In this document: one piece after another, positions 1 through 64,000 of the stretch
Position numbering within the stretch: position 1 is the stretch's first letter
How the letters are laid out: every line of letters starts with the position of its first letter
Sequence record: MW822011
Source: Shigella phage TB004
DNA length: 64,000 bases
Strand: one strand, 5' to 3'
Made by a program: the position numbers and the translations under genes
The notes under the pieces: model-generated
What the model was told of the DNA's origin: nothing
Databases searched by the model: none
The model's input: only the letters and a program-made list of their open reading frames with translations

Positions 1-110
1 TGGGCAGTGTATGTTTTAGTTGCTACTTCTGATTTAGTACTCTGTCCGGCTGAAATTTTCTCACCGGACTTTTTAATTAAATCAGCAGTTATTTCTTTAA
101 CAATTGCCAT
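1..110 (-). CDS. 48: gp48 baseplate tail-tube cap, N-terminal fragment (gene continues beyond window start)
   Basis: Reverse complement of 1-110 starts with ATG and reads MAIVKEITADLIKKSGEKISAGQ...; lies directly downstream of gene 29 as in T4. Confidence 0.55.
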   Translation of the reverse strand, partial: MAIVKEITADLIKKSGEKISAGQSTKSEVATKTYTA

Positions 111-118
111 ATTATTCC

Positions 119-1891
119 TTAATTAACTCCAGTCGCATCAAATACACCAGGAGCAGTCGTGCTCGTTACGGGTGTCATGTTATGAACGACAGTATTTTTC
201 TTAACAACGTTATTAGTATTATTGATCGAAGGAGATGCTTGTTGAACAGGAGCTTGCTGTGCTTTGTTCTTTTCTATTACCTGGACTTGTTTTGCTTCTG
301 GCGATTTAGCAGAAGTTTGAGGTTTGGCATTAGGCTGATTTTTCTTGAGCTCTTGATAAGTAGCATCAATTTTAGAAAATCTAGCAGCAAGTTCTTTTTT
401 AACTGCCGGTGAATTATTTAAATCCGGGTCATCCATCCGTTTTTTAAGGTCTTCATAGGCAGCTTCAACTGATTTAACTGTCGAGTCTTTACTCATATCA
501 GCTGAATCAGCATATTTTTCAAAACGAATCATCGCGGCCCGAGCTTCATTAGCCTTCATTAAAGCATTTTTTCTTTCTTCTGGTGAAAGTTGCTTTAATT
601 TTTCTTCTTCTGCTGCGCGTTCTTCGTCGGTAGTTAGTGCTTCTTTATTATCAACGCCACGAATCCAGTTAGATGCACGAGTTTTCCAATTAGCAATTTT
701 ATCTAATCCTTTTGCTATCGGACCAAGGTCTCCGTTCATTCGTTTATCTTGATAATTTGCAACTTTTTCCTGGTCTTCTTTATTGAGAGATGCTCCAGTA
801 GAATTTTGGAAATTTTCTAGTGCTCTTCCTTCTACTTCATCAGCAGTATCCTTCATACCAGGAATGACTCGAAGAATTGCCGCAGATAATTTAGCCATAC
901 CTAATTGAATAAGTTCACCTAAATTGTAAAGAACCTTTCCAAGCCCTTCTACAATAGCTACCGTCAAACCGCCCCAATCTCCCTCTTCCCAGAATTTTTT
1001 AATTTCATCAATAGAACTAAAGATGCTCTGTAATAAAGGACCCCATGTTCCAGTTTCGCTAGAGAATTTAGTAAAGTTTGAACTAAACAAATCCCAAGCC
1101 TGCGAAAATTTATCTGACCAATATTTAAAGTGAACCATCAGCAGATCTATTCCAACAACAACAGCCAATATCATTGCAGTCATTTTAGCAGCTTCAATAG
1201 CAGCACTGACAGTATACTTAAATAGCATGCTTGATATTTTATCAGTAATTGAAATGGATTTCTTAAATCCAAAATCAACAGTCTTCGTTAATTTATCTAA
1301 AGCTTGAGATAATTTTAAGTTAAATGCGTCTTTTTTCTGTTTTTCTTCTGGTGATTCTTGTTTGGGTTCAACTGGCTGAGGGGTAGGGAAAAAATCAGCA
1401 TCAGGATCATTATTAACTGCTTCAGGAGCTGGTAATAAAGGACCCACAGATTCAGCTGTATCGTCCTCAACAACTTTAACAGGAATAGCGCTTTCAACCG
1501 TGGCTAAACTAGTTCCTGTTTGTTGAATTCCGGCTGTCTGAATTTTTTGCTCTAGTAAACTTGTTAATTTATCTAATTTGCTCCCGAGCGATTCACCGAT
1601 TTCTTTATTAATATTATTGCCAATTTCAACAGTTTCAGCAATTAACTCAGAACCAGCAGTAGTATCACTCACTGCGCTTTCTACATTGTCAATTGCTCCA
1701 ATTATTTCATTCGATTTTTCTTCGACAGTTTGAGCAATTAATTCAGAAGCAGCTTGAGCATCATCCAATTTCGTAGATATATCGTTAAGTCCAGATAAAG
1801 TGTTGGAAGCGGATTTAGCCGCTTCCTGTGTTGGTTTATTATCTGAAATAACTTTTCTACGCATCGTTTGCATTTCTTGTGGCTTTTTCAT
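119..1891 (-). CDS. 29: gp29 baseplate hub / tail length determinant
   Basis: 590 aa ORF, same length and position as T4 gp29. Confidence 0.85.
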   Translation of the reverse strand: MKKPQEMQTMRRKVISDNKPTQEAAKSASNTLSGLNDISTKLDDAQAASELIAQTVEEKSNEIIGAIDNVESAVSDTTAGSELIAETVEIGNNINKEIGESLGSKLDKLTSLLEQKIQTAGIQQTGTSLATVESAIPVKVVEDDTAESVGPLLPAPEAVNNDPDADFFPTPQPVEPKQESPEEKQKKDAFNLKLSQALDKLTKTVDFGFKKSISITDKISSMLFKYTVSAAIEAAKMTAMILAVVVGIDLLMVHFKYWSDKFSQAWDLFSSNFTKFSSETGTWGPLLQSIFSSIDEIKKFWEEGDWGGLTVAIVEGLGKVLYNLGELIQLGMAKLSAAILRVIPGMKDTADEVEGRALENFQNSTGASLNKEDQEKVANYQDKRMNGDLGPIAKGLDKIANWKTRASNWIRGVDNKEALTTDEERAAEEEKLKQLSPEERKNALMKANEARAAMIRFEKYADSADMSKDSTVKSVEAAYEDLKKRMDDPDLNNSPAVKKELAARFSKIDATYQELKKNQPNAKPQTSAKSPEAKQVQVIEKNKAQQAPVQQASPSINNTNNVVKKNTVVHNMTPVTSTTAPGVFDATGVN

Positions 1892-2421
1892 TCAAATAAT
1901 CCAATAATATTGCCAATTCCGGTTATTGGACCATTAGGGCCAGGAATTGCTAAAGTTGTAAAAATATCATTTGCCCATTTTAAAACGAATGCTGGCATCT
2001 CAAGAAAATTAATTTCTTTAACTTCATCATTGACCTTAAGCAAGCATTTGGATAACATATCGCTCACAGTTAAAAACTGTTCAAATTTTCCAGGCGGTCT
2101 AAAATAAAATGTATTTCCTTGGTATTGAAATTCTAATCTTTGGCATACATAAACATCATTAATGTCATAAGTATAACCATCTATTTCTTTACGAGATTTA
2201 ATCTTTCCATTAAATTCCAATAAATGAATAGAAACGAAATCAACTTCTGCCGGTGATAAATTCGGACAAATAGAATCGATAAGAAGTTTTAAATTTTCAT
2301 CAGGACCTTTAACATCCTTTAAAATGTTATAATGTTTAAGACCCATTTTAGGAATAGAAACTTCTTTATTGCTTATTGGAAGAACTACTTTCTTCAGTGG
2401 TAGTATCAGATTTAAATTCAT
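1888..2421 (-). CDS. 28: gp28 baseplate hub distal subunit
   Basis: 177 aa, T4 order 27-28-29. Confidence 0.8.
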
Positions 2422-3541
2422 TTTTAACCTTAACTGGGTCTATTGTTTCCAGTTTCGTTGCATTAGTGAACATATATAGATGAGTTACTGAATTATTATT
2501 TGATAATTCATGGATAACTTCATCAACGTAAAATTCTGTTTTAAATTGGTTTTTACTATCATTAAAAATAATTTTAACGCCAGGGGTTAAGTTAAAATTA
2601 CCGACAGTAGAACATTTAGCATAGCCATCATATTGTGCCATAGTTTGAAGACGAATAGCTTCTTCATACCCGTTCCTATAAGTCATTTCAGAATAAGCAC
2701 CTGATCTTGACACTACAATAGAGTTTTCTCCCTTTCCTGTAGTAATCATTGGCAATGAAGAATCTAAAAATGAATGCGCATAGATAGTAGCGTTTTTCAT
2801 TGGGTCACGTTTGTGAGGATTCGATTTAGTCAACCAAACGAAATCATATGCTAATGGATATTTTAATTCTTGGATGAATTGACCTATTAAAGATGGCTCA
2901 CCGACAATCATTGGATATGGTTCTTGATTTATCATCATATCATAGTCCATCATGTTAACTCCCATGATGTCTTGCCACACAAACACAAATTTGTCACTTC
3001 CTACAGCTAGAGCAACTTCTCTAACATACGATAAATAGTTTTCAAATGTACTAGTCCACGGAATATCAGGAACATAAGCATTTATAGCATTTATTGCTGG
3101 AGTTAATAATGTGCGATCTTGATAAATGACGCCAAGCATTTCCTTTATAGATTCACCTGCATCAGGGAAAAACGGTCTGCCAAATTTAAGATTTTCTATG
3201 GAATGAATAGTTCCCAATTCAATAGCAATGATGTTATCACCCTTTGAATCTACTGACACGGAAAAATGCTTACATCCATAAATTCTTGTTTTAACATTAT
3301 TAATATCGTTTGCATTAGCTACAGAAATCTGAATTATTTCATTTCCATCCATTTTTGTATGGATGTTTTTAGAATCATAAAACTGCAGCATTCCTTCATT
3401 TCGGCCATAAAGAGAATCCCGCATAGTTAATGTGGTAATAGTAGCAGCTAATTCAACAAATCTATTATTACTCCAAGCGTCGTAACTATCAAACAATTTA
3501 ACGCTGAGATTTGGATATCCTGGGCGTTGCAACATACTCAT
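2366..3541 (-). CDS. 27: gp27 baseplate hub subunit
   Basis: 391 aa, matches T4 gp27 length and position. Confidence 0.85.
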
Positions 3542-4290
3542 TATTGTTTATCCTTCTCAATCAGTTTTAATACGAATCCGCGCTCGGCAGGAATCATTTT
3601 CATTATTGAATTTAAGCTATAATTACTTTTTACAAGTGTGTGGTTAATTTGATAAAAAGTAAATATTTCATCTGGGTTAACTAATAGCTTAAACACATCT
3701 ACTATATCAGTGTATTTTTTTACATACTTATTACAACATGACATATGCAATGTTAAATTAATAGGATTCATTGCATCGAGAATTTTTTCTAATGTTTCTA
3801 TCTCGATGGCATCAACAAGTTCTATTTGACTCGATTCGCTAATTTCCTTCCAATCATACCATGTTTCATCTACTTGAACAGAATGAATATTTTCAGTAAT
3901 CATCTTTGCTTTATTTTCATAAAACTCAGAAGGAAACTTTAATTTAATTTTAACATTAGCTACATCAAAAACAGGTTCCTTTAATTCTTTTTGATATATT
4001 TCAAATGGAACTGTCTTTTCTTTTTTACATTTTGGACATACAAATGTGACCGGTACTTTAGTTTTACCTATTGACCCTACAAATACCTGCAAAAATATAA
4101 ATGGTTGCCAAGTCTTCGGATAGTCTCCAAAATAATCAGCAATTAAATCAGCAATTATTTCTTTTTGTTCTTGTGGTGACCGATGTTCTATATCGTTTCG
4201 AACTAACAAAAAATCTCGATAATCTTCTACCGTAAATGGTTTAAAACGATGAACACCATCTGGTAATTTACAACGAATAATGTTTGCCAT
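3541..4290 (-). CDS. 51: gp51 baseplate hub assembly catalyst
   Basis: 249 aa, divergent from gene 26 as in T4. Confidence 0.8.
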
Positions 4291-4307
4291 AGATGCTCCT
4301 TTTATTC

Positions 4308-4319
4308 TATTTATAAATA
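4308..4319. promoter_or_regulatory. overlapping divergent late promoters for genes 51 (minus) and 26 (plus)
   Basis: TATTTATAAATA: TATAAATA on both strands. Confidence 0.6.
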
Positions 4320-4340
4320 TGATAAATAAAGGAGCTAAAT

Positions 4341-4967
4341 ATGTATGAATATAAATTTGATGTGAGAGTTGGTTCTAAAATAATCAACTGTCGCGCATTT
4401 ACTCTTAAAGAATATCTAGAACTTATTACTGCTAAAAAGAACGGTTCAGTAGAAGAGATCGTTAAAAAGCTAATTAAAGACTGTACAAATGCAAAAGATT
4501 TAAACCGCCAAGAATCAGAACTACTGCTGATTCATTTATGGGCGCATTCTCTTGGAGAAGTTAATCACGAAAACTCCTGGAAGTGCACCTGTGGAACTGA
4601 AATACCAACCCATATAAATCTATTACATACACAAATAGATGCACCAGAAGACCTCTGGTATACACTGGGCGACATTAAAATTAAGTTCCATTACCCTAAA
4701 ATTTTTGATGATAAAAATATAGCTCACATGATAGTATCATGTATAGAAACGATTCATGCTAACGGTGAAAGCATTCCAATTGAAGACTTGAATGAAAAAG
4801 AGTTGGAAGATTTATATTCTATCATCACAGAGTCAGATATTGTAGCTATAAAAGATATGCTTTTAAAGCCTACTGTTTATTTGGCTGTTCCAATTAAATG
4901 TCCAGAGTGTGGAAAATCTCACGCTCATGTAATAAGAGGACTCAAAGAATTCTTTGAGCTATTGTAA
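4341..4967 (+). CDS. 26: gp26 baseplate hub subunit
   Basis: 208 aa, TATAAATA late promoter upstream. Confidence 0.8.
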
Positions 4968-5365
4968 TGGCAAATATTAATAAGCTTTATTCTGACATTG
5001 ACCCAGAAATGAAAATGGATTGGGACAAAGATGTTTCTAGATCTCTTGGATTAAGGTCAATTAAAAATAGCCTTTTGGGAATTATTACAACCAGAAAAGG
5101 GTCGAGACCATTTGACCCGGAATTTGGATGTGATTTATCTGATCAGCTTTTTGAGAATATGACTCCTCTTACTGCTGATACTGTTGAGCGTAACATTGAA
5201 AGCGCAGTAAGAAACTACGAGCCACGTATTGATAAATTAGCAGTTAATGTAATACCAGTTTATGATGATTATACTCTGATAGTAGAAATACGCTTTTCGG
5301 TCATCGATAACCCTGATGATATTGAGCAGATAAAACTACAACTGGCTTCCAGTAACAGAGTATAA
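4967..5365 (+). CDS. 25: gp25 baseplate wedge subunit
   Basis: 132 aa, start overlaps gene 26 stop. Confidence 0.85.
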   Translation: MANINKLYSDIDPEMKMDWDKDVSRSLGLRSIKNSLLGIITTRKGSRPFDPEFGCDLSDQLFENMTPLTADTVERNIESAVRNYEPRIDKLAVNVIPVYDDYTLIVEIRFSVIDNPDDIEQIKLQLASSNRV

Positions 5366-5391
5366 TGCTTCACGTATAAACGTGGTATAAT
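5364..5391 (+). promoter_or_regulatory. MotA-dependent middle promoter upstream of uvsY
   Basis: MotA box AATGCTTCA (5364-5372), 13-nt spacer, TATAAT (5386-5391). Confidence 0.6.
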
Positions 5392-5431
5392 GAATCTAAG
5401 TCCATCCAATAACAATTGAATAGAGAACAAT

Positions 5432-5845
5432 ATGAGATTAGAAGATCTTCAAGAAGAATTGAAGAAAGATGTGTTTATAGATTCGACTAAATTACAGTAT
5501 GAAGCAGCTAATAATGTGATGTTATATAGTAAATGGCTCAATAAGCATTCAAGTATTAAAAAGGAAATGCTTAGAATTGAAGCGCAGAAAAAAGTTGCTC
5601 TTAAAGCTAAATTAGACTACTACTCGGGACGAGGAGATGGTGATGAATTTAGTATGGACCGTTATGAGAAATCAGAAATGAAGACAGTTCTATCAGCTGA
5701 TAAGGATGTTTTAAAGGTTGATACCTCGTTACAGTATTGGGGGATTTTATTAGATTTCTGTAGCGGAGCTCTTGATGCTATTAAATCACGTGGATTTGCT
5801 ATTAAGCATATTCAAGACATGCGAGCATTTGAGGCTGGAAAATAA
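5432..5845 (+). CDS. uvsY: UvsY recombination mediator
   Basis: 137 aa, MRLEDLQEELKKDVF... matches T4 UvsY; MotA-type middle promoter upstream. Confidence 0.9.
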   Translation: MRLEDLQEELKKDVFIDSTKLQYEAANNVMLYSKWLNKHSSIKKEMLRIEAQKKVALKAKLDYYSGRGDGDEFSMDRYEKSEMKTVLSADKDVLKVDTSLQYWGILLDFCSGALDAIKSRGFAIKHIQDMRAFEAGK

Positions 5846-6069
5846 TGAAATATAGCATTGATGATGCTTTTAATTATGAAGAAGAATTTGAAATGGAAAT
5901 TCAATTCTTAATGAAAAAGTATAATCTCAAGCGTCAGGATATTCGTATCCTGGCCGACCACCCATGCGGTGAAGATGTACTTTATATTAAAGGAAAATTT
6001 GCCGGATATCTTGATGAATATTTTTATTCCAAAGATATGGGTATTGATATGCATATGAGAGTTATATAA
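5845..6069 (+). CDS. small hypothetical protein (uvsY.-1 position)
   Basis: 74 aa ORF with start overlapping uvsY stop. Confidence 0.6.
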   Translation: MKYSIDDAFNYEEEFEMEIQFLMKKYNLKRQDIRILADHPCGEDVLYIKGKFAGYLDEYFYSKDMGIDMHMRVI

Positions 6070-6097
6070 ATAGATATATAATTTAGAGGAGACAATC

Positions 6098-6265
6098 ATG
6101 TCAGATAAGATTTGTGTTGTCTGTAAAACTCCAATCGATTCTGCATTGGTTGTTGAAACAGACAAAGGTCCTGTACATCCTGGGCCTTGCTATAATTACA
6201 TCAAAGAACTACCAGTTTCAGAAAGTTCGGAAGAACAATTAAATGAAACACAACTTTTGCTATAG
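6098..6265 (+). CDS. small Cys-containing hypothetical protein (uvsY.-2 position), not in the ORF track
   Basis: ATG at 6098, 55 codons, MSDKICVVCKTP...PGPCYNY; RBS GGAGGA upstream. Confidence 0.4.
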   Translation: MSDKICVVCKTPIDSALVVETDKGPVHPGPCYNYIKELPVSESSEEQLNETQLLL

Positions 6266-6288
6266 TGTGACCTTTAGTCTATAGTTTT

Positions 6289-6317
6289 GGCCCTTCCTTT
6301 TTGGTTGGGCCTTTTTT
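6289..6317. terminator. bidirectional stem-loop between convergent uvsY.-2 and uvsW.1
   Basis: GGCCC...GGGCC stem followed by T6. Confidence 0.5.
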
Positions 6318-6320
6318 AAT

Positions 6321-6563
6321 TTAAAAGCTTTCTTCTACTTCATCGTCTGAATCTTCTAATTCAGCTCTTTTTCCTGCCAAAGCATCTCTCACAGAGATGT
6401 CATCAGTATCTTTTAATTCAGTTTCTTTAACTCTTTTCTTGTAATAAGCTTCAAGTTCTTCTAGACCTTCTAATGTTTGACAAGAGGCAATTTTACCCAT
6501 AAATTCATCAATAGAAGCTTCATAAAGAAATTGTTTAAATTCTAGTAACATCTTTTTCTCCAA
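6321..6563 (-). CDS. small acidic protein (uvsW.1 position)
   Basis: 80 aa ORF immediately downstream of uvsW. Confidence 0.6.
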   Translation of the reverse strand: MEKKMLLEFKQFLYEASIDEFMGKIASCQTLEGLEELEAYYKKRVKETELKDTDDISVRDALAGKRAELEDSDDEVEESF

Positions 6564-6576
6564 AGGGCCGGAGCCC

Positions 6577-8085
6577 TTATAAATTAACTGTTTTCATTAC
6601 GTAATTAAATTTTTCATCTGCGTAGCGCTGAATACGATCAATGCCGTGTTTTAAAAGATAGTTCAAATGAACGTATTTCTTTTTCGTATTAGCAGATTTT
6701 GGTCTAACGCCCGCGTCATCTATGAGGTCCCAGACCGTTGCGATTGTTTTAGAACCATGCTTACGTAATACACGACCTATTGTTTGCAATACAATAATTT
6801 TAGATTTAACACCGTGTGCTAAAACAACGTGATGCAGATTTTTAACTGAAATACCAGTAGAAAATACACCATAACTAGCTACTATAATTATTCCTTTACC
6901 GTTTTCAGCTAAGGTTTTCATTACGTTGCGTGTTTCGGTATCAACTTCCCCTGATACGTAATAAACTTTATCGTATTCATTTTTAATTAAATCGAAAATA
7001 GCTTTACCGTGCGATACGTGTTTAAACATGACAAAAGCGTTTTCATCTTTTTGTGCAAGTTTAATAGCTAATTTAGCGATCCATTTATTTCTTTTACTGA
7101 GCCCAGTAATAATTTTTATTTCTTCTTGGTAAGTTTTTCCCTTTAATTTAGTAGTGAACTCATCGGGATAGCGAAGAAAAATACTATTAATTTTTAACTC
7201 AGTTACTTGTCCATCTTCCATTAATTTAGAAGTTGTTACTGGCTTAAATATTTCACCAAACATTCCAACATACTGCATGATATTAGCTTTGCCATCGCGC
7301 AATGAACCGGACAAACCGAATTTGAACATGCAGTTATTTAAACCTGATATGATAGATGAAATACTTTTTCCTGTAGCAAGATGACATTCATCATTCATCA
7401 TCATTCCAAACTGTGAGAACCATTCTTTTGGTTGTTTTACTACAGTTTGCCATGTACCAACAACGACCGGTGCATCATTTTTATATTTATCATCTTTTGA
7501 TGCTCCACCACCGATTTTCTTTATCATTGCATGACTAAATAAACGATAGTCAACAAAGTCATCAGCCATCTGAGTTGTCAGAGCAGTTGTTGGAACAATG
7601 ATAAGAATTTTACCTTCATAATTTTCCAAATAATAACGTGCAAGCAAAGCTTGAATTAAAGATTTACCTGCGGATGTTGGAAGATTAAGAATTCTACGAC
7701 GATTAACTAATCCTTCGAACACTGCATCTTTTTGATACCAATGCGGTTCAATTCTTTTATTTCCTGAATAGATTTCTAATTTAGAAAGCCATTCATCAAA
7801 ATCTTTTCTTGATAATTCTTCTTTTTCGTTAATCTGCGGGTCAATCCAGGCTTTATAGCCAAAGTTATCACAGAACTTTTTAATTTGCCCGACTAAGCCA
7901 AATGGAAGAAGGCGATTATAATCTAAAAGACGGATTCGTCCATCCCAGTTGCCATATCTGAAGCGAGGATTAAACCTATATCCATCGGCCTCAAACGAAA
8001 AGAAATCTCTTAATTCGTGGAACGTGCTCTCTTCACAATCGATGCGTACATGACTGAAGTCGTGAAAATGTACTTTAATATCCAT
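6577..8085 (-). CDS. uvsW: UvsW DNA/RNA helicase
   Basis: 502 aa, helicase motifs (LPTSAGKS Walker A, DECH box). Confidence 0.9.
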   Translation of the reverse strand: MDIKVHFHDFSHVRIDCEESTFHELRDFFSFEADGYRFNPRFRYGNWDGRIRLLDYNRLLPFGLVGQIKKFCDNFGYKAWIDPQINEKEELSRKDFDEWLSKLEIYSGNKRIEPHWYQKDAVFEGLVNRRRILNLPTSAGKSLIQALLARYYLENYEGKILIIVPTTALTTQMADDFVDYRLFSHAMIKKIGGGASKDDKYKNDAPVVVGTWQTVVKQPKEWFSQFGMMMNDECHLATGKSISSIISGLNNCMFKFGLSGSLRDGKANIMQYVGMFGEIFKPVTTSKLMEDGQVTELKINSIFLRYPDEFTTKLKGKTYQEEIKIITGLSKRNKWIAKLAIKLAQKDENAFVMFKHVSHGKAIFDLIKNEYDKVYYVSGEVDTETRNVMKTLAENGKGIIIVASYGVFSTGISVKNLHHVVLAHGVKSKIIVLQTIGRVLRKHGSKTIATVWDLIDDAGVRPKSANTKKKYVHLNYLLKHGIDRIQRYADEKFNYVMKTVNL

Positions 8086-8087
8086 AA

Positions 8088-8705
8088 TTATGCCTTACTA
8101 AATTTGCCTTTAGAGTCTCTTTTCATGAGACGACCTTTAATAAATCCGTCGGGAATAATACCGTCTGGTTGTATTAATTTATTTATTACGCCATTATTGA
8201 CCCAAAAAGTTCCTGTGGTAGTCGGTTTAACTTTACATCCTTTTCTAGACTTTCTATTAGGATGAACCATCCCTTTTACAAATCCTTCTGGAACAAGTTC
8301 TCCAGGTTTAATAAAAATATTTTTAGTTCCATTAGTGTAACAAGTTTTACCTAATACCGTGCCTGGTGAGTTTTCAAATCTTTTAGCGGAAGATTCTTTC
8401 ATCTTTGCTATAACCTCTGTAGTCATAACAATTCCACCAATTCCACCGGGTTTCATATTATAATAATTTTTGCTTTTTATTAGTTCAGGAGTTATAATTT
8501 CTTCTTCATACATGTACGCTTCTTCGGAAGTTTTAAACTCTTTTAGTATTTTTCTAGAGAAATTGTTTTCACCATATTTCTTTATAGCCTGCTGAATTGC
8601 CTTACCGGAACCAAGGTAACCATCATTCAAGTCGTCAGTAGAATGCTTTCCTATATACTTTTTACCGTTTATTAGATTTGTTGTTTCATATACAAAGTGG
8701 TACAT
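8088..8705 (-). CDS. segD: GIY-YIG homing endonuclease (SegD-like)
   Basis: 205 aa, N-terminal GIY-YIG motif (HFVYETTNLINGKKYIGKH...YLGSG), between inh and uvsW as T4 segD. Confidence 0.65.
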   Translation of the reverse strand: MYHFVYETTNLINGKKYIGKHSTDDLNDGYLGSGKAIQQAIKKYGENNFSRKILKEFKTSEEAYMYEEEIITPELIKSKNYYNMKPGGIGGIVMTTEVIAKMKESSAKRFENSPGTVLGKTCYTNGTKNIFIKPGELVPEGFVKGMVHPNRKSRKGCKVKPTTTGTFWVNNGVINKLIQPDGIIPDGFIKGRLMKRDSKGKFSKA

Positions 8706-8754
8706 ACTATTTTCCGAGTAATAAATATATCTATATTTATACTGAGGAAATATT

Positions 8755-9435
8755 ATGATAGATAAAGATTATATTGCAGAGCTGAAGGCTCTTGATGATA
8801 ATAAAGAAGCTAAAGCTAAATTAGCTGAATATGCTGAACAGTTTGGTATAAAGGTCAAAAAGAATAAATCTTTTGATAATATCGTTGTTGATATTGAAGA
8901 AGCCCTCCAGAAGCTCGCTAGTGAACCTATGCCAGAGACTGATGGGTTATCTATTAAAGACTTAATCAATGCTGCTGATGCCGCAGAGGGATTAAAATAT
9001 GACGATGAAGAAGTCAATCCAGAAGCAGCACTTCTGATTGATTCTCCGGTTAAATCTGACATTAAAATTGAAGTAGTAGAAACGGATAAAATTCCCGAAA
9101 ATACCGATGTTTTGATTGAAGATACTCCTTTTGTTGAAGAAAAATTCGAGCAAGCTGTAGCTGAGATTATTGAATCTGAAAAGCCGTCTGTATTTACTCT
9201 TCCGGAAAACTTTAGTCCGAATCTTCAGCTGATTGGAAAAAATCCAGGATTCTGTACTGTTCCTTGGTGGATTTATCAGTGGATTGCTGAAACTCCGGAT
9301 TGGAAATCTCACCCAACTAGTTTTGAACATGCGTCGGCACACCAAACTTTATTTAGCTTAATTTATTACATTAATCGCGACGGATCAGTTCTAATTCGTG
9401 AAACACGCAATTCTTCTTTCGTAACATTAAAATAA
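8755..9435 (+). CDS. inh: Inh, inhibitor of prohead protease
   Basis: 226 aa, adjacent to hoc as in T4. Confidence 0.7.
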   Translation: MIDKDYIAELKALDDNKEAKAKLAEYAEQFGIKVKKNKSFDNIVVDIEEALQKLASEPMPETDGLSIKDLINAADAAEGLKYDDEEVNPEAALLIDSPVKSDIKIEVVETDKIPENTDVLIEDTPFVEEKFEQAVAEIIESEKPSVFTLPENFSPNLQLIGKNPGFCTVPWWIYQWIAETPDWKSHPTSFEHASAHQTLFSLIYYINRDGSVLIRETRNSSFVTLK

Positions 9436-9444
9436 GGATAACTT

Positions 9445-10575
9445 ATGGCTTTTACAGTTGATATAACTCCTAAAACACCTACTGGAGTTATAGATCAGAC
9501 TCAGCAGTTTACTGCTACACCCAGTGGTCAAACTGGAGGTGGAACTATTACCTATGCTTGGACTGTAGACGATGTTCCACAGGATGGAGCTGAAGCAACT
9601 TTTAGCTATGTACTAAAAGGACCTGCCGGTCAAAAGACTATTAAAGTAGTTGCAACAAACACAGTTCCAGATACTGATGCTGAAACAGCAGAAGCTACTA
9701 CAACTATCACAGTTCAAAATAAGACACAGACAACTACCTTAGCTGTAACTCCTGATAGTCCTGCTGCTGGAGTGATTGGAACTCCTGTTGAATTTACTGC
9801 TGCTTTAGCTTCTCAACCATCAGGCGCATCTGCTACGTATCAATGGTATGTTGATGACTCTCCTGTTAGTGAAGCAACTTCCGCTACATTTAGCTATACT
9901 CCAACTACAAGTGGAGTAAAAAGAATTAAATGCGTAGCTCAAGTAACAGCGACAGATTACGATACAAAAGAAGTTACTTCTAATGAAGTATCACTAACTG
10001 TTAATAAGAAGACAATGAATCCACAGGTTACATTGACTCCTTCTTCTATTAACGTTCAGCAAGATGCTTCGGCTACATTTACGGCTAATGTTACTGGCGC
10101 ACCTGACGCAGCACAAATTACTTACTCGTGGAAGAAAGATTCTTCTCCGGTAGAAGGGTCAACTAATGTATACACTGTTGATACCTCATCTGTTGGAAGT
10201 CAAACTATTGAAGTTACCGCTACTGTTACCGCTACTGATTATGATAGCAAAACTATCACAGCAGAAGGTCAAGTTCAGGTAACTGATAAAGTTGCTCCGG
10301 AACCAGAAGGTGAATTACCTTATGTTCATCCTCTTCCACATCGCACTTCAGCTTACATCTGGTGCGGTTGGTGGGTTATGGATGAAATCCAAAAAATGAC
10401 TGAAGAAGGTAAAGATTGGAAAACTGACGACCCAGATAGTAAGTACTACTTGCATCGTTACACTCTTCAGAAGATGATGAAAGACTATCCAGAAGTTGAT
10501 GTTCAAGAATCGCGCAATGGATACATCATTCATAAAACTGCTTTAGAAACTGGTATCATCTATACCTATCCATAA
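9445..10575 (+). CDS. hoc: Hoc, highly immunogenic outer capsid protein
   Basis: 376 aa, repeated Ig-like beta-rich Thr/Val-rich modules. Confidence 0.85.
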   Translation: MAFTVDITPKTPTGVIDQTQQFTATPSGQTGGGTITYAWTVDDVPQDGAEATFSYVLKGPAGQKTIKVVATNTVPDTDAETAEATTTITVQNKTQTTTLAVTPDSPAAGVIGTPVEFTAALASQPSGASATYQWYVDDSPVSEATSATFSYTPTTSGVKRIKCVAQVTATDYDTKEVTSNEVSLTVNKKTMNPQVTLTPSSINVQQDASATFTANVTGAPDAAQITYSWKKDSSPVEGSTNVYTVDTSSVGSQTIEVTATVTATDYDSKTITAEGQVQVTDKVAPEPEGELPYVHPLPHRTSAYIWCGWWVMDEIQKMTEEGKDWKTDDPDSKYYLHRYTLQKMMKDYPEVDVQESRNGYIIHKTALETGIIYTYP

Positions 10576-10580
10576 TCATA

Positions 10581-10607
10581 AGGGGCTTCGGCCCCTTTCT
10601 TCATTTT
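10581..10607 (+). terminator. intrinsic terminator after hoc
   Basis: AGGGGC-TTCG-GCCCCT then T-rich tract. Confidence 0.6.
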
Positions 10608-10664
10608 GAAAGCACACAAAACACAATCAGAAAATGATGTATATAATGGCACCAACTCGATAAC

Positions 10665-10880
10665 ATGAGATTGATTATGAGAACTGAGGTTGTGGTGTTT
10701 ACTCTTCATGAGTCTGGAAAGTCATTCATTGAAATTGCTCGTGAATTGAACTTACAGGCGAAAGAAGTGGCTGTATTATGGGCTCGAGCTATGACTGCTA
10801 AGAATAAATTTGAGACTCGAGAAAAAGTTGTCTATAGAAAAAGACATATTAATAAAAAGGTGAAAAATGGAACAGTATGA
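10665..10880 (+). CDS. small hypothetical protein with helix-turn-helix-like segment
   Basis: 71 aa; SFIEIARELNLQAKEVAVLWARA resembles an HTH. Confidence 0.45.
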   Translation: MRLIMRTEVVVFTLHESGKSFIEIARELNLQAKEVAVLWARAMTAKNKFETREKVVYRKRHINKKVKNGTV

Positions 10881-11145
10881 TCTTTATGAAAATGAATCTT
10901 TTGCTAATCAATTACGCGAAAAAGCACTTAAAAGTAAACAGTTTAAACTAGAGTGTTTTATTAAAGATTTTTCGGAACTTGCTAATAAAGCAGCTGAACA
11001 AGGTAAAACATATTTTAGTTATTATTGTACTGCTCGCGATAAATTGATTACTGAAGAAATTGGTGATTGGCTGAGAAAAGAAGGATTTAGCTTTAAAGTC
11101 AATAGTGATCAGCGTGATGGTGATTGGTTAGAAATTACATTTTGA
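10867..11145 (+). CDS. hypothetical protein
   Basis: 92 aa ORF between hoc and rnlB. Confidence 0.5.
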   Translation: MEQYDLYENESFANQLREKALKSKQFKLECFIKDFSELANKAAEQGKTYFSYYCTARDKLITEEIGDWLRKEGFSFKVNSDQRDGDWLEITF

Positions 11146-11154
11146 GGATTAATT

Positions 11155-12159
11155 ATGTTTAAAAAGTATAGCAGTCTTGAAAATCATTACAATTCTAAAT
11201 TCATTGAAAAACTTTACAGTTTAGGATTGACCGGCGGCGAATGGGTAGCTCGTGAAAAGATTCATGGCACAAATTTCTCACTGATTATTGAACGCGATAA
11301 AGCAACTTGTGCTAAACGTACTGGACCGATTCTTCCTGCTGAAGATTTCTTTGGGTATGAAATTATTCTAAAGAATTACGCTGATTCCATTAAAGCAGTA
11401 CAAGATATTATGGAAACTTCAGCAGTTGTATCTTATCAAGTCTTCGGCGAATTCGCCGGACCTGGCATTCAGAAGAATGTTGATTATGGTGATAAAGATT
11501 TTTATGTATTTGACATTATTGTTACTACAGAAAGTGGTGATGTGACTTATGTCGATGATTATATGATGGAATCATTCTGTAATACATTCAAATTTAAAAT
11601 GGCTCCACTTTTGGGTCGTGGTAAATTTGAAGAACTTATTAAATTGCCAAATGATTTAGATTCTGTCGTTCAGGATTATAATTTTACAGTAGACCATGCT
11701 GGATTAGTTGATGCAAATAAATGCGTTTGGAATGCCGAAGCAAAAGGCGAAGTATTTACTGCTGAAGGATATGTATTGAAACCTTGTTATCCTTCTTGGA
11801 TGCCTAATGGCAATCGTGTCGCTATTAAATGCAAGAACTCTAAATTTAGCGAAAAGAAAAAGTCTGATAAGCCTATTAAAGCTAAAGTTGAGTTGTCAGA
11901 AGCTGATAATAAATTGCTGGGAATTTTAGCTTGCTACGTTACACTGAACCGAGTAAATAATGTTATTTCTAAAATTGGCGAAATTGATCCAAAAGATTTT
12001 GGAAAGGTGATGGGGCTAACTGTTCAAGATATTTTGGAAGAAACTTCTCGTGAAGGTATTACTTTAACTCAAGCGGATAATCCTTCCTTGATTAAGAAGG
12101 AATTAGTTAAAATGGTACAAGATGTACTTCGTCCGGCTTGGATTGAATTGGTAAGTTAA
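11155..12159 (+). CDS. rnlB: RNA ligase 2
   Basis: 334 aa, [25 protein letters not shown]...KIHGTNFS (ligase KxHG-type motif). Confidence 0.9.
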
Positions 12160-12161
12160 AT

Positions 12162-12190
12162 AAAAAGGGACCTTTCGGTCCCTTTGTTTT
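12162..12190. terminator. bidirectional terminator between convergent rnlB and gene 24
   Basis: A5-GGGACC-TTTC-GGTCCC-TTTGTTTT. Confidence 0.65.
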
Positions 12191-13472
12191 ATTCATCAAT
12201 GATAATTTTTGGTAGCTTAACACCTAATAAAACAGACAAATCTGAACGACCCGCCATTTTATCCATGTCTCCACCATCAATTATTCTTGCTTCTTTTTCA
12301 TCTTTTGCTACAGTGTAAGGATTTGCAGATAAAGCATATCTAACCAATAAACCGATAGATGGTTGTAAGCTTTCTGGATCAACTACAACTTTAAATGCAC
12401 CTACATGTTCAGGGTCATCTAAGTCAAGACCTTCTGTATACGGAGCATAGAAAATTGATCCAACAATTTCTTTTTCGCCAATATTTTCTACTACACCAAC
12501 GATTACATAATCTAATGGGCTGTTAGTATCGCAATAAAGCGGTAAACCATTAGCTAAGAACCCATAGGCATTTTGTGAAAGATATTTGTCATCTTCTGGT
12601 TTATGTTTTAACCAACCTGATGCAGCAAGAATCGCAGCGGCACGAGCTGAAGCAACACAGAACGTTGCAGTATAAGTTGATTCTTTCTGGATATGTGAAA
12701 CCATTTCACACACCATTCGGTATAATGAACGACCAGCTTCAGGTGCAGATGCATAACTCAAATCAATGAATCCAGTATCAGTAATTCCTGTAACTTTATA
12801 GCGTTTTGATACTGTAATCAAAGACTGTAGAATATCTTTATTGATTTCATCTGCCATTTCAGTTGCAAGCAAATCTTCCAAGAAATTAGGAGCATCGAAT
12901 CCATTTGCTTCTAAATCTTGTGCTAATTCAACTGTAATGCCAGTTTTAAGTTTACGAGATTTAACTGCGGTTTGCCATTTATTAATCTGGAATCTAGCAT
13001 CCGCAATTTCGCTATCAGAGCTTTCAAATTTGCTTGTTACTGCAGCATCAGAAAATAGACGAACCTTTAAAAGAACAATTGCAATCTGAAGAGCTAATTC
13101 TAAATCGCTTTCTTCAATATCAGCAAATGGTGTATCTTCTAATACTTTATAAACGATATTATTATATTTGAATAAATCGCCTTTATTGAGAGTTAATTTA
13201 GACTCTTCTGTTAATTCTGTGATTTGTTCTCGGTCTACGTACCCAGCTTCGCCAGCGTAAGTAGCACCAGTTTTAAATGTAAATTCGTTATCTGGGTTAA
13301 GGTATTTGATACCATAAAAAGCAGCAACAGGTTGATTAGTTCTTTGCGTTGCTACAATGTCAGAATATATTAATTTAGTGGTAGCGCGAGTCAAAGCAAC
13401 GAGATTTGGGCGACCGATTGAGTTGCTATTCGTTGTGGTTGATTCGCGCAGAAGTTCGTTGATTTTAGCCAT
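12189..13472 (-). CDS. 24: gp24 capsid vertex protein
   Basis: 427 aa, paralog-like to gp23. Confidence 0.9.
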   Translation of the reverse strand: MAKINELLRESTTTNSNSIGRPNLVALTRATTKLIYSDIVATQRTNQPVAAFYGIKYLNPDNEFTFKTGATYAGEAGYVDREQITELTEESKLTLNKGDLFKYNNIVYKVLEDTPFADIEESDLELALQIAIVLLKVRLFSDAAVTSKFESSDSEIADARFQINKWQTAVKSRKLKTGITVELAQDLEANGFDAPNFLEDLLATEMADEINKDILQSLITVSKRYKVTGITDTGFIDLSYASAPEAGRSLYRMVCEMVSHIQKESTYTATFCVASARAAAILAASGWLKHKPEDDKYLSQNAYGFLANGLPLYCDTNSPLDYVIVGVVENIGEKEIVGSIFYAPYTEGLDLDDPEHVGAFKVVVDPESLQPSIGLLVRYALSANPYTVAKDEKEARIIDGGDMDKMAGRSDLSVLLGVKLPKIIIDE

Positions 13473-13499
13473 TGCGCTTTCCTTTTGGTTTATATGATT

Positions 13500-13507
13500 T
13501 ATTTATA
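13500..13507 (-). promoter_or_regulatory. late promoter upstream of gene 24
   Basis: TATAAATA on minus strand about 30 nt before gene 24 start. Confidence 0.6.
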
Positions 13508-13523
13508 CCATAAAAACAACTAA

Positions 13524-13541
13524 AGGGACCCGAAGGTCCCT
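13524..13541 (-). terminator. stem-loop between genes 23 and 24
   Basis: GGGACC-CGAA-GGTCCC; T-rich tract follows on minus strand. Confidence 0.55.
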
Positions 13542-13555
13542 TAAATCGTCAAAGA

Positions 13556-15121
13556 TTAGATACCTTTAACATATACACGGCGGAAGTAAGCGTTTTTACC
13601 AAGGCTATTCAGAATAGAAGGCATACCGCTCTGGATGCGAGAAGCCGGAGCCTGAGCAGCGGATTCTGCAAATGGGTTGATACCAATACCGTAACGAGTT
13701 TTGAATCCCATTACTGGTTGGAAGTTCTTCGGATCGGAACCACGCAGCGGAGTCAGAGCTACATATGGAGCATAGTAAATACCAGCATCCATTTCGTTCG
13801 GACCTTTATAACCTACAGTGAAATAATCCTGTTTAGCATACTGGTCGATATATACACGGTATTTACCACCCAGAACACCAGCAAATACTGACTTGGTAGT
13901 ATCAGTGTTAAAGCCGGTAGCCAGACCCTGTGCAGCATAAGAAATGCCGGTATCAACTGAAGCCAGAACGTTAACTACGTTACGGGAAGCGATAATGAAG
14001 TTACCTTCACCACGACCGGTCTGACGAGCAATTTCAACTGCTTCTTTGTCAATCTGGAACAACAGAGCTTTAAAGGATTCACCCGCCCAGCGAGCACCAC
14101 GAATATCAATCGGATCCTGGAAGTCAAATACACCAGCTTTAGAACCTGGAGTCAGGGTCATACCAGATTTACCAACCTGAGCTGAGTAGTTAATCCAATC
14201 AACAACTTCACGGTTGATTTCCAGCATGATTTCGGTAGCCAGAATACCAGACAGTTCAGCATCAGCATCCATACCGTGAACAGCGCGGAGGTCTTGTGCT
14301 AATTCGATAGAGTAAGCAGCTTTCAGCTGACGAGATTTAGCTTCGATAACTTGTTTATCGATACGGAAGCCCATTTCATTCCATGGGTTATCGGTAGAAC
14401 CGTTGAAACTTTCCTGAAGTTCAGCGATAGAAGTAGCCATACCTTCAGCGATTTCTACCAGTGCACCAGCTTCCATTTGTTTCTTAATTTCAGCATCTAA
14501 TTTAGCTGCATCATCTGCAGTAGAACTAATTGTTACTTGAGCAGAAGCCTGCAGATACACAGTGCCAGTGTCCTGGAAGAAGTGAGTATAGATATCACCT
14601 ACTGTGGTTTGTGTGCTAGCAGCCAGAGCTGTGAATTTCTTAGCAGCACCCTGACCAGAGAACATTGCATCTGGACCATACATTGGGTGGAATGCTTCTT
14701 TAGCACCGGCAGCGATTGGGTCTTTACCATATACTGCACGCAGTGCGAATACCTGGCCAGTCGGGCTGTTCATCGGCTGAACACCACAAATATCGAAAGC
14801 AATCAGGTTAGGAATAGCACGACGTACCATACCCATAACAGCTGGGCCAATCTGAGTTACTGCGCCAGAAGTCTGACCAGCAGCAATGTTAGTAGCGTTG
14901 TAACCGTGATCACCACCGATTTCAGCTTCTGTTAAGAAAGAACCGAACGCCTGAGCAATTTTTTCGTCTTTGTACTCTGGAGCTGTCTGGAAATCTTTTT
15001 CCTGGTTTTCAAAGATTTTAGCGATAATCGCTTGTTTGCTATTAGCAATTTCCGGTAAACCTTCACCTTCCAGTAATGGTTTCCATTTGTTCAAAAGTTC
15101 AGCTTTAGTTTTGATAGTCAT
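13556..15121 (-). CDS. 23: gp23 major capsid protein
   Basis: 521 aa, MTIKTKAELLNKWKPLLEGEGLPEIANSKQAIIAKIFENQEKDFQ; higher GC and codon bias. Confidence 0.95.
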   Translation of the reverse strand: MTIKTKAELLNKWKPLLEGEGLPEIANSKQAIIAKIFENQEKDFQTAPEYKDEKIAQAFGSFLTEAEIGGDHGYNATNIAAGQTSGAVTQIGPAVMGMVRRAIPNLIAFDICGVQPMNSPTGQVFALRAVYGKDPIAAGAKEAFHPMYGPDAMFSGQGAAKKFTALAASTQTTVGDIYTHFFQDTGTVYLQASAQVTISSTADDAAKLDAEIKKQMEAGALVEIAEGMATSIAELQESFNGSTDNPWNEMGFRIDKQVIEAKSRQLKAAYSIELAQDLRAVHGMDADAELSGILATEIMLEINREVVDWINYSAQVGKSGMTLTPGSKAGVFDFQDPIDIRGARWAGESFKALLFQIDKEAVEIARQTGRGEGNFIIASRNVVNVLASVDTGISYAAQGLATGFNTDTTKSVFAGVLGGKYRVYIDQYAKQDYFTVGYKGPNEMDAGIYYAPYVALTPLRGSDPKNFQPVMGFKTRYGIGINPFAESAAQAPASRIQSGMPSILNSLGKNAYFRRVYVKGI

Positions 15122-15139
15122 TTGTGTTAACCTTTAAAA

Positions 15140-15949
15140 TTAGAAACGAGATGCGACTTTCGCATATACACTTACAATATCTTCTGCACCAGGTGCAGCT
15201 TTATCTTCTACAGCTTCAGTGACGAAATTCAGTCCGGCTGCTTCAGTATCAGGAGTATTTATACCCTCAGTAATAGTGCTTTCATCTTTATTAGACTTCT
15301 TCACCATTTCTACGATGGCACTCAATTTACTTGAGAATTCATCTGAATAATCCATACCTTCGACCAGAGCAGAGACTTTTTCTTTTTGAGACTCAGTCAG
15401 ATCTTTAGTACTTTCGCTCAATGCCACTTCACGCTGCACATAATTGATATATGCGTCGCGCATATTGAGTTCTTCGAACAGACGAGCTGATTCTTCTTTA
15501 TGTTCTTGCAGCTCTTCTTCCATTTCAGCCACAACATCAACTGATTCTTCTGGAACAACAACGTTGTGTTCAACAAAGAGCTCTTTTAATCCACCAAGCA
15601 TGGATTCAAACAGTTCGGCTTTGATGCCTTTATCAACTGCTAATTTATTTTCAGCGAGCCATTCTTTCGCAAGATGGTCGATGAATTTAGAAGCTTGCTC
15701 AGCGATTTTCTTCTCAGCTTTTTCTTCGGCTTCTTCTTTATTTTTTTCTACTTCTTCTTCTGCTTTTTCAGCAATTTTAGCGATATGAGATTCAGCTAAT
15801 TTAACGGCGTGCTGCTTGACGGTAGCTTCGAATACAGTGCCGAAAGTTTCTTTTGCTTCCGGAGAAATATTAACTGATTCGAAAATACTATCAAGAGCAA
15901 CGGAAGCATCAATTTTTTGCGCTTCAGCAATCAGTTGTTCTTTAAGCAT
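15140..15949 (-). CDS. 22: gp22 prohead core scaffold
   Basis: 269 aa, highly acidic coiled-coil protein. Confidence 0.9.
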   Translation of the reverse strand: MLKEQLIAEAQKIDASVALDSIFESVNISPEAKETFGTVFEATVKQHAVKLAESHIAKIAEKAEEEVEKNKEEAEEKAEKKIAEQASKFIDHLAKEWLAENKLAVDKGIKAELFESMLGGLKELFVEHNVVVPEESVDVVAEMEEELQEHKEESARLFEELNMRDAYINYVQREVALSESTKDLTESQKEKVSALVEGMDYSDEFSSKLSAIVEMVKKSNKDESTITEGINTPDTEAAGLNFVTEAVEDKAAPGAEDIVSVYAKVASRF

Positions 15950-15975
15950 TTTGTAGTCCTGTTGTTTAGATAATA

Positions 15976-15983
15976 ATATTTAT
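15976..15983 (-). promoter_or_regulatory. late promoter upstream of gene 22
   Basis: TATAAATA on minus strand. Confidence 0.6.
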
Positions 15984-16618
15984 AACGCTTTTTTCATGGC
16001 CTCTGCGAGAGCCATATAGGCGTCATCGGCACTTGTATCGGCTTCCGCCGTCTGTGATTCGGTAATTTCCTTAGGAGTTACCCATGCATCTGGAGCACTT
16101 GGACCCCATACTGCATCAACACCTACAGTTAATTTGAATCCTTCGTTTACGATACGATAACCTTTATTTGTGTCAGTCAATGAACCTAATCCACGAGAAG
16201 AAACTCCTGGAATCCATCCGGCACGAATATTAGCTGCTAATTTATCTCCAGGACCATGGTCACCTTCAATAACACGAGCTCGTCCGTATACGTCATTTCC
16301 TTTCCACCACATATCTTCTATAATGATAGCGGCTTGCATCGGGTCAACATTAGCGCGTGGAGGATGATTTAATTCTCCGAGAGCTTGTTTAGTTAAAACT
16401 TGCTCATTGATATAGTCTTTTACCGCTTTTTCTAATATGCGTTTTGGATAAAGACGTTTATTTCTATTGACGACTTCCGCTTGCATGAATATTCCTTCGA
16501 TGTATAAACCAGGTTTTAAACCTAAGTCTTTTCCATCATGGGATTCAAGCATTGGCACACCATCAATAATTTCGCCAGGTTGACCCCAAGTTTCAATTAG
16601 TAATTGGGGTTCATTCAT
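15980..16618 (-). CDS. 21: gp21 prohead core protease
   Basis: 212 aa, position 22-21-68. Confidence 0.9.
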   Translation of the reverse strand: MNEPQLLIETWGQPGEIIDGVPMLESHDGKDLGLKPGLYIEGIFMQAEVVNRNKRLYPKRILEKAVKDYINEQVLTKQALGELNHPPRANVDPMQAAIIIEDMWWKGNDVYGRARVIEGDHGPGDKLAANIRAGWIPGVSSRGLGSLTDTNKGYRIVNEGFKLTVGVDAVWGPSAPDAWVTPKEITESQTAEADTSADDAYMALAEAMKKAL

Positions 16619-17043
16619 TAGCTTAATCCTAATGCTTTACGGCGTTTAAGAGCTTTTTTACGCTTACGCTGAGCACGAGATTGACCTGCTGGATTGGCAA
16701 TCTTCGTTTTGGTAGCTTTGCGAGCAATTTGTCTACGTTTTGCTTTAGACAGCCCAGTGGTTTGAAATGCATTACGTTCGCGTGTTTTGCGGTCTTTAGT
16801 ACGTGTAATTTCACCACGAGCTGAAACATGCTTAACAATGAATTCATTTAACGGCATATTTTCATTAATAGAAGCTAATGCAACTGCTAAATCAGTTTCA
16901 TCATCAAGCATATTCTCGACAATTGTATTTATATCGTCTTTATTTAAAGCAGAAGACAATTCGTCAAAGCGACCCTGTGCTTCAGGAATAAGTGCTTCGA
17001 CATTCTCGAGAACTAATTCATGAGTTTCAGGGATCAGAAGCAT
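16618..17043 (-). CDS. 68: gp68 prohead core protein
   Basis: 141 aa, basic C-terminus. Confidence 0.8.
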
Positions 17044-17284
17044 TATTCATCATCCTCGTCTTCGTCATCTTCGTCAGAGTCTTTGTCTTTTTTGTCGTCT
17101 TTATCATCACCATCTTCGTCATCATCCTCGTCTTCAGGTTCTTCACCTTCGATTAAGAAATTACGAGCGATAGCGATTTTTTCTTCTTTAATTAAATCAA
17201 TCGTTCTTGCAGCCATGGCTTCAGCAAAGAATTTACGAGCGGCTACGAGGTCGTTTGATTTAATAGCTTCAATTAAACCTTCCA

Positions 17285-17285
<1 letters not shown>
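17043..17285 (-). CDS. 67: gp67 prohead core protein
   Basis: 80 aa with poly-Asp/Glu tail. Confidence 0.8.
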
Positions 17286-18910
<1,625 letters not shown>

Positions 18911-18942
18911 TTAAGCAGGATGGGGATTTCTCCCCATTCATT

Positions 18943-19434
18943 TTATTCCCAATAATCGAGAGCGAGAGTTACTTCAAAGGTTTGGATTTCATTGTTTGAA
19001 TCCCAATCTAATTGAAGTTCACCCACGTTGGTAGGCCACAAGCCTTTAATTTCGACTTCTTTTGTTACAGTTTTAGCGTCACGAGCATATTGGCGAACAA
19101 CAGCGCTCTTTTTATACTCTGCTGGTTTTCCACCAGTAATTTCGTTCCCTTGCCCAGCAGCAATGCTTTGCCAATCAACAAACTTCTGGCGAGCATCATG
19201 TGCCTCATCGTTCATTACTGTAACAGTCCAGTCATCGAATGTACGATCGCCTGCTACGTTAATTTTACGGTTCATAAATCCGACTGGAATTTTTTCTACA
19301 ATACCAGCTGGTAAAGCAGTAGCTTTACATTGAAACGTAAAATTTTGTCCAAGATAAGAAATTTCTACTTGGAATAAGTTAGGTCGAGCAAAATCACCAG
19401 ATTCAAACGCTCGTGTTACATCATCTACAAACAT
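18943..19434 (-). CDS. 19: gp19 tail tube protein
   Basis: 163 aa. Confidence 0.9.
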   Translation of the reverse strand: MFVDDVTRAFESGDFARPNLFQVEISYLGQNFTFQCKATALPAGIVEKIPVGFMNRKINVAGDRTFDDWTVTVMNDEAHDARQKFVDWQSIAAGQGNEITGGKPAEYKKSAVVRQYARDAKTVTKEVEIKGLWPTNVGELQLDWDSNNEIQTFEVTLALDYWE

Positions 19435-19448
19435 ATTAGCCTCTGTAG

Positions 19449-19456
19449 TATTTATA
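19449..19456 (-). promoter_or_regulatory. late promoter upstream of gene 19 (second copy at 19508-19515)
   Basis: TATAAATA on minus strand. Confidence 0.55.
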
Positions 19457-19516
19457 TCCCTATGTTTAACCTAGGGCATATAGAATTAAAGAATTAAGGA
19501 TATAGTGTATTTATAT

Positions 19517-19537
19517 GGCCTGCCGAAACAGGCCTTT
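19517..19537 (-). terminator. stem-loop between genes 18 and 19
   Basis: GGCCTG-CCGAAA-CAGGCC. Confidence 0.5.
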
Positions 19538-19550
19538 AGAATGCACCGTA

Positions 19551-21530
19551 TTAACCTGCAAGACCAGTTAACTCATCGAAATCTGCACCAGTAGCAGTTG
19601 CGACGAAATTAAGTTGGATATAATTTATACTTCTAGCCGGTTGAATGTAGAATGTTGCAACAAACTCATTTCTATCAATTACTGACGGAGTGTTATTTGT
19701 TGTATCGCAAACTACACGATATTCATAAATTCCACCGAGAGCTTTAATTCCCTGTAAGTATTGGGCAGTTTCTGTGCGGAACGATGAACGGGTAAACGCG
19801 TTGTTTAATTCGAACAAACGATATTTTGAACTACGTCCGATATTCGTTTTCAACATATTAAACAGACGACGAACGTTAATACGATCAAATGGAGAAGGAA
19901 CAGAAGTAGCTGTTTTATCACCATACAATACGTAACCATCACCACCTGTACCGGTTACCGGGTTGATAGCTTCTTGGTATAAACGGTCGCGCTGCGCCTG
20001 GCGAGTTTCAATAGCAAGTTTAATAACGTTAAGAATCTGGCCACGATTATAACCAGCTGGAGACATCCAAGTATGAGAAACGTTATCAGTTCTTGCGCAT
20101 AAACCAGCAATATCAGCTGCTAATGGAACCCAACGATTCACATCATTATATTTGTCATACTGATACTTGTAGTTACCATCAATTGCTGCGTAGGTTGAAC
20201 TGATATTAAAGTTATTATCAGTGTATGAACCTGCCGCAGTTCTCCAATTGACTAAGTTATCGACAGCACGAGTTACAGGAATTCCAACTACAGTTTCACG
20301 CGGTGGTGAGCATAATACTAAGCAATCTTGACGAGCATCCCCAATTGAAACGACGTGTTTTTGGACAGTAGATGCTGTTTCTAAAGATTCACCGGCACAA
20401 GAACCCGCAATAAACAACTGAACGTCAACAGATTCACGGTCAGCAAAGAAGTCCCAGGCTTCCATCAAATCTCCTGCTGTTACTTCAGCATTTGACGATA
20501 ATCCACCAGACAGAGTTAAAATTCCAGAGAAGCCTTCTGGCCAGTTTTGTGCAGTTGCGAAAATATATTCTGAACCACCTTTTGCGAAAAAGTCATCAAT
20601 ATAGATGTTACTATCGTAAATATCTTTTTCACCACGCTTCGTTGAAAGAACAACGCTTTGAACAATAGCATCATTGCGACGAACTATAATAGCGTATTGT
20701 GAATCAGTTTGCGGTCCATATCCAAACACTGCCTTGGCAGTAGATGCGCGGGTTCCGCCACCTGGATAAATTGGGAGTAATGCAGAAGCTCCTTTTGCGT
20801 AGTCAGCTTTAGATACGATTTCAATTTCGATTTTATCACCCAACTCGCCTGGATAAAGAGCTACTACTCCTGGAATTCCATATTTTTCGAGATTTGCTTG
20901 AAAGTCAACAGCTGCCATAGCAGCTTCGGCATTTTCAATTTCAGCTAATAAAATACCAGAATCAGTAATAATTTTTCCAAGAGTTATTACTGCAGCTAAA
21001 CCAGAGGAAGACGAAGAAATTTCCGCGGTCCAGTTAGAACCTAATTCTGGATATTCGCCTACTTCTTTCGCTTTAGCGATAATTTTTGCAGTAGGAATAT
21101 TAATTTTCTTAATTTTTCCATCAGCATCTACTTCGGTAATTTTACCTTCCGTTTCAATGTCTTCTGAAACATACTTAACCGTGATTTTATCTCCAACCGC
21201 GTAGTTACTACCTGGGGTAGAAATAGTGTATTCAATATTACCGGCAATCGGAGATGAGTTTTTAGCGGTATCTCTATCGACAGCACGCACAACTCGCAAA
21301 TCATTTCCGTACTGTAAGAAATTCATTGCAGACATAAAATAGTCAGCAGTTTCAGCTGTAGGTTGACCAAAAGTATTAACTAAATCTACTTCGTTTGTAA
21401 CCTGTTTAATTTGAAAAGCAGGACCCCACTGGAATTTACCGGCCAGAGCTGCTGTACCAGTAGAGTTATTAACCACGGTGCTTTGAACCGTAGTTTCTTT
21501 GAGCTCAATGCCCGGAGATAATAAAGTCAT
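19551..21530 (-). CDS. 18: gp18 tail sheath protein
   Basis: 659 aa. Confidence 0.95.
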   Translation of the reverse strand: MTLLSPGIELKETTVQSTVVNNSTGTAALAGKFQWGPAFQIKQVTNEVDLVNTFGQPTAETADYFMSAMNFLQYGNDLRVVRAVDRDTAKNSSPIAGNIEYTISTPGSNYAVGDKITVKYVSEDIETEGKITEVDADGKIKKINIPTAKIIAKAKEVGEYPELGSNWTAEISSSSSGLAAVITLGKIITDSGILLAEIENAEAAMAAVDFQANLEKYGIPGVVALYPGELGDKIEIEIVSKADYAKGASALLPIYPGGGTRASTAKAVFGYGPQTDSQYAIIVRRNDAIVQSVVLSTKRGEKDIYDSNIYIDDFFAKGGSEYIFATAQNWPEGFSGILTLSGGLSSNAEVTAGDLMEAWDFFADRESVDVQLFIAGSCAGESLETASTVQKHVVSIGDARQDCLVLCSPPRETVVGIPVTRAVDNLVNWRTAAGSYTDNNFNISSTYAAIDGNYKYQYDKYNDVNRWVPLAADIAGLCARTDNVSHTWMSPAGYNRGQILNVIKLAIETRQAQRDRLYQEAINPVTGTGGDGYVLYGDKTATSVPSPFDRINVRRLFNMLKTNIGRSSKYRLFELNNAFTRSSFRTETAQYLQGIKALGGIYEYRVVCDTTNNTPSVIDRNEFVATFYIQPARSINYIQLNFVATATGADFDELTGLAG

Positions 21531-21558
21531 TTTTAATCCTCTTTAATATGCTTTAATA

Positions 21559-24699
<3,141 letters not shown>

Positions 24700-24740
24700 G
24701 ATTTCTCCTAATCTGGGCTTTAATTAGTTTATAATATTTA

Positions 24741-26442
<1,702 letters not shown>

Positions 26443-26456
26443 TTAAAAAATCCTTT

Positions 26457-26472
26457 GGGGCCTTGCGGCCCC
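26457..26472 (-). terminator. stem-loop between wac and gene 13
   Basis: GGGGCC-TTGC-GGCCCC; T-rich on minus strand. Confidence 0.5.
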
Positions 26473-26475
26473 ATG

Positions 26476-27939
26476 TTATGCTGGTGATAAAAAGGTAGAA
26501 AGTAATACCCATTCGCCGTCTTTACGAACGTAAGCTTGACCATCTTTTGGAGCTTCAGGAATATAACCTGCTTCTTGTAGAGCTTGAACATCACCTTGCA
26601 GAGAAGATATACTACCTTTGGCTGTATTCACTTCTTGTGTAACTGATGCAATGTTGGTTTCGTTAGCTTTTATTGAATTGGTTAATCCACGTTCTTCGAC
26701 AGTTGAACCATTTGGATTAGTTCCATTTACTAAAGTATTTAACGCTACAACTTGCCCTTTAATTCCTGTGCTGTTATTACCAATCTCTACTTGTAGGTTT
26801 TGAACATCGTTGTTCAAGCTTGAAACAGAAGTTTCAATTGTAGAAACTCGGTTTAAAAGAGACCCAGGAGGAGAAGGTTGTCCACCGCTAGAATCAGTTC
26901 CAACAATTTGGTTTAACCACGAAACATTCGCTCTTAAACCGGATGAAGTGTTTTCACCGACGATTCCATTTAGAGCTTCGATTGAAGTTGTATTATCTTT
27001 GATTTGGCCTTTAATACTCGAAGGAATATCATCTGAACCAATAGAAGTTTCAATAACGGTTAAACGCTGTTTAATACCTCCACTTTGATTTAGCTCTAAA
27101 TTAATAGATGCAATATTATCAGTGTTTGTATTAACACTCGTGATAATCGAATTATTTCCTGGATATCCTATTGAGGTCTTAATAGCACTAATGTCAGACT
27201 CAACTGTTGTCTGTTTAGTGTCAATTTCATTTAAACGACTATAAACAGTTTGGGAAAATGACGGCGGTTTCGGTCCAAGCTCTTCGCGAAGATTACCAAC
27301 TTCAATAGTTAAAGAACCTACATCAGATTCAATAAATTTTGTTTCTAATTCGCTTAAACGTATTCCCTGTGAAGTGATGACATCAGTATTATTAATAATG
27401 CGATGCTTCATTCCTGTGCTAGGATTTCCTACAACAGGAAGACCATTAATATCTTGGCCTGTATATTGCCCAAGTTCACGCTTTATCCATAATAAATCAT
27501 TTCTGATCGTTCTGTATACAGAGTTGGCCTCGGAGTTAAATGGACCAATATCAGCAAGAATGCTGTCAACCGTGTTATTAGTTCCATTTAATATTTCTGT
27601 ATGTTCACTGGTTAGCGTTTTAAGGTCAGAAATATCCTTTTTATTGATACTTATTTGGGCCAAAGCTTCAATATCACCAGATACATCTAAGATGCCCTGA
27701 ATTGTTTTAATATCACTATTTGCGGTTTCTAAAGATGTTTTGAGTATTCCAATGTTTTTATCAAGAACTTCAACATTTCTTAGTACAGAAACTGTAGGTC
27801 TATTCATTGAGCCTTCACTTCCATACTGTGTGTCAGCTCCTAATATTTCTTCGCCGTTTTTAATCCAGGAAATGCGGCTCTGGCCCTCTGCAGGAGGGCC
27901 GTCAACGAATGGTAAGTCATTCAGTACAATATCTGTCAT
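26476..27939 (-). CDS. wac: fibritin (whisker) Wac
   Basis: 487 aa, long coiled coil, C-terminal foldon-like [27 protein letters not shown]. Confidence 0.9.
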
Positions 27940-29519
27940 TCTTTTACCTTAATTATGTAGTTTAAAGAAATGTTCCATGGACGTGTTTCATTTCCAATTA
28001 ATTCAGGACGATTTAATGTATATTTGGAATTTCGTTGTGATGCTGGGTCAATTTCATATCCATCATTGGTGAAGTATGAACGGTTATCCCAGTCAAGTCC
28101 TTTACGTGTACCAACAAAATTTGATCTACGGGTATTACCGAATGCTCCAGAATCATCATGCTCACCAAATCCGCCAGCGTGTTTATGATAAGACATCTGC
28201 TGTTTTTGTACTTCACCAACATATCCACCGGTACAACCTACACCTAATCTAGGCTTACCAAATTGGTCATTACCATTAACGTTTGGATTTGTTAAGTGAG
28301 AGCCACGACCAGAGCCACGAACAAAAAGACCACGCATATCAGGTAATCCAGGATTTGATGAGCTTCCGCCGTATCTTGTTCCAATTCTAGAAGCATATAA
28401 TGGGCAATCCGACGCTGAAACAGTTCCGCCATGACAGAAGCGCCAAGCATCACTAGGAAGACTATCTGCCGCCCACATCATAATAGCTCCGACAGGAATA
28501 GTTCTATCTATTTCATTCTGTGTTACAACACGCTTACCCTGAATATAACCACCGGTCATGTTAACTGTTCCGGTAATATTTGCTCCACCTGAAGCTATTG
28601 TGAGCGTATTATTAATGCGAAGTGTTCCATTAATCGTTTGACCACCTCTTTGGTGGATAACATCAGCATTCCAAGCTAATGCTGATGAAGCATCGCCTCC
28701 ACTCTGTGAGCCGGCAATTGTAGTTAATTTAACTACGCCTCTCATTGACGTTGTAGAACCACGACCATTAAGAGTTGCACCAGTAACCGCAACAGAAGCA
28801 TTATTCGAGTTAACTTCTGATTGTGTTCCTAATTTAATTACGCCTTTATATTCTTCAGTAGCAGTAGAATTCATGAACGTATAAGGAGAAATTGCATAGC
28901 CTTCTCTTAAAGTTCCTTGACGAACTTGAGCTACTGTCGCTAATTGAACAACACCTTGGGCCGATTCGGTAGCTGTGGATTCAGAAGGAGCGATTTGCGC
29001 AATTAGTTTAATAGCTAACTGCTGCGTTTTTAATGGAGTCATTGCAGTAGTATCATCTGCGCCAGCTAATGCTTGCGGTAGAGATGAAATTTTAATAACT
29101 CCATTTGATGATTCAGTTGAAACTCGTGTTTCAAAGGCATTATTAAGGGCAACAGTAAATTTAGCAGGAGTTATAGAAGATTCATTATTAACTCCAGCAA
29201 TCGCTTCATCATTGGTTGAATATCTTGTTAATCCGTAAACAGTTTCAGTTGCGTTTGGATAAGATAATCTTGTTGCTAACGTTGCTGGTGTAACTGCTTT
29301 GGTATTATCAGTTCCGTCAATAACTTCCTGTTCAGTGGCAAGAAATAAAATTCCTTTTGTTGTTGATGATGCATCAGGAACTCCATTTACACCAGCAGGA
29401 GAAATGGCTGCTATAGCAGCCTGAACATCAGTAATCTCTGCTGGAAAATTTGTGCCAGTTGGATCAAATTTTACATAGCGAGATTCATTAGAAACGTGTT
29501 GGTATGTATTATTACTCAT
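27936..29519 (-). CDS. 12: gp12 short tail fiber
   Basis: 527 aa. Confidence 0.9.
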
Positions 29520-30175
29520 GCTGTTCTCTCAAAATGATAAAGTACTATTGGAGTTTGCTGATTATCTAAAGTTACAGTTTGTGCACCAAGCAAATTCCAT
29601 GTGCCATATCCAGGCTTAGATTCGGAAATAATTTCTTGGGAAATAGTTATTCCATATGTAGAATATGTGCTTAATACATGTTTCTGATTATCTAAATAAG
29701 TAACTTCTAATTTACTACCATCGGTTGGATGGTCTTTATATGAATTGATAGCAGTAAATGACGCAATAGCTTCTTGCAGTGCAACACGAACTTTGGCGAC
29801 AAACTCAATAGCTGTCATTCCAGTTGTTGCTGAAACTGGAAGACCAAATACTAATACAGTAACAGGAGAACCAGGAGGAAGCGAATCATCTGTCACAGTT
29901 CCTGAAAATGCCCAATAATCAGTTTGAGAAACACCCTCAGGAGAAACACCAGTTTTATTAGTAATAATTGTACCAACGTCTTTTATAGAAAAATTATGAA
30001 CATCATTAATAGCTGATTCTATGTTTGGTTCATAAAATCCTTTCGCTAATTGAGAAATTGTCACTGACCCAACTGATTGACGATTCATTACATCGATGTC
30101 GCCAGTTTTAGGTCTAAAACCAAGAAAATCGGCTAAGCGGGAAATAACTCCCGCTTTATTATTAAGTAAACTCAT
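29516..30175 (-). CDS. 11: gp11 baseplate wedge / short tail fiber connector
   Basis: 219 aa from [11 protein letters not shown] (ORF track extends upstream to 30193). Confidence 0.85.
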
Positions 30176-31983
30176 TATGCAATCCTTATCCAACGATAAA
30201 CTGTAATATATGGTTGAATGTTAGTTATTGATGTTGGCGGAGTGTGAGTAGAGTTAGTAGATGCTTTAGCTTCACGGTATTTCGTGTAAACTGGACCAGA
30301 TTCATCTGGATCGTATTGACATCCACCAACAATGACTGATCCATTTTCATCAACTATTAGAACTTCTTCATCTGTTTCAGTTGCAGGAAGATTAGCATTT
30401 TCCAACGTGACAGAAGTAGAACCACCTGTTCCGCCTGCAGTATGTGAAGGATTTCCACCCGAATCTAAATCGTTGTTATTTAGAGCAAAGTTAGGGTCCG
30501 AAATATCTTCATTCCATCCAACTAAAACTTTTCCTTGCCCAAATAATTTCCATGAGCCGAATCCCATATATGTAACAGGGTTATTTGGATTGACAGCGTT
30601 TTCATATATAGTTCCAATAGGATAAATCGTATCAAAGATATTTGAAACAGCATTAAATTCACGTTGATAGGATTGAACTGCTTCTACATTTGGCCAACCA
30701 ATTTTGTCGAAGTCTGTTAAATTTACATCACCGGAAATATCTACTCCTGGCCCTTGCGATACATAGAGATTATCAGTTTCATCAATAATCTCATCTTTTG
30801 TTAATAATGTGCCTAAATCATTATTAAACCAGGTGATATTGATAATGTCGCCATGCTCAAATACTCTATCGAAATGTAAAATTTCTGGTATGCCGTTTTC
30901 ATCAGTTTCAACTGAATAGTCGGTATGAGACTGTTCCCAAGTTCCACCCAAAACAGAGCATTCTACTTCATCGTCTGAATCAGCACCAACACAATGAAAT
31001 AATGGCATTCCAACTGTTCCAGCCAATTCTTGTAAAATTCCATTAAAACGAACCTCAAGAGAATTAGGATTAATAGGTTCACCTGGAATTAATCCAAAAG
31101 CTGAAAACGGAATTGATTTCATTGTTGATAAATCAGTAACGTAAATACTTCCTTCTAAAGAAGTTTTTGACGTTAATTTTGAATCTAACAATCTAATTTG
31201 ACGTCTTGTATATGAACTTCTCCACTGCGATACACCATCCATAAATGTTTCAATTTGAACAGTGTCACCAATATTACAAGGCTGTCTTAATCGAATATTA
31301 AATCCATCAAGAGGAACTAGTTCTCCTTCATTTTCGCCCGGAGAGCCAAAATCGCTGTTTTCGCTAAACACATCGCCGTAATACAATTCGTTACCACGAT
31401 GTTTTACTCTGATGTTATTTACATTATAACTGGTTCCACGGAAAACATCTAAAAAGTCTGTTTGTCCTTGAACTTCGACTAAAAATTCTTTACGAGCTAC
31501 ATTACTAATGTCTGAACTGGTAATTTTGTCAATTTGCTTATTTTTGACATATTCCCAACGTCCTGGGGCGCAATACACTAATTCCAAATCACTGAATTGA
31601 ACATTAATTTCAACTGGTACTGCAGACCCTTTAATCGTATCGCCGGAAGCAGCTACTAGTGTAACTGGGTTGACGTTCCATGTAGCAAATACGTCTCTAG
31701 CTCTAATTACCTTGTTGTAATCATTAACTGTACCCTTTGGAAGATTTATAGTTACTCTTCCAGAAGAGGTATTAATAGCGTATGATTTTCCCCACTCAGC
31801 TTTTAATGTTTGACCAGATGAAGCATCATAAGTTTTCCAGGCACCGGCTGAATATGGAACATCTCCATCACCAAGCTCGTAATAAAGCTCATCAAAGTTT
31901 TCATTTATTTTTATACCACCTTTACGCAGGTAGTCACCGGTACCATCATCTACAACATTACCGATATTAATATTTTGTTTCAT
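30175..31983 (-). CDS. 10: gp10 baseplate wedge
   Basis: 602 aa. Confidence 0.9.
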
Positions 31984-32849
31984 TATTGAGCCACCCCGAT
32001 TTTCTGCGTAGCGATAACTTTAACTGCTGCTCTCATACCGACAGTTGAAGAACTTATAGTCGCCGTTACATAATTTTCTTTAATACTAAATGCAATATTA
32101 GCGATTTCGTCTTCTTCGGTTTCATTCCCAACTCGCATGACAGCATATTCAGAAGAAATGACCTCTGAATTAACAGTATCCACAAGAATATTTATTTCTG
32201 CTGTTTTAATTTTTCTTCCATCTACTGATTGGCACGTAACTAACAATTTAGCCATATTGTATTCAGTACGATGAAATAGTGGAATATCAACTGATCCAGA
32301 TGTAGAAATATTCCATGTACCTTCAGCTGGTGATTCCTTTTGTCCAAACATGCTTTCAATAGAATAATTCCAAACCGATGTAGAATTATCAGATGAAATA
32401 CAACGTAAAGTTACTTTACTATATGGGCTAGTTACTACTAAATTACCTGAAACACCTTTAATTGAATCAATGGCTTGAATTGTTAAAGGATTAGTAACTG
32501 ATATTGATCCATTTGAGTTAATAAATTCAACACAGTCGCCAAGTTCGCCTCTTTCAATGATAACTTTAACACCTACAGTAGAAGTATCAATATCGTGCCT
32601 AGTGCCAACTTTTACTGGAGTTGCGTACTCTGCAATAGAGTGTTTTTGATAATATCCAGTAGCATGGATAATTTGGCCATCTGCTCCAGTTCCATTTGCT
32701 ACTGCCATTTTACGTTGATCGCCAAACGCATTATAAATTGCGTTAAAATCACTATTAATTTTATTACCACCGTCGAATAAGATATCACCAGTAGAAGCGT
32801 TACCAATTTCGCCGGTATCAATCAATTTCTTTGGTTCTTGAATGAACAT
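31983..32849 (-). CDS. 9: gp9 baseplate wedge, long tail fiber socket
   Basis: 288 aa. Confidence 0.9.
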   Translation of the reverse strand: MFIQEPKKLIDTGEIGNASTGDILFDGGNKINSDFNAIYNAFGDQRKMAVANGTGADGQIIHATGYYQKHSIAEYATPVKVGTRHDIDTSTVGVKVIIERGELGDCVEFINSNGSISVTNPLTIQAIDSIKGVSGNLVVTSPYSKVTLRCISSDNSTSVWNYSIESMFGQKESPAEGTWNISTSGSVDIPLFHRTEYNMAKLLVTCQSVDGRKIKTAEINILVDTVNSEVISSEYAVMRVGNETEEDEIANIAFSIKENYVTATISSSTVGMRAAVKVIATQKIGVAQ

Positions 32850-32873
32850 AGCGGTTTCCTTATGAGTTTATAG

Positions 32874-32881
32874 TATTTATA
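32874..32881 (-). promoter_or_regulatory. late promoter upstream of gene 9
   Basis: TATAAATA on minus strand. Confidence 0.55.
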
Positions 32882-32889
32882 AAGAAAAA

Positions 32890-32907
32890 GGGAGCCCATG
32901 GGCTCCC
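32890..32907 (-). terminator. palindromic stem-loop between genes 8 and 9
   Basis: GGGAGCCCATGGGCTCCC perfect palindrome. Confidence 0.5.
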
Positions 32908-32912
32908 TTAAG

Positions 32913-33917
32913 TTAAAATGTAAACAGAATATTGATTTCTTCTGTTTGATCCATTGCCATGATAATAGGTGGCCTATTTTCCATATAAATCATTTCGCCC
33001 GAATGCCTCATTAAATCTTCCGGATCATAATAATCCTTTTCAGCTTTAACGTTTGGGTCATTTGGATGAGCTTTAGCTTCAAGAGGATTCGTGATTATTG
33101 ATATTTGCCTAAATCCTTTATTTCCCGGCAGTGCAGCTTCAGGAAAATAAACTGAATCTAAATATGCTTTAAAACGGATAGTATTTGCCTTAACACGGTA
33201 AATTAATCCAAAATCATCTTGTTGCCAAGTGAGGTTATCTTCATACCCCCATCTAGTCGGGTCTTCTTTTAATTCTTCCGGCCAAGGAACCACGATATAT
33301 TCATTCGTACATCTATTTATAGATACATCAGGCGGAATCTCAAAAAGATATTCCCATACATACCCGTCTCCAGGTTCGATTGTTCCTTCCGCGTCTCCTC
33401 GACCTTCAGGAGGAGTCATTGACCTAGCAGAAGGAGTCCATTTTCCACCTAACTTAAGGCATTCATCCTTATTAGTTAAAGACTCAATTGAACACATTCC
33501 TGTGTCAGGAACATCTAAACAGCGATATACTAACCAGCCTGCGCCTGATTCGGTAGCATTGTAAGGAGCTGAGTTACATACTACAATATCGTTAATTCTA
33601 AATGTGTATGGATCCGGATATCTAGTATCTCCCCAATCTCTACGAGGAATAACTGCATCGAGCATAGATGGAAGAACCTTTACAGTTCCCATCATATGAG
33701 TCCACATGTCAGTTACACCTAATACAGAATCGGTGGGATAAGGTGGGGCAAATCCCACCTCATTTTCATTTGATGACCATGGTTCTGATCTTCCAAATGT
33801 GATAAAGATAGTGTTTTTATCCGGACCACTTCCAATTGAATTATAAAAATTCAACATTTTTTCTGTTCTAAATTTTGAAGTAACTATCGCACGATAGATA
33901 ACACTTGAATCATTCAT
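32913..33917 (-). CDS. 8: gp8 baseplate wedge
   Basis: 334 aa. Confidence 0.9.
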   Translation of the reverse strand: MNDSSVIYRAIVTSKFRTEKMLNFYNSIGSGPDKNTIFITFGRSEPWSSNENEVGFAPPYPTDSVLGVTDMWTHMMGTVKVLPSMLDAVIPRRDWGDTRYPDPYTFRINDIVVCNSAPYNATESGAGWLVYRCLDVPDTGMCSIESLTNKDECLKLGGKWTPSARSMTPPEGRGDAEGTIEPGDGYVWEYLFEIPPDVSINRCTNEYIVVPWPEELKEDPTRWGYEDNLTWQQDDFGLIYRVKANTIRFKAYLDSVYFPEAALPGNKGFRQISIITNPLEAKAHPNDPNVKAEKDYYDPEDLMRHSGEMIYMENRPPIIMAMDQTEEINILFTF

Positions 33918-36900
33918 CTATTTTAACCTGTGTTGGATTTTCAGGGTCTCTTGGATTTCCTATATTATCTTTTAGACGTTTATTAACTAAATCTCTAAAT
34001 TGCGCAAATGTTGTTCCAGATGCATCAAATAAAGGACTCATTAATTTGCGTCGTTCAGATGGCAATTGACCTTGAAATATTGAATTATTATTTTCAGCAT
34101 TATAGTCATCAGGAAGAGGATATTTTACACCAGCCATTGGGCCAGGTTCATAAATTGCTTCGCCTGTTACCGAATCATGCTCAATTTCACCGGTTGGAGT
34201 TAATTTAGCTACTCTATCAGCATATTCAGTAGGCAATCCAGAATCCCATTTGTAGTTTTTGTATTTATTAATTATAGTCTCTGTGTGTTTAAGAGTTAAA
34301 CCAACATTAATAAACATTGTTAAAAGAGTAATTGCTATAAATCCAAATCCTACTGGATGAACAAAACGAATAACGTCAGATTTCCAGCGGGAAGAAGGTA
34401 AATTGGATTTAATTTTCATTACATAATATGATCTACTTCTATTAATATAGTCTATATTATTTTGAAGCAAATCCTTCCCTTTAACCCCGCGAATAATTTC
34501 GCCTTCAAAACTAGGGAGTCTTTCTGCTTTAACTTCTTGACCGGCAATTAATCTTCCCAAAAGATTATGAATAGTTACGGTCCATTGCAATTTACCGTTA
34601 GAATAACTTCTTTCTATATAAGTAACATTACATCTTCCTGTGGCTGTATAAATCGTTTGTCCTACTAAGTCTTCAGTCAAAGAATCAGATTGAACGATTA
34701 TATCATATTCAGTACCAGCCCCAGATTCAATTTCAATTTCAACCTCTTCATTATAAAGAACTTTAAAAAGAAATTTGTATGATGCTTCAATTCCTTTAGT
34801 AGAATAAAAATCATAGCTACGTGATTCAAAAAATCTTGCAACAGCATCACGTTTGTCAGCATTTAAATAAATGTTTCTTTTATATATCTCTGACCACAAA
34901 TATTCCCATGCATGCTCTTCTCGTGGATATTTGTTACGAATTAAATTTCGTAAATTGTTATACTGAGTTCCATATCCATCAGAAAGATATTGAATATATG
35001 CTTCGCAAAATGCTTCAAAATTCGAATCCTGTAACAAATAAGAATCAGGCATCATTGTGCCAATCAACGGTCTTAAATCAGGGTCAGCTAATCCACGCTC
35101 TTCTTCGGGCGACCAAGGAGTTTCATGCTCTTGGTTTTGTAAAAATGCTTTTAAAAATACTTCAGTTGGCTTCCAAATAATTTCGACAGTGTCTCTAACA
35201 CGATAGTTAAAATCATAGTAAGAAATTATTTCACCAGAGGCTTTATAGAAAAGCATCCCAGATGCATATTTTTTAAATCCAGTGAATTTAACATTTGGCA
35301 TTACTATAGTGCAATCGCCATCGTCCCAATATTCATGAACTAATCTATCTGGTGATGTTTCCGGAATATTTTCTATAACTTTAGTGTATTTTAAATCAGC
35401 ATAAACTACTACAACCCTATCAGAGTTGTTTATCCAACAACGTGTGTTAGATTTTTTAGACCAGTTAAAGAATGGTTCAGCGTAGTATTTCATCGGCTGA
35501 GGAGTAAAAGTTTCCCAATCAGACTTTTCATCTGCTATAAATGCCATCATATGATAATGCTTATCAGCTAGCCATTCACGAGGAAATTCATATTTAACGG
35601 CACCGATTAACTGATATTTTGCTGCAGTTTCAGGGTCATTAACAACATTATCACTTAAAAATTTAAAATTACTCGATGATAGAGAAACTAATTTACCATC
35701 AGTTGACATATTCGCATACCCTGGTTGAATACGTCTTCTTTCTTCTTCAGTGTTGCCAAAAACTCTTTTCCATGTTTTTGTGTCATGATTTAAAACATAT
35801 ATTCCTTTATCAGCAGAATCAATTATTTTTGATGTTCTAGGATTAGCATTTAATGTTTCAACTTCACCAATAATAAGAGCAAAAACTTTATCACCGACAG
35901 AATCCATTTTATAGCATACTGCTTTAGGATTTCCGGTTATAGTCATTGTATCAGGTTCAAAAAGTCTTTCCGAATATGTCGGAGATAATGGATCAGAATC
36001 TATAGGTGCATTACTAGTTTTTATGTATCTAACTTTGTCTCTGGCGACAACGTAAATGTAATCATCGGTGCAAGTAATAGCTTCTGCAATACGGTATACA
36101 TTCGCCGGTAAAGTCGCGTAAGTAGCAAAAATTTCTACATCAAATCCTAAATGTAATTGGTCGCCAAGTTTAGCGAATGTTATATCCTGAGAACTAAATC
36201 TGACATCATCAGCTGACCATCTAACATCAGTCGATTTGCGGCCATAGAAAATCTTGTCGTATCCTAGAACGTATGTTGTGTTCGCAGATTGGTAATATAC
36301 TGTCTTAGATAAAGGATATCCTACGCGGTCATTGAAGAGCTTTACAGCTTTCCAAGTTTGTCCTTTATCATTGGATACTTTAACTACAGGTTGATAACGC
36401 TCAAAAAGGTATAAAATCCCTTCTGATTCCATCAAATAAACTCGGTTAATATCCTTACATACTTGCTGAATAGAACCTTGTATTTCATGATACTCATTTT
36501 CACCAATAATAAAATTGCTTATTGATGAAACGTCAACATATGATGGGCTGAACTGAAATGATTCATTCATTAATGCAGCCATTATAGTGTCATTATTAAA
36601 ATTGACATAATCAGAATTATTAAGAGTAAATTTTTCCTGAATGAATTTATTAGCTAATTGCATTTCAATCATGTTTTGAAATGTATAAGCATTTGTAGCA
36701 AAAGTTTCAAACTCTTCGGTATAAATCCAATCAGACTGCTCAAAATCTTGTGCAGCTGTAGCTACTCTAATAACGTATGATGTCAATGGGTCAGCATCAT
36801 CAAAAAAGAAGCTGTTATTTGCAGTATATCCTAAGTTAATCCATCTGTATTGATTACTCGGGAGATTTTCCCCCGAGTTTGTTTTTGTCTCAGCGATTTC

Positions 36901-37008
36901 TACAAAATAGTAGAAATTAGCACCAACGTCATCCCAGCGTACTTGCACCTGATTTGCGGATAACTTGGAAATTCTGAGACTAGTGACTGAAGGTGCTTTT
37001 ACTGTCAT
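33910..37008 (-). CDS. 7: gp7 baseplate wedge initiator
   Basis: 1032 aa. Confidence 0.9.
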   Translation of the reverse strand: MTVKAPSVTSLRISKLSANQVQVRWDDVGANFYYFVEIAETKTNSGENLPSNQYRWINLGYTANNSFFFDDADPLTSYVIRVATAAQDFEQSDWIYTEEFETFATNAYTFQNMIEMQLANKFIQEKFTLNNSDYVNFNNDTIMAALMNESFQFSPSYVDVSSISNFIIGENEYHEIQGSIQQVCKDINRVYLMESEGILYLFERYQPVVKVSNDKGQTWKAVKLFNDRVGYPLSKTVYYQSANTTYVLGYDKIFYGRKSTDVRWSADDVRFSSQDITFAKLGDQLHLGFDVEIFATYATLPANVYRIAEAITCTDDYIYVVARDKVRYIKTSNAPIDSDPLSPTYSERLFEPDTMTITGNPKAVCYKMDSVGDKVFALIIGEVETLNANPRTSKIIDSADKGIYVLNHDTKTWKRVFGNTEEERRRIQPGYANMSTDGKLVSLSSSNFKFLSDNVVNDPETAAKYQLIGAVKYEFPREWLADKHYHMMAFIADEKSDWETFTPQPMKYYAEPFFNWSKKSNTRCWINNSDRVVVVYADLKYTKVIENIPETSPDRLVHEYWDDGDCTIVMPNVKFTGFKKYASGMLFYKASGEIISYYDFNYRVRDTVEIIWKPTEVFLKAFLQNQEHETPWSPEEERGLADPDLRPLIGTMMPDSYLLQDSNFEAFCEAYIQYLSDGYGTQYNNLRNLIRNKYPREEHAWEYLWSEIYKRNIYLNADKRDAVARFFESRSYDFYSTKGIEASYKFLFKVLYNEEVEIEIESGAGTEYDIIVQSDSLTEDLVGQTIYTATGRCNVTYIERSYSNGKLQWTVTIHNLLGRLIAGQEVKAERLPSFEGEIIRGVKGKDLLQNNIDYINRSRSYYVMKIKSNLPSSRWKSDVIRFVHPVGFGFIAITLLTMFINVGLTLKHTETIINKYKNYKWDSGLPTEYADRVAKLTPTGEIEHDSVTGEAIYEPGPMAGVKYPLPDDYNAENNNSIFQGQLPSERRKLMSPLFDASGTTFAQFRDLVNKRLKDNIGNPRDPENPTQVKIDE

Positions 37009-38987
37009 TGTGATATAGGCTCCAAATCGATAGTTAAGTATTGTGGACGTAAGTCATTTTCAAATACAATCAGTGAACCATCGCGAGTAAAGATAACATC
37101 ATCGGTTGGGTCAGAATATAATTCAATAGTCTGAACTTCAAATTTTTCAGATGTTAAATTAATTTTAGCGATATTCCAATAAATCACATCAGCTGGGTAA
37201 TTTATTTCACCGATAACATAGTATTTGTCGCGTCCATCAGAATTTGCTAATTTGTTAAAATCGTTGCCTGTATATGGCTGAATGTTTTCATTTTCTGTAA
37301 CATCGCCAGAAGCAAATGGACCAATAATAACTTTACCAATTCCTTTAGAATCTCGGTCTGTTGATACTATGCGAACGTCATATAATACATCTTCTTCTAA
37401 ACCAGTATCAGGATTCACAACCTTTCGTCCAGAATTAAATGAAAACGTATTAGATTCCATAGAACGATCTTTTATTTGATTATTGTATTTAATACCTGCT
37501 TCAGGCGTTTTATAGAAGTTTTGTACTTCACGAACAATTTGAATTGTCGCTGATGAACCAATGATAGAATGATCTGCATCATCTACATATGTCAACATCT
37601 TAGATTTAGCGAAAGATGAGTTAAAAATTTCTACGTCTTCGGTATAATAACGATCAATTTTATCAATTATTTGACCTTCAAGCCACTGTTCGGATTCTTG
37701 CAACTTATTTAAAGCATATGTGACTTTTAAATTAGTCTTAATAAAAAGATAATTAGGAGAAATAATTGATGGCGTAATAGGAGCTAAATTATAGTCTTTG
37801 AGATAATTTTTAATATCTTCGCGTTGTACAGTAGTTAAATACAACCCTGATTTAGGTTTAGCAGCAATAAATGCATAACCAGGTTTAGTAGAATCAGTGA
37901 AAGTCTGAACTGCTTGAATAATAGAACCAAATCTCTCTGAAACGAATGTATCATAGTCAGTCGCAGTTACGCAGCGTTGCTGGGTTTCGCGTTTAATAGT
38001 ACCCAATTCGCGAATACGCTCAATATCTTCTGGATCGCCGCCGCCATCTGCCCCAACAAAATCTGGGTCATCGTTTGGATTTTCATTAATGTTGATGACA
38101 GTTATATTTGTCAATGTATCTGCATATGAAAATCCGACAGCGCCATTCGCATCTGCGCCGTTAGTACTGATGTACTCAATAACAATCGTAGAGTTCTGGG
38201 TAGGTTTAAGACCCCCAATATAATTAGCAGTCAATGCTCCTTCTGCCGCATTAACAGAAATCTCACCTTCACCAAAATAAAACTCAGTATTTCCATCAAT
38301 AGTTTCACGCATGTAGTAAATTGTTGATGTAGAACCAGCATGAACCATTGACTTTCTTGTCCAGTTAATCCATTCTGCTCCATCAACGTATAGTTTAACT
38401 TGGTTTCTATCTATATTTTTGTCATAAATGATAATAGGTGTTAATTTATCATAAATGATTTCAGTTCTTACTATACGTCCCTGGGCCAATTTTAAACGCG
38501 GAAAATATTGGTTATTTTTATCGCGAATAGCAATAACATCTTCGGTAGAGACAAAGTTATAAGGATTAACTGAAGTATCTTTTGCATATGCTAAAAAGCG
38601 AGTACCACGAGGAATAGTAATGTAATTTCTATTCAATGCGTCTGTACAAGTTAGCATAATTTCAGTTTGAGCAGCTGATTTTGAAGTAGGTAAATATCCA
38701 TTATCTTGTGCAGCTTGAACTACTGAACTGCGCAAATTAGCAGTACGCATAAAGCTTTCATATACGGCAGCATTACCAAACTGCTGAATGTATAATGTAT
38801 TATAAGCCAAAAGGTCGCACAGAACGTTTAATCTTGAGCCTTCAAAATCATAATCCAAAAATTCATTTTGGCCATTAAGCCATTCAATGAGGTTTTGTTT
38901 TATTTCAGCAAATGTACCCCCGACGAATATCTCGGGAATAGCATTTGCTGTTCTTGTTAATTGATAATTTACAGGGGTATTTGCCAT
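37005..38987 (-). CDS. 6: gp6 baseplate wedge
   Basis: 660 aa. Confidence 0.9.
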   Translation of the reverse strand: MANTPVNYQLTRTANAIPEIFVGGTFAEIKQNLIEWLNGQNEFLDYDFEGSRLNVLCDLLAYNTLYIQQFGNAAVYESFMRTANLRSSVVQAAQDNGYLPTSKSAAQTEIMLTCTDALNRNYITIPRGTRFLAYAKDTSVNPYNFVSTEDVIAIRDKNNQYFPRLKLAQGRIVRTEIIYDKLTPIIIYDKNIDRNQVKLYVDGAEWINWTRKSMVHAGSTSTIYYMRETIDGNTEFYFGEGEISVNAAEGALTANYIGGLKPTQNSTIVIEYISTNGADANGAVGFSYADTLTNITVININENPNDDPDFVGADGGGDPEDIERIRELGTIKRETQQRCVTATDYDTFVSERFGSIIQAVQTFTDSTKPGYAFIAAKPKSGLYLTTVQREDIKNYLKDYNLAPITPSIISPNYLFIKTNLKVTYALNKLQESEQWLEGQIIDKIDRYYTEDVEIFNSSFAKSKMLTYVDDADHSIIGSSATIQIVREVQNFYKTPEAGIKYNNQIKDRSMESNTFSFNSGRKVVNPDTGLEEDVLYDVRIVSTDRDSKGIGKVIIGPFASGDVTENENIQPYTGNDFNKLANSDGRDKYYVIGEINYPADVIYWNIAKINLTSEKFEVQTIELYSDPTDDVIFTRDGSLIVFENDLRPQYLTIDLEPISQ

Positions 38988-38995
38988 TTTAAATC

Positions 38996-39289
38996 CTATT
39001 TAATGAATACTTTAGATGATGCCTGAGCCACAGTATCACCGCATGATATTGGATCAGCCATTTGAACAGCTTTCTTTCCAGTGACATATACCTTAGAAGT
39101 TCTAGGTTGTGTCACTCCGCCATGTGTTTCATATGGCTTTTTAATTTCTGTATGTTCTGTAATTGGATCACCTGCCACGAGAACAGCAATTCCTCCAGTG
39201 AATACTTTACTTTGTGTGGCATTCACAACCGTTGGAGGCCACGCTTCATGGCCAGCAGTAACACACTTATCATAACTTAATCCTGACAT
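38996..39289 (-). CDS. 5.4: gp5.4 PAAR-repeat spike tip protein
   Basis: 97 aa, PAAR-like Cys/His pattern. Confidence 0.8.
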
Positions 39290-39848
39290 TTATGGCCCTC
39301 TCATACACGTAGCTTCTCAATTTATTAGCCCAACGACTCCAATTTCCAACTATAGTTTTTGTGTAATTTTTAACAAGAGTTTTTCTTATTGGAGCTGGAG
39401 GATTCGTTGGTTCAGTAGTATCAGAAGATGACCTAGAATTACTGCCAGAACCTCCAGATTCACTTTGTTCTTGGTAGTCATATATTAATGTTACTTCGTA
39501 AGTGAATGTCTTCTGGAGGTTTTGAGGAGCTTTCCATAGATATAACTGAGTGTTAGAATCAGTTGGAAGGTCTTCCCATGAAGCAGCGGTTTTAAATTCA
39601 TTATCTAAACGATATTTCAACGCATCATTTCCAAATCCAAATACAGATTCATACGTTCCATATAAACGATTTTCTTCTACTAAAACCCCAGGAGTTTCTT
39701 CGTAACTAGTTATATTTATAGATACTAACGTTTCACCTGTTTCTAATTGAGCGGTAAAGGTGACGTCGATAGAAGAACCTTCCATGGATTCTCCTAAATC
39801 AGCGCTCATTGGAAGTATATTAGCCAATGTCAATCCTCGATCCATCAA
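39270..39848 (-). CDS. hypothetical protein (gp5.1 position)
   Basis: 192 aa ORF between gene 5 and 5.4. Confidence 0.6.
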
Positions 39849-41547
39849 TTGTGTATTGTCCAGATGAAATAGAACTCATAGATGCCATTTTTTCTGTCCA
39901 ATCACCACCAACGTCCCAATCAACTGTCCCAGCAACCTTCCAAGAAAGATTTCCATTTACTGTATTAGTCTGATTTCCTTCAACTAAAGTAGTAGCATCC
40001 CCTTTAACTGTAATGTCAGCATTACCTTCAACTACAATAGTAACATTACCTTTGACTAGGATAGTTCCATTACCTTCAACCGTCTTAGTTTCATCGCCAC
40101 GCACAAATATTGTATTGCTTCCATCTATTTGGTGGAGACGATTATCCATGTTGTAATAAATTTCTGATCCACCGACGTTAGTCTTTTTATCACCGGCTAC
40201 CAAAAAATTACCATCAGCATTTGTTATATCATACAAATTATCGACAGTTTTTCTTGTTCTTCTTCCTGATGGTGATACTTCTTCATAAGTTCCTGTCGGA
40301 TGAACTAATCTGTATCGTTCTTGTCCCGGGGTATCATCAAATTCTTGAATATGACCGCTTTCAGTTTCCATTGTATGCACATAAGGATATTCGCCTTTAT
40401 ATGAAGAAACTGGTTCTTTGAATAAAATTCTCGAGTCATTTGGAATAGGAGGGTCAGCAGGGTCAGAAGATTTAGCTACAGTAGCAGCCATTGCTGATAG
40501 AGACCTAGCTGGGGTTTTCACTTCAACACCGTATGATTCCAAATTTCCCGTAAGAATAATCATGGTAACACGGGATGCACGGCCTTTTGTTTGTTGATAC
40601 CACAATGAATCACGACCGGCTTTATATGCTTTTTCCCAATCTCCGGCTAACATAGCTGTTAACATTGTGTTAAATTTAGCTACACCGCCAACGCCCATCT
40701 GAAATGCCATATTTTCTAATGCCATTTGACGAGAACGATTAACTGCTTTCCAAACTGGGCCAACTTTAGAATGTGATTTAATGTCACGTTGCATATCAGC
40801 TAAATCACGTTCAAATAAAGTTACCGCTTCTTCCATTGTAATAGAACCCGGATTTCCGGTAATTTCACGACCAACTTGTTTTGATAAAACTTTATTAATT
40901 TGAGTCATATCACGAACTGGCTGCTTCATGATAAGATGACCAATACCAATTGTCGGATATCCTTCGGTATCCCAATAAACTTTTAGTCTTAATCCTTCAT
41001 CACGGCGAAGCATTTCAGCCATTGACATATTTGGATTATCATCAGTTGGAATCTCTGATAGTGGTCTATCATCGGGATTTATCGCAGTATCTAAATTACT
41101 ATCTTGGATAATATTAGAAGACGAATCATATCCTACTTCACCACCTTGGTTTAATACGTTCGTATCACTACCTAAACGTCGCGGATACTGGCCTGTCGGG
41201 TCTGAAAAACCTTCAAGTCTATTAGGCTTTTCACGTACTATTCCGCCATATGTACCAAGTACAATCCCGTTTGTTTTCCATTTGTCTAAAAAATGACCAT
41301 AAACTCTAGTTCCTTCTACCGGACCAGTAACGGAGCCTCCAATTCCAGACATTGCTGCAGAAGTTATAGGTTGAATAACTGACATCCATGGTAATTTATC
41401 GGTTGGAATACCCATTACGTCGCCTTGCGCTCTTTGAGGTGGATGCAGACCAACTACACGAACACGAACACGACCTAATTTTAATGGGTCCATTCTATCT
41501 TCAACAACACCAACAAACCAATTGAGGTTATTACTTATCATTTCCAT
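39820..41547 (-). CDS. 5: gp5 baseplate hub with lysozyme domain and beta-helix
   Basis: 575 aa; lysozyme motif MAEMLRRDEGLRLKVYWDTEGYPTIGIGHL; C-terminal VxGxxxxx beta-helix repeats. Confidence 0.95.
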   Translation of the reverse strand: MEMISNNLNWFVGVVEDRMDPLKLGRVRVRVVGLHPPQRAQGDVMGIPTDKLPWMSVIQPITSAAMSGIGGSVTGPVEGTRVYGHFLDKWKTNGIVLGTYGGIVREKPNRLEGFSDPTGQYPRRLGSDTNVLNQGGEVGYDSSSNIIQDSNLDTAINPDDRPLSEIPTDDNPNMSMAEMLRRDEGLRLKVYWDTEGYPTIGIGHLIMKQPVRDMTQINKVLSKQVGREITGNPGSITMEEAVTLFERDLADMQRDIKSHSKVGPVWKAVNRSRQMALENMAFQMGVGGVAKFNTMLTAMLAGDWEKAYKAGRDSLWYQQTKGRASRVTMIILTGNLESYGVEVKTPARSLSAMAATVAKSSDPADPPIPNDSRILFKEPVSSYKGEYPYVHTMETESGHIQEFDDTPGQERYRLVHPTGTYEEVSPSGRRTRKTVDNLYDITNADGNFLVAGDKKTNVGGSEIYYNMDNRLHQIDGSNTIFVRGDETKTVEGNGTILVKGNVTIVVEGNADITVKGDATTLVEGNQTNTVNGNLSWKVAGTVDWDVGGDWTEKMASMSSISSGQYTIDGSRIDIG

Positions 41548-42121
41548 AAGATTTCTCCATTATACGTATAAGGTCGTTCATAAATGAATTGATGTCTGAT
41601 TTTGCTATTATTTTTATTTGACGAAGTTTTTCATTTTCAAGAACAGCAGCTTCATACGTATCGACCGCAGCAAGTGCTCCTTCATATTGAGGATATTTTC
41701 TAGCTTTATCGCCTTTGTCATACCAAACATATGGATTATCATCGTATGATATTAAATTATAGAATTTTTCACCGTTCTCATTCACATGATATACTATTTG
41801 GTCTCCACCTACGTTTTTGTATTTTTGTATAGATGCTTGATAAGCAGCTTCTTGCGAAGTAATCCATCCATAATACGGATCATAATTATCGTTACACATC
41901 AATAAAACCCAATACAACTGCGGATTTCCATATATAGCATTTGCTAATTCTTCCGGTCGTGGTGAACCTTTAATATAATAAGTACGTAAGCGGTATCCCG
42001 CAAGAGCACGTTTGAAATAGTCTTTATAGTTTCTAAAAATATCTGTCATAGGAATAGTCGGCGCGTTTTTATTCACCGTTTTGGCCGCATATTCAATCGG
42101 ATCAAAAAATGTAAAGAGCAT
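41531..42121 (-). CDS. 53: gp53 baseplate wedge
   Basis: 196 aa, divergent from gene 4. Confidence 0.85.
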   Translation of the reverse strand: MLFTFFDPIEYAAKTVNKNAPTIPMTDIFRNYKDYFKRALAGYRLRTYYIKGSPRPEELANAIYGNPQLYWVLLMCNDNYDPYYGWITSQEAAYQASIQKYKNVGGDQIVYHVNENGEKFYNLISYDDNPYVWYDKGDKARKYPQYEGALAAVDTYEAAVLENEKLRQIKIIAKSDINSFMNDLIRIMEKSYGNDK

Positions 42122-42134
42122 GGGCCCTCCTGTT

Positions 42135-42157
42135 TATAAATATATTATCTATTTATA
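42135..42157. promoter_or_regulatory. divergent late promoters for gene 4 (plus, 42135-42142) and gene 53 (minus, 42150-42157)
   Basis: TATAAATA on each strand within the 47-bp divergent intergenic region. Confidence 0.6.
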
Positions 42158-42168
42158 AGGAGAATCCA

Positions 42169-42621
42169 ATGGCATATTCTGGAAAATGGGTTCCTAAAAA
42201 TATATCAAAATATAGAGGTGACCCTAAAAAAATTATGTATAGATCAAATTGGGAAAAATTCTTTTTTGAATGGTTAGATAAAAATCCAGAAATTATTGCA
42301 TGGGGTAGTGAAACAGCAGTAATTCCTTATTTTTGTAATGCAGAAGGGAAAAAACGTAGATACTTCATGGATATTTGGATGAAAGATTCTTCTGGGCAAG
42401 AATTTTTTATTGAAATAAAACCTAAAAAAGAAACACAACCACCAGTTAAACCGGCACATCTAACAACCGCAGCGAAGAAAAGATTTATGAATGAAATTTA
42501 TACATATTCCGTTAATACTGATAAATGGAAAGCAGCGCAAGCTTTAGCTGAAAAGCGTGGAATAAAATTTAGAATTCTAACAGAAGATGGATTAAGAGCT
42601 CTTGGCTTTAAGGGGGCATAA
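42169..42621 (+). CDS. 4: gp4 head completion protein
   Basis: 150 aa. Confidence 0.8.
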
Positions 42622-43445
42622 TGGCTATTTTTCAAATAATTAATGAAAGCACTCCCCAAGTTCCAAAGGTTAAGCAATCATTAAACGAAAAGAAATGGAT
42701 TCAGATAGGTCTTGAATACAAAAAGGCCAAAGCAAAAGGAATGACAGGAAAGCAATTTGCTGAAGAAAGAGGAATCAAATATTCTACGTTTACTTCGGCA
42801 ATGTCAAAATATGCTTCAGGAATTAAAACTGCTGAAAAGATTCAAAAGCTTGAATCAAAACCAATGAATAAACTCAATAAGCAAGAAAGACAACTGCTTA
42901 TGATAAATTCATTCAGGCAAACGTTGCGTGATAAAATTCGTAATGAAGGTGCAGCAATTAATAATAAAACCAGAAAGTGGTTTGCTGAAACTATTAAGCA
43001 GGTAAAAGGACATAAAGTTGTTCGCCCGCAGCCGGGACGAATATATGCTTTTGCTTATGATGCTAAACACAAAGAAACTCTTCCTTATTGGGATAAATTT
43101 CCTTTGATAATTTACCTCGGTTTAGGTAAACATAATTTAATGTATGGATTGAACTTGCACTATATTCCACCTAAAGCTCGTCAACAGTTTCTAGAAGAGC
43201 TTTTAAAGCAATATTCAAATACACCTACTATTACTAATAAAACAAAATTAAAAATTGATTGGAGTCAAGTGAAAGGATTTAGGGGTGCAGACCAAATGAT
43301 TAAGGCATATATACCCGGTAATATTATGGGTAGCCTTGTTGAAATCGCCCCGAAAGACTGGGCGAACGTTGTGTTAATGCCACTTCAGCAGTTCGTTTCA
43401 AAAGGAAAACGTTTCTCTGCAAACAAAGTCTGGTCAAATATCTAA
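42621..43445 (+). CDS. 2: gp2 DNA end protector
   Basis: 274 aa. Confidence 0.85.
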
Positions 43446-43551
43446 TTCTATTATCTTCCATTCTTTTCTATTGTTTGTTCTAATTGGAATTGAATGGAAG
43501 GGACTTAGACCCATTATACCACCAACATTTATAAAGCATTATGAGGAATAT

Positions 43552-44082
43552 ATGTCGCAAGCACTGCAACAAATTTTTAACCAAGCAAATACAACTAACT
43601 TTGTAGTATCAATACCGCATAGTAATACTACATCTGCTTTTACTTTAAATGCTCAGTCAGTTCCTATTCCAGGAATTAGAATACCTGTTACTGATACCGT
43701 GACTGGGCCGTTTGGACTAGGCCGAGCACAGCGTCCAGGAGTTACATTTGAGTACGATCCACTCATCGTGAGATTTATAGTTGATGAAGAGCTTAAGTCG
43801 TGGATAGGAATGTATGAATGGATGCTAGGAACTAGTAACTATCTTACAGGCGAAAATACTGCCCAAAAAACAGGTCCTGAATACATTACTCTTTACATTT
43901 TAGATAATAGTAAAACTGAAATCGTGATGTCAATAAACTTTTATAAGCCTTGGGTTTCTGACCTGTCTGAAGTAGAATTTAGCTACACGGAAGATTCAGA
44001 CCCAGCCTTAGTATGCACAGCAACGATTCCTTATACGTATTTTCAAGTAGAAAAAGATGGTAAAATTATAGCAGAAGTTTAA
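43552..44082 (+). CDS. 3: gp3 tail tube terminator
   Basis: 176 aa from MSQALQQIFN (ORF track begins at an upstream alternative start). Confidence 0.8.
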   Translation: MSQALQQIFNQANTTNFVVSIPHSNTTSAFTLNAQSVPIPGIRIPVTDTVTGPFGLGRAQRPGVTFEYDPLIVRFIVDEELKSWIGMYEWMLGTSNYLTGENTAQKTGPEYITLYILDNSKTEIVMSINFYKPWVSDLSEVEFSYTEDSDPALVCTATIPYTYFQVEKDGKIIAEV

Positions 44083-44131
44083 TGCTTAAGTTTCATGTGT
44101 TATAATCTTAACTAAATTTGAGGAGAAACAT

Positions 44132-44844
44132 ATGAAACTAATCTTTTTAAGTGGTGTAAAGCGTAGTGGAAAAGATACTACTGCAGATTTTATCATGAAT
44201 AATTATTCTGCAGTTAAATATCAACTTGCTGGTCCTATTAAAGATGCATTGGCTTATGCATGGGGTGTATTTGCAGCAAACACTGACTATCCTTGTTTAA
44301 CTCGTAAAGAGTTTGAAGGAATTGACTATGATCGTGAAACTAATTTAAATCTGACTAAATTAGAAGTAATTACGATTATGGAACAAGCATTTTGCTATCT
44401 TAATAGTAAAAGCCCAATTAAAGGTGTGTTTGTTTTTGATGACGCAGTTAATTTCGTAGCATTTAACAAGATTGCTGACGTTATAAATAATATTGAAGAT
44501 CAATGGTCAGTCCGTCGTCTGATGCAAGCCCTAGGTACGGATTTGATTGTTAATAACTTCGACCGCATGTATTGGGTAAAATTATTTGCTTTAGATTATC
44601 TTGATAAATTTAACTCAGGTTATGATTATTATATCGTTCCTGATACTCGTCAAGATCATGAAATGGATGCGGCTAGGGCGATGGGTGCTACAGTAATTCA
44701 TGTAGTTCGTCCTGGTCAAAAATCCAATGATACTCATATTACAGAAGCTGGATTGCCAATTCGTGATGGCGATTTAGTAATTACAAACGATGGTTCTCTT
44801 GAAGAACTTTTTTCTAAAATTAAAAATACACTAAAGGTACTATA

Positions 44845-44845
<1 letters not shown>
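44132..44845 (+). CDS. 1: gp1 deoxynucleoside monophosphate kinase
   Basis: 237 aa, P-loop GVKRSGKDT. Confidence 0.9.
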
Positions 44846-45542
<697 letters not shown>

Positions 45543-45553
45543 TTTCACAAAGT

Positions 45554-45585
45554 TATTTACACGGGGTTTTAGTTGTGATACTATT
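45554..45585 (+). promoter_or_regulatory. T4-type early promoter (IP gene 1)
   Basis: ATTTAC -35-like and TGATACTAT extended -10. Confidence 0.5.
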
Positions 45586-45620
45586 ACCCTATCAAAACAA
45601 ATGAGTGATTGGAGAATAAA

Positions 45621-45893
45621 ATGAAAACATTTAAAGAATTTATCAATGAAGCTACTTTTAACGAAAAAGTAAAAATTAGTAAAGCTGTCAAGACTTTGAT
45701 TGCTGACATCAATTACCTATATGATATTGATTTAACTGACTATGTAACAGTTGGTAACAAACGTAACTTTTTCGTGTTTGACATCTCTGAACTTGACCAG
45801 AATCAAATTAACAACATTGAGCGTTTTGCTAATGATAAGGGTCTTCGTCATGAGTCAGCGGGTTATAAAAAATACGCAATTTATTTAAAATGA
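45621..45893 (+). CDS. internal protein with capsid targeting sequence (IPI locus)
   Basis: Starts MKTFKEFINE|A (CTS with I-x-E protease site); own early promoter; adjacent to 57B. Confidence 0.65.
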   Translation: MKTFKEFINEATFNEKVKISKAVKTLIADINYLYDIDLTDYVTVGNKRNFFVFDISELDQNQINNIERFANDKGLRHESAGYKKYAIYLK

Positions 45894-45923
45894 GTTTACT
45901 TTTAAATAGGGTTGTGGTACTAT
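45894..45923 (+). promoter_or_regulatory. T4-type early promoter (IP gene 2)
   Basis: GTTTAC ... TGGTACTAT. Confidence 0.5.
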
Positions 45924-45953
45924 TATCTCATCAAAATTAATTAGGAAAATAAA

Positions 45954-46262
45954 ATGAAAACATTTAAAGAATTTATCAATGAAGCGGCTGCGCCAAAGAC
46001 ATTCGTTATTAATACTCAGGCGAGTCTTGATGATGAATACGCGGAGGCAATTCTGAAGTCACTTGCTAAGAACGGTGTTGAAGTAATTGCTTCGGACTTT
46101 AAGAAAGGGGCTTCCGAGATGTTTATTTCTATAACTAAAGGATCTAAAGCTAAGATTAAATCATCATTCGGAGTTGCTCGTACCGATCAAATCGACAATC
46201 ATGACTTTAAACAAACTGGTGCTAAACGGCAGAATACAATTGCATCACGCGGAATAAAATAG
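45954..46262 (+). CDS. second CTS-bearing internal-protein-like ORF
   Basis: 102 aa; first 37 nt from ATG identical to previous gene (MKTFKEFINEA); own early promoter. Confidence 0.6.
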   Translation: MKTFKEFINEAAAPKTFVINTQASLDDEYAEAILKSLAKNGVEVIASDFKKGASEMFISITKGSKAKIKSSFGVARTDQIDNHDFKQTGAKRQNTIASRGIK

Positions 46263-46274
46263 TTTATAAAAACA

Positions 46275-46304
46275 GTTTACTTTTAGATAGGGTAGTGATA
46301 CTAT
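46275..46304 (+). promoter_or_regulatory. T4-type early promoter
   Basis: GTTTAC ... TGATACTAT. Confidence 0.5.
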
Positions 46305-46332
46305 TACCCTATCAACTACAGAGGAGAATAAA

Positions 46333-46518
46333 ATGAAACGTTGTGAATTAATTCGAAATGTTGCTATTGCAATTTCTGCTTCCGCTTTTAGTTTTTCAAT
46401 GTTTGTTGGATTTATATGCGGATTATTAACTACAGCAGAAAATGTGTTTTCACTTGTAGTAGCATTTTTAATTGGTTTAATTGCTATCGTTATGGATAAA
46501 ATTTCTAAAGGTGAATAG
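46333..46518 (+). CDS. small membrane protein
   Basis: 61 aa, two hydrophobic helices; early promoter cassette upstream. Confidence 0.5.
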   Translation: MKRCELIRNVAIAISASAFSFSMFVGFICGLLTTAENVFSLVVAFLIGLIAIVMDKISKGE

Positions 46519-46519
46519 A

Positions 46520-46900
46520 ATGTATAAAGTGTATGCGGATTATCAGGCTAATCCATCTGAAAAGCCAGGTTGTCAAATTGGATGGGCTCATGATACTTTG
46601 CTTGAAGCAGTAGATGCTGCTCAAAAATTGGGATATAAATATGTAGAGATTGTTCAACCGTCAGGAAAAGTTATTACTCTTGAAGAGTTCAATAACATTA
46701 AACCAAACTTTTTACTTTTTGCAGGTGATAATTATTATCCTCGTGGTGGATATGCTGATTTAATCGCGAAAGCCGCCACTGAAGATGAACTCCGTGATAT
46801 TATCAAAGAAAATGAAAACAAACTGATGTATGGTTCTAATCGCTTTGATTGGTGGCAAATTGTAAATGCCCATACTCATACTATTGTTGATGAAGGCTGA
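46520..46900 (+). CDS. hypothetical protein
   Basis: 126 aa from MYKVYADYQ; ATG overlaps preceding stop. Confidence 0.5.
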   Translation: MYKVYADYQANPSEKPGCQIGWAHDTLLEAVDAAQKLGYKYVEIVQPSGKVITLEEFNNIKPNFLLFAGDNYYPRGGYADLIAKAATEDELRDIIKENENKLMYGSNRFDWWQIVNAHTHTIVDEG

Positions 46901-46902
46901 TA

Positions 46903-47190
46903 ATGATTCTTTATGCGAAAGTATCGTCCGTTGAAAATGGATATAAATATGATCAAGATGCGGCTAAAGCCTTGATTGATGATTATGGCATTTTAACATG
47001 TTTTGAAGTTGAAAAGGTTTACATTGACCGTTCATCTTCTCAAGTTAAATTAGTAAAGGAAGACCGTAAATTTAATACAGTAAATTTTGATTTCTTTATT
47101 GAAACAGAAAAAGGTCCTCTTGAATATGATATTTTCAAGAATCCTTTGGGTCTTGAATGCATCGTAAATATGTATTATCATAAATGGTAA
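46903..47190 (+). CDS. hypothetical protein
   Basis: 95 aa ORF. Confidence 0.5.
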   Translation: MILYAKVSSVENGYKYDQDAAKALIDDYGILTCFEVEKVYIDRSSSQVKLVKEDRKFNTVNFDFFIETEKGPLEYDIFKNPLGLECIVNMYYHKW

Positions 47191-47263
47191 ATATGCTTTA
47201 AGAAATATTTGTTATTATTAACTCATATCGCACTGATTAATACCCTCTATCATCAAGGGTTCT

Positions 47264-47286
47264 TGCTTGAGAGCCTTTGTTAATAA
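47264..47286 (+). promoter_or_regulatory. possible MotA-type middle promoter just upstream of tRNA-Gln
   Basis: TTGCTTGA box followed about 12 nt later by TAATAAT. Confidence 0.3.
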
Positions 47287-47287
47287 T

Positions 47288-47360
47288 TGGGAATTAGCCA
47301 AGTTGGTAAGGCACTGGATTTTGATTCCAGGATGCAAAGGTTCGAGTCCTTTATTCCCAG
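47288..47360 (+). tRNA. tRNA-Gln (anticodon UUG)
   Basis: Cloverleaf by hand: acceptor TGGGAAT/ATTCCCA, anticodon loop TTTTGAT, T-arm AAAGG-TTCGAGT-CCTTT. Confidence 0.85.
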
Positions 47361-47361
47361 C

Positions 47362-47448
47362 GCGAGAATGGTCAAATTGGTAAAGGCACAGCACTTAAAA
47401 TGCTGCGGAATGATTTCCTTGTGGGTTCGAGTCCCACTTCTCGCACCA
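47362..47448 (+). tRNA. tRNA-Leu (anticodon UAA), long variable arm
   Basis: Acceptor GCGAGAA/TTCTCGC, loop CTTAAAA, T-arm GTGGG-TTCGAGT-CCCAC, encoded CCA. Confidence 0.85.
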
Positions 47449-47453
47449 AATTT

Positions 47454-47527
<74 letters not shown>

Positions 47528-47537
47528 ATTTAATTTA

Positions 47538-47611
47538 CTCCGTGTAGCTCAGTTTGGTAGAGCGTCTGCTTTGGGAGCAGAATGTCGCAGGTTCAAATCC
47601 TGCCGCGGAGA
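47538..47611 (+). tRNA. tRNA-Pro (anticodon UGG), no encoded CCA
   Basis: Acceptor CTCCGTG/CGCGGAG, loop TTTGGGA, T-arm GCAGG-TTCAAAT-CCTGC. Confidence 0.8.
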
Positions 47612-47613
47612 CT

Positions 47614-47703
47614 GGAGGCGTGGCAGAGTGGTTTAATGCACCGGTCTTGAAAACCGGCAGTCGCTCCGGCGACTCATAGGTTCAAATCCTATCGCCTCCG
47701 CCA
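47614..47703 (+). tRNA. tRNA-Ser (anticodon UGA), class II
   Basis: Acceptor GGAGGCG/CGCCTCC, loop CTTGAAA, long variable arm, CCA. Confidence 0.85.
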
Positions 47704-47708
47704 GTTTT

Positions 47709-47784
47709 GCTGATTTAGCTCAGTAGGTAGAGCAACTCACTTGTAATGAGAAGGTCGGCGGTTCGATTCCGTCAATCAGCACCA
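47709..47784 (+). tRNA. tRNA-Thr (anticodon UGU)
   Basis: Acceptor GCTGATT/AATCAGC, loop CTTGTAA, CCA. Confidence 0.8.
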
Positions 47785-47785
47785 A

Positions 47786-47860
47786 GGCCCTGTAGCTGGA
47801 AGGTTCAAGCAAGCGACTCATAATCGCCAGATGGTGGTTCAATTCCACCCAGGGCCACCA
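47786..47860 (+). tRNA. tRNA-Ile (anticodon CAU, lysidine type) or Met
   Basis: Acceptor GGCCCTG/CAGGGCC, loop CTCATAA, CCA; T4 carries Ile with CAU at this position. Confidence 0.8.
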
Positions 47861-47873
47861 AATTAAGAATTAA

Positions 47874-47960
47874 GGGGAGTTATCCCGTAGAGGTAGCGGT
47901 GTGGACTGTAAATCCATTGTCATTGCGACTCGGGTGGTTCGACTCCATCACTCCCCACCA
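47874..47960 (+). tRNA. tRNA-Tyr-like (anticodon GUA), class II, or tRNA-like stable RNA
   Basis: Acceptor GGGGAGT/ACTCCCC + A + CCA; anticodon loop CTGTAAA; T-arm GGTGG-TTCGACT-CCATC; D-arm imperfect. Confidence 0.55.
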
Positions 47961-47964
47961 ATTT

Positions 47965-48039
47965 GGATGTGTAGCTCAGTGGTAGAGCAGTTGACTGTTA
48001 ATCAATTGGTCCATGGTTCGAATCCATGCATGTCCGCCA
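47965..48039 (+). tRNA. tRNA-Asn (anticodon GUU)
   Basis: Canonical cloverleaf: acceptor GGATGTG/CATGTCC, D-stem GCTC/GAGC, loop CTGTTAA, T-arm CATGG-TTCGAAT-CCATG, CCA. Confidence 0.75.
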
Positions 48040-48164
48040 AATTTGTGACAACTGTCACATTAATATCTACTTGACGCGATTATAGGGTTGAACTGATCAC
48101 TCTTCTCTTAATTTCGTGTGAAGACATCTTGATTGTTGGAGTAGGTATTAATGTGAACTAATTA

Positions 48165-48241
48165 CGGGGTGTAACTCAATTGTATAGAGTAGCGGTCCTC
48201 TAAACCGCAGGTTAAAGGTTAGAATCCTTTCACCCTGGCCA
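48165..48241 (+). tRNA. tRNA-Arg (anticodon UCU)
   Basis: Acceptor CGGGGTG/CACCCTG, D-stem ACTC/GAGT, anticodon stem GCGGT/ACCGC with loop CCTCTAA, T-arm AAAGG-TTAGAAT-CCTTT, CCA. Confidence 0.7.
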
Positions 48242-48262
48242 AATTATTGAGAGAATAATATT

Positions 48263-48817
48263 ATGAGAAGTGATGTAGACTGGGACCAAATTAATTTGGC
48301 TATAAAAGCTGGATTAATATACCGTGGTAATTTTGAAATAACACAAGAACTAATTGAAAATGTTGCTTTTCTTAAAATAACAGACAAGAAAAAATTCTTT
48401 TCTATGACTAAAGCCAAACGCTTGTCAATATGGAAAGTATTTTGTAGGACTGCCGCCCTAAATCTTTTGAAATTTAAAGATGAATTTGATATAGAAAAAA
48501 GCTATCGGCAAGCTTTCGTATACATAATGGTAGATACTACAAATCCTAATTATTATAAAATAGGAAGAAGTATAGAACCCGATGTTAGAGTTATAACAGC
48601 AAATACATTTTCACCGTTTAAAAGTTTTAAAATAGTATCATTTAGATATTCCCAGGATGCAGTAGAACTTGAAAAATATATGCACAGCATTTATAATCAG
48701 GACCATATAAATGGCGAATGGTTTTTCTTTCATGACATAAGTTCCATAGTTAAAAAATTAGATACTAAATCTACACAATTTGAAATACCAAATGAGAAGC
48801 CGGGTCGCTACCGGTAA
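48263..48817 (+). CDS. hypothetical protein with C-terminal T5orf172 (GIY-YIG-related) domain
   Basis: 184 aa; C-terminal FVYIMVDTTNPNYYKIGRS...VELEKYMHSIYNQDHINGEWFFF fits T5orf172/MUG113 pattern; begins 22 nt after tRNA-Arg. Confidence 0.6.
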   Translation: MRSDVDWDQINLAIKAGLIYRGNFEITQELIENVAFLKITDKKKFFSMTKAKRLSIWKVFCRTAALNLLKFKDEFDIEKSYRQAFVYIMVDTTNPNYYKIGRSIEPDVRVITANTFSPFKSFKIVSFRYSQDAVELEKYMHSIYNQDHINGEWFFFHDISSIVKKLDTKSTQFEIPNEKPGRYR

Positions 48818-49126
48818 GTCGTCGGACTGATGTTCCCTGCGTAAGGACTGGTCTTAATAAATCTTTACGATTTGTTAATATCCCCTTACATCACAGCAGA
48901 AACGGCGCACCGAATTATCGATTCGAGGAAATATCTTTGCCGTAAGCCGAGTAGCGTTTTTGACGGAACGTTCGGATATGGTCGAGATATGGCCTTTTAA
49001 AAATATTGAGTAGCGTCAACTACTTAATAACCGGGTTCGAATCCCGGCGTTTCGTACAAACACTTGCCTTAGCAGGTGGAACCCCGACAAGGTATATAGC
49101 CCCTTCCGAAAGGTTGGGGCTTTTTT
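48818..49126 (+). ncRNA. candidate structured non-coding RNA region (possibly stable RNA(s) co-transcribed with the tRNA array) ending in an intrinsic terminator
   Basis: About 310 bp with no ORF of 60 aa or more on either strand in an otherwise compact genome; hairpins incl. CCGGG-TTCGAAT-CCCGG (49031-49047, tRNA T-arm-like) and AGCCCC...GGGGCT+T6 (49098-49126). Confidence 0.3.
49098..49126 (+). terminator. intrinsic terminator closing the tRNA-region transcript
   Basis: AGCCCC-(12 nt loop)-GGGGCT then T6. Confidence 0.6.
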
Positions 49127-49127
49127 G

Positions 49128-49135
49128 TATAAATA
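49128..49135 (+). promoter_or_regulatory. late promoter upstream of the 49171 ORF
   Basis: TATAAATA immediately after terminator hairpin. Confidence 0.55.
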
Positions 49136-49170
49136 TAGTAAACAATAAACCTACTTTCTAAGGACCATCA

Positions 49171-49551
49171 ATGTATACTTTTAATGAATTTTTAGCCGAA
49201 ACGGAAGTAATCACCGAAGCCGGCGTACGTATGACAAAAGAGAAATGGCAAGCTGCTTACGATGCTATTTCTGGTACAAAAACTAGTACAGAGTTTTTCA
49301 AAAACGTTCAAGCCATGTACGGTATCGACACTTCTAGCCAAAAAGAATATTACAGAGCTTCTAAAGCATTCAAAGATATTGTTAGTGGTGGTGTTTCTGC
49401 TAAATCGGGTTCGCCTAAAGTAAAACCTGCTCCTACCATTCCTAAACCTGCGACCCCTAAAGCAAAACCTGAGCCTAAGCCGGAAGTAAAAGCACCTCCT
49501 AAAGCTCCTGCTCTTAAGTTTGATACTTCTAGCCTGGAAAAAAAAATATAA
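49171..49551 (+). CDS. hypothetical Lys/Pro/Ala-rich protein, 5' part of a probable split gene
   Basis: 126 aa ORF behind TATAAATA late promoter; ends inside an A9 run. Confidence 0.5.
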   Translation: MYTFNEFLAETEVITEAGVRMTKEKWQAAYDAISGTKTSTEFFKNVQAMYGIDTSSQKEYYRASKAFKDIVSGGVSAKSGSPKVKPAPTIPKPATPKAKPEPKPEVKAPPKAPALKFDTSSLEKKI

Positions 49552-49792
49552 ACAACTATCTTCGCTTGTTCGTGATATTGAATCCGATACATCTTCACTC
49601 GTTCGTGAATTCAATAGTCTTCGCAATGGCCAACATATCAACAACCTTGATACCCCAGACCTTTATCGTCTTTATTTGACTATCGAAGGTTTGAAGTATA
49701 CTCAACCACTTCACGATGCGATTAAAGAAAAACTTCGTCAGGCAGGTCGTTTGGCTGCTGACGCTGCTCAGTATGCAAAAACCCGTAAATAA
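49520..49792 (+). CDS. 3' part of probable split gene (+1 frame relative to 49171 ORF)
   Basis: Overlaps previous ORF by about 30 nt across the A9 run; no good independent start/RBS. Confidence 0.4.
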   Translation: MILLAWKKKYKQLSSLVRDIESDTSSLVREFNSLRNGQHINNLDTPDLYRLYLTIEGLKYTQPLHDAIKEKLRQAGRLAADAAQYAKTRK

Positions 49793-49870
49793 TTAAGTTA
49801 CAATCACTTAAGCCCCTTCCTATGGTTGGGGCTTTCGGGCATCTAGGGCAGATAAATTTTTCACAAAGTT

Positions 49871-49899
49871 GTTTACTTCTCCTTGAGGTATGATACTAT
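49871..49899 (+). promoter_or_regulatory. T4-type early promoter
   Basis: GTTTAC ... TGATACTAT. Confidence 0.5.
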
Positions 49900-49929
49900 A
49901 GACCTATCAAAACAAATGAGGAAAACATT

Positions 49930-50433
49930 ATGAGTCTTTATACTGAACTGAATAAAAAATCTGAAGAATCGCGTGACGTTGTTTTTAAAAATGTACAAAA
50001 GCGTATTTTGGAAAAGATGTATGATGCTGCATCTAAAGGTGAAAAATCATGCCGCTTTCCGATGAGATGTTCTACAGATTTATGCTCAAATACTATTGAA
50101 TGGTTAGAAAGCGAAGGTCTTACTGTAGAGAAAAACCCGGCGACTTCTATTGACGGTGAATCATATATTAGTATTTCTTGGGATAAACCACAGGTTAATG
50201 AGAAAGACGGTGATTGGGTTGTGGATGTTAAGACTTCTGATGGTGGACGTTCTGTTGAAGTTTCAGCCGTAGTTAAAGGTACACATGGGCAAAATAGCTG
50301 GGGATGTGGTGGTGAAGAAAAAGAAATTGTTCTTAGTGTGATTGCAAGGTCCACTAGCAATAAAATTGCCCAGAGCATCATCTATGCTGCGTGCATTGAA
50401 GCTGGAAAAATTTGCAAAATTAAAAATAAATGA
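49930..50433 (+). CDS. hypothetical protein
   Basis: 167 aa; early promoter cassette upstream. Confidence 0.55.
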   Translation: MSLYTELNKKSEESRDVVFKNVQKRILEKMYDAASKGEKSCRFPMRCSTDLCSNTIEWLESEGLTVEKNPATSIDGESYISISWDKPQVNEKDGDWVVDVKTSDGGRSVEVSAVVKGTHGQNSWGCGGEEKEIVLSVIARSTSNKIAQSIIYAACIEAGKICKIKNK

Positions 50434-50494
50434 TGTACAAACACCAAGGACGGTGTTACTATAGACCTATCAAATCAAATGAGAGGAAAATAAA

Positions 50495-50722
50495 ATGGCT
50501 AAAGTTAGTATTGATGTCGTTGATTATGAATACACAGAAGAAGTTATTCGCAACCGCCACCCTGAAGTTCGTATCGATTCAGTCCAAGATTCCAAGTTCT
50601 GGACAACTGAGCTTAATCTGAGTGGTTCTTATGAAGCCGTTAAGAAGTTCATGGTTGAAGAATACTGCGAAGGCATGCACCCGGAAGACGCCGAGTTTTA
50701 TGTCAATTTGATTAAAAAATAA
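50495..50722 (+). CDS. hypothetical protein
   Basis: 75 aa ORF with RBS GAGAGGAAAA. Confidence 0.5.
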   Translation: MAKVSIDVVDYEYTEEVIRNRHPEVRIDSVQDSKFWTTELNLSGSYEAVKKFMVEEYCEGMHPEDAEFYVNLIKK

Positions 50723-50792
50723 TTTACAAACTCTTGAGAGCAGAGTATAATGCTCTCATTGGATAATAAACCACCAATTGAAAGGTAATAAT

Positions 50793-51386
50793 ATGAACAC
50801 ACTGAAGAAACTTGTTGAATTCATCCGCACTAAACTGGGTACTGCTATGGCTAAAAATCTGACTGTCGAAGAACAGTATAACGCAGCTGCAGATAAGTTG
50901 ATTACCCAGATCAAAGAACTAAAAATGGCTTCTGTTAAATCTATTAATGAAGAAAAACGTATTCGCGAACTTGTTATTGAAAAGAATAAGCAAGCCGCTT
51001 CTAAGGAACGTGAAATTCGTAAGCTCCTGGCTGAAGGACAAGATGTTACCATGCATGCCAAGCTTGGTCTTCTGTATCGTCGAACTGCCGAACAACTTAA
51101 TACAAAAGCTGACGGGTATGCCGCTATGCGAATTGAAATTGCTCGTAAGGTTGTTGAACTTGACGATGCTCGTCAGAATCTGGCAATCAAACTCGAATAC
51201 ATTCGTGAAACTCGAGCAGCTAATGCCCTTGGTATCTCTACGGCTGATGATGTAATTGAAATCGCTGCACTGACTAAGGTTGATATCGAAGACACTCTGA
51301 CTCGTGTTGAAACGTTCAATGGTAATATTTCTGGGGTTGAAACTACCTCTGCCGATGTTCAGGAATATATTAATTCTCTGAAATAA
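50793..51386 (+). CDS. coiled-coil protein (PspA/IM30-like by composition; uncertain)
   Basis: 198 aa from ATG at 50793; heptad-rich, followed by GC hairpin. Confidence 0.55.
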
Positions 51387-51391
51387 TGATA

Positions 51392-51407
51392 AGGGGCTTC
51401 GGCCCTT
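51392..51407 (+). terminator. stem-loop after coiled-coil gene
   Basis: GGGGC-TTCG-GCCCT (UUCG tetraloop). Confidence 0.4.
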
Positions 51408-51427
51408 ATTACTTGGAGTAAATAGGA

Positions 51428-52042
51428 ATGAAAATGAAAATGCAAAGTGATTTCAATTCAATGTTTGAAGAGTTCCAAAGACAGGTTGATGTTCCAGACC
51501 AATTACTAAATGCTCTTAAACGTATGGCAGAAGGACGTAATTATTATTGGGGTTCTTCATATGAAACTGATGAAAGTCTTTCTGGAAGATTTTCCAGAGG
51601 TAAAAAGTCTTTAATACGTCCTGGAATACTTATTAACAATATTGAATCAATTCATTTATTGACATGTGATTTTGATGTTGAATTTACTGATTTCATTTCT
51701 CCTGAATGGACAGTTTGTTATTTAAACGACGATTTTGATTATCTCGGTGTTTATAGTTTAAGTGACGCATGGTTTAAACGTAACTTACAAAAGTCAAATT
51801 TATTCTATATTGATACTACAGTAAAATTTCAGGGAAAGAAATATTTCTTTACTCTTATAGTTGATTCTGAAACGAAGCATGAAAATAAACGTATTCTTAG
51901 TAAAAGAAATATCTTGAATATTGTTGATGATCTTTTTGATAAATTAGTGGAAAATCCTAATTTTGAAAGTGATTTATTACTAGAAAAATTTGTTAAGGAA
52001 TGTAGAGAATATGTCAAAGCCATCACTATACCTTCCAAGTAA
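51428..52042 (+). CDS. hypothetical protein, member 1 of tandem family (soluble)
   Basis: 204 aa; C-terminal EKFVKECREY motif shared with next three genes. Confidence 0.55.
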   Translation: MKMKMQSDFNSMFEEFQRQVDVPDQLLNALKRMAEGRNYYWGSSYETDESLSGRFSRGKKSLIRPGILINNIESIHLLTCDFDVEFTDFISPEWTVCYLNDDFDYLGVYSLSDAWFKRNLQKSNLFYIDTTVKFQGKKYFFTLIVDSETKHENKRILSKRNILNIVDDLFDKLVENPNFESDLLLEKFVKECREYVKAITIPSK

Positions 52043-52403
52043 ACCTGTGAAGTATGAACTAAAGCGTCAGCTAATTCCTACTGATGTATTAATAGGTCCT
52101 GTGACAGCTATATCATTTGTAATTCTATTGATTGTTGGAATGGTTATAGACTTTATGACTGATATTGAATCTGGCGTAATATTTTTGTTAGTATTAATTC
52201 TTCCATTAGTAGTTCCATTTTTATTGGTACCTGTAAATTGGGTAGGATATTGGTATCAAGGAAGGCATTATCGTAAACGTGTACGTGAATGGAAAGCTCA
52301 GTGTAAAAAGATTGAAAAGGAACACCGGCTTAAACTCGCTGCGTATGAATTTGACGAAATTATGAAATTTGTTAAGGAATCACGATGCAAAAGCCAAAAC
52401 TAA
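52011..52403 (+). CDS. small membrane protein, family member 2
   Basis: 130 aa from MSKPSLYLPSKPVKY; two hydrophobic helices; C-terminal FVKESRCK. Confidence 0.55.
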   Translation: MSKPSLYLPSKPVKYELKRQLIPTDVLIGPVTAISFVILLIVGMVIDFMTDIESGVIFLLVLILPLVVPFLLVPVNWVGYWYQGRHYRKRVREWKAQCKKIEKEHRLKLAAYEFDEIMKFVKESRCKSQN

Positions 52404-52759
52404 ATAAAGTCAAATATTCGCTTCCTGAGTCATTTTTAATTTTTGCTGTGGCGTTGGCTGCAGCTCTTGCCGGTAGTCTTATTGGATTAATGATTGACTG
52501 TATTATTTTAAACATCCGCAGTAACGTCAGCGGTATAGTAGATATAATAGAAGTTTGGAGTGAACTTCATTATACTATAGCAATTTCATTATTTTCATTC
52601 TTTAGCATCATTTTATATTTTCATTATGATAATTTTAAAATAAATTGGCAAAGAAAAAAGGATTACAAAATACAATTAAAAGAATATAATAACTACATGT
52701 CTTATATTGAAAATGAATCAATGAAAGAGTTTGTGAGTGATTGTAGGAAAATCAAATGA
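52385..52759 (+). CDS. small membrane protein, family member 3
   Basis: 124 aa MQKPKLNKVKY...; two hydrophobic helices; C-terminal EFVSDCRKIK. Confidence 0.55.
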   Translation: MQKPKLNKVKYSLPESFLIFAVALAAALAGSLIGLMIDCIILNIRSNVSGIVDIIEVWSELHYTIAISLFSFFSIILYFHYDNFKINWQRKKDYKIQLKEYNNYMSYIENESMKEFVSDCRKIK

Positions 52760-52860
52760 TTTTAAAAACTCGCTGGTATGATTTAGATGATGGGGACGAT
52801 GGCATTTCAGTCGATAGAGTTGACTGGAGCGGCTGTTCCGAAGATATGAAAATTTGCTGA
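52756..52860 (+). CDS. very small acidic ORF (34 aa), not in ORF track
   Basis: ATG overlaps previous stop (ATGA); MILKTRWYDLDDGDDGISVDRVDWSGCSEDMKIC. Confidence 0.3.
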   Translation: MILKTRWYDLDDGDDGISVDRVDWSGCSEDMKIC

Positions 52861-52874
52861 TTAGGGAGTTTAGA

Positions 52875-53224
52875 ATGGGATATCAACCAGTTAAGCCATC
52901 TACTGCAACAGATGATAAATTCGTGTGTATTCGAAACGGCCGCGCTAAATTAACGAACGCTGATTGGTTTACAGGCAAGAATATGCTTCTATGGTATATC
53001 ATTAGTCTTCCTGTGTCATCATTCGTATTTTATTTCTTTGGAAAAAATCCAATGGATAGAATAGGAGATTGGGCTCTTTTTACTCTGCTTGTTAATATTT
53101 TTATAACAGCAATACTATCAGGAATATGGTGCGTGTTCATTGAAATGCCATGGCGGTTACGTAGACAGCAAAAGATTTTTGATGAAAAGAAATATACTCA
53201 AAATTTAAATAATTTTATCACCGA

Positions 53225-53243
<19 letters not shown>
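52875..53243 (+). CDS. small membrane protein, family member 4
   Basis: 122 aa from MGYQPVKP; two hydrophobic helices; C-terminal NFITECRKLK. Confidence 0.55.
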
Positions 53244-54210
<967 letters not shown>

Positions 54211-54214
54211 AGTT

Positions 54215-54244
54215 GTTTACTTTCTCCTAAAACTGTGATAGTAT
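54215..54244 (+). promoter_or_regulatory. T4-type early promoter upstream of ipIII
   Basis: GTTTAC ... TGATAGTAT. Confidence 0.5.
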
Positions 54245-54281
54245 ATTCACAGTTACTAATTAAAATATTTAAAGGAAACAC

Positions 54282-54849
54282 ATGAAAACCTATAAAGAAT
54301 TTATCGCTGGAAAAGGCCAAAGGCATTAATAAAGATGAGTGGACTTACCGAGGAAACGGCTTTGACCCTAAAACAGCCCCTATTGAACGATACTTAGCTA
54401 CAAAAGCTTCCGACTTTAAAGCTTTCGCTTGGGAAGGACTTCGCTGGCGTACCGATCTAAATATTGAAGTTGATGGGCTTAAATTTGGCCATATTCAAGA
54501 TGTTGTTGCTAGTAACTTGGATGCAGCTTTTGTTAAAGCTGACGGTGACCTTCGTCGCTGGAATTTAAAACTATTCTCTAAACAGAAAGGCCCGGTGTTT
54601 GTGCCTAAAGCTGGTAAATGGGTTATTGATAATAAATTAGCTAAGGCTGTCAACTACGCTGGTCTTGAATTCGCCAAGCATAAATCATCATGGAAAGGTC
54701 TTGATGCAATGGCCTTCCGTAAAGAATTTGCTGATGTTATGGCTAAAGGCGGCTTTAAGGCAGAAATAGATACCTCTAAAGGTACGTTTAAAGACGCTAA
54801 TGTTCAGTACGCTTACGCTGTTGCTAATGCAGCCCGTGGTAATTCTTAA
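54282..54849 (+). pseudogene. ipIII: internal protein III gene, apparently frameshifted after codon 9
   Basis: CTS MKTYKEFIA in frame 3 stops after 15 codons (54327-54329); body (…EKAKGINKDEWTYRGNGF…ARGNS) open in frame 1 from 54286; consistent with one extra G at 54309/54310. Confidence 0.7.
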
Positions 54850-54957
54850 TAAAGCCGAGTTCGAACCCGGTAATAGATAAATATAGAAACAGACAATTCG
54901 CACGCATGAATTGTCCCAAACTTAAAGAATAAAACTATTTACATTTAAAGGAAACAC

Positions 54958-55260
54958 ATGAAAACATATCAAGAATTTATTACTGAAGCGCGAGTGAGTG
55001 CAGGTAAATTAGAAGCCGCTATAAATAAAAAGGCCCATTCATTTCACGATTTGTCCGATAAAGACCGTAAGAAACTTGTAAGCCTTTATATTGACAAAGA
55101 GCGTATTCTCGCTCTTCCTGGCGCTAATGAAGGTAAACAGGCCAAGCCTTTGAATGCTGTCGAAAAGAAAATTGATAACTTTGCTTCTAAATTCGGTATG
55201 TCTATGGATGACCTTCAGCAAGCGGCTATCGAAGCAGCTAAAGTAATTAAAGGTAAATAA
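54958..55260 (+). CDS. ipII: internal protein II
   Basis: 100 aa, CTS MKTYQEFITE|ARV. Confidence 0.8.
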   Translation: MKTYQEFITEARVSAGKLEAAINKKAHSFHDLSDKDRKKLVSLYIDKERILALPGANEGKQAKPLNAVEKKIDNFASKFGMSMDDLQQAAIEAAKVIKGK

Positions 55261-55262
55261 CA

Positions 55263-55292
55263 GTTTACTTTCTCCTAGAATTGTGATAGTAT
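55263..55292 (+). promoter_or_regulatory. T4-type early promoter upstream of denV remnant
   Basis: GTTTAC ... TGATAGTAT, near-copy of the ipIII promoter. Confidence 0.5.
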
Positions 55293-55317
55293 ATTCATAA
55301 TTACTTGGAGGGGTAAA

Positions 55318-55541
55318 ATGACTCGTATTAATTTGACTTTAGTATCTGAACTTGCTGATCAACATTTAATCGCGGAATACCATGAATTGCCGCGTGTTTT
55401 TGATATAATTCGTAAACACGCGGCAAATGGAAAAATGATTATAATCCATGCAAATCAGCTATTAAGTTGAGTCAACAACGACTCGATGAAAAAATTTTAA
55501 TGAAGCCGCATTGGTATAAGTATTACGGCAAAAATATTTAC
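55318..55541 (+). pseudogene. denV: denV (endonuclease V, pyrimidine-dimer glycosylase) remnant with internal deletion and frame change
   Basis: N-terminus [28 protein letters not shown] then stop at 55468-55470; C-terminal homology SQQRLDEKILMKPHWYKYYGKNIY in a different frame; about 190 bp of the middle missing relative to the 138-aa T4 enzyme. Confidence 0.75.
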
Positions 55542-55692
55542 ATTCAAATAACATGGGAACAAGCTGGACCTCATGATTCTGTGAGGGATTCCCGCCAACC
55601 TGTAATAAGGTCGAGCCCAAGTGCGGTAATGGGTAAATACAGAAATGGACAATTCATGCGCCACGGAATGGCCCAAATTTAGAGATAACAAA

Positions 55693-56232
55693 ATGAGAAC
55701 ATTTTTAACTGGTCCTTATCTATCCCTGATGAATGCTTTTACACACCATTCTGATGCTAGAGTAGAAGAAATTTGTAAAAATGATTATATCCCACCATTC
55801 GAAGACTTACTCAAACAGTATTGCACACTTCGACTAGATGGTGGACGTCAATCCGGTAAATCAACTGCAGTAACTAATTTTGCCGCTAATTGGTTGTATG
55901 ACGGTGGAACAGTTATTGTTCTTTCTAATACTTCAGCTTATGCTAAAATTTCTGCGGGCCACATTAAAAAAGAGTTTTCTCGTTATTCTAGCGATGATAT
56001 TCGATTCCGCTTATTTACCGATTCTGTCCGTAGTTTTATCGGTAATAAAGGAAGCAAGTTCAGAGGTTTATCGCTTTCGCGGATTTTGTATATAATCGAT
56101 GAGCCTGTTAAATCTCCTGATATGGATAAAATTTACGATATTCATATTGAAACTGTGCACCACTGTTGCAATAGTAAATGCTGCATTGGTGGTATTACTC
56201 GTCCACAGTTTTTCATAATCGGAATGCAATGA
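55693..56232 (+). CDS. small P-loop NTPase-like protein
   Basis: Walker A GGRQSGKST and Walker B-like LYIIDEP; start at MRTFLTG. Confidence 0.55.
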   Translation: MRTFLTGPYLSLMNAFTHHSDARVEEICKNDYIPPFEDLLKQYCTLRLDGGRQSGKSTAVTNFAANWLYDGGTVIVLSNTSAYAKISAGHIKKEFSRYSSDDIRFRLFTDSVRSFIGNKGSKFRGLSLSRILYIIDEPVKSPDMDKIYDIHIETVHHCCNSKCCIGGITRPQFFIIGMQ

Positions 56233-56558
56233 TGACAGACACGCAACTTTTCGAATATCTTTATTTTTCGCCAAAAACTATTAAAAATAAATTGGTGAAT
56301 CATTTTGAAATTTTGGCAAATAACAACGTCTTGAGCGAATTTTATCCTAAGCAATACAAATTACAAAAAGGTGTATTCAAAGGATGCAGAGTTTTGTGCA
56401 CTGCTCCTAATGCAAGATTAATGAATAAAATTCCATATTTTACCATGGAATTTATTGATGGGCCTTTTAAAGGACTAATTACCCAAAGTTTAATGGCATA
56501 TGATTCTGAGCCATTTTTAATTAAAGAGCAATCTTGGATAAATTTATTTTCTAATTGA
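56229..56558 (+). CDS. hypothetical protein
   Basis: 109 aa, ATG overlaps previous stop. Confidence 0.5.
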
Positions 56559-56566
56559 GAGGTTAT

Positions 56567-56929
56567 ATGAAAGCATATCAAATTCTTGAAGGCACGCATA
56601 AAGGTACTATTTATTTTGAAGACGGTATTCAAGCACGAATTATTGTCTCTAAAACTTTTAAAGAGGACTCTTTTGTAGACCCAGAAATTTTCTATGGTTT
56701 GCATGCCCGTGAAATTGAAATTGAAACACAACCTACAGTTAAAATTGAGGGTGGTCAACACCTGAACGTTAACGTTCTGCGTCGTGAAACTCTGGAAGAT
56801 GCAGTTAAGCATCCGGAAAAATATCCACAGCTGACCATCCGTGTATCCGGTTATGCAGTTCGCTTTAACTCTCTGACTCCGGAACAACAGCGCGATGTTA
56901 TCGCTCGTACCTTTACTGAGAGCCTGTAA
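56567..56929 (+). CDS. autonomous glycyl-radical cofactor (GrcA/YfiD-like; T4 Y06I equivalent)
   Basis: C-terminus [60 protein letters not shown] carries the RVSGY glycyl-radical motif; this part is GC-richer than surroundings. Confidence 0.85.
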
Positions 56930-57150
56930 TGGCAAAGATAATTATTGAAGGTTCTGAAGATGTGTTAAATGCTTTCGCCGAGTGGTTTAGTAATTCAGGC
57001 GAACAGCAATTTAATGAAGCGTGGAATATGGGTGATATTGATGGAATTTATCCTACGACAGAAATTTCTGTTCAAGGATATGGAATTCATGAGCCTATTC
57101 GTTTAGTTGAATATGATTTAGGTACTGGTGAGGAAGTAAAATATGATTGA
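56929..57150 (+). CDS. hypothetical protein
   Basis: 73 aa ORF, start overlaps upstream stop. Confidence 0.5.
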   Translation: MAKIIIEGSEDVLNAFAEWFSNSGEQQFNEAWNMGDIDGIYPTTEISVQGYGIHEPIRLVEYDLGTGEEVKYD

Positions 57151-57409
57151 AGATATTAAGGGTTATAAGCCACATACTGAAGAGAAAATCGGTAAAGTGA
57201 ATGCTATTAAAGACGCTGAAGTTCGTTTAGGACTTATCTTTGATGCTTTATACGACGAATTCTGGGAAGTGCTAAATAATTGTGAAGACTATGAATTCGC
57301 GAAGAATTATGCTGAAAGCATCGATCAGTTAACTATTGCTAAAACGAAACTCAAAGAAGCCAGTATGTGGGCTTGTCGTGCTGTGTTCCAACCAGAGGAA
57401 AAATATTAA
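57143..57409 (+). CDS. hypothetical protein
   Basis: 88 aa ORF. Confidence 0.5.
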
Positions 57410-57687
57410 TGGCTCAATTAAGCGCAGGGTTTGGTTATGAGTATTATACTGCCCCTCGTCGTGTATCTGTTGCTCCTAAGAAAATTCAAAGTCTTGATGA
57501 CTTCCAGGAAGTAGTCCGTAAAGCTTTCCAGGACTATGCGCGTTATCTTAAAGAAGATTCACAGGACTGTCTCGAAGAAGATGAAATTGCTTACTATGAG
57601 CAGCGTCTTGAACAGCTTAAAAACCTACATGAGGTTCGTGCAGAAGTTTCAAAGTCTATGAATAAATTGATTAGATTTAAAGAATAA
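57409..57687 (+). CDS. hypothetical protein
   Basis: 92 aa from [12 protein letters not shown]. Confidence 0.5.
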
Positions 57688-57689
57688 CT

Positions 57690-57719
57690 GTTTACTTTTC
57701 CTCTTGACTGTGGTATAAT
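57690..57719 (+). promoter_or_regulatory. T4-type early promoter upstream of regB
   Basis: GTTTAC ... TGGTATAAT. Confidence 0.55.
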
Positions 57720-57746
57720 TTTTCTATCAGTTAAGAGGAGAATAAC

Positions 57747-58208
57747 ATGACTATCAACACAGAAGTTTTTATCCGTCGAAATAAGCTCCGTCGTCACTTT
57801 GAGTCGGAGTTTCGTCAAATTAACAATGAGATTCGTGAGGCATCAAAAGCAGCAGGGGTCTCATCGTTTCATCTAAAATATTCTCAACATCTTCTTGATC
57901 GTGCAATTCAACGGGAGATTGATGAGACATATGTTTTTGAATTATTCCACAAAATAAAAGACCATGTTTTAGAAGTTAATGAATTCCTGAGTATGCCTCC
58001 ACGCCCTGATATTGACGAAGATTTTATTGATGGTGTTGAATATCGTCCTGGGCGTTTAGAAATCACAGATGGAAATCTTTGGCTTGGATTTACAGTTTGT
58101 AAACCTAATGCGAAGTTCAAAGACCCGTCGCTTCAATGCAGGATGGCAATTATCAATAGTCGTCGTTTACCGGGAAAGGCTTCTAAAGCAGTAATTAAAA
58201 CTCAATGA
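57747..58208 (+). CDS. regB: RegB site-specific endoribonuclease
   Basis: 153 aa, early promoter upstream, position before vs/tk as in T4. Confidence 0.8.
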   Translation: MTINTEVFIRRNKLRRHFESEFRQINNEIREASKAAGVSSFHLKYSQHLLDRAIQREIDETYVFELFHKIKDHVLEVNEFLSMPPRPDIDEDFIDGVEYRPGRLEITDGNLWLGFTVCKPNAKFKDPSLQCRMAIINSRRLPGKASKAVIKTQ

Positions 58209-58215
58209 GGTAAGC

Positions 58216-58761
58216 ATGAGAAAAGCACTACTCGCTGGTCTATTGGCCATTTCAATGATGGCACATAGCTCCGAGCATACTTTCAGTAATGTCCAACTCG
58301 ATAACATGCGTTACGCGTATCAATTCGGGGAACAATTTTCTAAGGATGGAAAATATAAAACACATAAAAATATCCACAAGAGCGGATTAGGTCATATAAT
58401 GGCTGCTATTTTATGGCAAGAAAGCTCCGGCGGAGTTAATTTAAAATCTAAACCAAAGCATCACGCCTATGGAATGTTCCAAAATTATTTGCCGACCATG
58501 CGAGCAAGAGTTAAGGAACTTGGTTATAATATGACCGATGCCGAAATAAAAAGAATGTTGAATAAACGGTCCAATTCAGCTTCCTGGGCGTACATTGAAC
58601 TTTCTTATTGGTTAAATATACATAAGGGCGATATAAGAAAAGCAATATCCTCTTATAATTCGGGATGGAATGTTAAAGCAGGTTCTAAATATGCTTCTGA
58701 AGTCCTAGAAAAGGCTAACTACCTTAAAAATAATAAACTACTGGAAATAGTAAATGACTAA
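58216..58761 (+). CDS. secreted protein, possible lytic transglycosylase-like (vs.1 position)
   Basis: 181 aa with N-terminal signal peptide MRKALLAGLLAISMMAHS. Confidence 0.5.
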   Translation: MRKALLAGLLAISMMAHSSEHTFSNVQLDNMRYAYQFGEQFSKDGKYKTHKNIHKSGLGHIMAAILWQESSGGVNLKSKPKHHAYGMFQNYLPTMRARVKELGYNMTDAEIKRMLNKRSNSASWAYIELSYWLNIHKGDIRKAISSYNSGWNVKAGSKYASEVLEKANYLKNNKLLEIVND

Positions 58762-59101
58762 AATTTTGGTTTTATGTATAGGATTAATTTCATTTTCTGC
58801 TTCTGCGTCAGCAGATACATCATATACTGAAATTAGAGAATATGTAAACCGTACTGCCGCGGATTATTGTGGGAAAAATAAAGCATGCCAAGCTGAATTT
58901 GCGCAGAAATTAATATATGCATATAAAGACGGAGAAAGAGATAAAACAAGTAGATACAAGAACGATACTTTATTAAAACGATATGCTAAAAAGTGGAATA
59001 CCTTAGAATGTTCAGTTGCGGAGGAGAAAGATAAAGCCGCTTGTCATTCAATGGTTGACCGTTTGGTAGATTCTTATAATCGAGGATTGAGTACTAGATG
59101 A
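58754..59101 (+). CDS. small secreted protein (vs position)
   Basis: 115 aa, signal peptide MTKILVLCIGLISFSASASA. Confidence 0.5.
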   Translation: MTKILVLCIGLISFSASASADTSYTEIREYVNRTAADYCGKNKACQAEFAQKLIYAYKDGERDKTSRYKNDTLLKRYAKKWNTLECSVAEEKDKAACHSMVDRLVDSYNRGLSTR

Positions 59102-59577
59102 TTGTAAAATATATCAAGGGCGATATTGTCGCCCTATTTCTTCAAGGTAATATTATTGCGCACGGGTGCAATTGTTTTCATACTATGGGTTCAGGTGTAG
59201 CGGGTCAATTAGCAAGGGCCTATCCTAAAATTTTAGAAATAGATAAAACCACTACTGAGTACGGTTCTCGCGATAAATTAGGCGATATGTCTATTGTTTT
59301 TAAACATAGTCCTACGGGATTTGGCATATGCTATAACCTGTATACGCAATACGAACCGGGTCCTAATCTTGATTATGGTGCTTTAGTAAACTGCATGATA
59401 GAATTAAATCTACAGGCAGAAACCCTTTTGTTTAAACCAGTAATTTACATTCCACGCATAGGTTGTGGTATTGCTGGCGGCGATTGGGATAAGGTTTCTA
59501 AATTAATCGACATGTTTACTCCTGATATTGATTTAATAGTGGTGGATTATGAAAGCACATTACCCGCATCCGTTTGA
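59098..59577 (+). CDS. macro-domain (ADP-ribose binding/processing) protein
   Basis: 159 aa; motifs AHGCNCFHTMGSGVAGQLA and IPRIGCGIAGGDW typical of macro domains. Confidence 0.7.
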   Translation: MIVKYIKGDIVALFLQGNIIAHGCNCFHTMGSGVAGQLARAYPKILEIDKTTTEYGSRDKLGDMSIVFKHSPTGFGICYNLYTQYEPGPNLDYGALVNCMIELNLQAETLLFKPVIYIPRIGCGIAGGDWDKVSKLIDMFTPDIDLIVVDYESTLPASV

Positions 59578-59761
59578 CCCTAAAAACAAAGCAGAAATTA
59601 TTCGTCAATGGGAACGCATTTGCCGTACTAAATGCCCAATTAATAGTCCACATGATGTAGATAAAGACTATATTGGAACATTCGTTGAATATACCTTTAT
59701 TGATAAGAAAGGTCGTAAACAGCACGTAGAAGAATATTGCTTAAAGGTTACATGGTTATGA
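59549..59761 (+). CDS. hypothetical protein
   Basis: 70 aa ORF. Confidence 0.45.
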   Translation: MKAHYPHPFDPKNKAEIIRQWERICRTKCPINSPHDVDKDYIGTFVEYTFIDKKGRKQHVEEYCLKVTWL

Positions 59762-59964
59762 GCCAAACTAGTATTCTTAAAAATGCGCATTGTGAAAAGT
59801 GTAAATGGCCTGTTGTTTTTGCTTTATGCAATGATGAAATGGCTTGTGATTTCGATTATTGGTGCTATTGTTCTAATAAAGGATGCATAAATCATAAAGG
59901 CGAAGGATTTTATTCGGGATTTTATCCTTATCCCGATTTCATTAAAGAAGGTAAACCAAAATGA
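59752..59964 (+). CDS. small Cys-rich protein (possible zinc binding)
   Basis: CEKCKW...CNDEMACDFDYWCYCSNKGC; ATG overlaps previous stop. Confidence 0.45.
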   Translation: MVMSQTSILKNAHCEKCKWPVVFALCNDEMACDFDYWCYCSNKGCINHKGEGFYSGFYPYPDFIKEGKPK

Positions 59965-60134
59965 ATAATTTTGAGTTACAATATGAAGTGTTACGTGAGC
60001 TTGATAATTTAATTGAACTCGCTGTTAATAAAGGTTTTGCCATTGGAATTGGTCAAAAAGATACTGATCATTTAACTATGGAAATATTTAAGCAAAAGCG
60101 AATTATTTTAAAACTTCTGGAAATTAATATATGA
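59961..60134 (+). CDS. small hypothetical ORF (57 aa), not in ORF track
   Basis: ATG at 59961; ATGA overlap with next gene. Confidence 0.4.
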   Translation: MNNFELQYEVLRELDNLIELAVNKGFAIGIGQKDTDHLTMEIFKQKRIILKLLEINI

Positions 60135-60316
60135 GTCTAAGCATTAGTCAGAAAAGTAGATTATTTGAGCTTATTCATGAACTTCTAGATGAGCATGCAG
60201 AAGCAAACACCTTTTATGATGAATACGGCCCGCTATCTCCCGAACAACAGGAAGAATTTGCTGACCGGTTTGATAAGAAAGAAAACGAATTAATAGCTTA
60301 TGTGAATACGCTTTAA
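60131..60316 (+). CDS. hypothetical protein
   Basis: 61 aa ORF upstream of tk. Confidence 0.5.
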   Translation: MSLSISQKSRLFELIHELLDEHAEANTFYDEYGPLSPEQQEEFADRFDKKENELIAYVNTL

Positions 60317-60325
60317 GAAGGTGAT

Positions 60326-60907
60326 ATGGCTAGTTTAATTTTTACTTATGCAGCAATGAATGCTGGAAAATCTGCTTCTCTTTTGACTGCTGCACATAAT
60401 TATAAAGAACGCGGAATGAGTGTATTAGTTCTTAAGCCTGCTATTGATACTCGCGATTCTGTTTGTGAAGTCGTTTCTCGCATTGGAATTAAACAGGAAG
60501 CGAATATTATTACGGATGATATGGATATTTTTGAGTTCTATAAATGGGCTGAAGCACAAAAAGATATTCATTGTGTATTTGTAGATGAAGCCCAGTTTTT
60601 AAAAACTGAACAAGTGCATCAATTAAGTCGAATTGTTGATACATATAATGTTCCTGTTATGGCTTATGGTCTAAGGACTGATTTCGCTGGAAAATTATTT
60701 GAAGGTTCTAAAGAACTTTTGGCGATTGCAGATAAACTTATTGAACTAAAGGCAGTTTGTCATTGCGGTAAAAAAGCGATTATGACGGCTCGATTAATGG
60801 AAGATGGAACACCAGTTAAAGAAGGTAATCAAATCTGTATTGGTGATGAAATTTATGTTTCTTTGTGCAGAAAACATTGGAATGAATTAACTAAAAAGCT
60901 CGGTTAG
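60326..60907 (+). CDS. tk: thymidine kinase
   Basis: 193 aa, P-loop AAMNAGKSASLL, C-terminal zinc-ribbon Cys pairs. Confidence 0.95.
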   Translation: MASLIFTYAAMNAGKSASLLTAAHNYKERGMSVLVLKPAIDTRDSVCEVVSRIGIKQEANIITDDMDIFEFYKWAEAQKDIHCVFVDEAQFLKTEQVHQLSRIVDTYNVPVMAYGLRTDFAGKLFEGSKELLAIADKLIELKAVCHCGKKAIMTARLMEDGTPVKEGNQICIGDEIYVSLCRKHWNELTKKLG

Positions 60908-60949
60908 TGCAAAAGTTATAAATAGGTTTATCTAACTAAAGGGGTATAT

Positions 60950-61162
60950 ATGCTACAATTAACTGAAAAGCAACTTCGCAATCTTACTGTTCTTCAATTA
61001 GATGAAATTCGTAGGGAAGTTGGAAATATCATTTCAGCTTTGCGTCGAGAAGTATCACTCAACCAATCTCCGGCAGACTATACTAGATTGCGAAATTTTG
61101 AAAAATACCTTGATAAAGTTAAGGCCGTGCATCGGCATAAAGTAAATACAGGACAAAAATGA
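60950..61162 (+). CDS. hypothetical protein
   Basis: 70 aa ORF. Confidence 0.5.
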
Positions 61163-61174
61163 TAGGAGGCCTTT

Positions 61175-61468
61175 ATGGACTTAAAAGCAACGGCATTATT
61201 CGCCATGCTAGGATTGTCATTTGTTTTATCTCCATCGATTGAAGCGAATGTCGATCCTCATTTTGATAAATTTATGGAATCTGGTATTAGGCACGTTTAT
61301 ACACTTTTTGAAAATAAAAGCGTAGAATCGTCTGAACAATTCTATAGTTTTATGAGAACGACCTATAAAAATGACCCGTGCTCTTCTGATTTTGAATGTA
61401 TAGAGCGAGGCGCGGAGATGGCACAATCATACGCTAGAATTATGAACATTAAATTGGAGACTGAATGA
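61175..61468 (+). CDS. rI: rI lysis-inhibition regulator (membrane-anchored periplasmic protein)
   Basis: 97 aa, N-terminal signal-anchor, position next to tk as in T4. Confidence 0.8.
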   Translation: MDLKATALFAMLGLSFVLSPSIEANVDPHFDKFMESGIRHVYTLFENKSVESSEQFYSFMRTTYKNDPCSSDFECIERGAEMAQSYARIMNIKLETE

Positions 61469-61851
61469 AATTCAGCGACTTTTCACAAAGTGGAAAACCT
61501 TCAAAGGCAGATGAATACTTAGGTTTATTAATGGCTGCACAAGCTTATTTTCATTCTGCGCATTTTGAAACTAAAAGTTATGCTAGACACAAAGCATACG
61601 ATTTTATTTTTTCCGAGTTGCCAGATTTGATTGATAAATTTGGCGAGCAATATTTGGGGTATTCTGGTAGAAAATACACACCTTCAATTCCAGATGCCAG
61701 TAAACTTCCTACCGACACAATTAAAATGATTGATCGCATATTAGACCAATCTAACAGCATTTACAAAGAAATGCCTCCAGCCATTCAAAGCACGATAGAT
61801 GATATTACTGGAATGTTTTACCAGAGTAAGTATCTTCTTTCCCTCGAATAA
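61465..61851 (+). CDS. hypothetical protein
   Basis: 128 aa, start overlaps rI stop. Confidence 0.5.
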   Translation: MKFSDFSQSGKPSKADEYLGLLMAAQAYFHSAHFETKSYARHKAYDFIFSELPDLIDKFGEQYLGYSGRKYTPSIPDASKLPTDTIKMIDRILDQSNSIYKEMPPAIQSTIDDITGMFYQSKYLLSLE

Positions 61852-61864
61852 CATTAGTCTCCTT

Positions 61865-62006
61865 CGGGAGTCCTTTTTTCATTTTGCCAGTTTACTTTCC
61901 AAAATGAGTATGGTATAATAAAACTATCTTATAGATCGGGAGTCCTTTTTTCATTTTGCCAGTTTACTTTCCAAAATGAGTATGGTATAATAAAACTATC
62001 TTATAG
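61865..62006 (+). repeat. tandem direct duplication (2 x 72 bp) of an early promoter cassette
   Basis: CGGGAGTCCTTTTTTCATTTTGCCAGTTTACTTTCCAAAATGAGTATGGTATAATAAAACTATCTTATAG occurs at 61865-61934 and 61937-62006. Confidence 0.9.
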
Positions 62007-62017
62007 AGGAGAACATC

Positions 62018-62206
62018 ATGAAAATTGAAGCACTTAATCAAGAAGGAAATATCTACGTTATCATTAATGGTGATTTTTTCGTCGACATGGATGAAGTTAC
62101 TAGTGAAGAACTTGTAGAACTTCTTAAGAAACGTTATGATATGTGTGATGAAGCTGCAACTCATATGGCGTGTGCAATATTCTCTCTTTCATATGTGGTG
62201 GAATAA
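62018..62206 (+). CDS. hypothetical protein
   Basis: 62 aa behind duplicated early promoter. Confidence 0.45.
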
Positions 62207-62409
62207 TGATTAGTATCGAACAAGCAGATAAAATTAAAGAATTGGTAGCTTTAATTCGCAAAGCAGACGAGGAACTTAGTGACTTTGCTTGGTTTTCGTC
62301 AGGCATTGCAAATAAAGGTGCTGAAGAACTTGAAGCTAAGGTTGATAATGCCGTAGAAGCTTTAGATATGTTTCTTGATGAAATTATCGATCATAATACG
62401 AGAGTTTAA
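62206..62409 (+). CDS. hypothetical protein
   Basis: 67 aa from MISIEQ. Confidence 0.45.
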   Translation: MISIEQADKIKELVALIRKADEELSDFAWFSSGIANKGAEELEAKVDNAVEALDMFLDEIIDHNTRV

Positions 62410-62411
62410 GT

Positions 62412-62606
62412 ATGCTAACACGTGAACAGTTTGAAAAAATCATTAAATTAGCACGTGATGTTGAAATAGATTCATACCAATTGGCAGTTGAGCATTGTGA
62501 AGGATATTCATACGATGGTATAGAAGCGGCTAAAAAGGATTTGGATAAATCCAAAGCTAAGTTAGTTCAATATCTTGAAATGATTAGGTGGAATAATGAA
62601 AACTGA
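62412..62606 (+). CDS. hypothetical protein
   Basis: 64 aa. Confidence 0.45.
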   Translation: MLTREQFEKIIKLARDVEIDSYQLAVEHCEGYSYDGIEAAKKDLDKSKAKLVQYLEMIRWNNEN

Positions 62607-62769
62607 AAAGCAGATGTTTTTAATGAAGCTAATTGAAGAATATGCTAATGCAGTTTCTGACTATGAGTATTCTTCTCGTGAAAGAGGTACAGCTTTCGCA
62701 AAGGAAGAAATGAAAATCATGGTTGATGCTCACACAAAGCTTCAGAATTTTATTGAAAACGTCATTTAA
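62596..62769 (+). CDS. small hypothetical ORF (57 aa), not in ORF track
   Basis: ATG at 62596, MKTEKQMFLMKLIEEYANAV... Confidence 0.35.
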   Translation: MKTEKQMFLMKLIEEYANAVSDYEYSSRERGTAFAKEEMKIMVDAHTKLQNFIENVI

Positions 62770-62771
62770 TG

Positions 62772-62801
62772 GTTTACAAGTTGGCAAGGTTATGGTATAG
62801 T
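62772..62801 (+). promoter_or_regulatory. T4-type early promoter
   Basis: GTTTAC ... TGGTATAGT. Confidence 0.45.
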
Positions 62802-62933
62802 AATCTTGTCAACTGCCAAGGAGAAGAGAATGAAAATTTTGTTTGTTGTGTATGTGATGATTCAATATAATTACCCAATGTTTACTTATAATCTAGTGAA
62901 CAACATTATTGATATTATTCAAAGGAGTATGTA

Positions 62934-63119
62934 ATGACAAGTGAGCAGGCTTTTAAATTAAGAGAATTAATTGAGATGTATAGTAAAGCTGTTCATACAT
63001 CAACAGTTATTGATGAATCAGCTTTCTCTGGATATGCTAACAAGATTAAATACAAAACTCTTATGGAAGAAGCTAAAGTAAATCTTGATTCTTATATTGA
63101 AACTTTAACTGGTGAATAA
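62934..63119 (+). CDS. hypothetical protein
   Basis: 61 aa. Confidence 0.45.
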   Translation: MTSEQAFKLRELIEMYSKAVHTSTVIDESAFSGYANKIKYKTLMEEAKVNLDSYIETLTGE

Positions 63120-63387
63120 CATGAGCTTTCCTAAATTAGAAGTAGGCGATTTAGTTTTAACAAAATTATGGAATGGTGTTCAATCAGTAGAAATCTGCCA
63201 ATATCGTGGAGCAACAGGTAATTTGATGTACACGATTTATAATCCAGAAATTTTGTTAGAGTGTCATTTGGAACGCTTTATAAAAGACACCGATAGTATG
63301 CCTTATAGTGTATCAATTGTACGTAAATCTGATACAAAGGAATATTCTAAAATTTTAGAACAAATTCGTGCCAATAAAAAGGATTAA
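63112..63387 (+). CDS. hypothetical protein
   Basis: 91 aa. Confidence 0.45.
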   Translation: MNNMSFPKLEVGDLVLTKLWNGVQSVEICQYRGATGNLMYTIYNPEILLECHLERFIKDTDSMPYSVSIVRKSDTKEYSKILEQIRANKKD

Positions 63388-63388
63388 T

Positions 63389-63922
63389 ATGAAACGATTA
63401 GTATTAGAAGTTAGTCCGCTTTTTGGTGAATTGGCTATAGAAAAAGTAAATAACATGTATCGTTTGACGCAAGAAGACGATATGCTATATTTTACGCCTA
63501 GTGAAATCATTCATTTAACCCAAATTGAATATCCTTATACTGATAAAATAGTAAGCATCAATGATGAGCACAAAATTCATTTTTATTCTTCATGCCCAGG
63601 ATTTAATATTAAAAGTGAGTCAATGTGTTTATCAGTTATCCATTGGGATAGTTTTATAGATAAGATTAAATATTTTTATTATTCTAATGAAAGAAAACAT
63701 AGTTTAAAATGGCTCAAAAATTGCAATGCTATTATTACTAACGCTTGCAATCAGAATGATGAAACTCTTTTAAATGTATCAAAATGTTATGAAGAAGGAG
63801 ATGTCTTAACTATTCGTCAAATTGACGATTTTCGATCACATATTGTCACATTTACCAAAGACGAAGCTATTGCGCTAAAGACTTATCTTGATTCTGTCAT
63901 TCCAACTATGATTTCAAAGTGA
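63389..63922 (+). CDS. hypothetical protein
   Basis: 177 aa from MKRLVLEV. Confidence 0.45.
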   Translation: MKRLVLEVSPLFGELAIEKVNNMYRLTQEDDMLYFTPSEIIHLTQIEYPYTDKIVSINDEHKIHFYSSCPGFNIKSESMCLSVIHWDSFIDKIKYFYYSNERKHSLKWLKNCNAIITNACNQNDETLLNVSKCYEEGDVLTIRQIDDFRSHIVTFTKDEAIALKTYLDSVIPTMISK

Positions 63923-63928
63923 GGAAAT

Positions 63929-64000
63929 ATGTTTATTTCAAGTGAAAGTGGTTTAATTCGTGTTGAATTTAAAAATGACATCTTCCTTATTCAAGGAGAT
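63929..64000 (+). CDS. start of a further ORF, truncated by window end
   Basis: ATG at 63929 after RBS GAGGAAA. Confidence 0.3.
   Translation, partial: MFISSESGLIRVEFKNDIFLIQGD

Follow-up and report, generated by a model that had tools for sequence, protein, structure and literature searches.

Tyrosine and asparagine tRNA genes in the T2-type, segB-less tRNA operon of Shigella phage TB004

Between the CAU-anticodon tRNA and tRNA-Arg of Shigella phage TB004, two cloverleaves can be folded in the interval where T4 has segB, and the question raised by this locus is what they encode. The DNA analyzed was a stretch of 64,000 nucleotides from sequence record MW822011, referred to here as the window. 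In a first-pass annotation made from the sequence alone, the cloverleaves at 47874-47960 and 47965-48039 were read as a Tyr-like (GUA) and an Asn (GUU) tRNA, and two possibilities were named: an expanded tRNA set replacing segB, or the tRNA-like stable RNAs. The window belongs to a Tequatrovirus, a T4-like phage. Over the tRNA array and the sequence on either side of it, identity is 98% with Escherichia phage 236Ecol005PP and 93-97% with other Tequatrovirus genomes, and the tRNA cluster is matched by 884 phage records. The best explanation overall, to which a probability of about 0.9 is given, is that the two cloverleaves are functional phage genes for tRNA-Tyr(GUA) and tRNA-Asn(GUU) in a T2-type operon without segB.

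Ten tRNA genes were called by ARAGORN in the entire window. All are located on the plus strand between 47288 and 48241, in the order Gln, Leu, Gly, Pro, Ser, Thr, CAU tRNA, Tyr, Asn, and Arg(UCU). This order is the one obtained earlier by hand folding, and the coordinates proposed for Tyr and Asn agree with the ARAGORN calls to the base. The upstream part of the operon (47288-47860, plus strand; ARAGORN and Rfam) consists of Gln, Leu, Gly, Pro, Ser, Thr, and the CAU tRNA, an Ile2-like gene in its T2 allele. The layout of T4 given in the first-pass annotation, eight tRNAs with segB between Ile and Arg, is borne out by the T4 reference record (NC_000866), in which the genes follow in transcription direction as Gln, Leu, Gly, Pro, Ser, Thr, Ile, segB, Arg, rnaD, and rnaC. 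The position of the T4 segB is occupied in the window by Tyr, Asn, and a 125-nt spacer. The absence of segB from the array was likewise confirmed, as tblastn searches of the window with the T4 and T6 SegB proteins found no orthologue inside the tRNA array; the sole match was a 31%-identical seg paralogue on the minus strand at 8121-8651, 40 kb away.

The claim that the flanking genes form the canonical T4 set holds for the order and for the UCU-anticodon Arg gene in last place, but the CAU tRNA is a T2 allele and the Arg gene a rare one. The CAU tRNA (47786-47860) is identical to the gene called 'tRNA-Met' in T2, unlike the tRNA-Ile allele of T4 and T6. The designation 'Ile-CAU' is functionally plausible for it, because its nearest E. 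coli relatives are annotated as tRNA-Ile and AUA codons are strongly enriched in the window (16.0 per 1000 vs 2.4 in the E. coli sample described below). The tRNA-Arg(UCU) gene (48165-48241, plus strand; ARAGORN; Rfam, 59.3 bits) has a D-loop, AAUUGUAUA, that contains no GG, and a T-loop, UUAGAAU, with A in place of the usual C56 (T-arm GGTTAGAATCC). No match to this gene was obtained in blastn searches with the Arg genes of T4, T2, and REP1, and relatives of the allele were found at 90% identity or more in about 17 phage records.

The possibility that the cloverleaves represent the stable RNAs of T4, species 1 (rnaC) and species 2 (rnaD), which do have tRNA-like 3' ends and lie in the same operon, is refuted, since homologues of rnaD (48792-48911, plus strand; 87.6% identical to T4 rnaD over 119 nt by blastn, and aligned) and rnaC (48918-49056, plus strand; 99.3% over 139 nt, likewise aligned) are found separately downstream of tRNA-Arg, T4 rnaC and rnaD give no blastn match to 47874-48039, and both candidates are complete cloverleaves with 7-nt anticodon loops.

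The second of the two cloverleaves is a canonical class I tRNA-Asn (47965-48039, plus strand), called by ARAGORN and by Rfam, with a score of 72.6 bits and an E value of about 2e-15 against the tRNA family RF00005. It has the anticodon loop CUGUUAA, G73, and an encoded CCA (3' end GUCC-G-CCA). The identity elements recognized by AsnRS are G34-U35-U36 and G73, and both are present in the gene. When it was aligned with the corresponding genes of T2, REP1, a P1-like phage, and E. coli (asnT), the differences in the anticodon and T stems were found to be compensatory.

The first cloverleaf is a class II tRNA-Tyr (47874-47960, plus strand), called by ARAGORN and by Rfam (30.2 bits) and supported by a family alignment with compensatory changes. 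It has a 7-bp acceptor stem (GGGGAGU/ACUCCCC), A73, and an encoded CCA. The variable arm, UGUCAUUGCGACUCG (GUC-AUUGC-GAC), is the same in T5 and T6, unlike that of E. coli tyrU. TyrRS identity elements are G34-U35-A36, A73, and a long variable arm, all of which can be read intact from the gene. The anticodon loop CUGUAAA (7 nt, with GUA, U33, and a purine at position 37) is invariant in 11 of 12 phage homologues, the remaining one having UUGUAAA. The 87-nt gene recurs unchanged (100% identity) in RB5 and AR1, at 98.9% identity in T2 and RB14, and at 97.7% (85/87) in T6; among the matches listed, at least seven phages carry it at 100% identity. The band of at least 99% identity comprises 143 records, and a homologue is present in 1,279 phage records. 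Although the Tyr gene is atypical, the observation is real and far beyond chance.

The atypical character of the gene is seen in its scores. The gathering score of RF00005 is 29 bits, so that in gathering mode the Tyr gene passes marginally with 30.2 bits, about half of what its neighbours reach (59-73 bits for the nine other tRNAs of the array); in E-value mode only a sub-threshold match to tRNA-Sec is reported (34.4 bits vs a threshold of 47). The D-arm had been described earlier as imperfect. This is indeed what the ARAGORN fold displays, in which a 2-nt linker is forced and the D stem becomes UCCC/GCGG with a C-C mismatch, but it is a product of the folding register. An alignment of twelve homologues, covering T6, T2, T5, an Enterococcus phage, and a single phage each of Vequintavirus, Punavirus (P1-like), Karamvirus, Phapecoctavirus, Felixounavirus, Epseptimavirus, and Jiaodavirus, was used to compare the registers. 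The register with the 2-nt linker pairs in 30 of 48 cells across the family; with CCGU/GCGG as the D stem, all 48 cells are paired. The latter register gives a canonical loop, AGAGGUA (A14, R15, G18-G19, A21), and leaves 4-5 nt between acceptor and D stem instead of the usual 2. The D stem of T5, CUGU/GCAG, is a double compensatory change relative to CCGU/GCGG. Thus, the canonical core of a class II tRNA-Tyr, a 2-nt linker together with a fully paired D stem, is not found in the gene of the window. The low covariance-model score is probably due to this unusual linker, as are the conflicting GenBank labels under which the same gene appears: tRNA-Tyr, 'tRNA-OTHER', and 'tRNA-Pseudo-GTA'.

These properties could also be taken to indicate a decaying or non-decoding tRNA-like RNA that acts outside translation, for example as a nuclease decoy. 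The Rfam tRNA score is only 30.2 bits, with a sub-threshold tRNA-Sec match as the top-scoring one, the linker of 4-5 nt ahead of the D stem is non-canonical, and some records annotate the gene as 'Pseudo-GTA' or 'tRNA-OTHER'. In T6, moreover, tRNA-Tyr is reported to be rather unstable and to be a Septu substrate itself, and its overexpression protects the host tRNA-Tyr in part from degradation (PMC13096335), as would a decoy. Such a reading is nonetheless very unlikely. The sequence is 100% conserved across many phages, and the acceptor stem, A73, CCA, and the loop CUGUAAA are intact. The acceptor, anticodon, and variable-arm stems show compensatory substitutions in the 12-member alignment, and in at least six phage groups every stem of the Tyr tRNA has been kept through such changes. 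The long linker is not a sign of decay, because it is a family-wide trait rather than a lesion and is present in the functional gene of T5. According to the T5 record, tRNA-Tyr of that phage is an efficient amber suppressor once its anticodon is changed; the T5 homologue, which has the same linker and an identical variable arm, is therefore charged and used by the ribosome. A 'pseudo' call by tRNAscan-SE is therefore not a reliable ground for rejecting the Tyr gene, given that close homologues are experimentally functional in spite of the labels 'OTHER' and 'Pseudo-GTA'.

Tyr and Asn are thus genuine phage tRNA genes, and the arrangement without segB is already known and ordinary. The earlier suggestion that the expanded set might be new does not stand, for it is found both in the literature (PMC2330249) and in routine annotation. 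The tRNA regions of T2L, RB1, and RB3 were sequenced and found to be without segB, and T2L carries tRNA-Met, Tyr, Asn, and Arg (Brok-Volchanskaya 2008, PMC2330249). Tyr and Asn are annotated at this position in the closest genome, in T2, in REP1, and in dozens of listed records, and the segB-free Tyr/Asn arrangement is annotated in hundreds of T4-like genomes. As in the window, segB is absent from T2L, RB1, and RB3, and the block consists of a CAU tRNA (labelled 'Met'), Tyr, Asn, and Arg. T2 shares with the window an identical CAU tRNA, a Tyr gene at 98.9% identity, and a SegB site with the same five discriminating nucleotides. Several differences can also be seen. The window keeps tRNA-Thr at a place that in T2, after Ser and before the CAU tRNA, is occupied by an ORF; the Asn alleles of T2 and the window differ in the anticodon and T stems, where the changes are compensatory; the gap between Asn and Arg is 7 nt in T2 and 125 nt, with a structured element, in the window; and the Arg allele and the ORF downstream of it are different.

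Comparison with other phages places the window in the history of the locus. T6 has a Tyr gene with the same variable arm (85 of 87 positions identical, as given above) in the same position after the CAU tRNA, but in T6 segB follows directly after Tyr and Asn is lost, whereas the window has Asn and no segB. T4 resembles the window in the order Gln, Leu, Gly, Pro, Ser, Thr and in rnaD and rnaC (88% and 99% identical), but its segB stands directly after the CAU tRNA in place of Tyr, Asn, and the spacer, its CAU-tRNA and Arg alleles are different, and no ORF lies between Arg and rnaD. T5, a member of the Demerecviridae, has a Tyr gene 84% identical to that of the window, with the variable arm UGUCAUUGCGACUCG, the unusual 4-nt linker, and the D stem CUGU/GCAG; it differs in that its tRNA cluster reads Tyr-Glu-Trp-Phe and has a strong promoter of its own. 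Because T6 with segB lacks Asn, and T4 with segB lacks both Tyr and Asn, each at the place of segB, the window carries the uninvaded, segB-less allele. Thus, the proposal of an expanded tRNA set in place of segB was correct in that the extra Tyr and Asn genes stand where T4 has segB, but the set did not displace segB. The likely history is that of the segB-less recipient allele known from T2L, RB1, and RB3.

The tRNA-Asn gene is of particular relevance to this history. The preferred cleavage site of SegB lies in the 3' part of the tRNA-Asn gene, and in mixed infection T4 SegB converts a region of about 1250 bp to the T4 form (PMC2330249). The 27-bp site is defined as starting with GGTTCRANTCC and having the discriminating nucleotides G6, A16, G18, A26, and A27 (PMC2330249). 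As reconstructed from the numbering in that paper, the T2 site is GGTTCGAATCCTATCACGTCCGCCAAA, and the counterpart of the T2L tRNA-Asn site in the window, located at 48015-48041, is GGTTCGAATCCATGCATGTCCGCCAAA. The site in the window retains the 11-nt core and all five discriminating nucleotides, and differs from that of T2 at 4 of 27 positions only (12-14 and 17). The tRNA-Asn gene of the window carries, at the level of sequence, an intact site of the type preferred by SegB, and is thus a candidate cleavage target. In a mixed infection with a segB-positive phage, the locus would then act as the recipient and may be converted to the segB-containing form without Tyr and Asn.

Other sources of the Tyr and Asn genes were also considered. 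Recent copying from the host was rejected, as the matches in the E. coli chromosome are just 80-90% identical. Matches of at least 90% that span both Tyr and Asn were found only in E. coli replicons of about 70-200 kb annotated with Tyr, Asn, and Thr, and the same three tRNAs are present in a Punavirus (P1-like) phage.

The spacer between Asn and Arg contains a conserved structured element of 102 nt (48054-48155, plus strand), supported by its minimum free energy (MFE), its conservation, and a covariance model. It folds into a long hairpin (MFE -33.3 kcal/mol, z = -3.8) in which an outer stem of about 14 bp encloses an almost invariant core. No credible Rfam family was found, and the matches with E values up to 10 were just snoRNA and lncRNA noise at E values of about 1 or more. 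The element occurs in 355 phage records, belonging to Tequatrovirus (at least 95% identical), Karamvirus (about 87%), Jiaodavirus (about 79%), and a Vequintavirinae phage, in which it lies between other tRNAs. Every copy has the orientation of the tRNAs, and at those Tevenvirinae loci that were examined tRNA-His follows just downstream of it. The window has lost the tRNA-His next to it. With the covariance model, a single copy was detected in each genome, on the same strand as the tRNAs; there was no second copy in the window and none in the T4, T6, T2, T5, and Felixounavirus loci. Pattern scans of IMG/VR for more divergent members retrieved four T4-like contigs only.

In the 102-nt element, 8 of 29 predicted pairs have changed on both sides, and many pairs are G-U, a type that can form in the plus-strand RNA only. 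A less likely possibility is that the spacer holds a micro-ORF on the minus strand, 15 aa long in the window and about 22 aa in relatives. In the Vequintavirinae copy, 2 of the 4 codon changes counted are synonymous, which speaks for it, but no Shine-Dalgarno sequence was seen for the micro-ORF, the allele of the window is truncated by a 1-nt deletion, the core of the spacer does not vary between genera even at third codon positions, and the G-U pairs, of which there are many, would not form on the minus strand. A promoter or terminator was also sought in the spacer; a consensus scan found none, and a -35-like TTGACG is not conserved in relatives. Seven sequences together with four metagenomic copies suggest that the element is an undescribed structured RNA of the tRNA operon, which may be a processing signal or a stable RNA.

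A second neighbouring feature is an ORF of 184 aa between tRNA-Arg and rnaD (48263-48817, plus strand), with a MUG113/T5orf172 domain (Pfam PF13455, E = 4.5e-9; PF10544, E = 4e-6). These domains belong to the GIY-YIG clan, and one homologue of the ORF is annotated as 'putative GIY-YIG nuclease family protein'. The ORF is inserted between tRNA-Arg and rnaD, and its stop codon lies 26 nt into rnaD. In the junction alignment, the heptamer just ahead of rnaD, ATACCAA, corresponds to the 3' end of the T4-type tRNA-Arg. The insertion junction is thereby placed where a tRNA gene ends, the kind of position at which SegB-type enzymes cut. Homologues of the ORF adjoin tRNA genes in T5-like and Klebsiella phages.

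A broader interpretation is that the variable block downstream of the CAU tRNA, made up of Tyr, Asn, and the 102-nt RNA (with His in relatives), forms a mobile counter-defence and processing cassette that goes beyond a codon supplement. This is considered unlikely as a whole, and its parts can be stated separately. Colicin E5-type anticodon nucleases target tRNAs with GUN anticodons, and the GUN-anticodon tRNAs of the cassette would be supplied against nucleases directed at this class. The hairpin at 48054-48155 would be a precursor processing signal or a third stable RNA. The rare Arg gene, whose T-loop breaks the GGTTCRANTCC core recognized by SegB, would be a cleavage-immune copy that arrived with the T5orf172-type gene.

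For the preferred reading, in which Tyr and Asn are working tRNA genes of a T2-type operon, the function is to be found in expression and use of the tRNAs. By analogy with T4, Tyr and Asn would be transcribed together with the other eight tRNAs and with rnaD and rnaC, and then excised from the precursor. They would add decoding capacity for the codons UAU and UAC, and AAU and AAC, whose frequencies are those observed below and from which a benefit may be expected. The codon comparison was made between 64 long ORFs of the window and 42 annotated genes of E. coli K-12. Tyr amounts to 42.0 vs 26.0 per 1000 codons (1.62-fold) and Asn to 58.4 vs 37.6 (1.55-fold), and these two, along with Lys, are the amino acids most over-represented relative to the E. 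coli sample. The source of the excess is UAU (32.0 vs 14.1) and AAU (43.0 vs 13.8). The idea that the two tRNAs complement the codon bias of the phage is therefore supported by composition; it is not, however, the sole role in the published record, because a counter-defence function has been described for the tRNA-Tyr of T6 and T5.

Most of this evidence comes from T6. Septu EcB88 cuts tRNA-Tyr within the variable arm, and the tRNA-Tyr of T6 itself has been seen by northern blot (Chihara et al. 2026, PMC13096335). T6 is rescued from Septu by overexpression of tRNA-Tyr or by its SegB-mediated amplification and is sensitised by deletion of the tRNA-rich region, and T4, without a tRNA-Tyr gene, is unable to escape (PMC13096335). 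The phage tRNA is relatively unstable and is also cleaved by Septu, so that protection requires amplification or overexpression (PMC13096335). According to the summary given in the same paper, tRNA-Tyr of T5 neutralises retron-Eco7; the primary paper on evasion of retron-Eco7 by phage tRNAs is that of Azam et al. (2024, PMC11555353). The tRNA-Tyr of the window may by analogy replenish the pool when Septu PtuAB or retron-Eco7 cleaves tRNA-Tyr. Because the window is without segB, a SegB-driven tandem amplification of Tyr like that in T6 is not available in cis. No counter-defence role of phage tRNA-Asn was found in the literature, so that for Asn there is only the demand argument.

It may be asked, then, whether Tyr and Asn, though functional, owe their retention chiefly to counter-defence against host nucleases that cleave tRNAs rather than to codon supply. 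Counter-defence has been reported for the tRNA-Tyr of T6 and T5 against Septu and retron-Eco7 (PMC13096335, and PMC11555353 as summarised there). The variable arm, the place where the nucleases cut, is the same in the window, T6, and T5 and different in E. coli tyrU. The Tyr gene, moreover, is common to unrelated coliphage groups at 85-97% identity, which suggests horizontal spread under a common selection, and the variable module of relatives, Tyr-Asn-His, comprises three GUN anticodons. Against this, demand alone predicts Tyr and Asn, which together with Lys show the highest enrichment over the E. coli sample; a single wild-type copy of tRNA-Tyr does not protect T6 from Septu (PMC13096335); and a phage tRNA-Asn is not known to counter any defence system, one published test, in which a phage tRNA-Asn failed to rescue phages from PrrC170, being negative (PMC11555353). 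Counter-defence as the main reason for keeping both genes is thus a tentative alternative that carries some weight but is less probable than not being so. For tRNA-Tyr, both roles, codon supply and counter-defence, are likely.

The extra Tyr and Asn genes themselves matter little as a finding: They were mapped in 2008, are widely annotated, and have a recent, experimentally supported role in T6 and T5. What novelty is left is modest and concerns the structured element nearby and the unusual build of the Tyr tRNA family. More promising leads than the Tyr and Asn genes are the 102-nt element and, at the Arg/rnaD junction, the nuclease-like ORF. General tRNA models score the Tyr family poorly, and a poor score does not speak for a pseudogene. 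With its SegB target intact, as judged from the site comparison, the phage would probably lose Tyr and Asn on co-infection with a segB-positive phage, which may be of relevance to phage cocktails.

The spacer between tRNA-Asn and tRNA-Arg (48040-48164, plus strand) contains a conserved hairpin element of 102 nt (48054-48155), for which no match was found in Rfam. Folding of this element gave z = -3.8; base pairs altered on both sides accounted for 8 of 29, and G-U pairs were numerous. The element was found in 355 phage records from Tequatrovirus, Karamvirus, Jiaodavirus, and one Vequintavirinae phage. Each genome carries it once, on the same strand as the tRNA genes; T4, T6, and T2 lack it. 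A minus-strand micro-ORF, 15 aa long in the window, is a less likely reading.

In the Tevenvirinae loci examined, a tRNA-His gene lies directly 3' of the hairpin element. The window has lost this gene. In relatives that retain it (in phage REP1, at 2294-2369), T precedes G1 of tRNA-His, as read from the alignment only. Because this base is T, these relatives apparently do not encode the G-1 that bacterial tRNA-His typically has.

On the other side of the spacer, tRNA-Arg(UCU) (48165-48241, plus strand) is a rare allele: copies that are at least 90% identical occur in about 17 phage records. The D-loop of this tRNA is AAUUGUAUA, without the usual G18-G19, and in its T-loop, UUAGAAU, an A replaces C56; U19-A56 tertiary compensation is possible. 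The T-arm, GGTTAGAATCC, disrupts the GGTTCRANTCC core recognised by SegB (PMC2330249), which is broken in only two tRNAs of the array, those for Arg and Gly. A seg-type GIY-YIG paralogue with about 31% identity to T4 and T6 SegB is located at 8121-8651 on the minus strand, distant from the array.

Between tRNA-Arg and rnaD, an ORF of 184 aa with MUG113/T5orf172 domains has been inserted (48263-48817, plus strand), its stop codon lying 26 nt within rnaD. The ATACCAA immediately 5' of rnaD matches the 3' end of T4-type tRNA-Arg; therefore, the insertion junction coincides with the 3' end of a tRNA gene. In T5-like and Klebsiella phages, homologues of the ORF are likewise found adjacent to tRNA genes. 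The ORF is probably a homing-endonuclease-like gene of the free-standing type.

The CAU-anticodon tRNA (47786-47860, plus strand) is the T2 allele, identical to the T2 'tRNA-Met' and different from the tRNA-Ile allele of T4/T6. Its nearest E. coli relatives are annotated as tRNA-Ile, and AUA codons are enriched about 7-fold in the window versus an E. coli sample.

The tRNA-Tyr (5' part, 47874-47900) was compared with those of T-even, Vequintavirus, Felixounavirus, T5-like, and Jiaodavirus phages and an Enterococcus phage (loci L004-L014). Throughout this phage tRNA-Tyr family, the linker from acceptor to D stem is 4-5 nt rather than 2, and the D stem CCGU/GCGG is constant, with a double compensatory change in T5 as the sole exception. 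The linker lowers the general tRNA-model scores, and probably explains the 'tRNA-OTHER' and 'Pseudo-GTA' annotations.

A Tyr/Asn/Thr tRNA trio was also observed on E. coli replicons of about 70-200 kb, whose Tyr and Asn genes share about 90% identity with those of the window, and in a Punavirus (P1-like) phage, whose Tyr gene shares 92%. Thus, related tRNA genes are present in these unrelated elements.

Follow-up and report, generated by a model that had tools for sequence, protein, structure and literature searches.

An endonuclease-like gene of the T5orf172/MUG113 branch inserted between tRNA-Arg and the stable RNA genes rnaD and rnaC in Shigella phage TB004

In Shigella phage TB004 (record MW822011), of which a stretch of 64,000 nt was analysed (the window), an open reading frame (ORF) with a nuclease-like domain lies between a tRNA gene and several hundred nucleotides of highly structured sequence. 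Are the protein and the RNA parts of one machinery, or do they merely share an address? A preliminary description, made from the sequence alone, had singled out this combination as the most system-like arrangement in the window. Our best explanation is that the ORF and the RNA genes downstream are two independent neighbours, brought side by side by accident and not a working pair. Positions 48792-49056 hold the rnaD and rnaC genes of T-even phages, and we consider it probable that the ORF is a free-standing, homing-endonuclease-like gene of the T5orf172/MUG113 branch. The apparent nuclease-plus-RNA system dissolves into the classic species 1 and species 2 RNAs of T4 and an add-on. The features of the locus are as follows.

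48164-48791, plus strand: cassette of 628 bp, composed of tRNA-Arg, a 21-nt spacer and the ORF up to ...GAAATACCAA
48165-48241, plus strand: tRNA-Arg(UCU), an atypical allele that forms the left part of the mobile cassette (ARAGORN; Rfam tRNA model, 59.3 bits)
48263-48817, plus strand: ORF of 184 aa with an ATG start, its last 26 nt, with the TAA stop, inside rnaD
Amino acids 1 to about 80 of the ORF: N-terminal helical domain
Amino acids about 84-156 of the ORF: C-terminal T5orf172/MUG113 (GIY-YIG-like) domain
48669-48697, plus strand: candidate sigma-70-like promoter inside the ORF (TTGAAA, 17-nt spacer, TATAAT; 11 of 12 positions in a consensus scan)
48792-48911, plus strand: homolog of rnaD, the species 2 stable RNA of T4 (aligned to T4 NC_000866, 71053-71171)
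48918-49056, plus strand: homolog of rnaC, the species 1 stable RNA of T4 (aligned to the 139-nt T4 rnaC)
49099-49126, plus strand: terminator-like hairpin followed by T6, ending the tRNA/stable-RNA transcription unit (GCCCCTTCCGAAAGGTTGGGGCTTTTTT; minimum-free-energy fold)

The structured RNA is rnaD and rnaC

The two RNA segments match T4 rnaD (119 nt) and rnaC (139 nt) over their full lengths, with about 90% identity for rnaD and a single differing position for rnaC. The T4 record annotates both genes directly 3' of tRNA-Arg, and their order is the same in TB004, after tRNA-Arg and before the terminator, with a tRNA-like T-arm common to both rnaC genes. In T4, rnaD begins 1 nt past the CCA of tRNA-Arg, whereas in TB004 a 549-bp segment bearing the ORF lies between them and, unlike the T4 arrangement, the ORF ends inside rnaD; the alignment to T4 rnaD opens at ATACCA-A-ATGAGAA. 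Equivalence to the T4 species 1 and 2 RNAs, one of the three readings offered in the preliminary description, is thus what the alignments bear out. The stretch that it had called non-coding (48818-49126) is indeed strongly structured, but it consists of two RNA genes that begin at 48792 and overlap the end of the ORF.

Folding of 48792-49128 yields -123.8 kcal/mol (z = -6.1), a value that none of 100 shuffles equalled. The rnaC fold (-50.2 kcal/mol, z = -4.6) has a closing stem with the T-arm beside its 3' strand; the T-arm-like hairpin CCGGG-TTCGAAT-CCCGG was found at 49031-49047 as had been described, inside rnaC, where a perfect GGTTCGAATCC motif occupies 49034-49044. In the consensus fold of rnaD, comparison of 10 phages reveals compensatory changes at seven pairs. 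An Rfam search (47900-49300, E <= 1) returned tRNAs only, rnaC and rnaD being without an Rfam family. In T4-infected cells both RNAs accumulate as stable, processed small RNAs (PMC3014915; T4 record), and their biological roles are reported as unknown (PMC3014915; PMC12685909).

At least 80% of the segment 48800-49170 is held by 678 of 802 records of T-even-type phages. The preliminary description had named its own counter-case, an ordinary 3' UTR present unchanged in all T-even genomes beside an unrelated gene. Half of this is what we see: the region is indeed shared among T-even phages and stands beside an unrelated gene, yet it contains two stable RNAs annotated in T4. The best explanation is that rnaD and rnaC are T-even genes co-transcribed with the tRNAs and ancestral at this locus.

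The transcription unit was also said to close with a strong intrinsic terminator. A terminal hairpin followed by U6 is present in the minimum-free-energy fold at 49099-49126, and the record of the related phage SA21RB gives a rho-independent terminator for its rnaC region, but a simple, strict terminator scan did not flag the hairpin because its stem carries a 2x2 internal mismatch. As to the start of transcription, the promoter-like site at 48669-48697 could feed rnaD and rnaC; promoter-like sites are no commoner in the region than in shuffles, so that this one is only a lead.

A protein of the T5orf172/MUG113 family

The ORF is present as first described (48263-48817, plus strand, ATG, 184 aa), except that the gap to tRNA-Arg(TCT), which ends at 48241, is 21 nt and not 22. 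The assignment of its C-terminal half to T5orf172/MUG113 holds: in Pfam, MUG113 (PF13455) matches amino acids 98-155 (E = 4.5e-9; 37.2 bits for a cut-off of 22.3) and T5orf172 (PF10544) matches amino acids 85-155 (E = 4e-6; 27.7 bits for a cut-off of 20). The generic GIY-YIG model (PF01541), which had been expected as another possible hit, stayed under its cut-off (E = 0.13). Also, the phrog_5032 profile matches the protein with an E-value of 1.6e-59. T5orf172 has been described as a GIY-YIG subfamily, with a nuclease activity demonstrated to depend on Glu, and as one of the classes into which homing endonuclease genes fall (PMC10448857).

The conserved core includes the Tyr of 'GIY', the Tyr/Lys-Ile-Gly of 'YIG', an Arg and a putative catalytic Glu. 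Across 25 homologs, with identities as low as 22%, the residues Y87, K99, G101, R109 and E152 do not vary and, judging from the order of the motifs, they may correspond to the catalytic positions of I-TevI. The predicted fold is of the GIY-YIG alpha/beta type, and the full-length structural matches are T5orf172 proteins of T5-like phages (TM about 0.7). Against the PDB, Foldseek gave nothing below E = 0.1, a profile search of the sequences gave noise only, and no solved structure of a T5orf172 domain was detectable by sequence. In the N-terminal domain no DNA-binding fold could be recognised, which, like the sub-threshold score of the generic GIY-YIG model, counts against a homing endonuclease.

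Two other identities were considered and rejected. PADLOC produced only weak, domain-level matches (PDC-S57, PD-Lambda-1), and there is therefore no case for a defence system. Decay of the gene, suggested by a 68-aa fragment from UFV-AREG1 in protein libraries, is contradicted by the current record of that phage, in which the ORF is intact with 184 aa. No second copy of the family was found across the 64-kb window.

A 628-bp cassette exchanged between T-even genera

The ORF does not travel alone. The cassette is 93-95% identical to its counterparts in VR7, VR26 and ESCO10, although the flanking genes of these phages reach only 72-83% identity to those of the window, and its breakpoints, at 48164 and 48791, are sharp. 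Conversely, SA21RB and VIPECOOM01 have flanks that are 95-97% identical and carry tRNA-His and another tRNA-Arg instead of the cassette. The 628 bp have been swapped as a unit, by lateral transfer, between T-even genera. The right junction offers no more than a microhomology of 4-6 nt, (AT)ACCA, to the CCA end of the tRNA that was replaced. We had considered 'ATACCA' (48785-48790) as a remnant of the 3' end of a T4-type tRNA-Arg, and discarded the idea: these bases belong to the cassette, because ECO111 5-P retains ATACCA before another gene and because they encode a conserved Ile-Pro.

The tRNA-Arg(UCU) of the cassette is unusual, with C33 in the anticodon loop CCTCTAA, a T-loop reading TTAGAAT and a D-loop without GG. 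At 95% identity or more, this allele is found in exactly the 15 records that hold the ORF at 90% amino acid identity or more. It is 89% identical in two listed records with a diverged ORF block, AV110 and ECO111 5-P (the ORF copy of the latter has 78% amino acid identity). One tRNA-Arg allele accompanies the ORF in every listed carrier. About 220 further records have a related allele (80-85%), and the listed ones that were checked are not among the ORF matches.

The census was drawn from the GenBank phage collection, as IMG/VR contributed few loci (three for the ORF, six for rnaD). The ORF is found at 60% amino acid identity or more in 18 records, about 2% of the T-even records, scattered over several genera; the carriers examined span Tequatrovirus, Mosigvirus, Gaprivervirus and Dhakavirus. 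Asked whether the block from the ORF to the terminator is present, absent or replaced in T-even phages, the answer is twofold: the RNAs are in T4 as in most records, but the whole block is in only 14 of 771, and the ORF slot is empty in T4. It is empty in SA21RB too, and in moskry and VIPECOOM01 it holds an unrelated phrog_3355 ORF with no nuclease signature. Presence and absence are hence sporadic between close relatives with conserved flanks, SA21RB and VIPECOOM01 being examples of phages without the ORF.

Relatives in tRNA arrays and the origin of the locus

The family recurs in comparable places. T5p067 of the T5-like phages, a T5orf172-domain gene of 172 aa located between tRNA-Cys and tRNA-Asn, BF23 ORF172c and ORF121c of Aeromonas phage 44RR2.8t are full-length homologs of the ORF (27-42% identity) with both domains; the annotation of VR7 already points out the similarity to BF23 ORF172c. 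Of 17 loci of the family, 12 have the end of a tRNA 9-21 nt ahead of the ATG; the stop codon is embedded in the following tRNA gene, at a depth of 10-39 nt, in eight loci, and in rnaD, 26 nt deep, in four. The T5-like genes share both traits with the ORF although their phages belong to another family than TB004; unlike them, the TB004 gene has rnaD as its downstream RNA gene and one specific tRNA-Arg allele as its companion. In Straboviridae and Demerecviridae alike, the gene keeps its place between RNA genes and points the same way as the tRNAs.

Among better characterised systems, the T5orf172 homing endonuclease genes of ICP1, which include Odn and CapR, share the catalytic-domain family with the ORF (Barth et al., 2023, PMC10448857). 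Like the ORF, they stand at the borders of exchanged segments, in 'HEG islands' with cargo, but they have other N-terminal domains and flank essential protein genes, whereas the ORF flanks RNA genes. According to the same work, T5orf172 genes are absent from T4 itself (PMC10448857). What T4 does have is segB, a free-standing nuclease gene in the tRNA array, co-transcribed with the tRNAs as the nuclease-like ORF would be. It moves with adjoining tRNA genes, as the ORF cassette does, and has its stop codon at the border of the RNA gene that follows, an arrangement comparable to that of the ORF (PMC2330249). The differences are equally clear. SegB combines an N-terminal classical GIY-YIG domain with a C-terminal NUMOD DNA-binding part and shows no detectable sequence relationship to the ORF outside the superfamily core, the ORF being of PF10544/PF13455; segB lies between tRNA-Ile and tRNA-Arg in T4, and the ORF between tRNA-Arg and rnaD. 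With PF01541 below threshold and the nuclease-like domain at the C-terminal end (aa 84-156), the ORF is not of the Seg type (SegA-G). The preliminary proposal of an endonuclease-like mobile gene in the niche of segB is the best-supported one for the ORF as far as the mobile gene is concerned, but the slot is not that of segB. The best reading is that the ORF may act as a functional analogue of segB without being a Seg protein, in which case the T-even tRNA regions would house a second, non-Seg class of nuclease genes, T5orf172.

By analogy with SegB and the ICP1 genes, the N-terminal helical domain would bind DNA and the C-terminal domain would cut the ORF-less allele of a co-infecting relative, in or near the junction of tRNA-Arg and rnaD. 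Recombinational repair would then copy the cassette in place of whatever tRNA gene or genes had stood there, starting at the first tRNA nucleotide and stopping at the CCA end. SegB itself targets the T-loop of tRNA genes and cuts at their 3' ends (PMC2330249). The ORF would be transcribed within the tRNA precursor and, as its stop codon lies inside rnaD, processing of the 5' end of rnaD would leave an mRNA without stop codon, keeping nuclease levels low; such a stop-codon loss by tRNA processing, that is, a down-regulation, has been proposed for segB (PMC2330249). The recurring layout, with a tRNA some 20 nt upstream and the stop codon within the next RNA gene, makes a limit set on nuclease expression by tRNA processing directly testable. 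Also, with its exact ends and one constant tRNA allele, the cassette would be a clean natural case for homing with an RNA-gene cargo.

Alternatively, the ORF could be a domesticated T5orf172 protein that has ceased to be a homing nuclease and performs, in association with tRNA arrays, some task from which the phage benefits. It could be a DNA-binding regulator like CapR of PLE, or it could act on the tRNA precursor or on host defences directed at tRNAs, with the atypical tRNA-Arg as beneficial cargo or partner. The ORF is under strong purifying selection (dN/dS of 0.10-0.14) and every copy examined is intact, which marks it as a real gene but is atypical of a declining, purely selfish element and would fit a useful function too. 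The conserved position between RNA genes in two phage families and the constant link to an unusual tRNA-Arg point the same way, and T5orf172 proteins with domesticated roles are known (PMC10448857). However, a gene in so few T-even records, scattered among genera and with sharp cassette ends, bears the signature of a selfish insertion; its putative catalytic residues are invariant, and close relatives do with an empty slot or an unrelated ORF, with no obvious compensation. We regard domestication as unlikely.

The pattern could also be the product of ordinary recombination, homologous or illegitimate, in a hyperplastic region, in which case the ORF would be a passenger that contributes nothing to its own spread. 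The T-even tRNA region is highly mosaic, the slot variously holding three unrelated tRNA-Arg alleles, tRNA-His, or phrog_3355 or phrog_16521 ORFs, and the short microhomology of the right junction would suit such an origin. Yet the nuclease family to which this passenger belongs has repeatedly been assigned to the homing endonuclease genes, and relatives of the ORF occupy the same type of site in unrelated phage families, a placement too consistent to be expected by chance, and we find this origin quite improbable.

That the protein and the downstream RNA form one functional system, as the preliminary description had also proposed, is very improbable in spite of their adjacency on one strand, their probable co-transcription and the 26-nt overlap of the ORF with rnaD, for the two do not co-occur across genomes: the RNAs are in at least 678 records regardless of the ORF, which is in about 18, the ORF stands without rnaD and rnaC in VR26 (where they are mostly deleted and the ORF extends to 219 aa), X20 (where tRNA-Thr follows it), PS2, Serratia T4-like phages and T5-like phages, and ECO111 5-P has another ORF between the two.

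Returning to the homing-endonuclease-like gene that we favour, a more specific and rather doubtful version would make it part of a T5orf172 subfamily specialised for RNA-gene junctions in the tRNA arrays of T4-like and T5-like phages, the T-even cassette uniting a selfish nuclease with a counter-defence tRNA-Arg(UCU). The anticodon nuclease PrrC cuts next to position 33, and C33 could thus make the RNA itself resistant. The U19-A56 swap of this tRNA destroys the GGTTCRANTCC motif used by SegB and could confer resistance on the DNA as well. If this is true, the layout with the stop codon in the next RNA gene would couple nuclease dosage to tRNA processing.

The tRNA-Arg and the ORF as one exchanged cassette

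The phage is T4-like (Tequatrovirus-type), and Escherichia phage 236Ecol005PP is the best overall match near the locus (~95% identity over 77% of 45000-52000). ARAGORN places ten + strand tRNA genes in 47288-48241, the last being tRNA-Arg(TCT), and the features that follow from there are:

48165-48241, +, tRNA-Arg(TCT), called by ARAGORN
48263-48817, +, ORF of 184 aa, 21 nt downstream of tRNA-Arg
48792-48911, +, rnaD homolog, from alignment to T4
48918-49056, +, rnaC homolog, from alignment to T4, with one position differing
49031-49047, +, T-arm-like hairpin, located in the sequence
49099-49126, +, terminal hairpin and T-run, located in the sequence

The preliminary description of the locus is confirmed as accurate: the ORF lies next to tRNA-Arg (at 21 nt, not the 22 nt first given), both hairpins were found, and the stretch said to be structured does fold (z = -6.1 for 48792-49128 versus dinucleotide shuffles). 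Further upstream, the tRNA called as tRNA-Met (anticodon CAT) at 47786-47860 stands where T4 annotates tRNA-Ile, and T4 homology extends ~20 nt into it. A 125-nt spacer (48040-48164) with no tRNA and no Rfam match separates tRNA-Asn from tRNA-Arg; as far as 48155, SA21RB and VIPECOOM01 conserve it at ~95-96%.

Comparison of the window with ten related loci defined the ends of the cassette. VR7 and VR26 (Gaprivervirus) and ESCO10 (Dhakavirus) share 72-83% identity with the window in homologous flanking genes, and 93-95% in the segment from 48164; in VR26 homology ends exactly at 48791. In SA21RB and VIPECOOM01, where the flanks reach 95-97% identity to the window, homology breaks at 48155 and restarts at 48787-48795; the interval contains tRNA-His and another tRNA-Arg, and may include a phrog_3355 ORF. 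The left end of this 628-bp cassette is nucleotide 1 of tRNA-Arg, and its right end, '...GAAATACCAA', matches the ACCA|A terminus of the tRNA-Arg that T4 and SA21RB have in its place, a microhomology of 4-6 nt.

Three mutually dissimilar tRNA-Arg(UCU) alleles (40-60% identity) occupy the cassette position across phages. Fifteen records have the window allele at ≥95% identity, and they are exactly those with the ORF at ≥90%, while an 89% version is found in ECO111 5-P and AV110, both with a diverged ORF block (78% aa identity for the ORF copy of ECO111 5-P). Since allele and ORF share their records and diverge alike, tRNA and ORF have been co-inherited and have co-diverged. A related allele, at 80-85%, is present in ~220 other records; of those listed, the ones checked are absent from the ORF matches.

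This tRNA-Arg is atypical. It has C33 in its anticodon loop (CCTCTAA) versus the near-universal U, its T-loop reads TTAGAAT (A56), and G19 is missing from its D-loop, AATTGTATA; together these suggest that the usual G19-C56 tertiary pair has been swapped for U19-A56. Co-variation of its helices across the window, ECO111 5-P and moskry alleles makes it look like a working tRNA, and it is probably functional. C33 was seen in 7/102 distinct tRNAs of the comparison loci, and six of the seven directly adjoin a T5orf172-family ORF, in a sample biased towards ORF-adjoining loci and with 2-3 independent cases only; because of this bias and these few cases we take the association as a lead, not a result. 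The six are four versions of the cassette tRNA-Arg and two tRNA-Lys(UUU), with anticodon loop CCTTTAA:

L006 2827-2904, C33 tRNA-Lys(UUU) of TrudiRoth
L023 2472-2547, C33 tRNA-Lys(UUU) of 44RR2.8t

Each of these tRNA-Lys genes is entered by a T5orf172-family ORF. The association would fit the current view that changes in phage tRNAs evade tRNA-cleaving defences (PMC12409363).

A T5orf172-family protein and its tRNA arrays

The T5orf172 domain proposed for the 184-aa product was borne out: it scores above the Pfam gathering cut-offs for both MUG113 (E 4.5e-9) and T5orf172 (E 4e-6), with the generic GIY-YIG model sub-threshold (E 0.13). An AlphaFold2 model from a 25-sequence alignment (pLDDT 93.9, pTM 0.88) predicts two domains, the N-terminal one helical (aa 7-74) and the C-terminal one alpha/beta (aa 84-169). 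No solved relative was detectable by sequence and Foldseek of the model against the PDB gave no significant match; among predicted viral structures it matches, at full length, T5orf172 proteins of T5-like phages and ORF121c of 44RR2.8t (TM 0.68-0.75). Seven residues (Y87, K99, G101, R109, P118, E137, E152) do not vary even in homologs of 22% identity, and from motif order we infer that the GIY Tyr, the YIG Gly, the Arg and the catalytic Glu are among them. A search of 1.8 billion proteins gave 7 representatives of the full-length family at E <= 1e-10, so that it is small, and 881 matches to the domain by itself at E <= 1e-3.

The literature places T5orf172 within GIY-YIG as a subfamily and counts it as a class of homing endonuclease genes; ICP1, T5-like phages and others have many such genes, T4 itself none. 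For one member, Odn, Glu-dependent nuclease activity has been shown (PMC10448857). SegB of T4 targets the T-loop motif GGTTCRANTCC, cuts at tRNA 3' ends beside CCAR and spreads segB, along with adjacent tRNA genes, into T2L. tRNA processing that parts the last segB codon from the stop codon has been proposed to reduce expression of segB, and the proposal extended to nuclease genes of the T5 tRNA region (PMC2330249). Of the tRNA genes here, 8/10 have a perfect copy of the SegB core motif, as does rnaC; in the cassette tRNA-Arg the A56 change breaks it. By analogy, SegB would be the functional counterpart of our ORF in the tRNA region. The ORF suits the same stop-codon and tRNA-processing logic, but falls outside the Seg proteins: its two domains come in the opposite order, and PF01541 scores under its cut-off.

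Residence in tRNA arrays is a habit of the family. We tabulated 17 distinct homolog loci from T4-like (E. coli, Serratia, Aeromonas) and T5-like phages, 16 of which are housed in such arrays. A tRNA ends 9-21 nt upstream of the start codon in 12/17; the stop codon lies 10-39 nt within the next tRNA gene in eight, often as the 'TAG' of U8-A9-G10, and 26 nt within rnaD in another four. All T4-like carriers have tRNA-Arg(UCU) directly before the ORF, and the closest T5-like relatives (39-42% identity) have the ORF directly before tRNA-Arg(UCU). In two of these, phiR2-01 and Gostya9, the stop is the TAA of the tRNA-Arg(UCU) anticodon loop (TTCTAAG); the ORF enters the tRNA by 39 nt, and therefore 13 C-terminal residues are encoded by a tRNA gene. 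Both copies are unannotated (L005 2483-3043 and L026 1977-2543, respectively). T5p067 of T5 (172 aa), a full-length homolog, has the same layout as our ORF, between tRNA-Cys and tRNA-Asn and followed by T5 stable RNA3.

The strongest rival explanation is that the ORF encodes a domesticated protein with a useful function. It is suggested by strong purifying selection (dN/dS 0.10-0.14 versus five orthologs), by the intactness of all copies inspected and by the ORF's constant association with an atypical tRNA. Membership in the T5orf172/MUG113 family and the sharp-ended, exchanged cassette uphold the initial reading of an endonuclease-like mobile gene; such a gene would encode an active nuclease with a target site, would home, and may have its expression controlled via RNA processing. 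The VR7 genome annotation already records similarity to BF23 ORF172c; the ORF thus adds an instance, well-delimited and new, of a known kind of gene.

The stable RNAs and their independence of the ORF

The T4 reference record has rnaD ('species 2 RNA', 119 nt) 1 nt after tRNA-Arg, and then rnaC ('species 1 RNA', 139 nt); the window aligns to both from 'ATACCA|A|ATGAGAA...' onward. The stretch 48800-49170 is matched by 802 phage records (at least 80% covered in 678), in several of which rnaC and rnaD are annotated at its counterpart. This alignment and these shared records therefore make the suggested equivalence with the T4 species 1/2 RNAs right. Neither RNA has an Rfam family, and their biological roles are stated to be unknown (PMC3014915; PMC12685909, 2025). 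The fold of rnaC (z = -4.6) has a closing stem, two long arms and the CCGGG-UUCGAAU-CCCGG arm beside the 3' strand, a predicted layout that is tRNA-like. The central hairpin of rnaD is variable. In the rnaD fold, 7 base pairs keep pairing despite two-sided changes in ten phages. An IMG/VR phage (L013, IMGVR_UViG_2974787500_000001) has exchanged the central hairpin for a different hairpin-forming sequence, both rnaD ends and the whole of rnaC remaining conserved. Within the 3' part of the ORF, a near-consensus sigma-70-like promoter match (48669-48697; TTGAAA, 17-nt spacer, TATAAT; 11/12 positions) is oriented towards rnaD/rnaC; such sites are no more numerous in the region than in shuffles.

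The whole block is held by only 14/771 records matching 48040-49170, and by tblastn 15 records encode the ORF protein with ≥90% identity and three more with 60-80%. VR26 has the ORF with most of rnaD/rnaC deleted; in Serratia phage X20 tRNA-Thr follows the ORF, in PS2 no RNA gene lies downstream, and in ECO111 5-P another ORF stands between the T5orf172 ORF and rnaD. On this distribution the ORF is best described as an insertion independent of the RNAs. The idea of a nuclease and structured-RNA 'system' thus fails, with the RNAs in 678 records, the ORF in ~18, and the ORF also found without the RNAs: the pairing is an accident of adjacency, and of the preliminary interpretation only the mobile-gene and T4-RNA readings stand.

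The VR26 copy (L017 2598-3257) has 219 aa and ends just before the terminator hairpin, an extension due to loss of the borrowed stop codon. In other T-even phages the slot between tRNA-Arg and rnaD is occupied by an unrelated ORF of 114-116 aa, phrog_3355, with no Pfam domain:

L002 2652-2996, phrog_3355 ORF of moskry
L010 2787-3137, phrog_3355 ORF of VIPECOOM01
L009 3139-3483, phrog_3355 ORF of ECO111 5-P, placed behind the T5orf172 ORF

The phrog_3355 ORF stops at a TAA formed by rnaD positions 2-4.

Follow-up and report, generated by a model that had tools for sequence, protein, structure and literature searches.

The window analyzed here is a 64,000-nucleotide stretch of Shigella phage TB004 (sequence record MW822011). 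Two overlapping ORFs on its plus strand meet at a run of nine adenines. The first, ORF1 (49171-49551, +), extends from an ATG at 49171 to a TAA at 49549-49551 and encodes 126 amino acids. The second, ORF2 (49520-49792, +), lies in the +1 frame, is open from a TTG at 49520 to a TAA at 49790-49792 and would encode 90 amino acids. The A9 run (49538-49546, +), flanked by G and T, marks the change of frame, and the ORF1 stop codon falls 3 nt past it. All of these coordinates, first given in the initial annotation, were confirmed when the sequence was read again and compared with the ORF list. Upstream of the ATG are a match to the T4-type late promoter consensus (TATAAATA, 49128-49135, +) and, 6 nt ahead of the start codon, a Shine-Dalgarno sequence, AAGGA (49160-49164, +). 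A GC-rich hairpin followed by a T run (49098-49126, +), read from the sequence as the terminator after rnaC, lies directly upstream of the gene, and a near copy of this GC hairpin is found downstream (49811-49835, +). A scan for sigma-70 promoters and terminators identified nothing exceeding shuffled sequences, and an Rfam search of positions 48700-49900 returned no meaningful match.

ORF1 encodes a leader, an N-terminal helical domain and a linker rich in Pro, Lys and Ala; its product comprises 125 native residues and one out-of-frame Ile before the TAA. The part of ORF2 from position 49547 onward supplies the C-terminal end of the same gene, a domain of three helices (YKQLSSL...TRK). The initial annotation found no convincing start or ribosome binding site for ORF2, and we agree, since neither ATG nor GTG occurs in its frame, leaving TTG as the only potential start, and no Shine-Dalgarno sequence can be read before 49520. 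The annotation also proposed that loss of one A would fuse the two ORFs. Computed removal of one A does yield a continuous protein of 206 amino acids.

The gene is rich in short repeats. The linker (49396-49518, +; residues 76-116) is predicted to be disordered, is built of imperfect 24/42-nt repeats that span 49400-49518, and shows a 6-nt length polymorphism (Ala-Ile or Ala-Val) among relatives. Near-identical 13-mers occur at 49327 and 49522, and a 33-nt repeat (49558-49608) codes for LSSLVRD / TSSLVRE at the start of the C-domain. The peptide DTSSL is present in both ORFs, and DTSS is coded three times. It had been suggested that DTSSL on both sides of the junction argues for a fusion. The repeat is real; its second copy is not conserved in other genera, being kept only in the Mosigvirus-type allele, and we rejected it as evidence that the ORFs belong together.

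Evidence that the two ORFs form one gene comes from relatives. A megablast search with positions 49100-49860 matched 74 phage records, nearly all of them Mosigvirus. The four relatives inspected closely each have a single annotated CDS of 621-627 nt, and in alignment their junctions differ from that of the window by A8 only. Tract length in related phages, a check proposed in the initial annotation, was assessed with a 231-nt query placed across the tract: 57 of the 60 matches listed have a length that fits A8, PNJ-6 fits A9, and CEV1 and ECCR664 fit A7, as direct reading of the sequences agrees. The A8 relatives have a single CDS of 202-208 amino acids, in which GAA AAA AAA T is read as Glu-Lys-Lys-Tyr. 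A tblastn search with the repaired protein found 143 records. Among the 53 matches listed with at least 91% query cover, all align as a single piece in one frame save PNJ-6, which aligns in two pieces. The tblastn matches span Dhakavirus, Winklervirus, Kagamiyamavirus, Tegunavirus, Marfavirus and Karamvirus, down to approximately 30% identity; E. coli genome and plasmid collections gave no match. The repaired protein also matches phrog_2280, a family to which PHROGs assigns no function, over residues 1-201 and the whole profile (E = 1e-58), that is, across both halves. In the protein alignment, the junction falls inside the best-conserved motif of the family, FDTSSLxKKYKQLSSL.

Because the relatives have one ORF and the break lies in a conserved motif, the split is best described as the disruption of a single ancestral gene, and on this comparative evidence both ORFs are one conserved late gene of T4-like phages. 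The prediction of a single protein of about 205 amino acids thus stands, since the orthologs are single CDSs of 202-208 amino acids with A8 and the phrog_2280 profile covers both halves. For the same reason "indel" is the fitting member of the pair "slippage site or indel" under which the junction had been described. The idea that these are two true separate genes overlapping by chance has in its favor that gene callers give both ORFs as products in several assemblies. It is effectively refuted by the start of ORF2 (TTG, no Shine-Dalgarno sequence, no in-frame ATG or GTG), by orthologs that are all single ORFs, and by the position of the junction in the most conserved motif of the family. A search for orthologs arranged as two genes with starts of their own, the case named beforehand as contrary to fusion, found single ORFs among those inspected, with PNJ-6 in two pieces.

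The intact protein of approximately 206 amino acids is modeled in four parts. A capsid-targeting leader of the T4 type comes first, followed by a small N-domain made of helices; a disordered linker rich in Pro, Lys and Ala then leads to a three-helix C-domain. The AlphaFold model (pLDDT 70.9) has three helices in the N-domain, a disordered linker (model residues 74-113) and three helices in the C-domain. In this model the frame changes within the first C-domain helix, so the A9 product would lack the C-domain. The capsid-targeting-sequence-like leader (49171-49218, +; codons 1-16, MYTFNEFLAETEVITE) can be aligned with the N-termini of the T4 internal proteins IPI, IPII and IPIII. The N-terminus reads MYTFNEFLAE-TEVITE, and that of the JS98 ortholog MKTYNEFLNE; both resemble MKTYQEFIAE of IPII and IPIII, and IPI has MKTFKEF...TITE. 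The cleavage motif of the T4 prohead protease, gp21, is [LI]-x-E. Two motifs of this type are present in the leader, LAE at residues 8-10 and ITE at residues 14-16, and E16 is invariant in an alignment of nine orthologs. A late-promoter core was found upstream of all 8 of the 8 orthologs inspected, as TATAAATA or, in three of them, as ATAAATA; late transcription is indicated here by this match to the promoter consensus. Since it combines a T4-type capsid-targeting leader with a late promoter, the gene probably encodes an internal head protein. Such a protein would be packaged in the head and ejected with the DNA, both packaging and proteolytic processing being predicted from sequence motifs.

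T-even internal proteins are a diverse set with only the targeting sequence in common (PMC3012670). Like IPI, IPII and IPIII (PMC3012670), the protein described here begins with M-x-T-[FY]-x-E-F-[IL]-x-E followed by [IL]-x-E, is preceded by a late promoter, and is encoded in a plastic region beside a tRNA and rnaC/rnaD cluster. Its similarity to the T4 internal proteins ends after about 20 residues, and such confinement to the leader is typical of these proteins. It differs from them in that homology does not extend past those residues and in its two-domain helical architecture with a long Pro/Lys linker. Database searches added little about function: Pfam has no family for it (the best match, E = 0.1, fails the cutoff), PHROGs has only phrog_2280, and comparison of the AlphaFold model with BFVD and the PDB gave no hint of function, the matches being either members of the family or helical bundles of a generic kind. 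Four more ORFs of the window (45621-45893, 45954-46262, approximately 54272-54846, and 54958-55260) have a capsid-targeting leader; two begin with MKTFKEFINEA, one is an IPIII homolog and one an IPII homolog. With the split gene, the phage thus codes for at least five proteins bearing such leaders within 10 kb.

With nine adenines, the tract exceeds every other homopolymer in the 64 kb, of which just three are as long as 7 nt. Dinucleotide-preserving shuffles, counted on both strands, predict 10.1 +/- 4.4 A9/T9 runs versus 1 observed, so that long homopolymers are depleted in this genome. The A9 run is by itself not more than composition predicts. Its non-random aspect is its place inside a conserved coding sequence, which it breaks. 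As the longest homopolymer in the window it is also the site most prone to error, and the main rival to a genuine frameshift is that the phage DNA has A8 and an intact 206-amino-acid gene, the ninth A being a homopolymer miscall in the consensus. We consider this a serious possibility, if not the outcome we would expect. The window gene shows 0 mismatches outside the tract to an A8 contig (L026), and over the whole stretch from 49080 to 50626 one A is the sole difference between the two sequences, as a miscall would leave them. Opposed to this reading is the state of the rest of the window. About 80 other genes are intact in comparison with a Tequatrovirus at 96-98% DNA identity, none of them frameshifted despite 363 homopolymers of at least 5 nt, including the three 7-mers; a generally noisy assembly can be rejected on these grounds. 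The sole exception among the genes compared is a remnant of denV (endonuclease V) at 55318-55541 with an internal deletion. Residues 1-41 of the protein are coded in an ORF at 55318-55470 and the C-terminal portion, RLDEKI...WYKYYGK, in another frame from 55467, with approximately 57 residues deleted between them; it is probably a pseudogene.

Tract lengths other than A8 recur in sequences from other sources. A9 was found in at least four allelic backgrounds (the window, PNJ-6, P0013 and P0020/P0021) and A7 in two (CEV1 and ECCR664). A large protein collection contains truncated forms of 126 or 128 amino acids ending in EKKI, again in at least four allelic backgrounds, together with a 170-amino-acid form of the A7 type. 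An exact look-up of the window's ORF1 in a contig index gave no entry. The P0020 form, an ENA/Logan lineage, is present on 15 contigs from several metagenome samples and two assembly pipelines, and an IMG/VR contig of the same lineage is also A9. For one lineage, two pipelines arrived consistently at A9 in at least six samples, which argues against a miscall and is the reason that real A9 alleles of this gene probably exist. Elsewhere the same strain was met with A8 and with A9: contigs L029 (A8) and L020 (A9) are identical over 1,505 nt, the tract excepted.

For all four A9 backgrounds the collection holds an exact "repaired" A8 protein twin, and all of the frameshifted forms are tip alleles of zero divergence. 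This pattern fits a tract that is hypermutable and does not retain its broken alleles, errors in sequencing, or a combination of the two; a zero-divergence A8 twin for every A9 allele is also what error would produce. The suspicion of error is strengthened by deviant lengths in both directions (A7 and A9) in several noisy or low-quality records: CEV1 is labeled "UNVERIFIED", ECCR664 is a 134-kb record with 100 features, and PNJ-6 is a "partial genome". The Logan pair P0013 and P0043 carries different frameshifts, and shared substitutions suggest that the two are the same phage. Two independent NCBI bacterial-isolate assemblies each contain a whole Mosigvirus genome as one contig (169,206 nt, P0019/P0040; 170,875 nt, P0036/P0039), and the ends of both contigs fall exactly inside the A tract, leaving partial proteins that end ...FDTSSL and begin KKYKQL. 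That these two assemblies open exactly there suggests mixed tract lengths or ambiguous reads at the tract in both, and such breaks can likewise be counted in favor of a miscall. Weighing on the other side, homopolymers of this length in T-even phages are measured mutational hot spots (10.1101/2025.10.21.683753).

The reading that we favor, at a probability of roughly 0.55, is that the window carries a frameshift allele arising from unprogrammed +1A replication slippage at a hypermutable tract. On balance we infer that the extra A is in the phage DNA and not in the assembly alone, and so is a real allele. Homopolymeric tracts of this kind are the classical slipped-strand hot spots of Streisinger. 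The A8 tract is made by the Mosigvirus-type codons GAA-AAA-AAA, and slipped-strand mispairing during replication by a T4-type polymerase, the presumed cause, would add a base to it or remove one. The window allele would have gained one base, becoming A9. Translation would then end two codons on, and the main product would be the 126-amino-acid form with leader, N-domain and linker and without the C-domain. Rare one-base deletions in the RNA, or +1 slips of tRNA-Lys on the A run, would recreate the exact wild-type sequence, and reversion to A8 at the DNA level should be frequent. The A9 allele is thus pictured as probably leaky and reversible, and not as a programmed recoding site. Comparable tracts have been measured in T-even phages: in clonal stocks, length variants of the A9 tract of T2 agt make up about 7e-4, its reversion outpaces that of a point mutation about 1000-fold, and the A6 tract of T4 rIIA behaves like the agt tract (preprint, 10.1101/2025.10.21.683753).

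The initial annotation also raised the possibility of two products from one gene, in which A9 would be a functional slippery site, acting through RNA polymerase slippage or +1 ribosomal frameshifting and giving a short and a long protein at a set ratio. Thermus dnaX, with A9, and Shigella mxiE are known cases of slippage. The present locus resembles them, and the A11 tract of C. rodentium tssM1 (PMC4256274), in having a poly(A) run just before a premature stop (here within two codons, 3 nt past the run), with the remainder of the protein in another frame, so that slippage would allow a full-length protein to be made beside the short one. A run of sufficient length to be slippery is present at the frame junction, a slip by RNA polymerase or by the ribosome would yield the exact wild-type junction, EKKY, and E. 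coli ribosomes are known to slide on consecutive AAA codons (PMC4363877).

Several observations nevertheless make programmed recoding very unlikely. The interrupted form of tssM1, mxiE and dnaX is conserved and functional, and both products have been shown; here A8 in frame is the norm and A9 a rare, zero-divergence tip allele, so that the orthologs share no two-ORF architecture with a slippery site. Nor is the long tract itself retained in other genera, in which it is absent or interrupted. GAA AAA AAA is found in the Mosigvirus-type allele only, and the other genera have GTT AAA AAA, GTT AAA AAG, ACC AAG AAA or GTA AAC AAG in its place; unlike the long run, the Lys-Lys pair has been conserved. 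Elements that stimulate ribosomal recoding are lacking as well. No RNA structure was found downstream, positions 49520-49640 folding no better than shuffled sequences (z = +0.34), and no upstream stimulator resembling a Shine-Dalgarno sequence can be read before the A run. Because ORF2 lies in the +1 frame, rescue requires that the transcript lose one base or that the ribosome slip by +1; the classical -1 shift of the ribosome on A_AAA_AAA was considered and rejected, as it gives the wrong frame. Unlike tssM1, mxiE and dnaX, the locus would have to be rescued by deletion and not by insertion. When slippage was examined systematically with reporters, E. coli RNA polymerase did not slip on fewer than eight A's, preferred poly(T), and on the poly(A) runs included gave no rescue by deletion that could be detected (PMC6260861). 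The proposal of two products as a designed feature is consequently not upheld, given that the split is not conserved, the tract is absent elsewhere, no structure accompanies it and a -1 deletion is needed. Some low-level leak to the wild-type EKKY junction is plausible, with nothing indicating design.

Unprogrammed slippage, the reading favored here, places the locus among features already known: it adds one more case to the homopolymer frameshifts, or hypermutable tracts, of T-even-type phages. It shares with T2 agt A9 and T4 rIIA A6 (10.1101/2025.10.21.683753) an A run inside an ORF of a T4-like phage, the tract length of 8-9 equals that of agt, and, as at the T-even contingency loci, +/-1 length variants recur among otherwise identical genomes, and it is plausible that the phage can dispense with the gene and that the gene has to do with host interaction. 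Two features that mark contingency loci can be recognized at the sequence level: the A8/A9 tract is a mononucleotide repeat of at least 6 nt within a coding sequence, and +/-1 changes recur among near-identical genomes, to which sequencing error may contribute. The difference is that support at agt and rIIA is experimental and here it is comparative, from isolates and metagenomes, and that the present locus is absent from those described.

A stronger proposal is that the A8 tract is maintained as a contingency switch in the gene for an injected, capsid-internal protein. Slippage would then keep yielding two kinds of phage, one packaging the full-length protein and the other a form without the C-domain, and the population would be hedged against hosts whose defenses that C-domain blocks or triggers. 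The A9 lineage in metagenomes and the A8/A9 polymorphism within one strain would represent such a switch caught in nature. We consider maintenance of this kind unlikely. The more limited description, that of a possible natural phage contingency locus in a putative injected protein, does not imply selection for switching.

For annotation, which is where the finding chiefly matters, both ORFs belong in a single entry marked as a frameshifted gene, or as a corrected gene should reads show A8, and not as a recoding site. The finding is otherwise ordinary, and its bearing on contingency loci is modest. Injected internal proteins include known anti-restriction factors. The locus is a natural instance, in a T4-like phage, of an A8/A9 tract that switches length again and again among isolates and metagenomes. 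The gene around it has the features expected of an injected internal protein, and the locus offers a convenient natural test case for the recent claim that phages use homopolymers as contingency loci.

The genome in the window is of the Tequatrovirus type and matches phage 236Ecol005PP at 96-98% identity; it is interrupted by a Mosigvirus-type patch of approximately 2.2 kb (about 49080-51300) with its left junction at about 49057-49093 and its right junction at about 51250-51400. The patch carries the split gene, a 167-amino-acid ORF (49930-50433), an frd.3-like ORF (50495-50722) and an e.6-like ORF (50778-51386). None of 50,697 phage records covers at least 80% of positions 48000-52000 or spans a patch junction, and the patch may be either a natural inter-genus recombinant or an assembly chimera. 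The split gene is bordered on one side by the rnaC terminator and on the other by a promoter region also found in T4, where the corresponding gap is only 284 nt. Upstream of the gene are the homologs of the T4 stable RNAs rnaD (48792-48911, 88% identical to T4) and rnaC (48918-49056, 99% identical to T4). Rfam has no family for rnaC or rnaD, and a "tRNA-Lys" in a relative's annotation of this region was not confirmed here by ARAGORN.

Near-identical GC-rich hairpins at 49101-49123 and 49813-49835, direct repeats 712 nt apart with the form CCC(C)TTCC-GAAA/TAT-GGTTGGGGCTTT, flank the gene. T4 has one copy of the hairpin and no gene at the same position. To judge from this arrangement, the gene could be gained or lost as a cassette, with the flanking hairpins as the substrates. 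Farther upstream, between a tRNA-Arg gene and rnaD, lies an ORF of 184 amino acids (48263-48817) that is conserved, at 99% identity, in the closest Tequatrovirus; the T4 homing endonuclease gene segB occupies a similar position.

Follow-up and report, generated by a model that had tools for sequence, protein, structure and literature searches.

IPIII belongs to the abundant, basic internal proteins of the phage head, each of which has been reported at about 300 copies per T4 head. Within the capsid-targeting sequence (CTS) of the T4 internal proteins, processing is governed by residues 8 and 10 and targeting by residues 4 and 7 (PMC9026906). Mutants of T4 ipIII remain viable; their burst is about 40% of normal, their heads mature more slowly and polyheads are more frequent (PMC9026906). 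T4 clones without ipIII fail to plate on E. coli ECOR17 and are rescued by plasmid-borne ipIII, even when the CTS is omitted. This rescue suggests that IPIII probably acts as an injected anti-defence factor in ECOR17 (PMC9391042).

Phages that lack ipIII also occur naturally. The contigs that encode exactly the IPII protein found in the window (the 64,000 nt stretch of Shigella phage TB004, record MW822011, that was analysed here) include two T4-like representatives, L020 and L021, in which ipII directly succeeds e and ipIII is absent. The spacer between e and ipII in these contigs (2930-3000, compared with 54210-54300 in the window) holds an ipIII-type promoter and leader, which points to loss of the cassette by recombination between repeated leader and CTS sequences. 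The 353-kb L020 contig also carries LysE and LysR genes and so is probably a chimeric assembly.

Positions 53.2-56.2 kb of the window correspond to the T4-type nudE-e-ipIII-ipII-denV-vs.8 neighbourhood. Searches with tblastn, comparison with annotated relatives and a leader motif all place the gene of interest between e (lysozyme) and ipII/denV, with a leader that it shares with ipII. The locus resembles T4 ipIII (NP_049735; phrog_5341) in its e-ipIII-ipII-denV order, which is also that of phage vB_VIPECOOM01, in its leader, and in CTS residues 1-9 except for K5/Q5. Furthermore, the protein body has 94% amino-acid identity to T4 IPIII. Unlike in T4, however, the residues E10-A-S-V are gone, the frame is shifted, and the CTS and the body no longer form one ORF. 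Features of the locus are collected in Table 1.

Table 1. Coordinates of features at the ipIII locus of the window
Feature	Position	Strand	Remarks
T4-type early-promoter-like element, GTTTAC-N14-gtgaTAgtaT (function inferred)	54215..54244	+	Upstream of ipIII; sequence reading
Ribosome-binding leader AAAGGAAACAC, common to ipIII and ipII	54271..54281	+	Kept in all relatives
Residual ipIII start, MKTYKEFIAGKGQRH plus stop	54282..54329	+	CTS residues 1-9 kept, Glu10 lost; translation and alignment
Deletion junction, GC/TG/GA	54307..54310	+	Relatives carry TGAAGCTTCTGTG; alignment
IPIII body, E14 to S193 in T4 numbering	54310..54849 (including stop)	+	+1 frame relative to the ATG
ipII, intact, CTS MKTYQEFITE/A	54958..55260	+	phrog_7857, E 4.5e-55
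denV remnant	55318..55547	+	187-bp internal out-of-frame deletion, stop TAA to CAA; alignment with JE01 and T4

The putative promoter fits the consensus GTTTAC(N14)gtggTAttaT that is quoted in the annotation of phage SA21RB for the homologous site, and a sigma-70 consensus scan found nothing. A 31-nt motif comprising the leader and CTS occurs exactly twice in the window, at 54271 (ipIII) and 54947 (ipII), where none is expected by chance. Besides ipII, two other intact CTS genes are present, both beginning MKTFKEFINE/A (45621-45893 and 45954-46262), for a total of three. These two different genes (about 90 and 102 amino acids) lie in a region, 45609-46262, that has no homologue of T4 ipI, and the content of the ipI locus thus reads as an example of internal-protein cassette replacement. 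Between ipIII and ipII, positions 54891-54916 form a perfect hairpin with a 9-bp stem (AGACAATTC-N8-GAATTGTCT), which scored as terminator-like on the minus strand only.

Translation from the ipIII start codon at 54282 yields an ORF of 15 codons that ends at tandem TAA TAA codons (54327-54332). The body frame is open from 54286 for 187 codons (KPIKNLSLEKAKGINKDEW...ARGNS) and stops at 54847-54849, with homology to IPIII beginning at the Glu codon at 54310. A previous sequence-only reading of this DNA had proposed that ipIII is frameshifted just past codon 9, so that the CTS is uncoupled from the IPIII body, and both frames bear this out. Its coordinates were also right, both for the stop at 54327-54329 that ends the frame of the ATG and for the +1 frame that is open from 54286 to 54849. 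A Pfam scan returned no families, using a model set that holds neither IpII nor IpIII, and PHROGs profiles were used instead to assign protein families. The body matches phrog_5341 ('internal virion protein') with an E value of 5.4e-109 over profile positions 13-192 of 192, and its amino-acid identity to annotated intact IPIII proteins is 94-97%. Thus, the body is homologous to IPIII, whereas the 10-residue CTS ending in (I/L)-x-E that should be fused in frame to such a body is broken, with Glu10 deleted and the body displaced to the +1 frame.

To define the lesion, we aligned the 5′ end of ipIII with the genes of T4, JE01, Shfl2 and ECML-134, and then with seven more intact alleles (11 in total, all from Tequatrovirus). 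Every intact relative reads ...ATY GCY GAA GCT TCT GTN G(A/T)A AAG GCC..., and GAAGCTTCTGTN is kept in all 11 alleles. At the same place the window reads ...ATC GC/TG/GAAAAGGCC..., and hence is missing 11 bases, either AAGCTTCTGTG or, equivalently, TGAAGCTTCTG. The breakpoint is ambiguous across a 2-bp TG microhomology at 54308-54309. Codons 10-13 (E-A-S-V) are lost; of these residues, Glu10 occupies P1 at the I-A-E cleavage site and Ala-Ser-Val belong to the mature protein. As 11 is not divisible by three, the frame is shifted as well. The deletion also eliminates an AAGCTT site at the boundary between the CTS and the mature protein.

One 11-bp deletion is the economical explanation of the ipIII frameshift. 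The alternative put forward previously, a single extra G in GCTGGAAAAGG, did not hold up, since the alignment with the 11 intact alleles shows a single 11-bp gap. Dropping one G does create an ORF with an I-A-E site, as had been claimed, but its product is 188 amino acids long rather than about 193. Moreover, the extra-G explanation requires an allele with an in-frame 12-bp deletion plus a 1-nt insertion, and the 12-bp allele was found nowhere that we searched. When the G-dropped sequence itself was used as a query, no phage record matched it without a 12-nt gap, and no viral contig matched.

The geometry of the locus, with a short ORF in the 0 frame that runs into a stop codon and a body in the +1 frame, is the one respect in which it is like the prfB-type +1 frameshifting sites of E. 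coli. The CUU-UGA-type pair of slippery and stop codons, the correctly spaced internal SD and the conservation that characterize those sites are all absent, and the frame change in ipIII is a deletion private to the window sequence. If ribosomes were nevertheless to shift by +1 (or -2), for example by movement of tRNA-Lys from AAA to AAG at GGA-AAA-GGC (54307-54315), the product would be MKTYKEFIAGK-AKGINK..., a CTS-IPIII fusion that could not be cleaved and could still be packaged. Such re-pairing from AAA to AAG is sterically possible, the IPIII body is fully open, and the CTS still has residues 4 and 7, which serve targeting. In T4, loss of Glu10 stops processing and not targeting (PMC9026906), and given the residue roles established there, a shifted product without Glu10 would be directed to the head yet remain uncleaved.

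These considerations are outweighed by the failure to find features that would promote a shift. Neither a hungry codon nor a stop codon occupies the A site at GGA-AAA-GGC to pause the ribosome, and GGC is not translated slowly. The 0-frame stop, in the context CAT-TAA-T, gives no opportunity for re-pairing because His-tRNA cannot pair again on AUU. Hence the combination of a slippery P-site codon with an adjacent stop or hungry A-site codon is missing. Neither an upstream SD-like stimulator in the prfB-like arrangement nor a stable downstream structure is present; the RNA from 54265 to 54400 folds with an MFE of -16 kcal/mol (z = +0.96), and 169 of 200 shuffled sequences fold at least as well. 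Furthermore, the arrangement is found in no other phage searched and so lacks conservation, ipIII being a single intact ORF in all 11 relatives, and a recent deletion already accounts for the open body. We therefore regard expression by ribosomal frameshifting as extremely improbable. Internal restart was also considered and rejected: the body frame contains no ATG, GTG or TTG before the TTG at 54517, and no SD-like purine run is seen just upstream of this first canonical start.

The body of the gene provides an indication of the age of the allele. Among 12 aligned alleles including that of the window, it carries one private substitution, a synonymous change from GCT to GCC at 54714, and no private amino-acid changes or stops. 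With so little divergence, the pseudogene is expected to be very young. The recency of the deletion would by itself account for the uninterrupted body, and continued expression need not be invoked. The deletion may even have arisen during isolation or propagation of the phage. On these grounds, the event would be either very recent or an artefact.

Under the second of these choices, the phage would have an intact ipIII, and 11 bases would have been dropped during assembly or consensus calling, so that the true sequence is GCTGAAGCTTCTGTGGAAAAGG rather than the junction GCTGGAAAAGG. The junction is unique across every collection searched. It is absent among the phage-record matches listed, of which the full-length ones span 91 record bases per 80 query bases, and it was not found in IMG/VR contigs, in one-genome-per-species contigs, in JGI metagenome contigs, in complete E. 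coli genomes or in 21 fetched loci. This uniqueness, and an IPIII body that is otherwise pristine and without decay, would be just as expected if the assembly were at fault. The phage has no close sibling in the phage collection, where the best match to a 20-kb segment is about 95% identical and covers 84% of it.

To examine whether the window shows other signs of error, we used tblastn to compare it with all T4 proteins of the syntenic region and all proteins of the closer relative vB_VIPECOOM01. All essential and structural genes (among them 1-29, 53, 57A, and head genes 20-24) gave single, full-length, stop-free matches, except that gene 48 is cut by the edge of the window and the gp67 alignment was limited to residues 1-47, or 59% of the protein. 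True disruptions number three, all in dispensable genes less than 3 kb apart: e.2, ipIII and denV. Apparent frameshifts in vs.5 and vs.8 relative to T4 proved to be natural variants, as both genes are intact relative to vB_VIPECOOM01. Similarly, an apparent frameshift in uvsW relative to T4 corresponds, at the nucleotide level, to the known two-gene arrangement of uvsW and uvsW.1. None of these three cases is a sign of poor assembly. At this locus (6324-8085, minus strand; junction at about 6553-6569), uvsW terminates at a TAA. Beyond it lie a GC-rich hairpin (GGGCTCCGGCCC), an SD (GGAG) and then the start codon (ATG) of a separate small ORF, uvsW.1. The T4 RefSeq reads uvsW and uvsW.1 as one fused protein of 587 amino acids, and the record notes sequence discrepancies. 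Elsewhere, 47200-50790 gave no protein match to the T4 tRNA/segB/e.7/e.8 region or to several hypothetical genes of vB_VIPECOOM01; it appears to be a hyperplastic region whose content differs.

In the denV pseudogene, the deletion has a microhomology of AATGG at about 55426-55430, which in intact alleles flanks the deleted part as a direct repeat. The tblastn matches to the gene are split, and the N-terminal fragment covers only positions 1-40 of phrog_1183. The denV junction was not found among the phage-record matches listed, and we found no record with exactly the truncated DenV protein. The IPII protein, by contrast, occurs too widely for an exact match to single out the lineage. From its sequence, this deletion predicts a UV-sensitive phage. 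The e.2 gene (52756-53243) is split into ORFs of 34 and 129 amino acids where relatives encode a membrane protein of 162 amino acids. The split results from an A-run at 52849-52852 that is one A short of the A5 homopolymer in vB_VIPECOOM01, and either a genuine mutation or a sequencing error in the homopolymer may underlie the difference.

The 1-nt difference in e.2 is the type of error made by noisy platforms, and to this extent it favours an artefact at ipIII. However, an 11-bp loss within sequence that is neither repetitive nor homopolymeric would be an unusual error of base calling or polishing, and no frameshifted essential genes were found by tblastn in 64 kb. The adjoining 187-bp deletion in denV lies beyond any base-calling error, which indicates that this genome carries genuine microhomology deletions. 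On balance, an assembly or sequencing artefact is unlikely, although it is the alternative that we take most seriously.

The deletion might instead have been engineered or selected in the laboratory, for example by escape from a nuclease or CRISPR directed at the CTS cleavage site. It falls exactly at the boundary between the CTS and the mature protein and removes the AAGCTT site there, small microhomology deletions are typical of escape products, and, to judge from the titles of papers, ipIII is commonly targeted in T4 engineering. Conversely, the backbone is not T4, as ipIII is 92.6% identical to the T4 gene and no phage record exceeds 96% identity over 20 kb. There is also no foreign sequence or scar, and the lesions in denV and e.2 seem to be spontaneous. 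We consider this origin highly improbable. About as doubtful, if perhaps slightly less so, is adaptive loss, in which the lineage would have been selected against packaging and injecting an IPIII that the host senses, making the lesion an immunity-escape event that inactivated a trigger protein, as happens in other phages that evade defences. Still less likely than adaptive loss is low-level +1 shifting that would produce an uncleavable, permanently CTS-tagged IPIII.

The explanation that we favour, with good though not complete confidence, is that the window carries a genuine and evolutionarily very recent loss-of-function allele of a Tequatrovirus ipIII, caused by a single 11-bp deletion. 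The DNA lesion and its consequences for the reading frames are plain. Of the three explanations offered by the sequence-only reading, an inactivating mutation is the best supported; a single-base error does not fit a loss of 11 bp, and a +1 ribosomal shift found no support. The deletion probably arose by replication slippage or illegitimate recombination at the TG/TG microhomology. Initiation at the normal SD and ATG would then give a 15-residue peptide that terminates at TAA TAA, and the IPIII body would not be made for want of a usable start codon of its own. Even if it were made, a body without CTS would not be targeted to the prohead, and phage heads that lack IPIII would be assembled. If the T4 ipIII mutants are a guide, the absence of the protein is predicted to reduce the burst, to raise the number of polyheads and to make the phage fail on hosts that require IPIII, such as ECOR17.

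This allele is similar to the laboratory T4 ipIII nulls (Black laboratory; Srikant et al. 2022) in that no IPIII is predicted in the head and viability is predicted on standard hosts (PMC9026906; PMC9391042). The laboratory nulls, however, are amber codons or multi-kilobase deletions in T4, whereas the window has a spontaneous 11-bp microdeletion in another Tequatrovirus whose phenotype is predicted. Likewise, the window resembles the natural ipIII-less T4-like phages L020 and L021 in that ipIII function is missing from an otherwise syntenic locus. In those contigs, however, the whole ipIII cassette has been cleanly excised, whereas in the window the gene is still there as a fresh pseudogene.

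As L020 and L021 illustrate, ip genes are naturally polymorphic. The change described here is an ordinary loss of a dispensable, polymorphic internal-protein gene: the allele is new, the kind of event is well known, and no new mechanism is involved. The appropriate annotation of the locus is ipIII pseudogene, with the 11-bp deletion given as its cause, and the locus should neither be 'repaired' by dropping a G nor be labelled as a frameshifting site. Beyond correct annotation and the predicted IPIII-null, DenV-null phenotype, the general interest of the finding is small. If the lesion is real, the phage would be a natural Tequatrovirus that is null for both IPIII and DenV. It would then provide a ready-made control for studies of IPIII function, including the implicated role of the protein in overcoming a defence in E. 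coli ECOR17 (PMC9391042), and could be used to test how much IPIII adds to the assembly of heads in phages other than T4. Its host range may also be narrower and its sensitivity to UV higher, properties that would be relevant to its use in therapy.

Follow-up and report, generated by a model that had tools for sequence, protein, structure and literature searches.

A probable denV pseudogene in Shigella phage TB004, with a 187-bp deletion at a five-base microhomology

Between ipII and vs.8 in the genome of Shigella phage TB004 lies a reading frame that begins as denV, the gene for endonuclease V, and stops after 50 codons. The locus raises the question of whether denV has truly been lost in this phage and, if so, how the gene was broken and what its loss would mean for the repair of UV damage. 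The window analysed is a 64,000-nt stretch of sequence record MW822011. Around denV it is a Tequatrovirus segment in the order nudE–e–ipIII–ipII–denV–vs.8, all on the plus strand and in the same order as in T4 and phage JE01. Here nudE occupies 53225–53680, e (lysozyme) ends at 54210, ipIII extends up to 54849, ipII spans 54958–55260, and vs.8, with a start at 55645 or 55694, runs to 56232 and is followed by vs.7 and vs.6/grcA. The closest relatives among 50,697 phage records are about 95% identical across some 83% of a 19-kb stretch, so that the phage itself is not one of those records.

The signals for expression of denV are in place. An intact Shine-Dalgarno sequence, GGAGGGG, lies at 55307–55313 on the plus strand, with the ATG 4 nt downstream, and aligns with GGAGAGG or GGAGGGG of intact alleles. 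Farther upstream, at 55263–55305 on the same strand, is a repeat (GTTTACTTTCTCCTAGAATTGTGATAGTATATTCA...; direct repeat D1) that is conserved in all relatives and has a 91% identical copy upstream of ipIII at 54215–54257. From its position and its resemblance to T4 early promoters we presume that it serves denV as an early promoter; it was not picked up by a simple sigma-70 scan.

The coding sequence that follows is in two pieces. A tblastn search of the window with T4 DenV (138 aa, from NC_000866) matched only residues 1–41, to 55318–55440 in frame +1 (33 of 41 identical, E 7e-18), and residues 99–137, to 55425–55541 in frame +3 (22/39 identical, E 1e-11). The two matches are collinear and in different frames. 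The first-pass annotation had described denV as internally deleted and frame-broken and had proposed the comparison with T4; these matches, together with a single gap in the DNA alignments, bear out the description, and the N- and C-terminal peptides that it quoted are correct.

The open reading frame that starts at the denV ATG, 55318–55470, encodes 50 residues and ends in a TGA at 55468–55470, where the earlier annotation had also placed the stop. It scores 24.4 bits against the Pfam family PF03013 (Pyr_excise), for which the cut-off is 23. Its authentic part, which tblastn, PF03013 and the alignments all place at 55318–55430 on the plus strand, consists of codons 1–37 and the first two bases of codon 38, and represents the N-terminal arm and helix 1, including Thr2 and Glu23. 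The remainder, given by the ORF coordinates as 55431–55470, is an out-of-frame tail: the third base of Gly38, 12 nonsense residues, and the TGA. Codons 100–138, with helix 3 and the WYKYYG motif, are found by tblastn and by alignment at 55428–55544 on the plus strand; they lie in frame +3 and thus are not translated from the denV start.

At 55545–55547 the former stop codon, TAA in JE01, ZCEC14, D5505 and VIPECOOM01, is now CAA, so that frame +3 continues to a TAG at 55680–55682 and forms a 71-aa ORF. No copy of this ORF was found in a collection of 15 billion proteins, and it has no Pfam match. A remnant span of 55318–55682 had been proposed; its start stands, but the last denV codon is at 55542–55544, and 55682 is the end of the read-through ORF, which falls inside a conserved intergenic repeat.

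What separates the two pieces is a single event. DNA alignments were made with six intact alleles of the same type (JE01, ZCEC14, UGKSEcP1, D5505, VIPECOOM01 and slur07) and with two contigs of independent assemblies that carry intact denV (SRR11551375 and ERZ11474004). Against all eight, the window has exactly one clean gap with perfectly aligned flanks; the “about 190 bp” first estimated as missing is precisely 187 bp, comprising codons 39–99 plus 4 nt. In the 417-nt denV of JE01 and ZCEC14 the pentamer AATGG occurs at nt 109 (Asn37-Gly38) and again at nt 296 (Glu99-Trp100), 187 nt apart. A single AATGG is kept at the junction, 55426–55430 on the plus strand, and the breakpoint can be placed anywhere inside it. 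Extended, the two endpoints match at 8 of 10 positions (AAATGGTAAA versus GAATGGAAAA).

Such coincidence is rare. In the JE01 and ZCEC14 genes all 67,025 possible internal deletions of 50–399 bp were enumerated, and only 0.7–0.8% of them have a microhomology of at least 5 nt. Since AATGG stands at both ends in the intact alleles and microhomology of this length is seldom expected by chance, the junction bears the marks of slipped mispairing or of recombination mediated by microhomology. Microhomology is a documented route of deletion in T4, in which accessory genes are lost via 6–10-bp repeats (PMC9391042).

These features lead to the reading that we prefer, at a probability of roughly 85%: the locus is a genuine denV pseudogene, derived by microhomology deletion from a JE01-type ancestor. 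The ancestor would have carried an intact 417-nt denV at the canonical site between ipII and vs.8. The two pentamers would then have mispaired by slippage or recombined through their microhomology, with the loss of codons 39–99 and 4 nt and the retention of one pentamer. Promoter, ribosome-binding site and ATG survive and can yield at most a 50-aa peptide made up of the N-terminal arm, helix 1 and the 12 nonsense residues. The deletion has taken out helix 2 together with the central conserved block, and helix 3 with its WYKYY motif is out of frame. The deletions in denV of other relatives (the stump shared by SP1, W143 and N2, and that of phage G8, both described below) also lie on microhomologies, and are counted as support for this mechanism.

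Because the junction is supported by one assembly, it might instead be an artefact of assembly or sequencing, or the assembler might have picked a deletion variant that formed a minority in a mixed stock; the real denV would then be intact. No phage record shares the deletion junction: megablast and blastn searches of the 50,697 records with the locus and with a 101-bp probe gave only two-piece matches spanning the additional 187 bp. The exact junction 21-mer, GGCAAATGGAAAAATGATTAT, had no match in IMG/VR or in GTDB genomes, and its two matches in JGI metagenomes are both chance occurrences in unrelated genes. The exact 50-aa product is recorded from only one NCBI contig, of 169,805 bp. The neighbouring ipIII is also broken, by an 11-bp deletion unique to this phage; this might point to poor sequence quality in the region or to heterogeneity of the stock.

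Against an artefact, assemblers collapse long repeats rather than 5-bp ones, and the gap is clean, with flanks in perfect register. Every one of the large essential genes in the window is precisely as long as in T4: gp23 (521 aa), gp18 (659), gp7 (1032), gp6 (660), gp10 (602), gp12 (527), wac (487), gp17 (610) and gp5 (575). The assembly is thus not generally error-prone. The microhomology signature is moreover typical of biological deletions (PMC9391042). We regard an artefact or stock variant as improbable.

A different origin had been suggested by the first reading of the sequence, namely that homologous recombination between flanking repeated cassettes remodelled the locus. Repeats are indeed present in the region. 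They include the 43-nt promoter-type repeat at 54215 and 55263, a 43-nt leader repeat of the internal-protein (IP) genes at 54267 and 54943, and an intergenic repeat of about 85 bp at 54846–54935, after ipIII, and at 55601–55690, after denV on the plus strand; the two copies of the last are 77% identical and both intact. Among relatives, recombination of this kind has evidently rearranged denV and IP genes, and the last 16 nt of denV (AATATTTACATTTAAA) are identical to an IP-gene leader. The endpoints of the deletion, however, are 108 nt and 295 nt from the ATG, at AATGG and both within the denV ORF, whereas the repeats lie outside it and are undamaged. All of the repeats, and the order ipIII–ipII–denV–vs.8, are as in T4 and JE01. 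Had the 85-bp copies recombined, ipII and denV would have been deleted wholly. Remodelling through the promoter, IP-leader and 85-bp repeats is therefore hardly credible, and the microhomology deletion is retained as the explanation of the junction.

Several observations on the intergenic sequences can be set beside this comparison. The element between denV and vs.8, 55551–55690, is nearly 100% identical in T2, T4, JE01, SP1 and W143, and is conserved above the flanking genes. The final 85 bp or so of this element are what recurs after ipIII. The T4 annotation counts it as the N-terminal part of vs.8, but in most other records vs.8 begins farther downstream. Neither the 85-bp element nor the element downstream of denV has an Rfam match, and the fold z of 0.5 gives no signal. 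After ipIII, at 54891–54916, a hairpin with a 9-bp stem has its 8-nt loop inverted relative to JE01 and W143: the sequence here is GACAATTC-GCACGCAT-GAATTGTC, and in JE01 and W143 it is GACAATTC-ATGCGTGC-GAATTGTC. The flip of the loop produces the inverted repeat I3 with 55647–55660. A likely recombination joint is the 3′ end of JE01-type denV (AAAAATATTTACATTTAAA), which shares homology with the IP-gene leader (repeats D6/D7, at 54931 and 55530).

The consequences for the protein can be judged from structure. For the T4 enzyme, experimental structures are available (2END, 1VAS and others). An AlphaFold2 model of an intact database protein (P0001), 98% identical to JE01 DenV, has a pLDDT of 93.4 and contains helices at residues 14–36, 56–59, 64–80 and 108–124. 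Helices 56–59 and 64–80 fall within the deletion, and helix 108–124 is out of frame. The alignment of 65 family sequences has 38 invariant columns. Fifteen of these are deleted (L52, G53, G55, H56, V57, F59, F60, Y61, K63, L67, R70, E77, R81, I85 and P97), and a further 5 of the 38 lie in the untranslated 3′ part. Similarity to PF03013 is present, but a single uninterrupted ORF of about 135–145 aa over the whole domain is absent; the C-terminal helix 3 and WYKYY are encoded in frame +3, 3′ of the TGA of the ATG frame, and are not joined to the N-terminus.

The remnant cannot adopt the fold of the T4 enzyme and, to judge from its sequence, its product cannot be a pyrimidine-dimer glycosylase. 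What it keeps are the N-terminal elements (MTRIN...) Thr2 and Arg3, together with Glu23, L24, P25 and Arg26; the α-amine of Thr2, and Arg3, Glu23 and Arg26, are catalytic elements of T4 endonuclease V. Annotation pipelines may call the 50-aa ORF “endonuclease V”; the label would be wrong.

The survival of Thr2, Arg3, Glu23 and Arg26, and of promoter, Shine-Dalgarno sequence and ATG, invites the thought that the remnant is newly functional, either as a 50-aa DNA-binding or AP-lyase peptide or, by recoding, as a frameshifted fusion of the N- and C-terminal parts. Yet the 50-aa peptide has no homologues outside its own genome, and the 71-aa ORF is missing from the protein collection and matches no Pfam family. 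Neither a slippery site nor a conserved structure was found at the locus, and a fusion would still be without the 15 invariant core residues. A new function is thus extremely unlikely, and a denV pseudogene remains the preferred interpretation of the remnant.

The remnant bears few marks of prolonged decay. The 230 retained bases contain two private changes, one non-synonymous (G29D) and one synonymous (CAC>CAT). Column 29 is Gly in 114 of 120 homologues and Asp in none. It follows from the small number of private changes that the deletion may be recent, and may even be a laboratory-stock variant.

Other differences were considered as marks of private decay and rejected. His22, Asp29 and Ile31 were lacking in a first set of 120 homologues, in which Gln occupies position 22 in 15 sequences. 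On wider sampling R22H, V31I and loss of the stop were each found in intact genes. The presence of His in place of the catalytic Arg22, offered earlier as a further sign of inactivation, is correctly read (CAT); as evidence of decay it fails, the same CAT being found in the intact 138-aa denV of SRR11551375 and ERZ11474004. Ile31 is also present in intact ZCEC14, and Ala35 (V35A) in slur07. The CAA at the former stop codon recurs in UGKSEcP1, where denV is intact, and in the stumps of SP1, W143 and N2; sequence comparison thus shows a polymorphism in circulation rather than decay private to this locus.

Those three phages provide a close parallel to the present allele, and also a caution. Their stumps are of the same allele type, occupy the same site between ipII and vs.8, and carry the same kind of lesion, an internal deletion at a short direct repeat, along with the CAA. 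They differ in having lost 347 bp between GACTCG repeats, leaving ATGAC|TCGATG..., and in having a TAC>TAA nonsense mutation. Each of the three, moreover, pairs its stump with an intact second denV beside e.

The stump in the window might likewise be real and without effect on phenotype if an intact denV lay elsewhere in the genome; the window covers 64 kb of about 170 kb. Within it, tblastn with T4 DenV gave no further match better than E 0.1. The site between e and the IP gene that holds the extra copy in the relatives is here a 72-nt promoter spacer, and in the records inspected denV always lies within the interval from e to vs.8. A compensating second copy is therefore very unlikely. It is still the case that, because stump and intact copy coexist in SP1, W143 and N2, the UV sensitivity of TB004 is something that we infer rather than observe.

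With this reservation, the phage would be without its own base-excision repair of cyclobutane dimers. Its sensitivity to UV in the dark should be about that of T4 v− mutants or of T2, a prediction that rests on established knowledge of T4 denV. Recombinational repair should remain, since the window carries undamaged genes for UvsY (137 aa) and UvsW (501 aa). The predicted loss of excision repair of UV dimers bears on survival in sunlight and on the handling of therapeutic or biocontrol preparations under UV.

Comparison with T4 and T2 places the allele between an intact gene and a vanished one. T4 denV (gene v; PF03013; structures 2END and 1VAS) is the same gene at the same site, ipII–denV–vs.8, and its first 38 and last 39 codons are recognisable here. 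The JE01-type protein is 78% identical to that of T4, but the allele in the window is without codons 39–99 and is frameshifted, and so does not qualify as a functional member of the family. T2 is also a natural Tequatrovirus without a working denV; it retains no trace of the gene, whereas both ends survive in the window. A tblastn search of the complete T2 genome (AP018813) detected no DenV, and the syntenic site is occupied by a different IP-type gene, which adjoins the conserved downstream element. T2 is the classical v-deficient T-even phage, and the absence of DenV agrees with its reported lack of v function. Streisinger in 1956 and Harm in 1963 are said to have found T2 to be the more UV-sensitive phage.

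A further loss is seen in phage vB_EcoM_G8 (NC_054915), in which a C-terminal stump of residues ~96–137 is all that is left of the gene, the record containing no detectable intact copy. Its junction, too, is at a microhomology, AATTATG[A/T]C, with the deletion running between AATTATGAC and AATTATGTC. The G8 stump differs from the present one in its e-proximal site, its T4-type allele, and a larger deletion that begins directly after the ATG. Experimental evolution of T4 (Srikant et al. 2022; PMC9391042) yielded deletions of 0.7–6 kb at 6–10-bp repeats, which compensated for gene amplifications. Those deletions likewise kept one repeat and removed non-essential genes of the same region (ipIII); here the deletion is of 187 bp at a 5-bp repeat, with no known amplification linked to it.

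Loss of denV is already known in the genus. The present locus is a case of ordinary gene decay and extends a known class by one new allele. Taken with T2, G8 and the stumps of SP1 type, it is one more independent case to show that denV, located in the plastic region from e to vs.8, is dispensable and has repeatedly been lost or relocated; across these cases short microhomologies are the usual route of loss. In a protein-mode search a near-full-length DenV match was obtained in 1,062 of 1,114 matching records, leaving 52 without one. At least four independent losses can be counted: T2, G8, the stump common to SP1, W143 and N2, and the window.

It is conceivable that denV is lost not only repeatedly but non-randomly in Tequatroviruses, driven perhaps by trade-offs in headful genome size or by dark, gut-associated niches. 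We regard this proposal as unlikely. If it were true, the break in ipIII would mark a lineage that is shedding accessory genes of the hyperplastic region, and the presence or absence of denV would be an ecological marker and not noise.

The site of denV itself varies in Tequatroviruses, the arrangements being e–denV–IP, e–ip–denV–vs.8, e–denV–vs.8 or IP–denV–vs.8. D5505 has e–denV–vs.8, N2 has e–denV–ipII–stump–vs.8, and slur07 has e–ip–denV–ip. By comparison of these sequences, recombination at repeat boxes has clearly moved denV in the relatives. In slur07 and in contigs SRR11551375 and ERZ11474004 denV is chimeric, with a T4-like 5′ end and the rest JE01-like. The denV of UGKSEcP1, with CAA for TAA, is annotated as 183 aa, extends 45 codons into the conserved intergenic element, and has a private D119Y substitution. 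A 746-bp ENA contig (P0122) encodes a truncated 32-aa DenV N-terminus (…RVFGYSS*), consistent with a 1-nt insertion after codon 29; it is either another disrupted denV or a metagenome sequencing error.

The genes on either side of denV have peculiarities of their own. The frame of ipIII is broken at 54283–54330 by the 11-bp deletion (AAGCTTCTGTG, directly after codon 9) relative to JE01, T4, SP1 and W143, a deletion seen in no phage record. The product would be MKTYKEFIAGKGQRH*, with the capsid-targeting leader severed from the body of the gene, and a further, in-frame 3-bp deletion follows. T4 requires IPIII for infection of E. coli ECOR17 (PMC9391042). On the other side, T2 vs.8 (AP018813, 61757–62429) is shorter by two separate 2-bp deletions than its counterparts in T4, JE01 and the window, and its annotation is limited to an ORF of 57 aa; it resembles another pseudogene beside the missing denV, unless sequencing errors are the cause. 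In the window, vs.8 (55645–56232) contains a Walker-A-like motif, GGRQSGKST, and has weak Pfam matches to the AAA and Terminase_6N families (E 0.01–0.04). Some records call its product a large terminase subunit; a P-loop NTPase, as yet uncharacterised, is the probable identity.

Follow-up and report, generated by a model that had tools for sequence, protein, structure and literature searches.

The vs.6 gene in the window (the whole stretch of Shigella phage TB004 DNA that was analyzed, 64,000 nt; MW822011) is a mosaic, in which an old and diverged phage copy of the whole of GrcA carries a 170-nt tract of present-day E. coli grcA DNA. A spare-part function of the protein, the mosaic structure and repeated replacement of the tract by host-derived DNA are, taken jointly, very probably the best explanation of the data. 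The gene and its function are already known from the T4 family (vs.6, Y06I), and the finding as stated in the initial annotation, i.e., a GrcA/YfiD-type cofactor with host-like composition, is therefore an ordinary one. What the analysis adds is a sharp, host-allele-specific tract at one junction in both E. coli and Klebsiella phages, which is a modestly interesting addition. The literature on Y06I, grcA, phage, and gene conversion yielded work on the biochemistry but no published description of the vs.6/grcA mosaic, and one could still be published elsewhere.

Genomic Context and Protein Family of vs.6

The start of vs.6 is placed as in the 120-aa homologues annotated for T4 and its relatives, and the Shine-Dalgarno-like hexamer ahead of it overlaps the TGA stop (56556–56558) of the upstream gene vs.7 (Table 1). 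At the 3′ end, the TAA codon (56927–56929) overlaps the vs.5 ATG at 56929 (TAATG). The gene order (vs.8, vs.7, vs.6, vs.5, vs.4, vs.3, and regB) is that of T4 and CT01, the position of vs.6 between vs.7 and vs.5 in the vs.8–regB early cluster being conserved as in the T4 vs.6 orthologue group, and the surrounding 2.5 kb shares 96–98.5% identity with many Tequatrovirus genomes, which identifies the window as a T4-like phage. No promoter or terminator belonging to vs.6 itself was found above shuffled expectation; the gene lies within a tightly packed, co-directional cluster. Two genes downstream of vs.6, vs.4 (57143–57409, + strand) matches the Pfam entry Acb2_Tad1_hairpin (E = 1e-19), which represents the anti-CBASS cyclic-nucleotide sponge family. 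The vs.8 homologue (55645–56232, + strand) contains a Walker-A-like motif, GGRQSGKST, and weakly matches the terminase large-subunit ATPase family phrog_2 (E = 5.5e-6); in the record MT682709, a "large terminase subunit" is given for the vs.8 region and is probably the vs.8 homologue.

Table 1. Coordinates of vs.6 and its component features in the window.
Feature	Position	Strand	Description
vs.6, Y06I-type autonomous glycyl-radical cofactor gene	56567..56929	+	120 codons + TAA; from the ORF list
Shine-Dalgarno-like GAGAGG	56557..56562	+	4 nt before the vs.6 ATG; seen in the sequence
5′ half, phage-type, AT-rich	56567..56744	+	Codons 1–59; 178 nt; GC 0.33; GC3 0.20
Host-derived tract	56745..56914	+	Second base of codon 60 to codon 116; 170 nt; GC 0.48; 166/170 to E. 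coli grcA
Gly95 codon (GGT), predicted radical site	56849..56851	+	RVSGYAV motif; alignment to 6OWR G102 and PflB G734
Last 15 nt of the ORF	56915..56929	+	Differ between host and phage lineages and among lineages (GAG/GAA, AGC/AGT, CTG/TTG/CTA); multi-phage comparison

The assignment of the protein to the GrcA/YfiD type was borne out by matches to Pfam Gly_radical (PF01228; residues 60–101; E = 2.2e-18; 67.2 bits against a cut-off of 22.2), to the structure of E. coli YfiD/GrcA (PDB 6OWR; E = 4.6e-42), with residues 22–120 aligned by phmmer to 28–127 of 6OWR, and to the NCBIfam model TIGR04365, "autonomous glycyl radical cofactor GrcA" (E = 1.4e-45). The score on TIGR04365, 154.6 bits, lies under the equivalog cut-off of 170 owing to the diverged N-terminal half; E. 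coli GrcA itself scores 233.9 bits on this model. A full-length match was obtained with PHROG 1209 (phrog_1209; E = 5.4e-63; positions 1–120 of 121). Like other members of the GrcA/YfiD family (TIGR04365/IPR011140), the 120-aa product is a stand-alone small protein ending in a glycyl-radical domain, and the radical-site motif RVxG[FY] near its C-terminus is intact as RVSGYAV. The initial annotation had made its proposal depend on similarity to the C-terminal domain of GrcA or pyruvate formate-lyase (PFL), and such similarity is present for both, since besides the match to 6OWR, residues 58–120 align with 697–759 of PflB (PDB 1H16/2PFL chains; E = 4.8e-26), the C-terminal half thus duplicating PflB ∼693–759.

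The protein shares 119 of 120 residues, and the gene 350 of 363 nt, with T4 Vs.6 (Y06I_BPT4, NP_049730.1), which is named GrcA in RefSeq; the exact protein of the window is already deposited for RB68 and in 26 Tequatrovirus entries. Gene, cluster, and length are the same as in T4, and the T4 copy has the same host-identical tract. The window copy differs in one residue and in three private synonymous G/C>A/T changes, and no functional difference between the two proteins would be expected. With E. coli GrcA, the protein has in common the C-terminal 59 residues, the RVSGYAV motif, the two-part layout and a homologous N-terminal half; it differs in that this half is only ∼28% identical, in being 7 residues shorter, and in its expression, which is driven from the phage early-gene cluster and not from the regulated promoter of the host gene. 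The C-terminal glycyl-radical domain of PflB (693–759), the piece that is replaced by the spare part, has the same fold and motif, but the phage protein is small and stands alone, and its tract DNA is grcA-like, not pflB-like, with the 95–99% matches falling in genes annotated grcA.

Extent and Identity of the Host-Derived Tract

It had been noted in the initial annotation that the C-terminal 60 residues nearly equal those of E. coli GrcA and that the DNA there is richer in GC. Both points held, the second in a form sharper than a compositional trend. In a codon-by-codon comparison, the last 59 residues and the stop were the same as in E. coli GrcA (60/60), with 176 of 180 nt identical, and codons 62–120 showed four synonymous third-position differences and zero amino-acid changes. 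The identity is concentrated in one block: a single best breakpoint was found at window position 56750, where 28/51 positions match on the left side as against 176/180 on the right (Fisher p = 7e-14), far beyond chance. The tract has a GC content of 0.48, compared with 0.33 for the 5′ half and 0.36 for the window as a whole. The tract encodes the β-strand, the glycyl-radical loop, and most of the C-terminal helix, and its identity to E. coli grcA amounts to 166/170 in the window, 169/170 in T4, and 170/170 in both Tequatrovirus fFiEco06 and Mosigvirus RPN187.

All of the complete E. coli genomes (5426/5426) gave a match to the last 185 nt of vs.6 only, at 95–99%, in the gene annotated grcA, and the 170-mer was at least 99% identical in 5156 of the 5426. 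Most E. coli genomes contain 2–3 places similar to the tract, and some up to 21–22. The 5′ junction falls at phage codons 59–61, corresponding to YfiD 66–68, a few residues into the structured half, where the similarity between phage and host becomes high (EGGQHLNV...). At the other end, the last 8–20 nt are phage-specific and lineage-variable, and similarity to the host ceases at the stop codon, beyond which the sequences of E. coli and of the window are unrelated. Three of the four tract differences in the window (56827, 56887, and 56896) are private G/C>A/T changes, absent from all other phage records and from the E. coli genomes; three such changes in 170 nt represent a rate similar to the 2–3% divergence of the window from its nearest relatives elsewhere. 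An assembly artefact or contamination was also considered as a source of the chimera and was ruled out because more than 600 phage genomes that are independent of one another, T4 among them, have the same chimera.

The N-Terminal Half Is Homologous to That of GrcA

The 178 nt of the 5′ half could not be aligned to E. coli grcA at the DNA level, and codon by codon the third positions were near-random. At the profile level, the N-terminal halves of 10 phage and 66 bacterial GrcA sequences aligned end to end (hhalign; probability 97.4%, E = 1.4e-11, 28% identity), the N-terminal half of the vs.6 protein being homologous to GrcA residues 1–67 and thus to the region of YfiD 1–60. The description of this half as phage-specific is hence correct for the type of sequence, but it is not a different domain. 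As the halves align profile to profile, the phage possessed a complete, old, and diverged GrcA homologue, of which the rear part alone carries recent host DNA.

Donor and Direction of Transfer

The best match to the tract outside Escherichia was 156/170 (Citrobacter amalonaticus and Trabulsiella), among 80 other bacterial species that gave the best protein matches in GTDB, a sample that does not include K. pneumoniae. The donor of the tract is Escherichia itself, given 166–170/170 as compared to at most 156/170 for any other genus sampled. The proposed capture from an enterobacterial host is therefore upheld in a narrower form: the donor is Escherichia, and what was acquired is a 170-nt internal tract replaced within a pre-existing phage homologue.

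In bacteria, grcA has a uniform, host-like GC content (0.47 and 0.49) and a conserved ung-grcA context, and the divergence between E. coli and Salmonella is even along the gene (84% and 84%). Since bacterial grcA is uniform and evenly diverged, and only in the phage does the tract stand out as foreign by its composition, the data indicate vertical descent of grcA in bacteria and transfer from host to phage. Phage-to-host transfer was ruled out by this composition and even divergence.

In Karamvirus, Slopekvirus, Pseudotevenvirus, Krischvirus, T5-like, and Aeromonas phages, 43–58 of the 60 C-terminal positions are the same, with DNA 69–82% identical to E. coli, or 70–86% for the set without Pseudotevenvirus, and several of these genera show a phage-like GC3 in the C-terminal part. 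Constraint at the protein level as the cause of the DNA identity was rejected because these other genera use different codons for a peptide that is the same or almost so. A 253-kb contig labeled Vagococcus sp. WN89Y (NZ_JBQPOM010000029.1) contains an enterobacterial-type grcA with 91% aa identity to E. coli; this record, which bears the name of a Gram-positive organism, is probably mislabeled or contaminated.

The Tract Lacks Fixed Differences Between Tequatrovirus and Mosigvirus

Comparison of the window with Mosigvirus showed the flanking genes to be 65–75% identical overall (vs.7, about 74%; vs.5, about 73%; vs.4, about 65%), as against about 90% for the 5′ half of vs.6 and 95–98% for the tract. 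Between 8 Tequatrovirus and 6 Mosigvirus sequences, 9 fixed differences were present in the 178 nt of the 5′ half and 0 in the 170 nt of the tract (p = 0.0036), and the 5′ junction was identical in all Tequatrovirus and Mosigvirus sequences examined. Across 14 phages, the tract showed 18 distinct differences from E. coli, mostly singletons, of which 12 were GC>AT and 6 AT>GC. Such a star-like pattern is expected of a recent or repeatedly refreshed copy that drifts toward phage composition. The E. coli allele is also retained by Tequatroviruses whose isolation host was Yersinia or Salmonella, and tracking of the host is consequently not seen for every host. When variants were checked for matches to minor host alleles, the Mosigvirus C>T variant at codon 65 was present in no E. 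coli genome and is therefore a phage mutation, not evidence of a separate conversion.

Klebsiella Phages Carry Klebsiella-Type Tracts at the Same Junction

In Jiaodavirus, vs.6 likewise encodes 120 aa and combines a phage-type 5′ half (GC3 0.18) with a GC-rich 3′ half (GC3 0.60), the junction lying at the same codons (59–60) as in the E. coli phages. K. pneumoniae-type alleles were recovered from metagenome contigs, which were scanned for a degenerate pattern based on the peptide LLDAVEHPEKY... of the Klebsiella/Salmonella type, and exact protein look-up showed that the product of the bacterial allele found most often is identical to GRCA_KLEP7 of the K. pneumoniae complex. The E. coli-type domain has E77 and K81, where the Klebsiella type has L77 and E81. 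Phage 17-11 has zero mismatches to one such allele (L191, protein GRCA_KLEP7) over ∼160 nt, or 167/170 when the comparison span is held fixed, and phage Shinkou has 4 variant sites in common with a second Klebsiella allele (L210). Against the K. pneumoniae tract, 107 phage records were at least 95% identical and 6 at least 99%. Jiaodavirus PKO111, grown on K. oxytoca, is only ∼90% identical to any bacterial allele sampled. No phage in the collection carried a Salmonella- or Enterobacter-type tract at 95% identity or above, one record falling at 90–95% for each. The Jiaodavirus tracts match Klebsiella alleles at the same junction, which implies that host DNA replaced the phage sequence at this site on no fewer than two, and probably on three or more, separate occasions.

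Predicted Function as a Spare Part for Pyruvate Formate-Lyase

T4 Y06I is one of the two proteins that define the "spare part" repair of pyruvate formate-lyase. The T4 homologue with a PFL-repair role to which the initial annotation referred is vs.6 itself, and its role is taken from Wagner et al. (2001) as cited in PMC8683613: the activase PFL-AE activates both E. coli YfiD and T4 Y06I, and both restore PFL cleaved by O2. The same article describes YfiD 1–60 as disordered, yet needed for binding and efficient activation, and assigns to YfiD 61–127 the fold of PFL 693–759. Since the function of Y06I is known and the window protein is near-identical to it, the latter is predicted to act in the same way, as a spare part for host PFL. 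The host PFL-AE would place the radical on Gly95, the C-terminal ∼60 residues would slot into PflB cleaved by oxygen at G734, and the N-terminal half would aid binding. The presumed benefit is that the flux from pyruvate to acetyl-CoA and formate, and with it the fermentative supply of ATP, could go on in infected micro-oxic cells.

In the laboratory phage RB55 (KM607002.1, species Tequatrovirus T4), vs.6 contains a 13-nt deletion (GTTATGCAGTTCG) near locus position 495–512. With this deletion, the GYAVR codons of the glycyl-radical site are lost and the reading frame changes, and vs.6 is unannotated in the RB55 record. As the deletion destroys the gene, vs.6 is dispensable in laboratory culture.

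Origin of the Mosaic

The tract was probably introduced when phage DNA and the chromosomal grcA of the host underwent homologous recombination or gene conversion. Host chromosomal fragments arising from infection would recombine with the phage gene where similarity suffices, and the heteroduplex would stop on the 5′ side at the EGGQHLNV region and on the 3′ side at the stop codon, which would fix the ends of the tract. Replacement would have occurred more than once, with the radical domain following the allele of the current host genus, of the E. coli type in Tequatrovirus and Mosigvirus and of the K. pneumoniae type in Jiaodavirus. Once present, a host-identical tract would ease later conversions and could in this manner stay refreshed. 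The comparisons point to host DNA having replaced the radical domain in this way repeatedly and within limits set by homology. A more far-reaching form of this proposal holds that the radical-domain half evolves in concert with the host, gene conversion repeatedly overwriting the same 160–170 nt in strictly lytic T4-type phages, with each lineage carrying the allele of the genus (or even the very allele) that it now infects, and with two or more K. pneumoniae-complex alleles in Jiaodavirus; this stands, in our estimate, at about an even chance.

As the main alternative in the E. coli phages, the mosaic could also go back to a single recent capture of the E. coli tract by one T4-like phage, followed by recombination between Tequatrovirus and Mosigvirus in co-infection and no ongoing exchange with the host, which is possible but rather unlikely. 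T4-type phages recombine readily with one another, the common 5′ junction and the lack of fixed differences in the tract would fit this history as well, and a 5′ half conserved at 90% between genera whose flanks share 65–75% is what an introgressed block would look like. However, with nine fixed differences in the 5′ half and none in the tract, the introgressed block would have to coincide exactly with the host-homologous tract, and at least two further host-to-phage events would still be needed for Jiaodavirus, with its two different Klebsiella alleles. Much less probable is an ancient capture of the whole gene from an enterobacterium, after which very strong selection on the protein, on codon choice, or on the structure of the mRNA would have kept the DNA of the 3′ half identical. 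In bacteria and phages alike, the amino-acid sequence of the C-terminal domain varies extremely little, and the host expresses grcA at a high level and with biased codon usage, but in several phage genera the 60 residues are the same or almost so with 69–82% DNA identity and a phage-like GC3, the lineage of the window has accumulated its three private synonymous changes in 170 nt at a pace akin to the 2–3% divergence elsewhere, and the synonymous sites of the tract match E. coli and not Citrobacter or Salmonella. These results already contradict an ancient capture.

Identity alone carries no direction, and T4-like phages might have been the source of the grcA 3′ half in E. coli and Klebsiella. 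This reversal is barely credible in view of the uniform GC, the equal 84% identity of the two gene halves to Salmonella and the conserved ung-grcA context on the bacterial side, the foreign composition of the tract in the phage (0.48 against 0.33–0.36), and the fact that most phage-specific differences run from GC to AT, toward phage composition. A separate question is whether the protein does a different job, its main role being that of a decoy or regulator that might titrate PFL-AE or serve TdcE or the phage NrdD, in place of PflB repair. In vivo work cited in a glycyl-radical review has GrcA acting also on full-length inactive PflB, the homologue of Aeromonas phage Ah1 lies between nrdG and nrdC, and E. 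coli genomes have a median of 3 ORF-like places each, which means that the domain has host paralogues. These points are outweighed by the match to PflB 697–759, which at E = 4.8e-26 compares with 3e-12 or weaker for other solved glycyl-radical enzymes, and by the reconstitution of cleaved PFL by T4 Y06I (Wagner et al., 2001, as cited in PMC8683613), and a role other than PflB repair is considered improbable.

Comparison With Cyanophage Genes and Significance

Intragenic exchange of photosynthesis genes between host and phage has reportedly been described for cyanophage psbA and psbD, by Zeidner et al. in 2005 and Sullivan et al. in 2006. Like these genes, vs.6 is an auxiliary metabolic gene of lytic myoviruses with segments exchanged with the host copy. 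Unlike them, it shows one homology-bounded tract that coincides with a functional domain, with 100% identity to a present-day host allele, and the phages concerned are coliphages and Klebsiella phages. If recurrent conversion is true, T4-type phages keep sampling host chromosomal DNA despite degrading it, and vs.6 would provide a clear and datable case of ongoing DNA flow from host to phage. The tract would then be a built-in marker, a natural read-out of the recent host of a lineage, and the radical domain would seem to need a close fit to host PflB and PFL-AE, with the N-terminal half free to drift.

Unusual Homologues in Other Phages

Several homologues depart from the usual form or setting. 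In Aeromonas phage Ah1 (301–684 of the locus), the vs.6 homologue lies outside the vs cluster, between nrdG, encoding the anaerobic ribonucleotide reductase activase, and nrdC, and thereby adjoins the phage's own glycyl-radical machinery. The homologue of Morganella phage vB_Mm5 (37–690 of the locus) is annotated as 217 aa, with an extension of ∼97 aa before the usual MxGYQ... start, which reflects either a gene fusion or a start called too far upstream. In a Jiaodavirus-like contig from IMG/VR (1501–1859 of the locus), the match to vs.6 covers 359 nt instead of 360 and is out of frame after codon 42, being either a frameshifted copy or a sequencing error. Escherichia phage vB-Eco-KMB39 (OR539219.1, 59733–60147) has vs.6 in two pieces over 415 nt, annotated as two CDS, one of them a 76-aa fragment, which suggests an insertion or frameshift. 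Krischvirus FL20 (292–705 of the locus) has GHHLNANV in place of GQHLNVNV and RISGYATRF in place of RVSGYAVRF at otherwise invariant positions; these substitutions are absent from its close relative JEP8.
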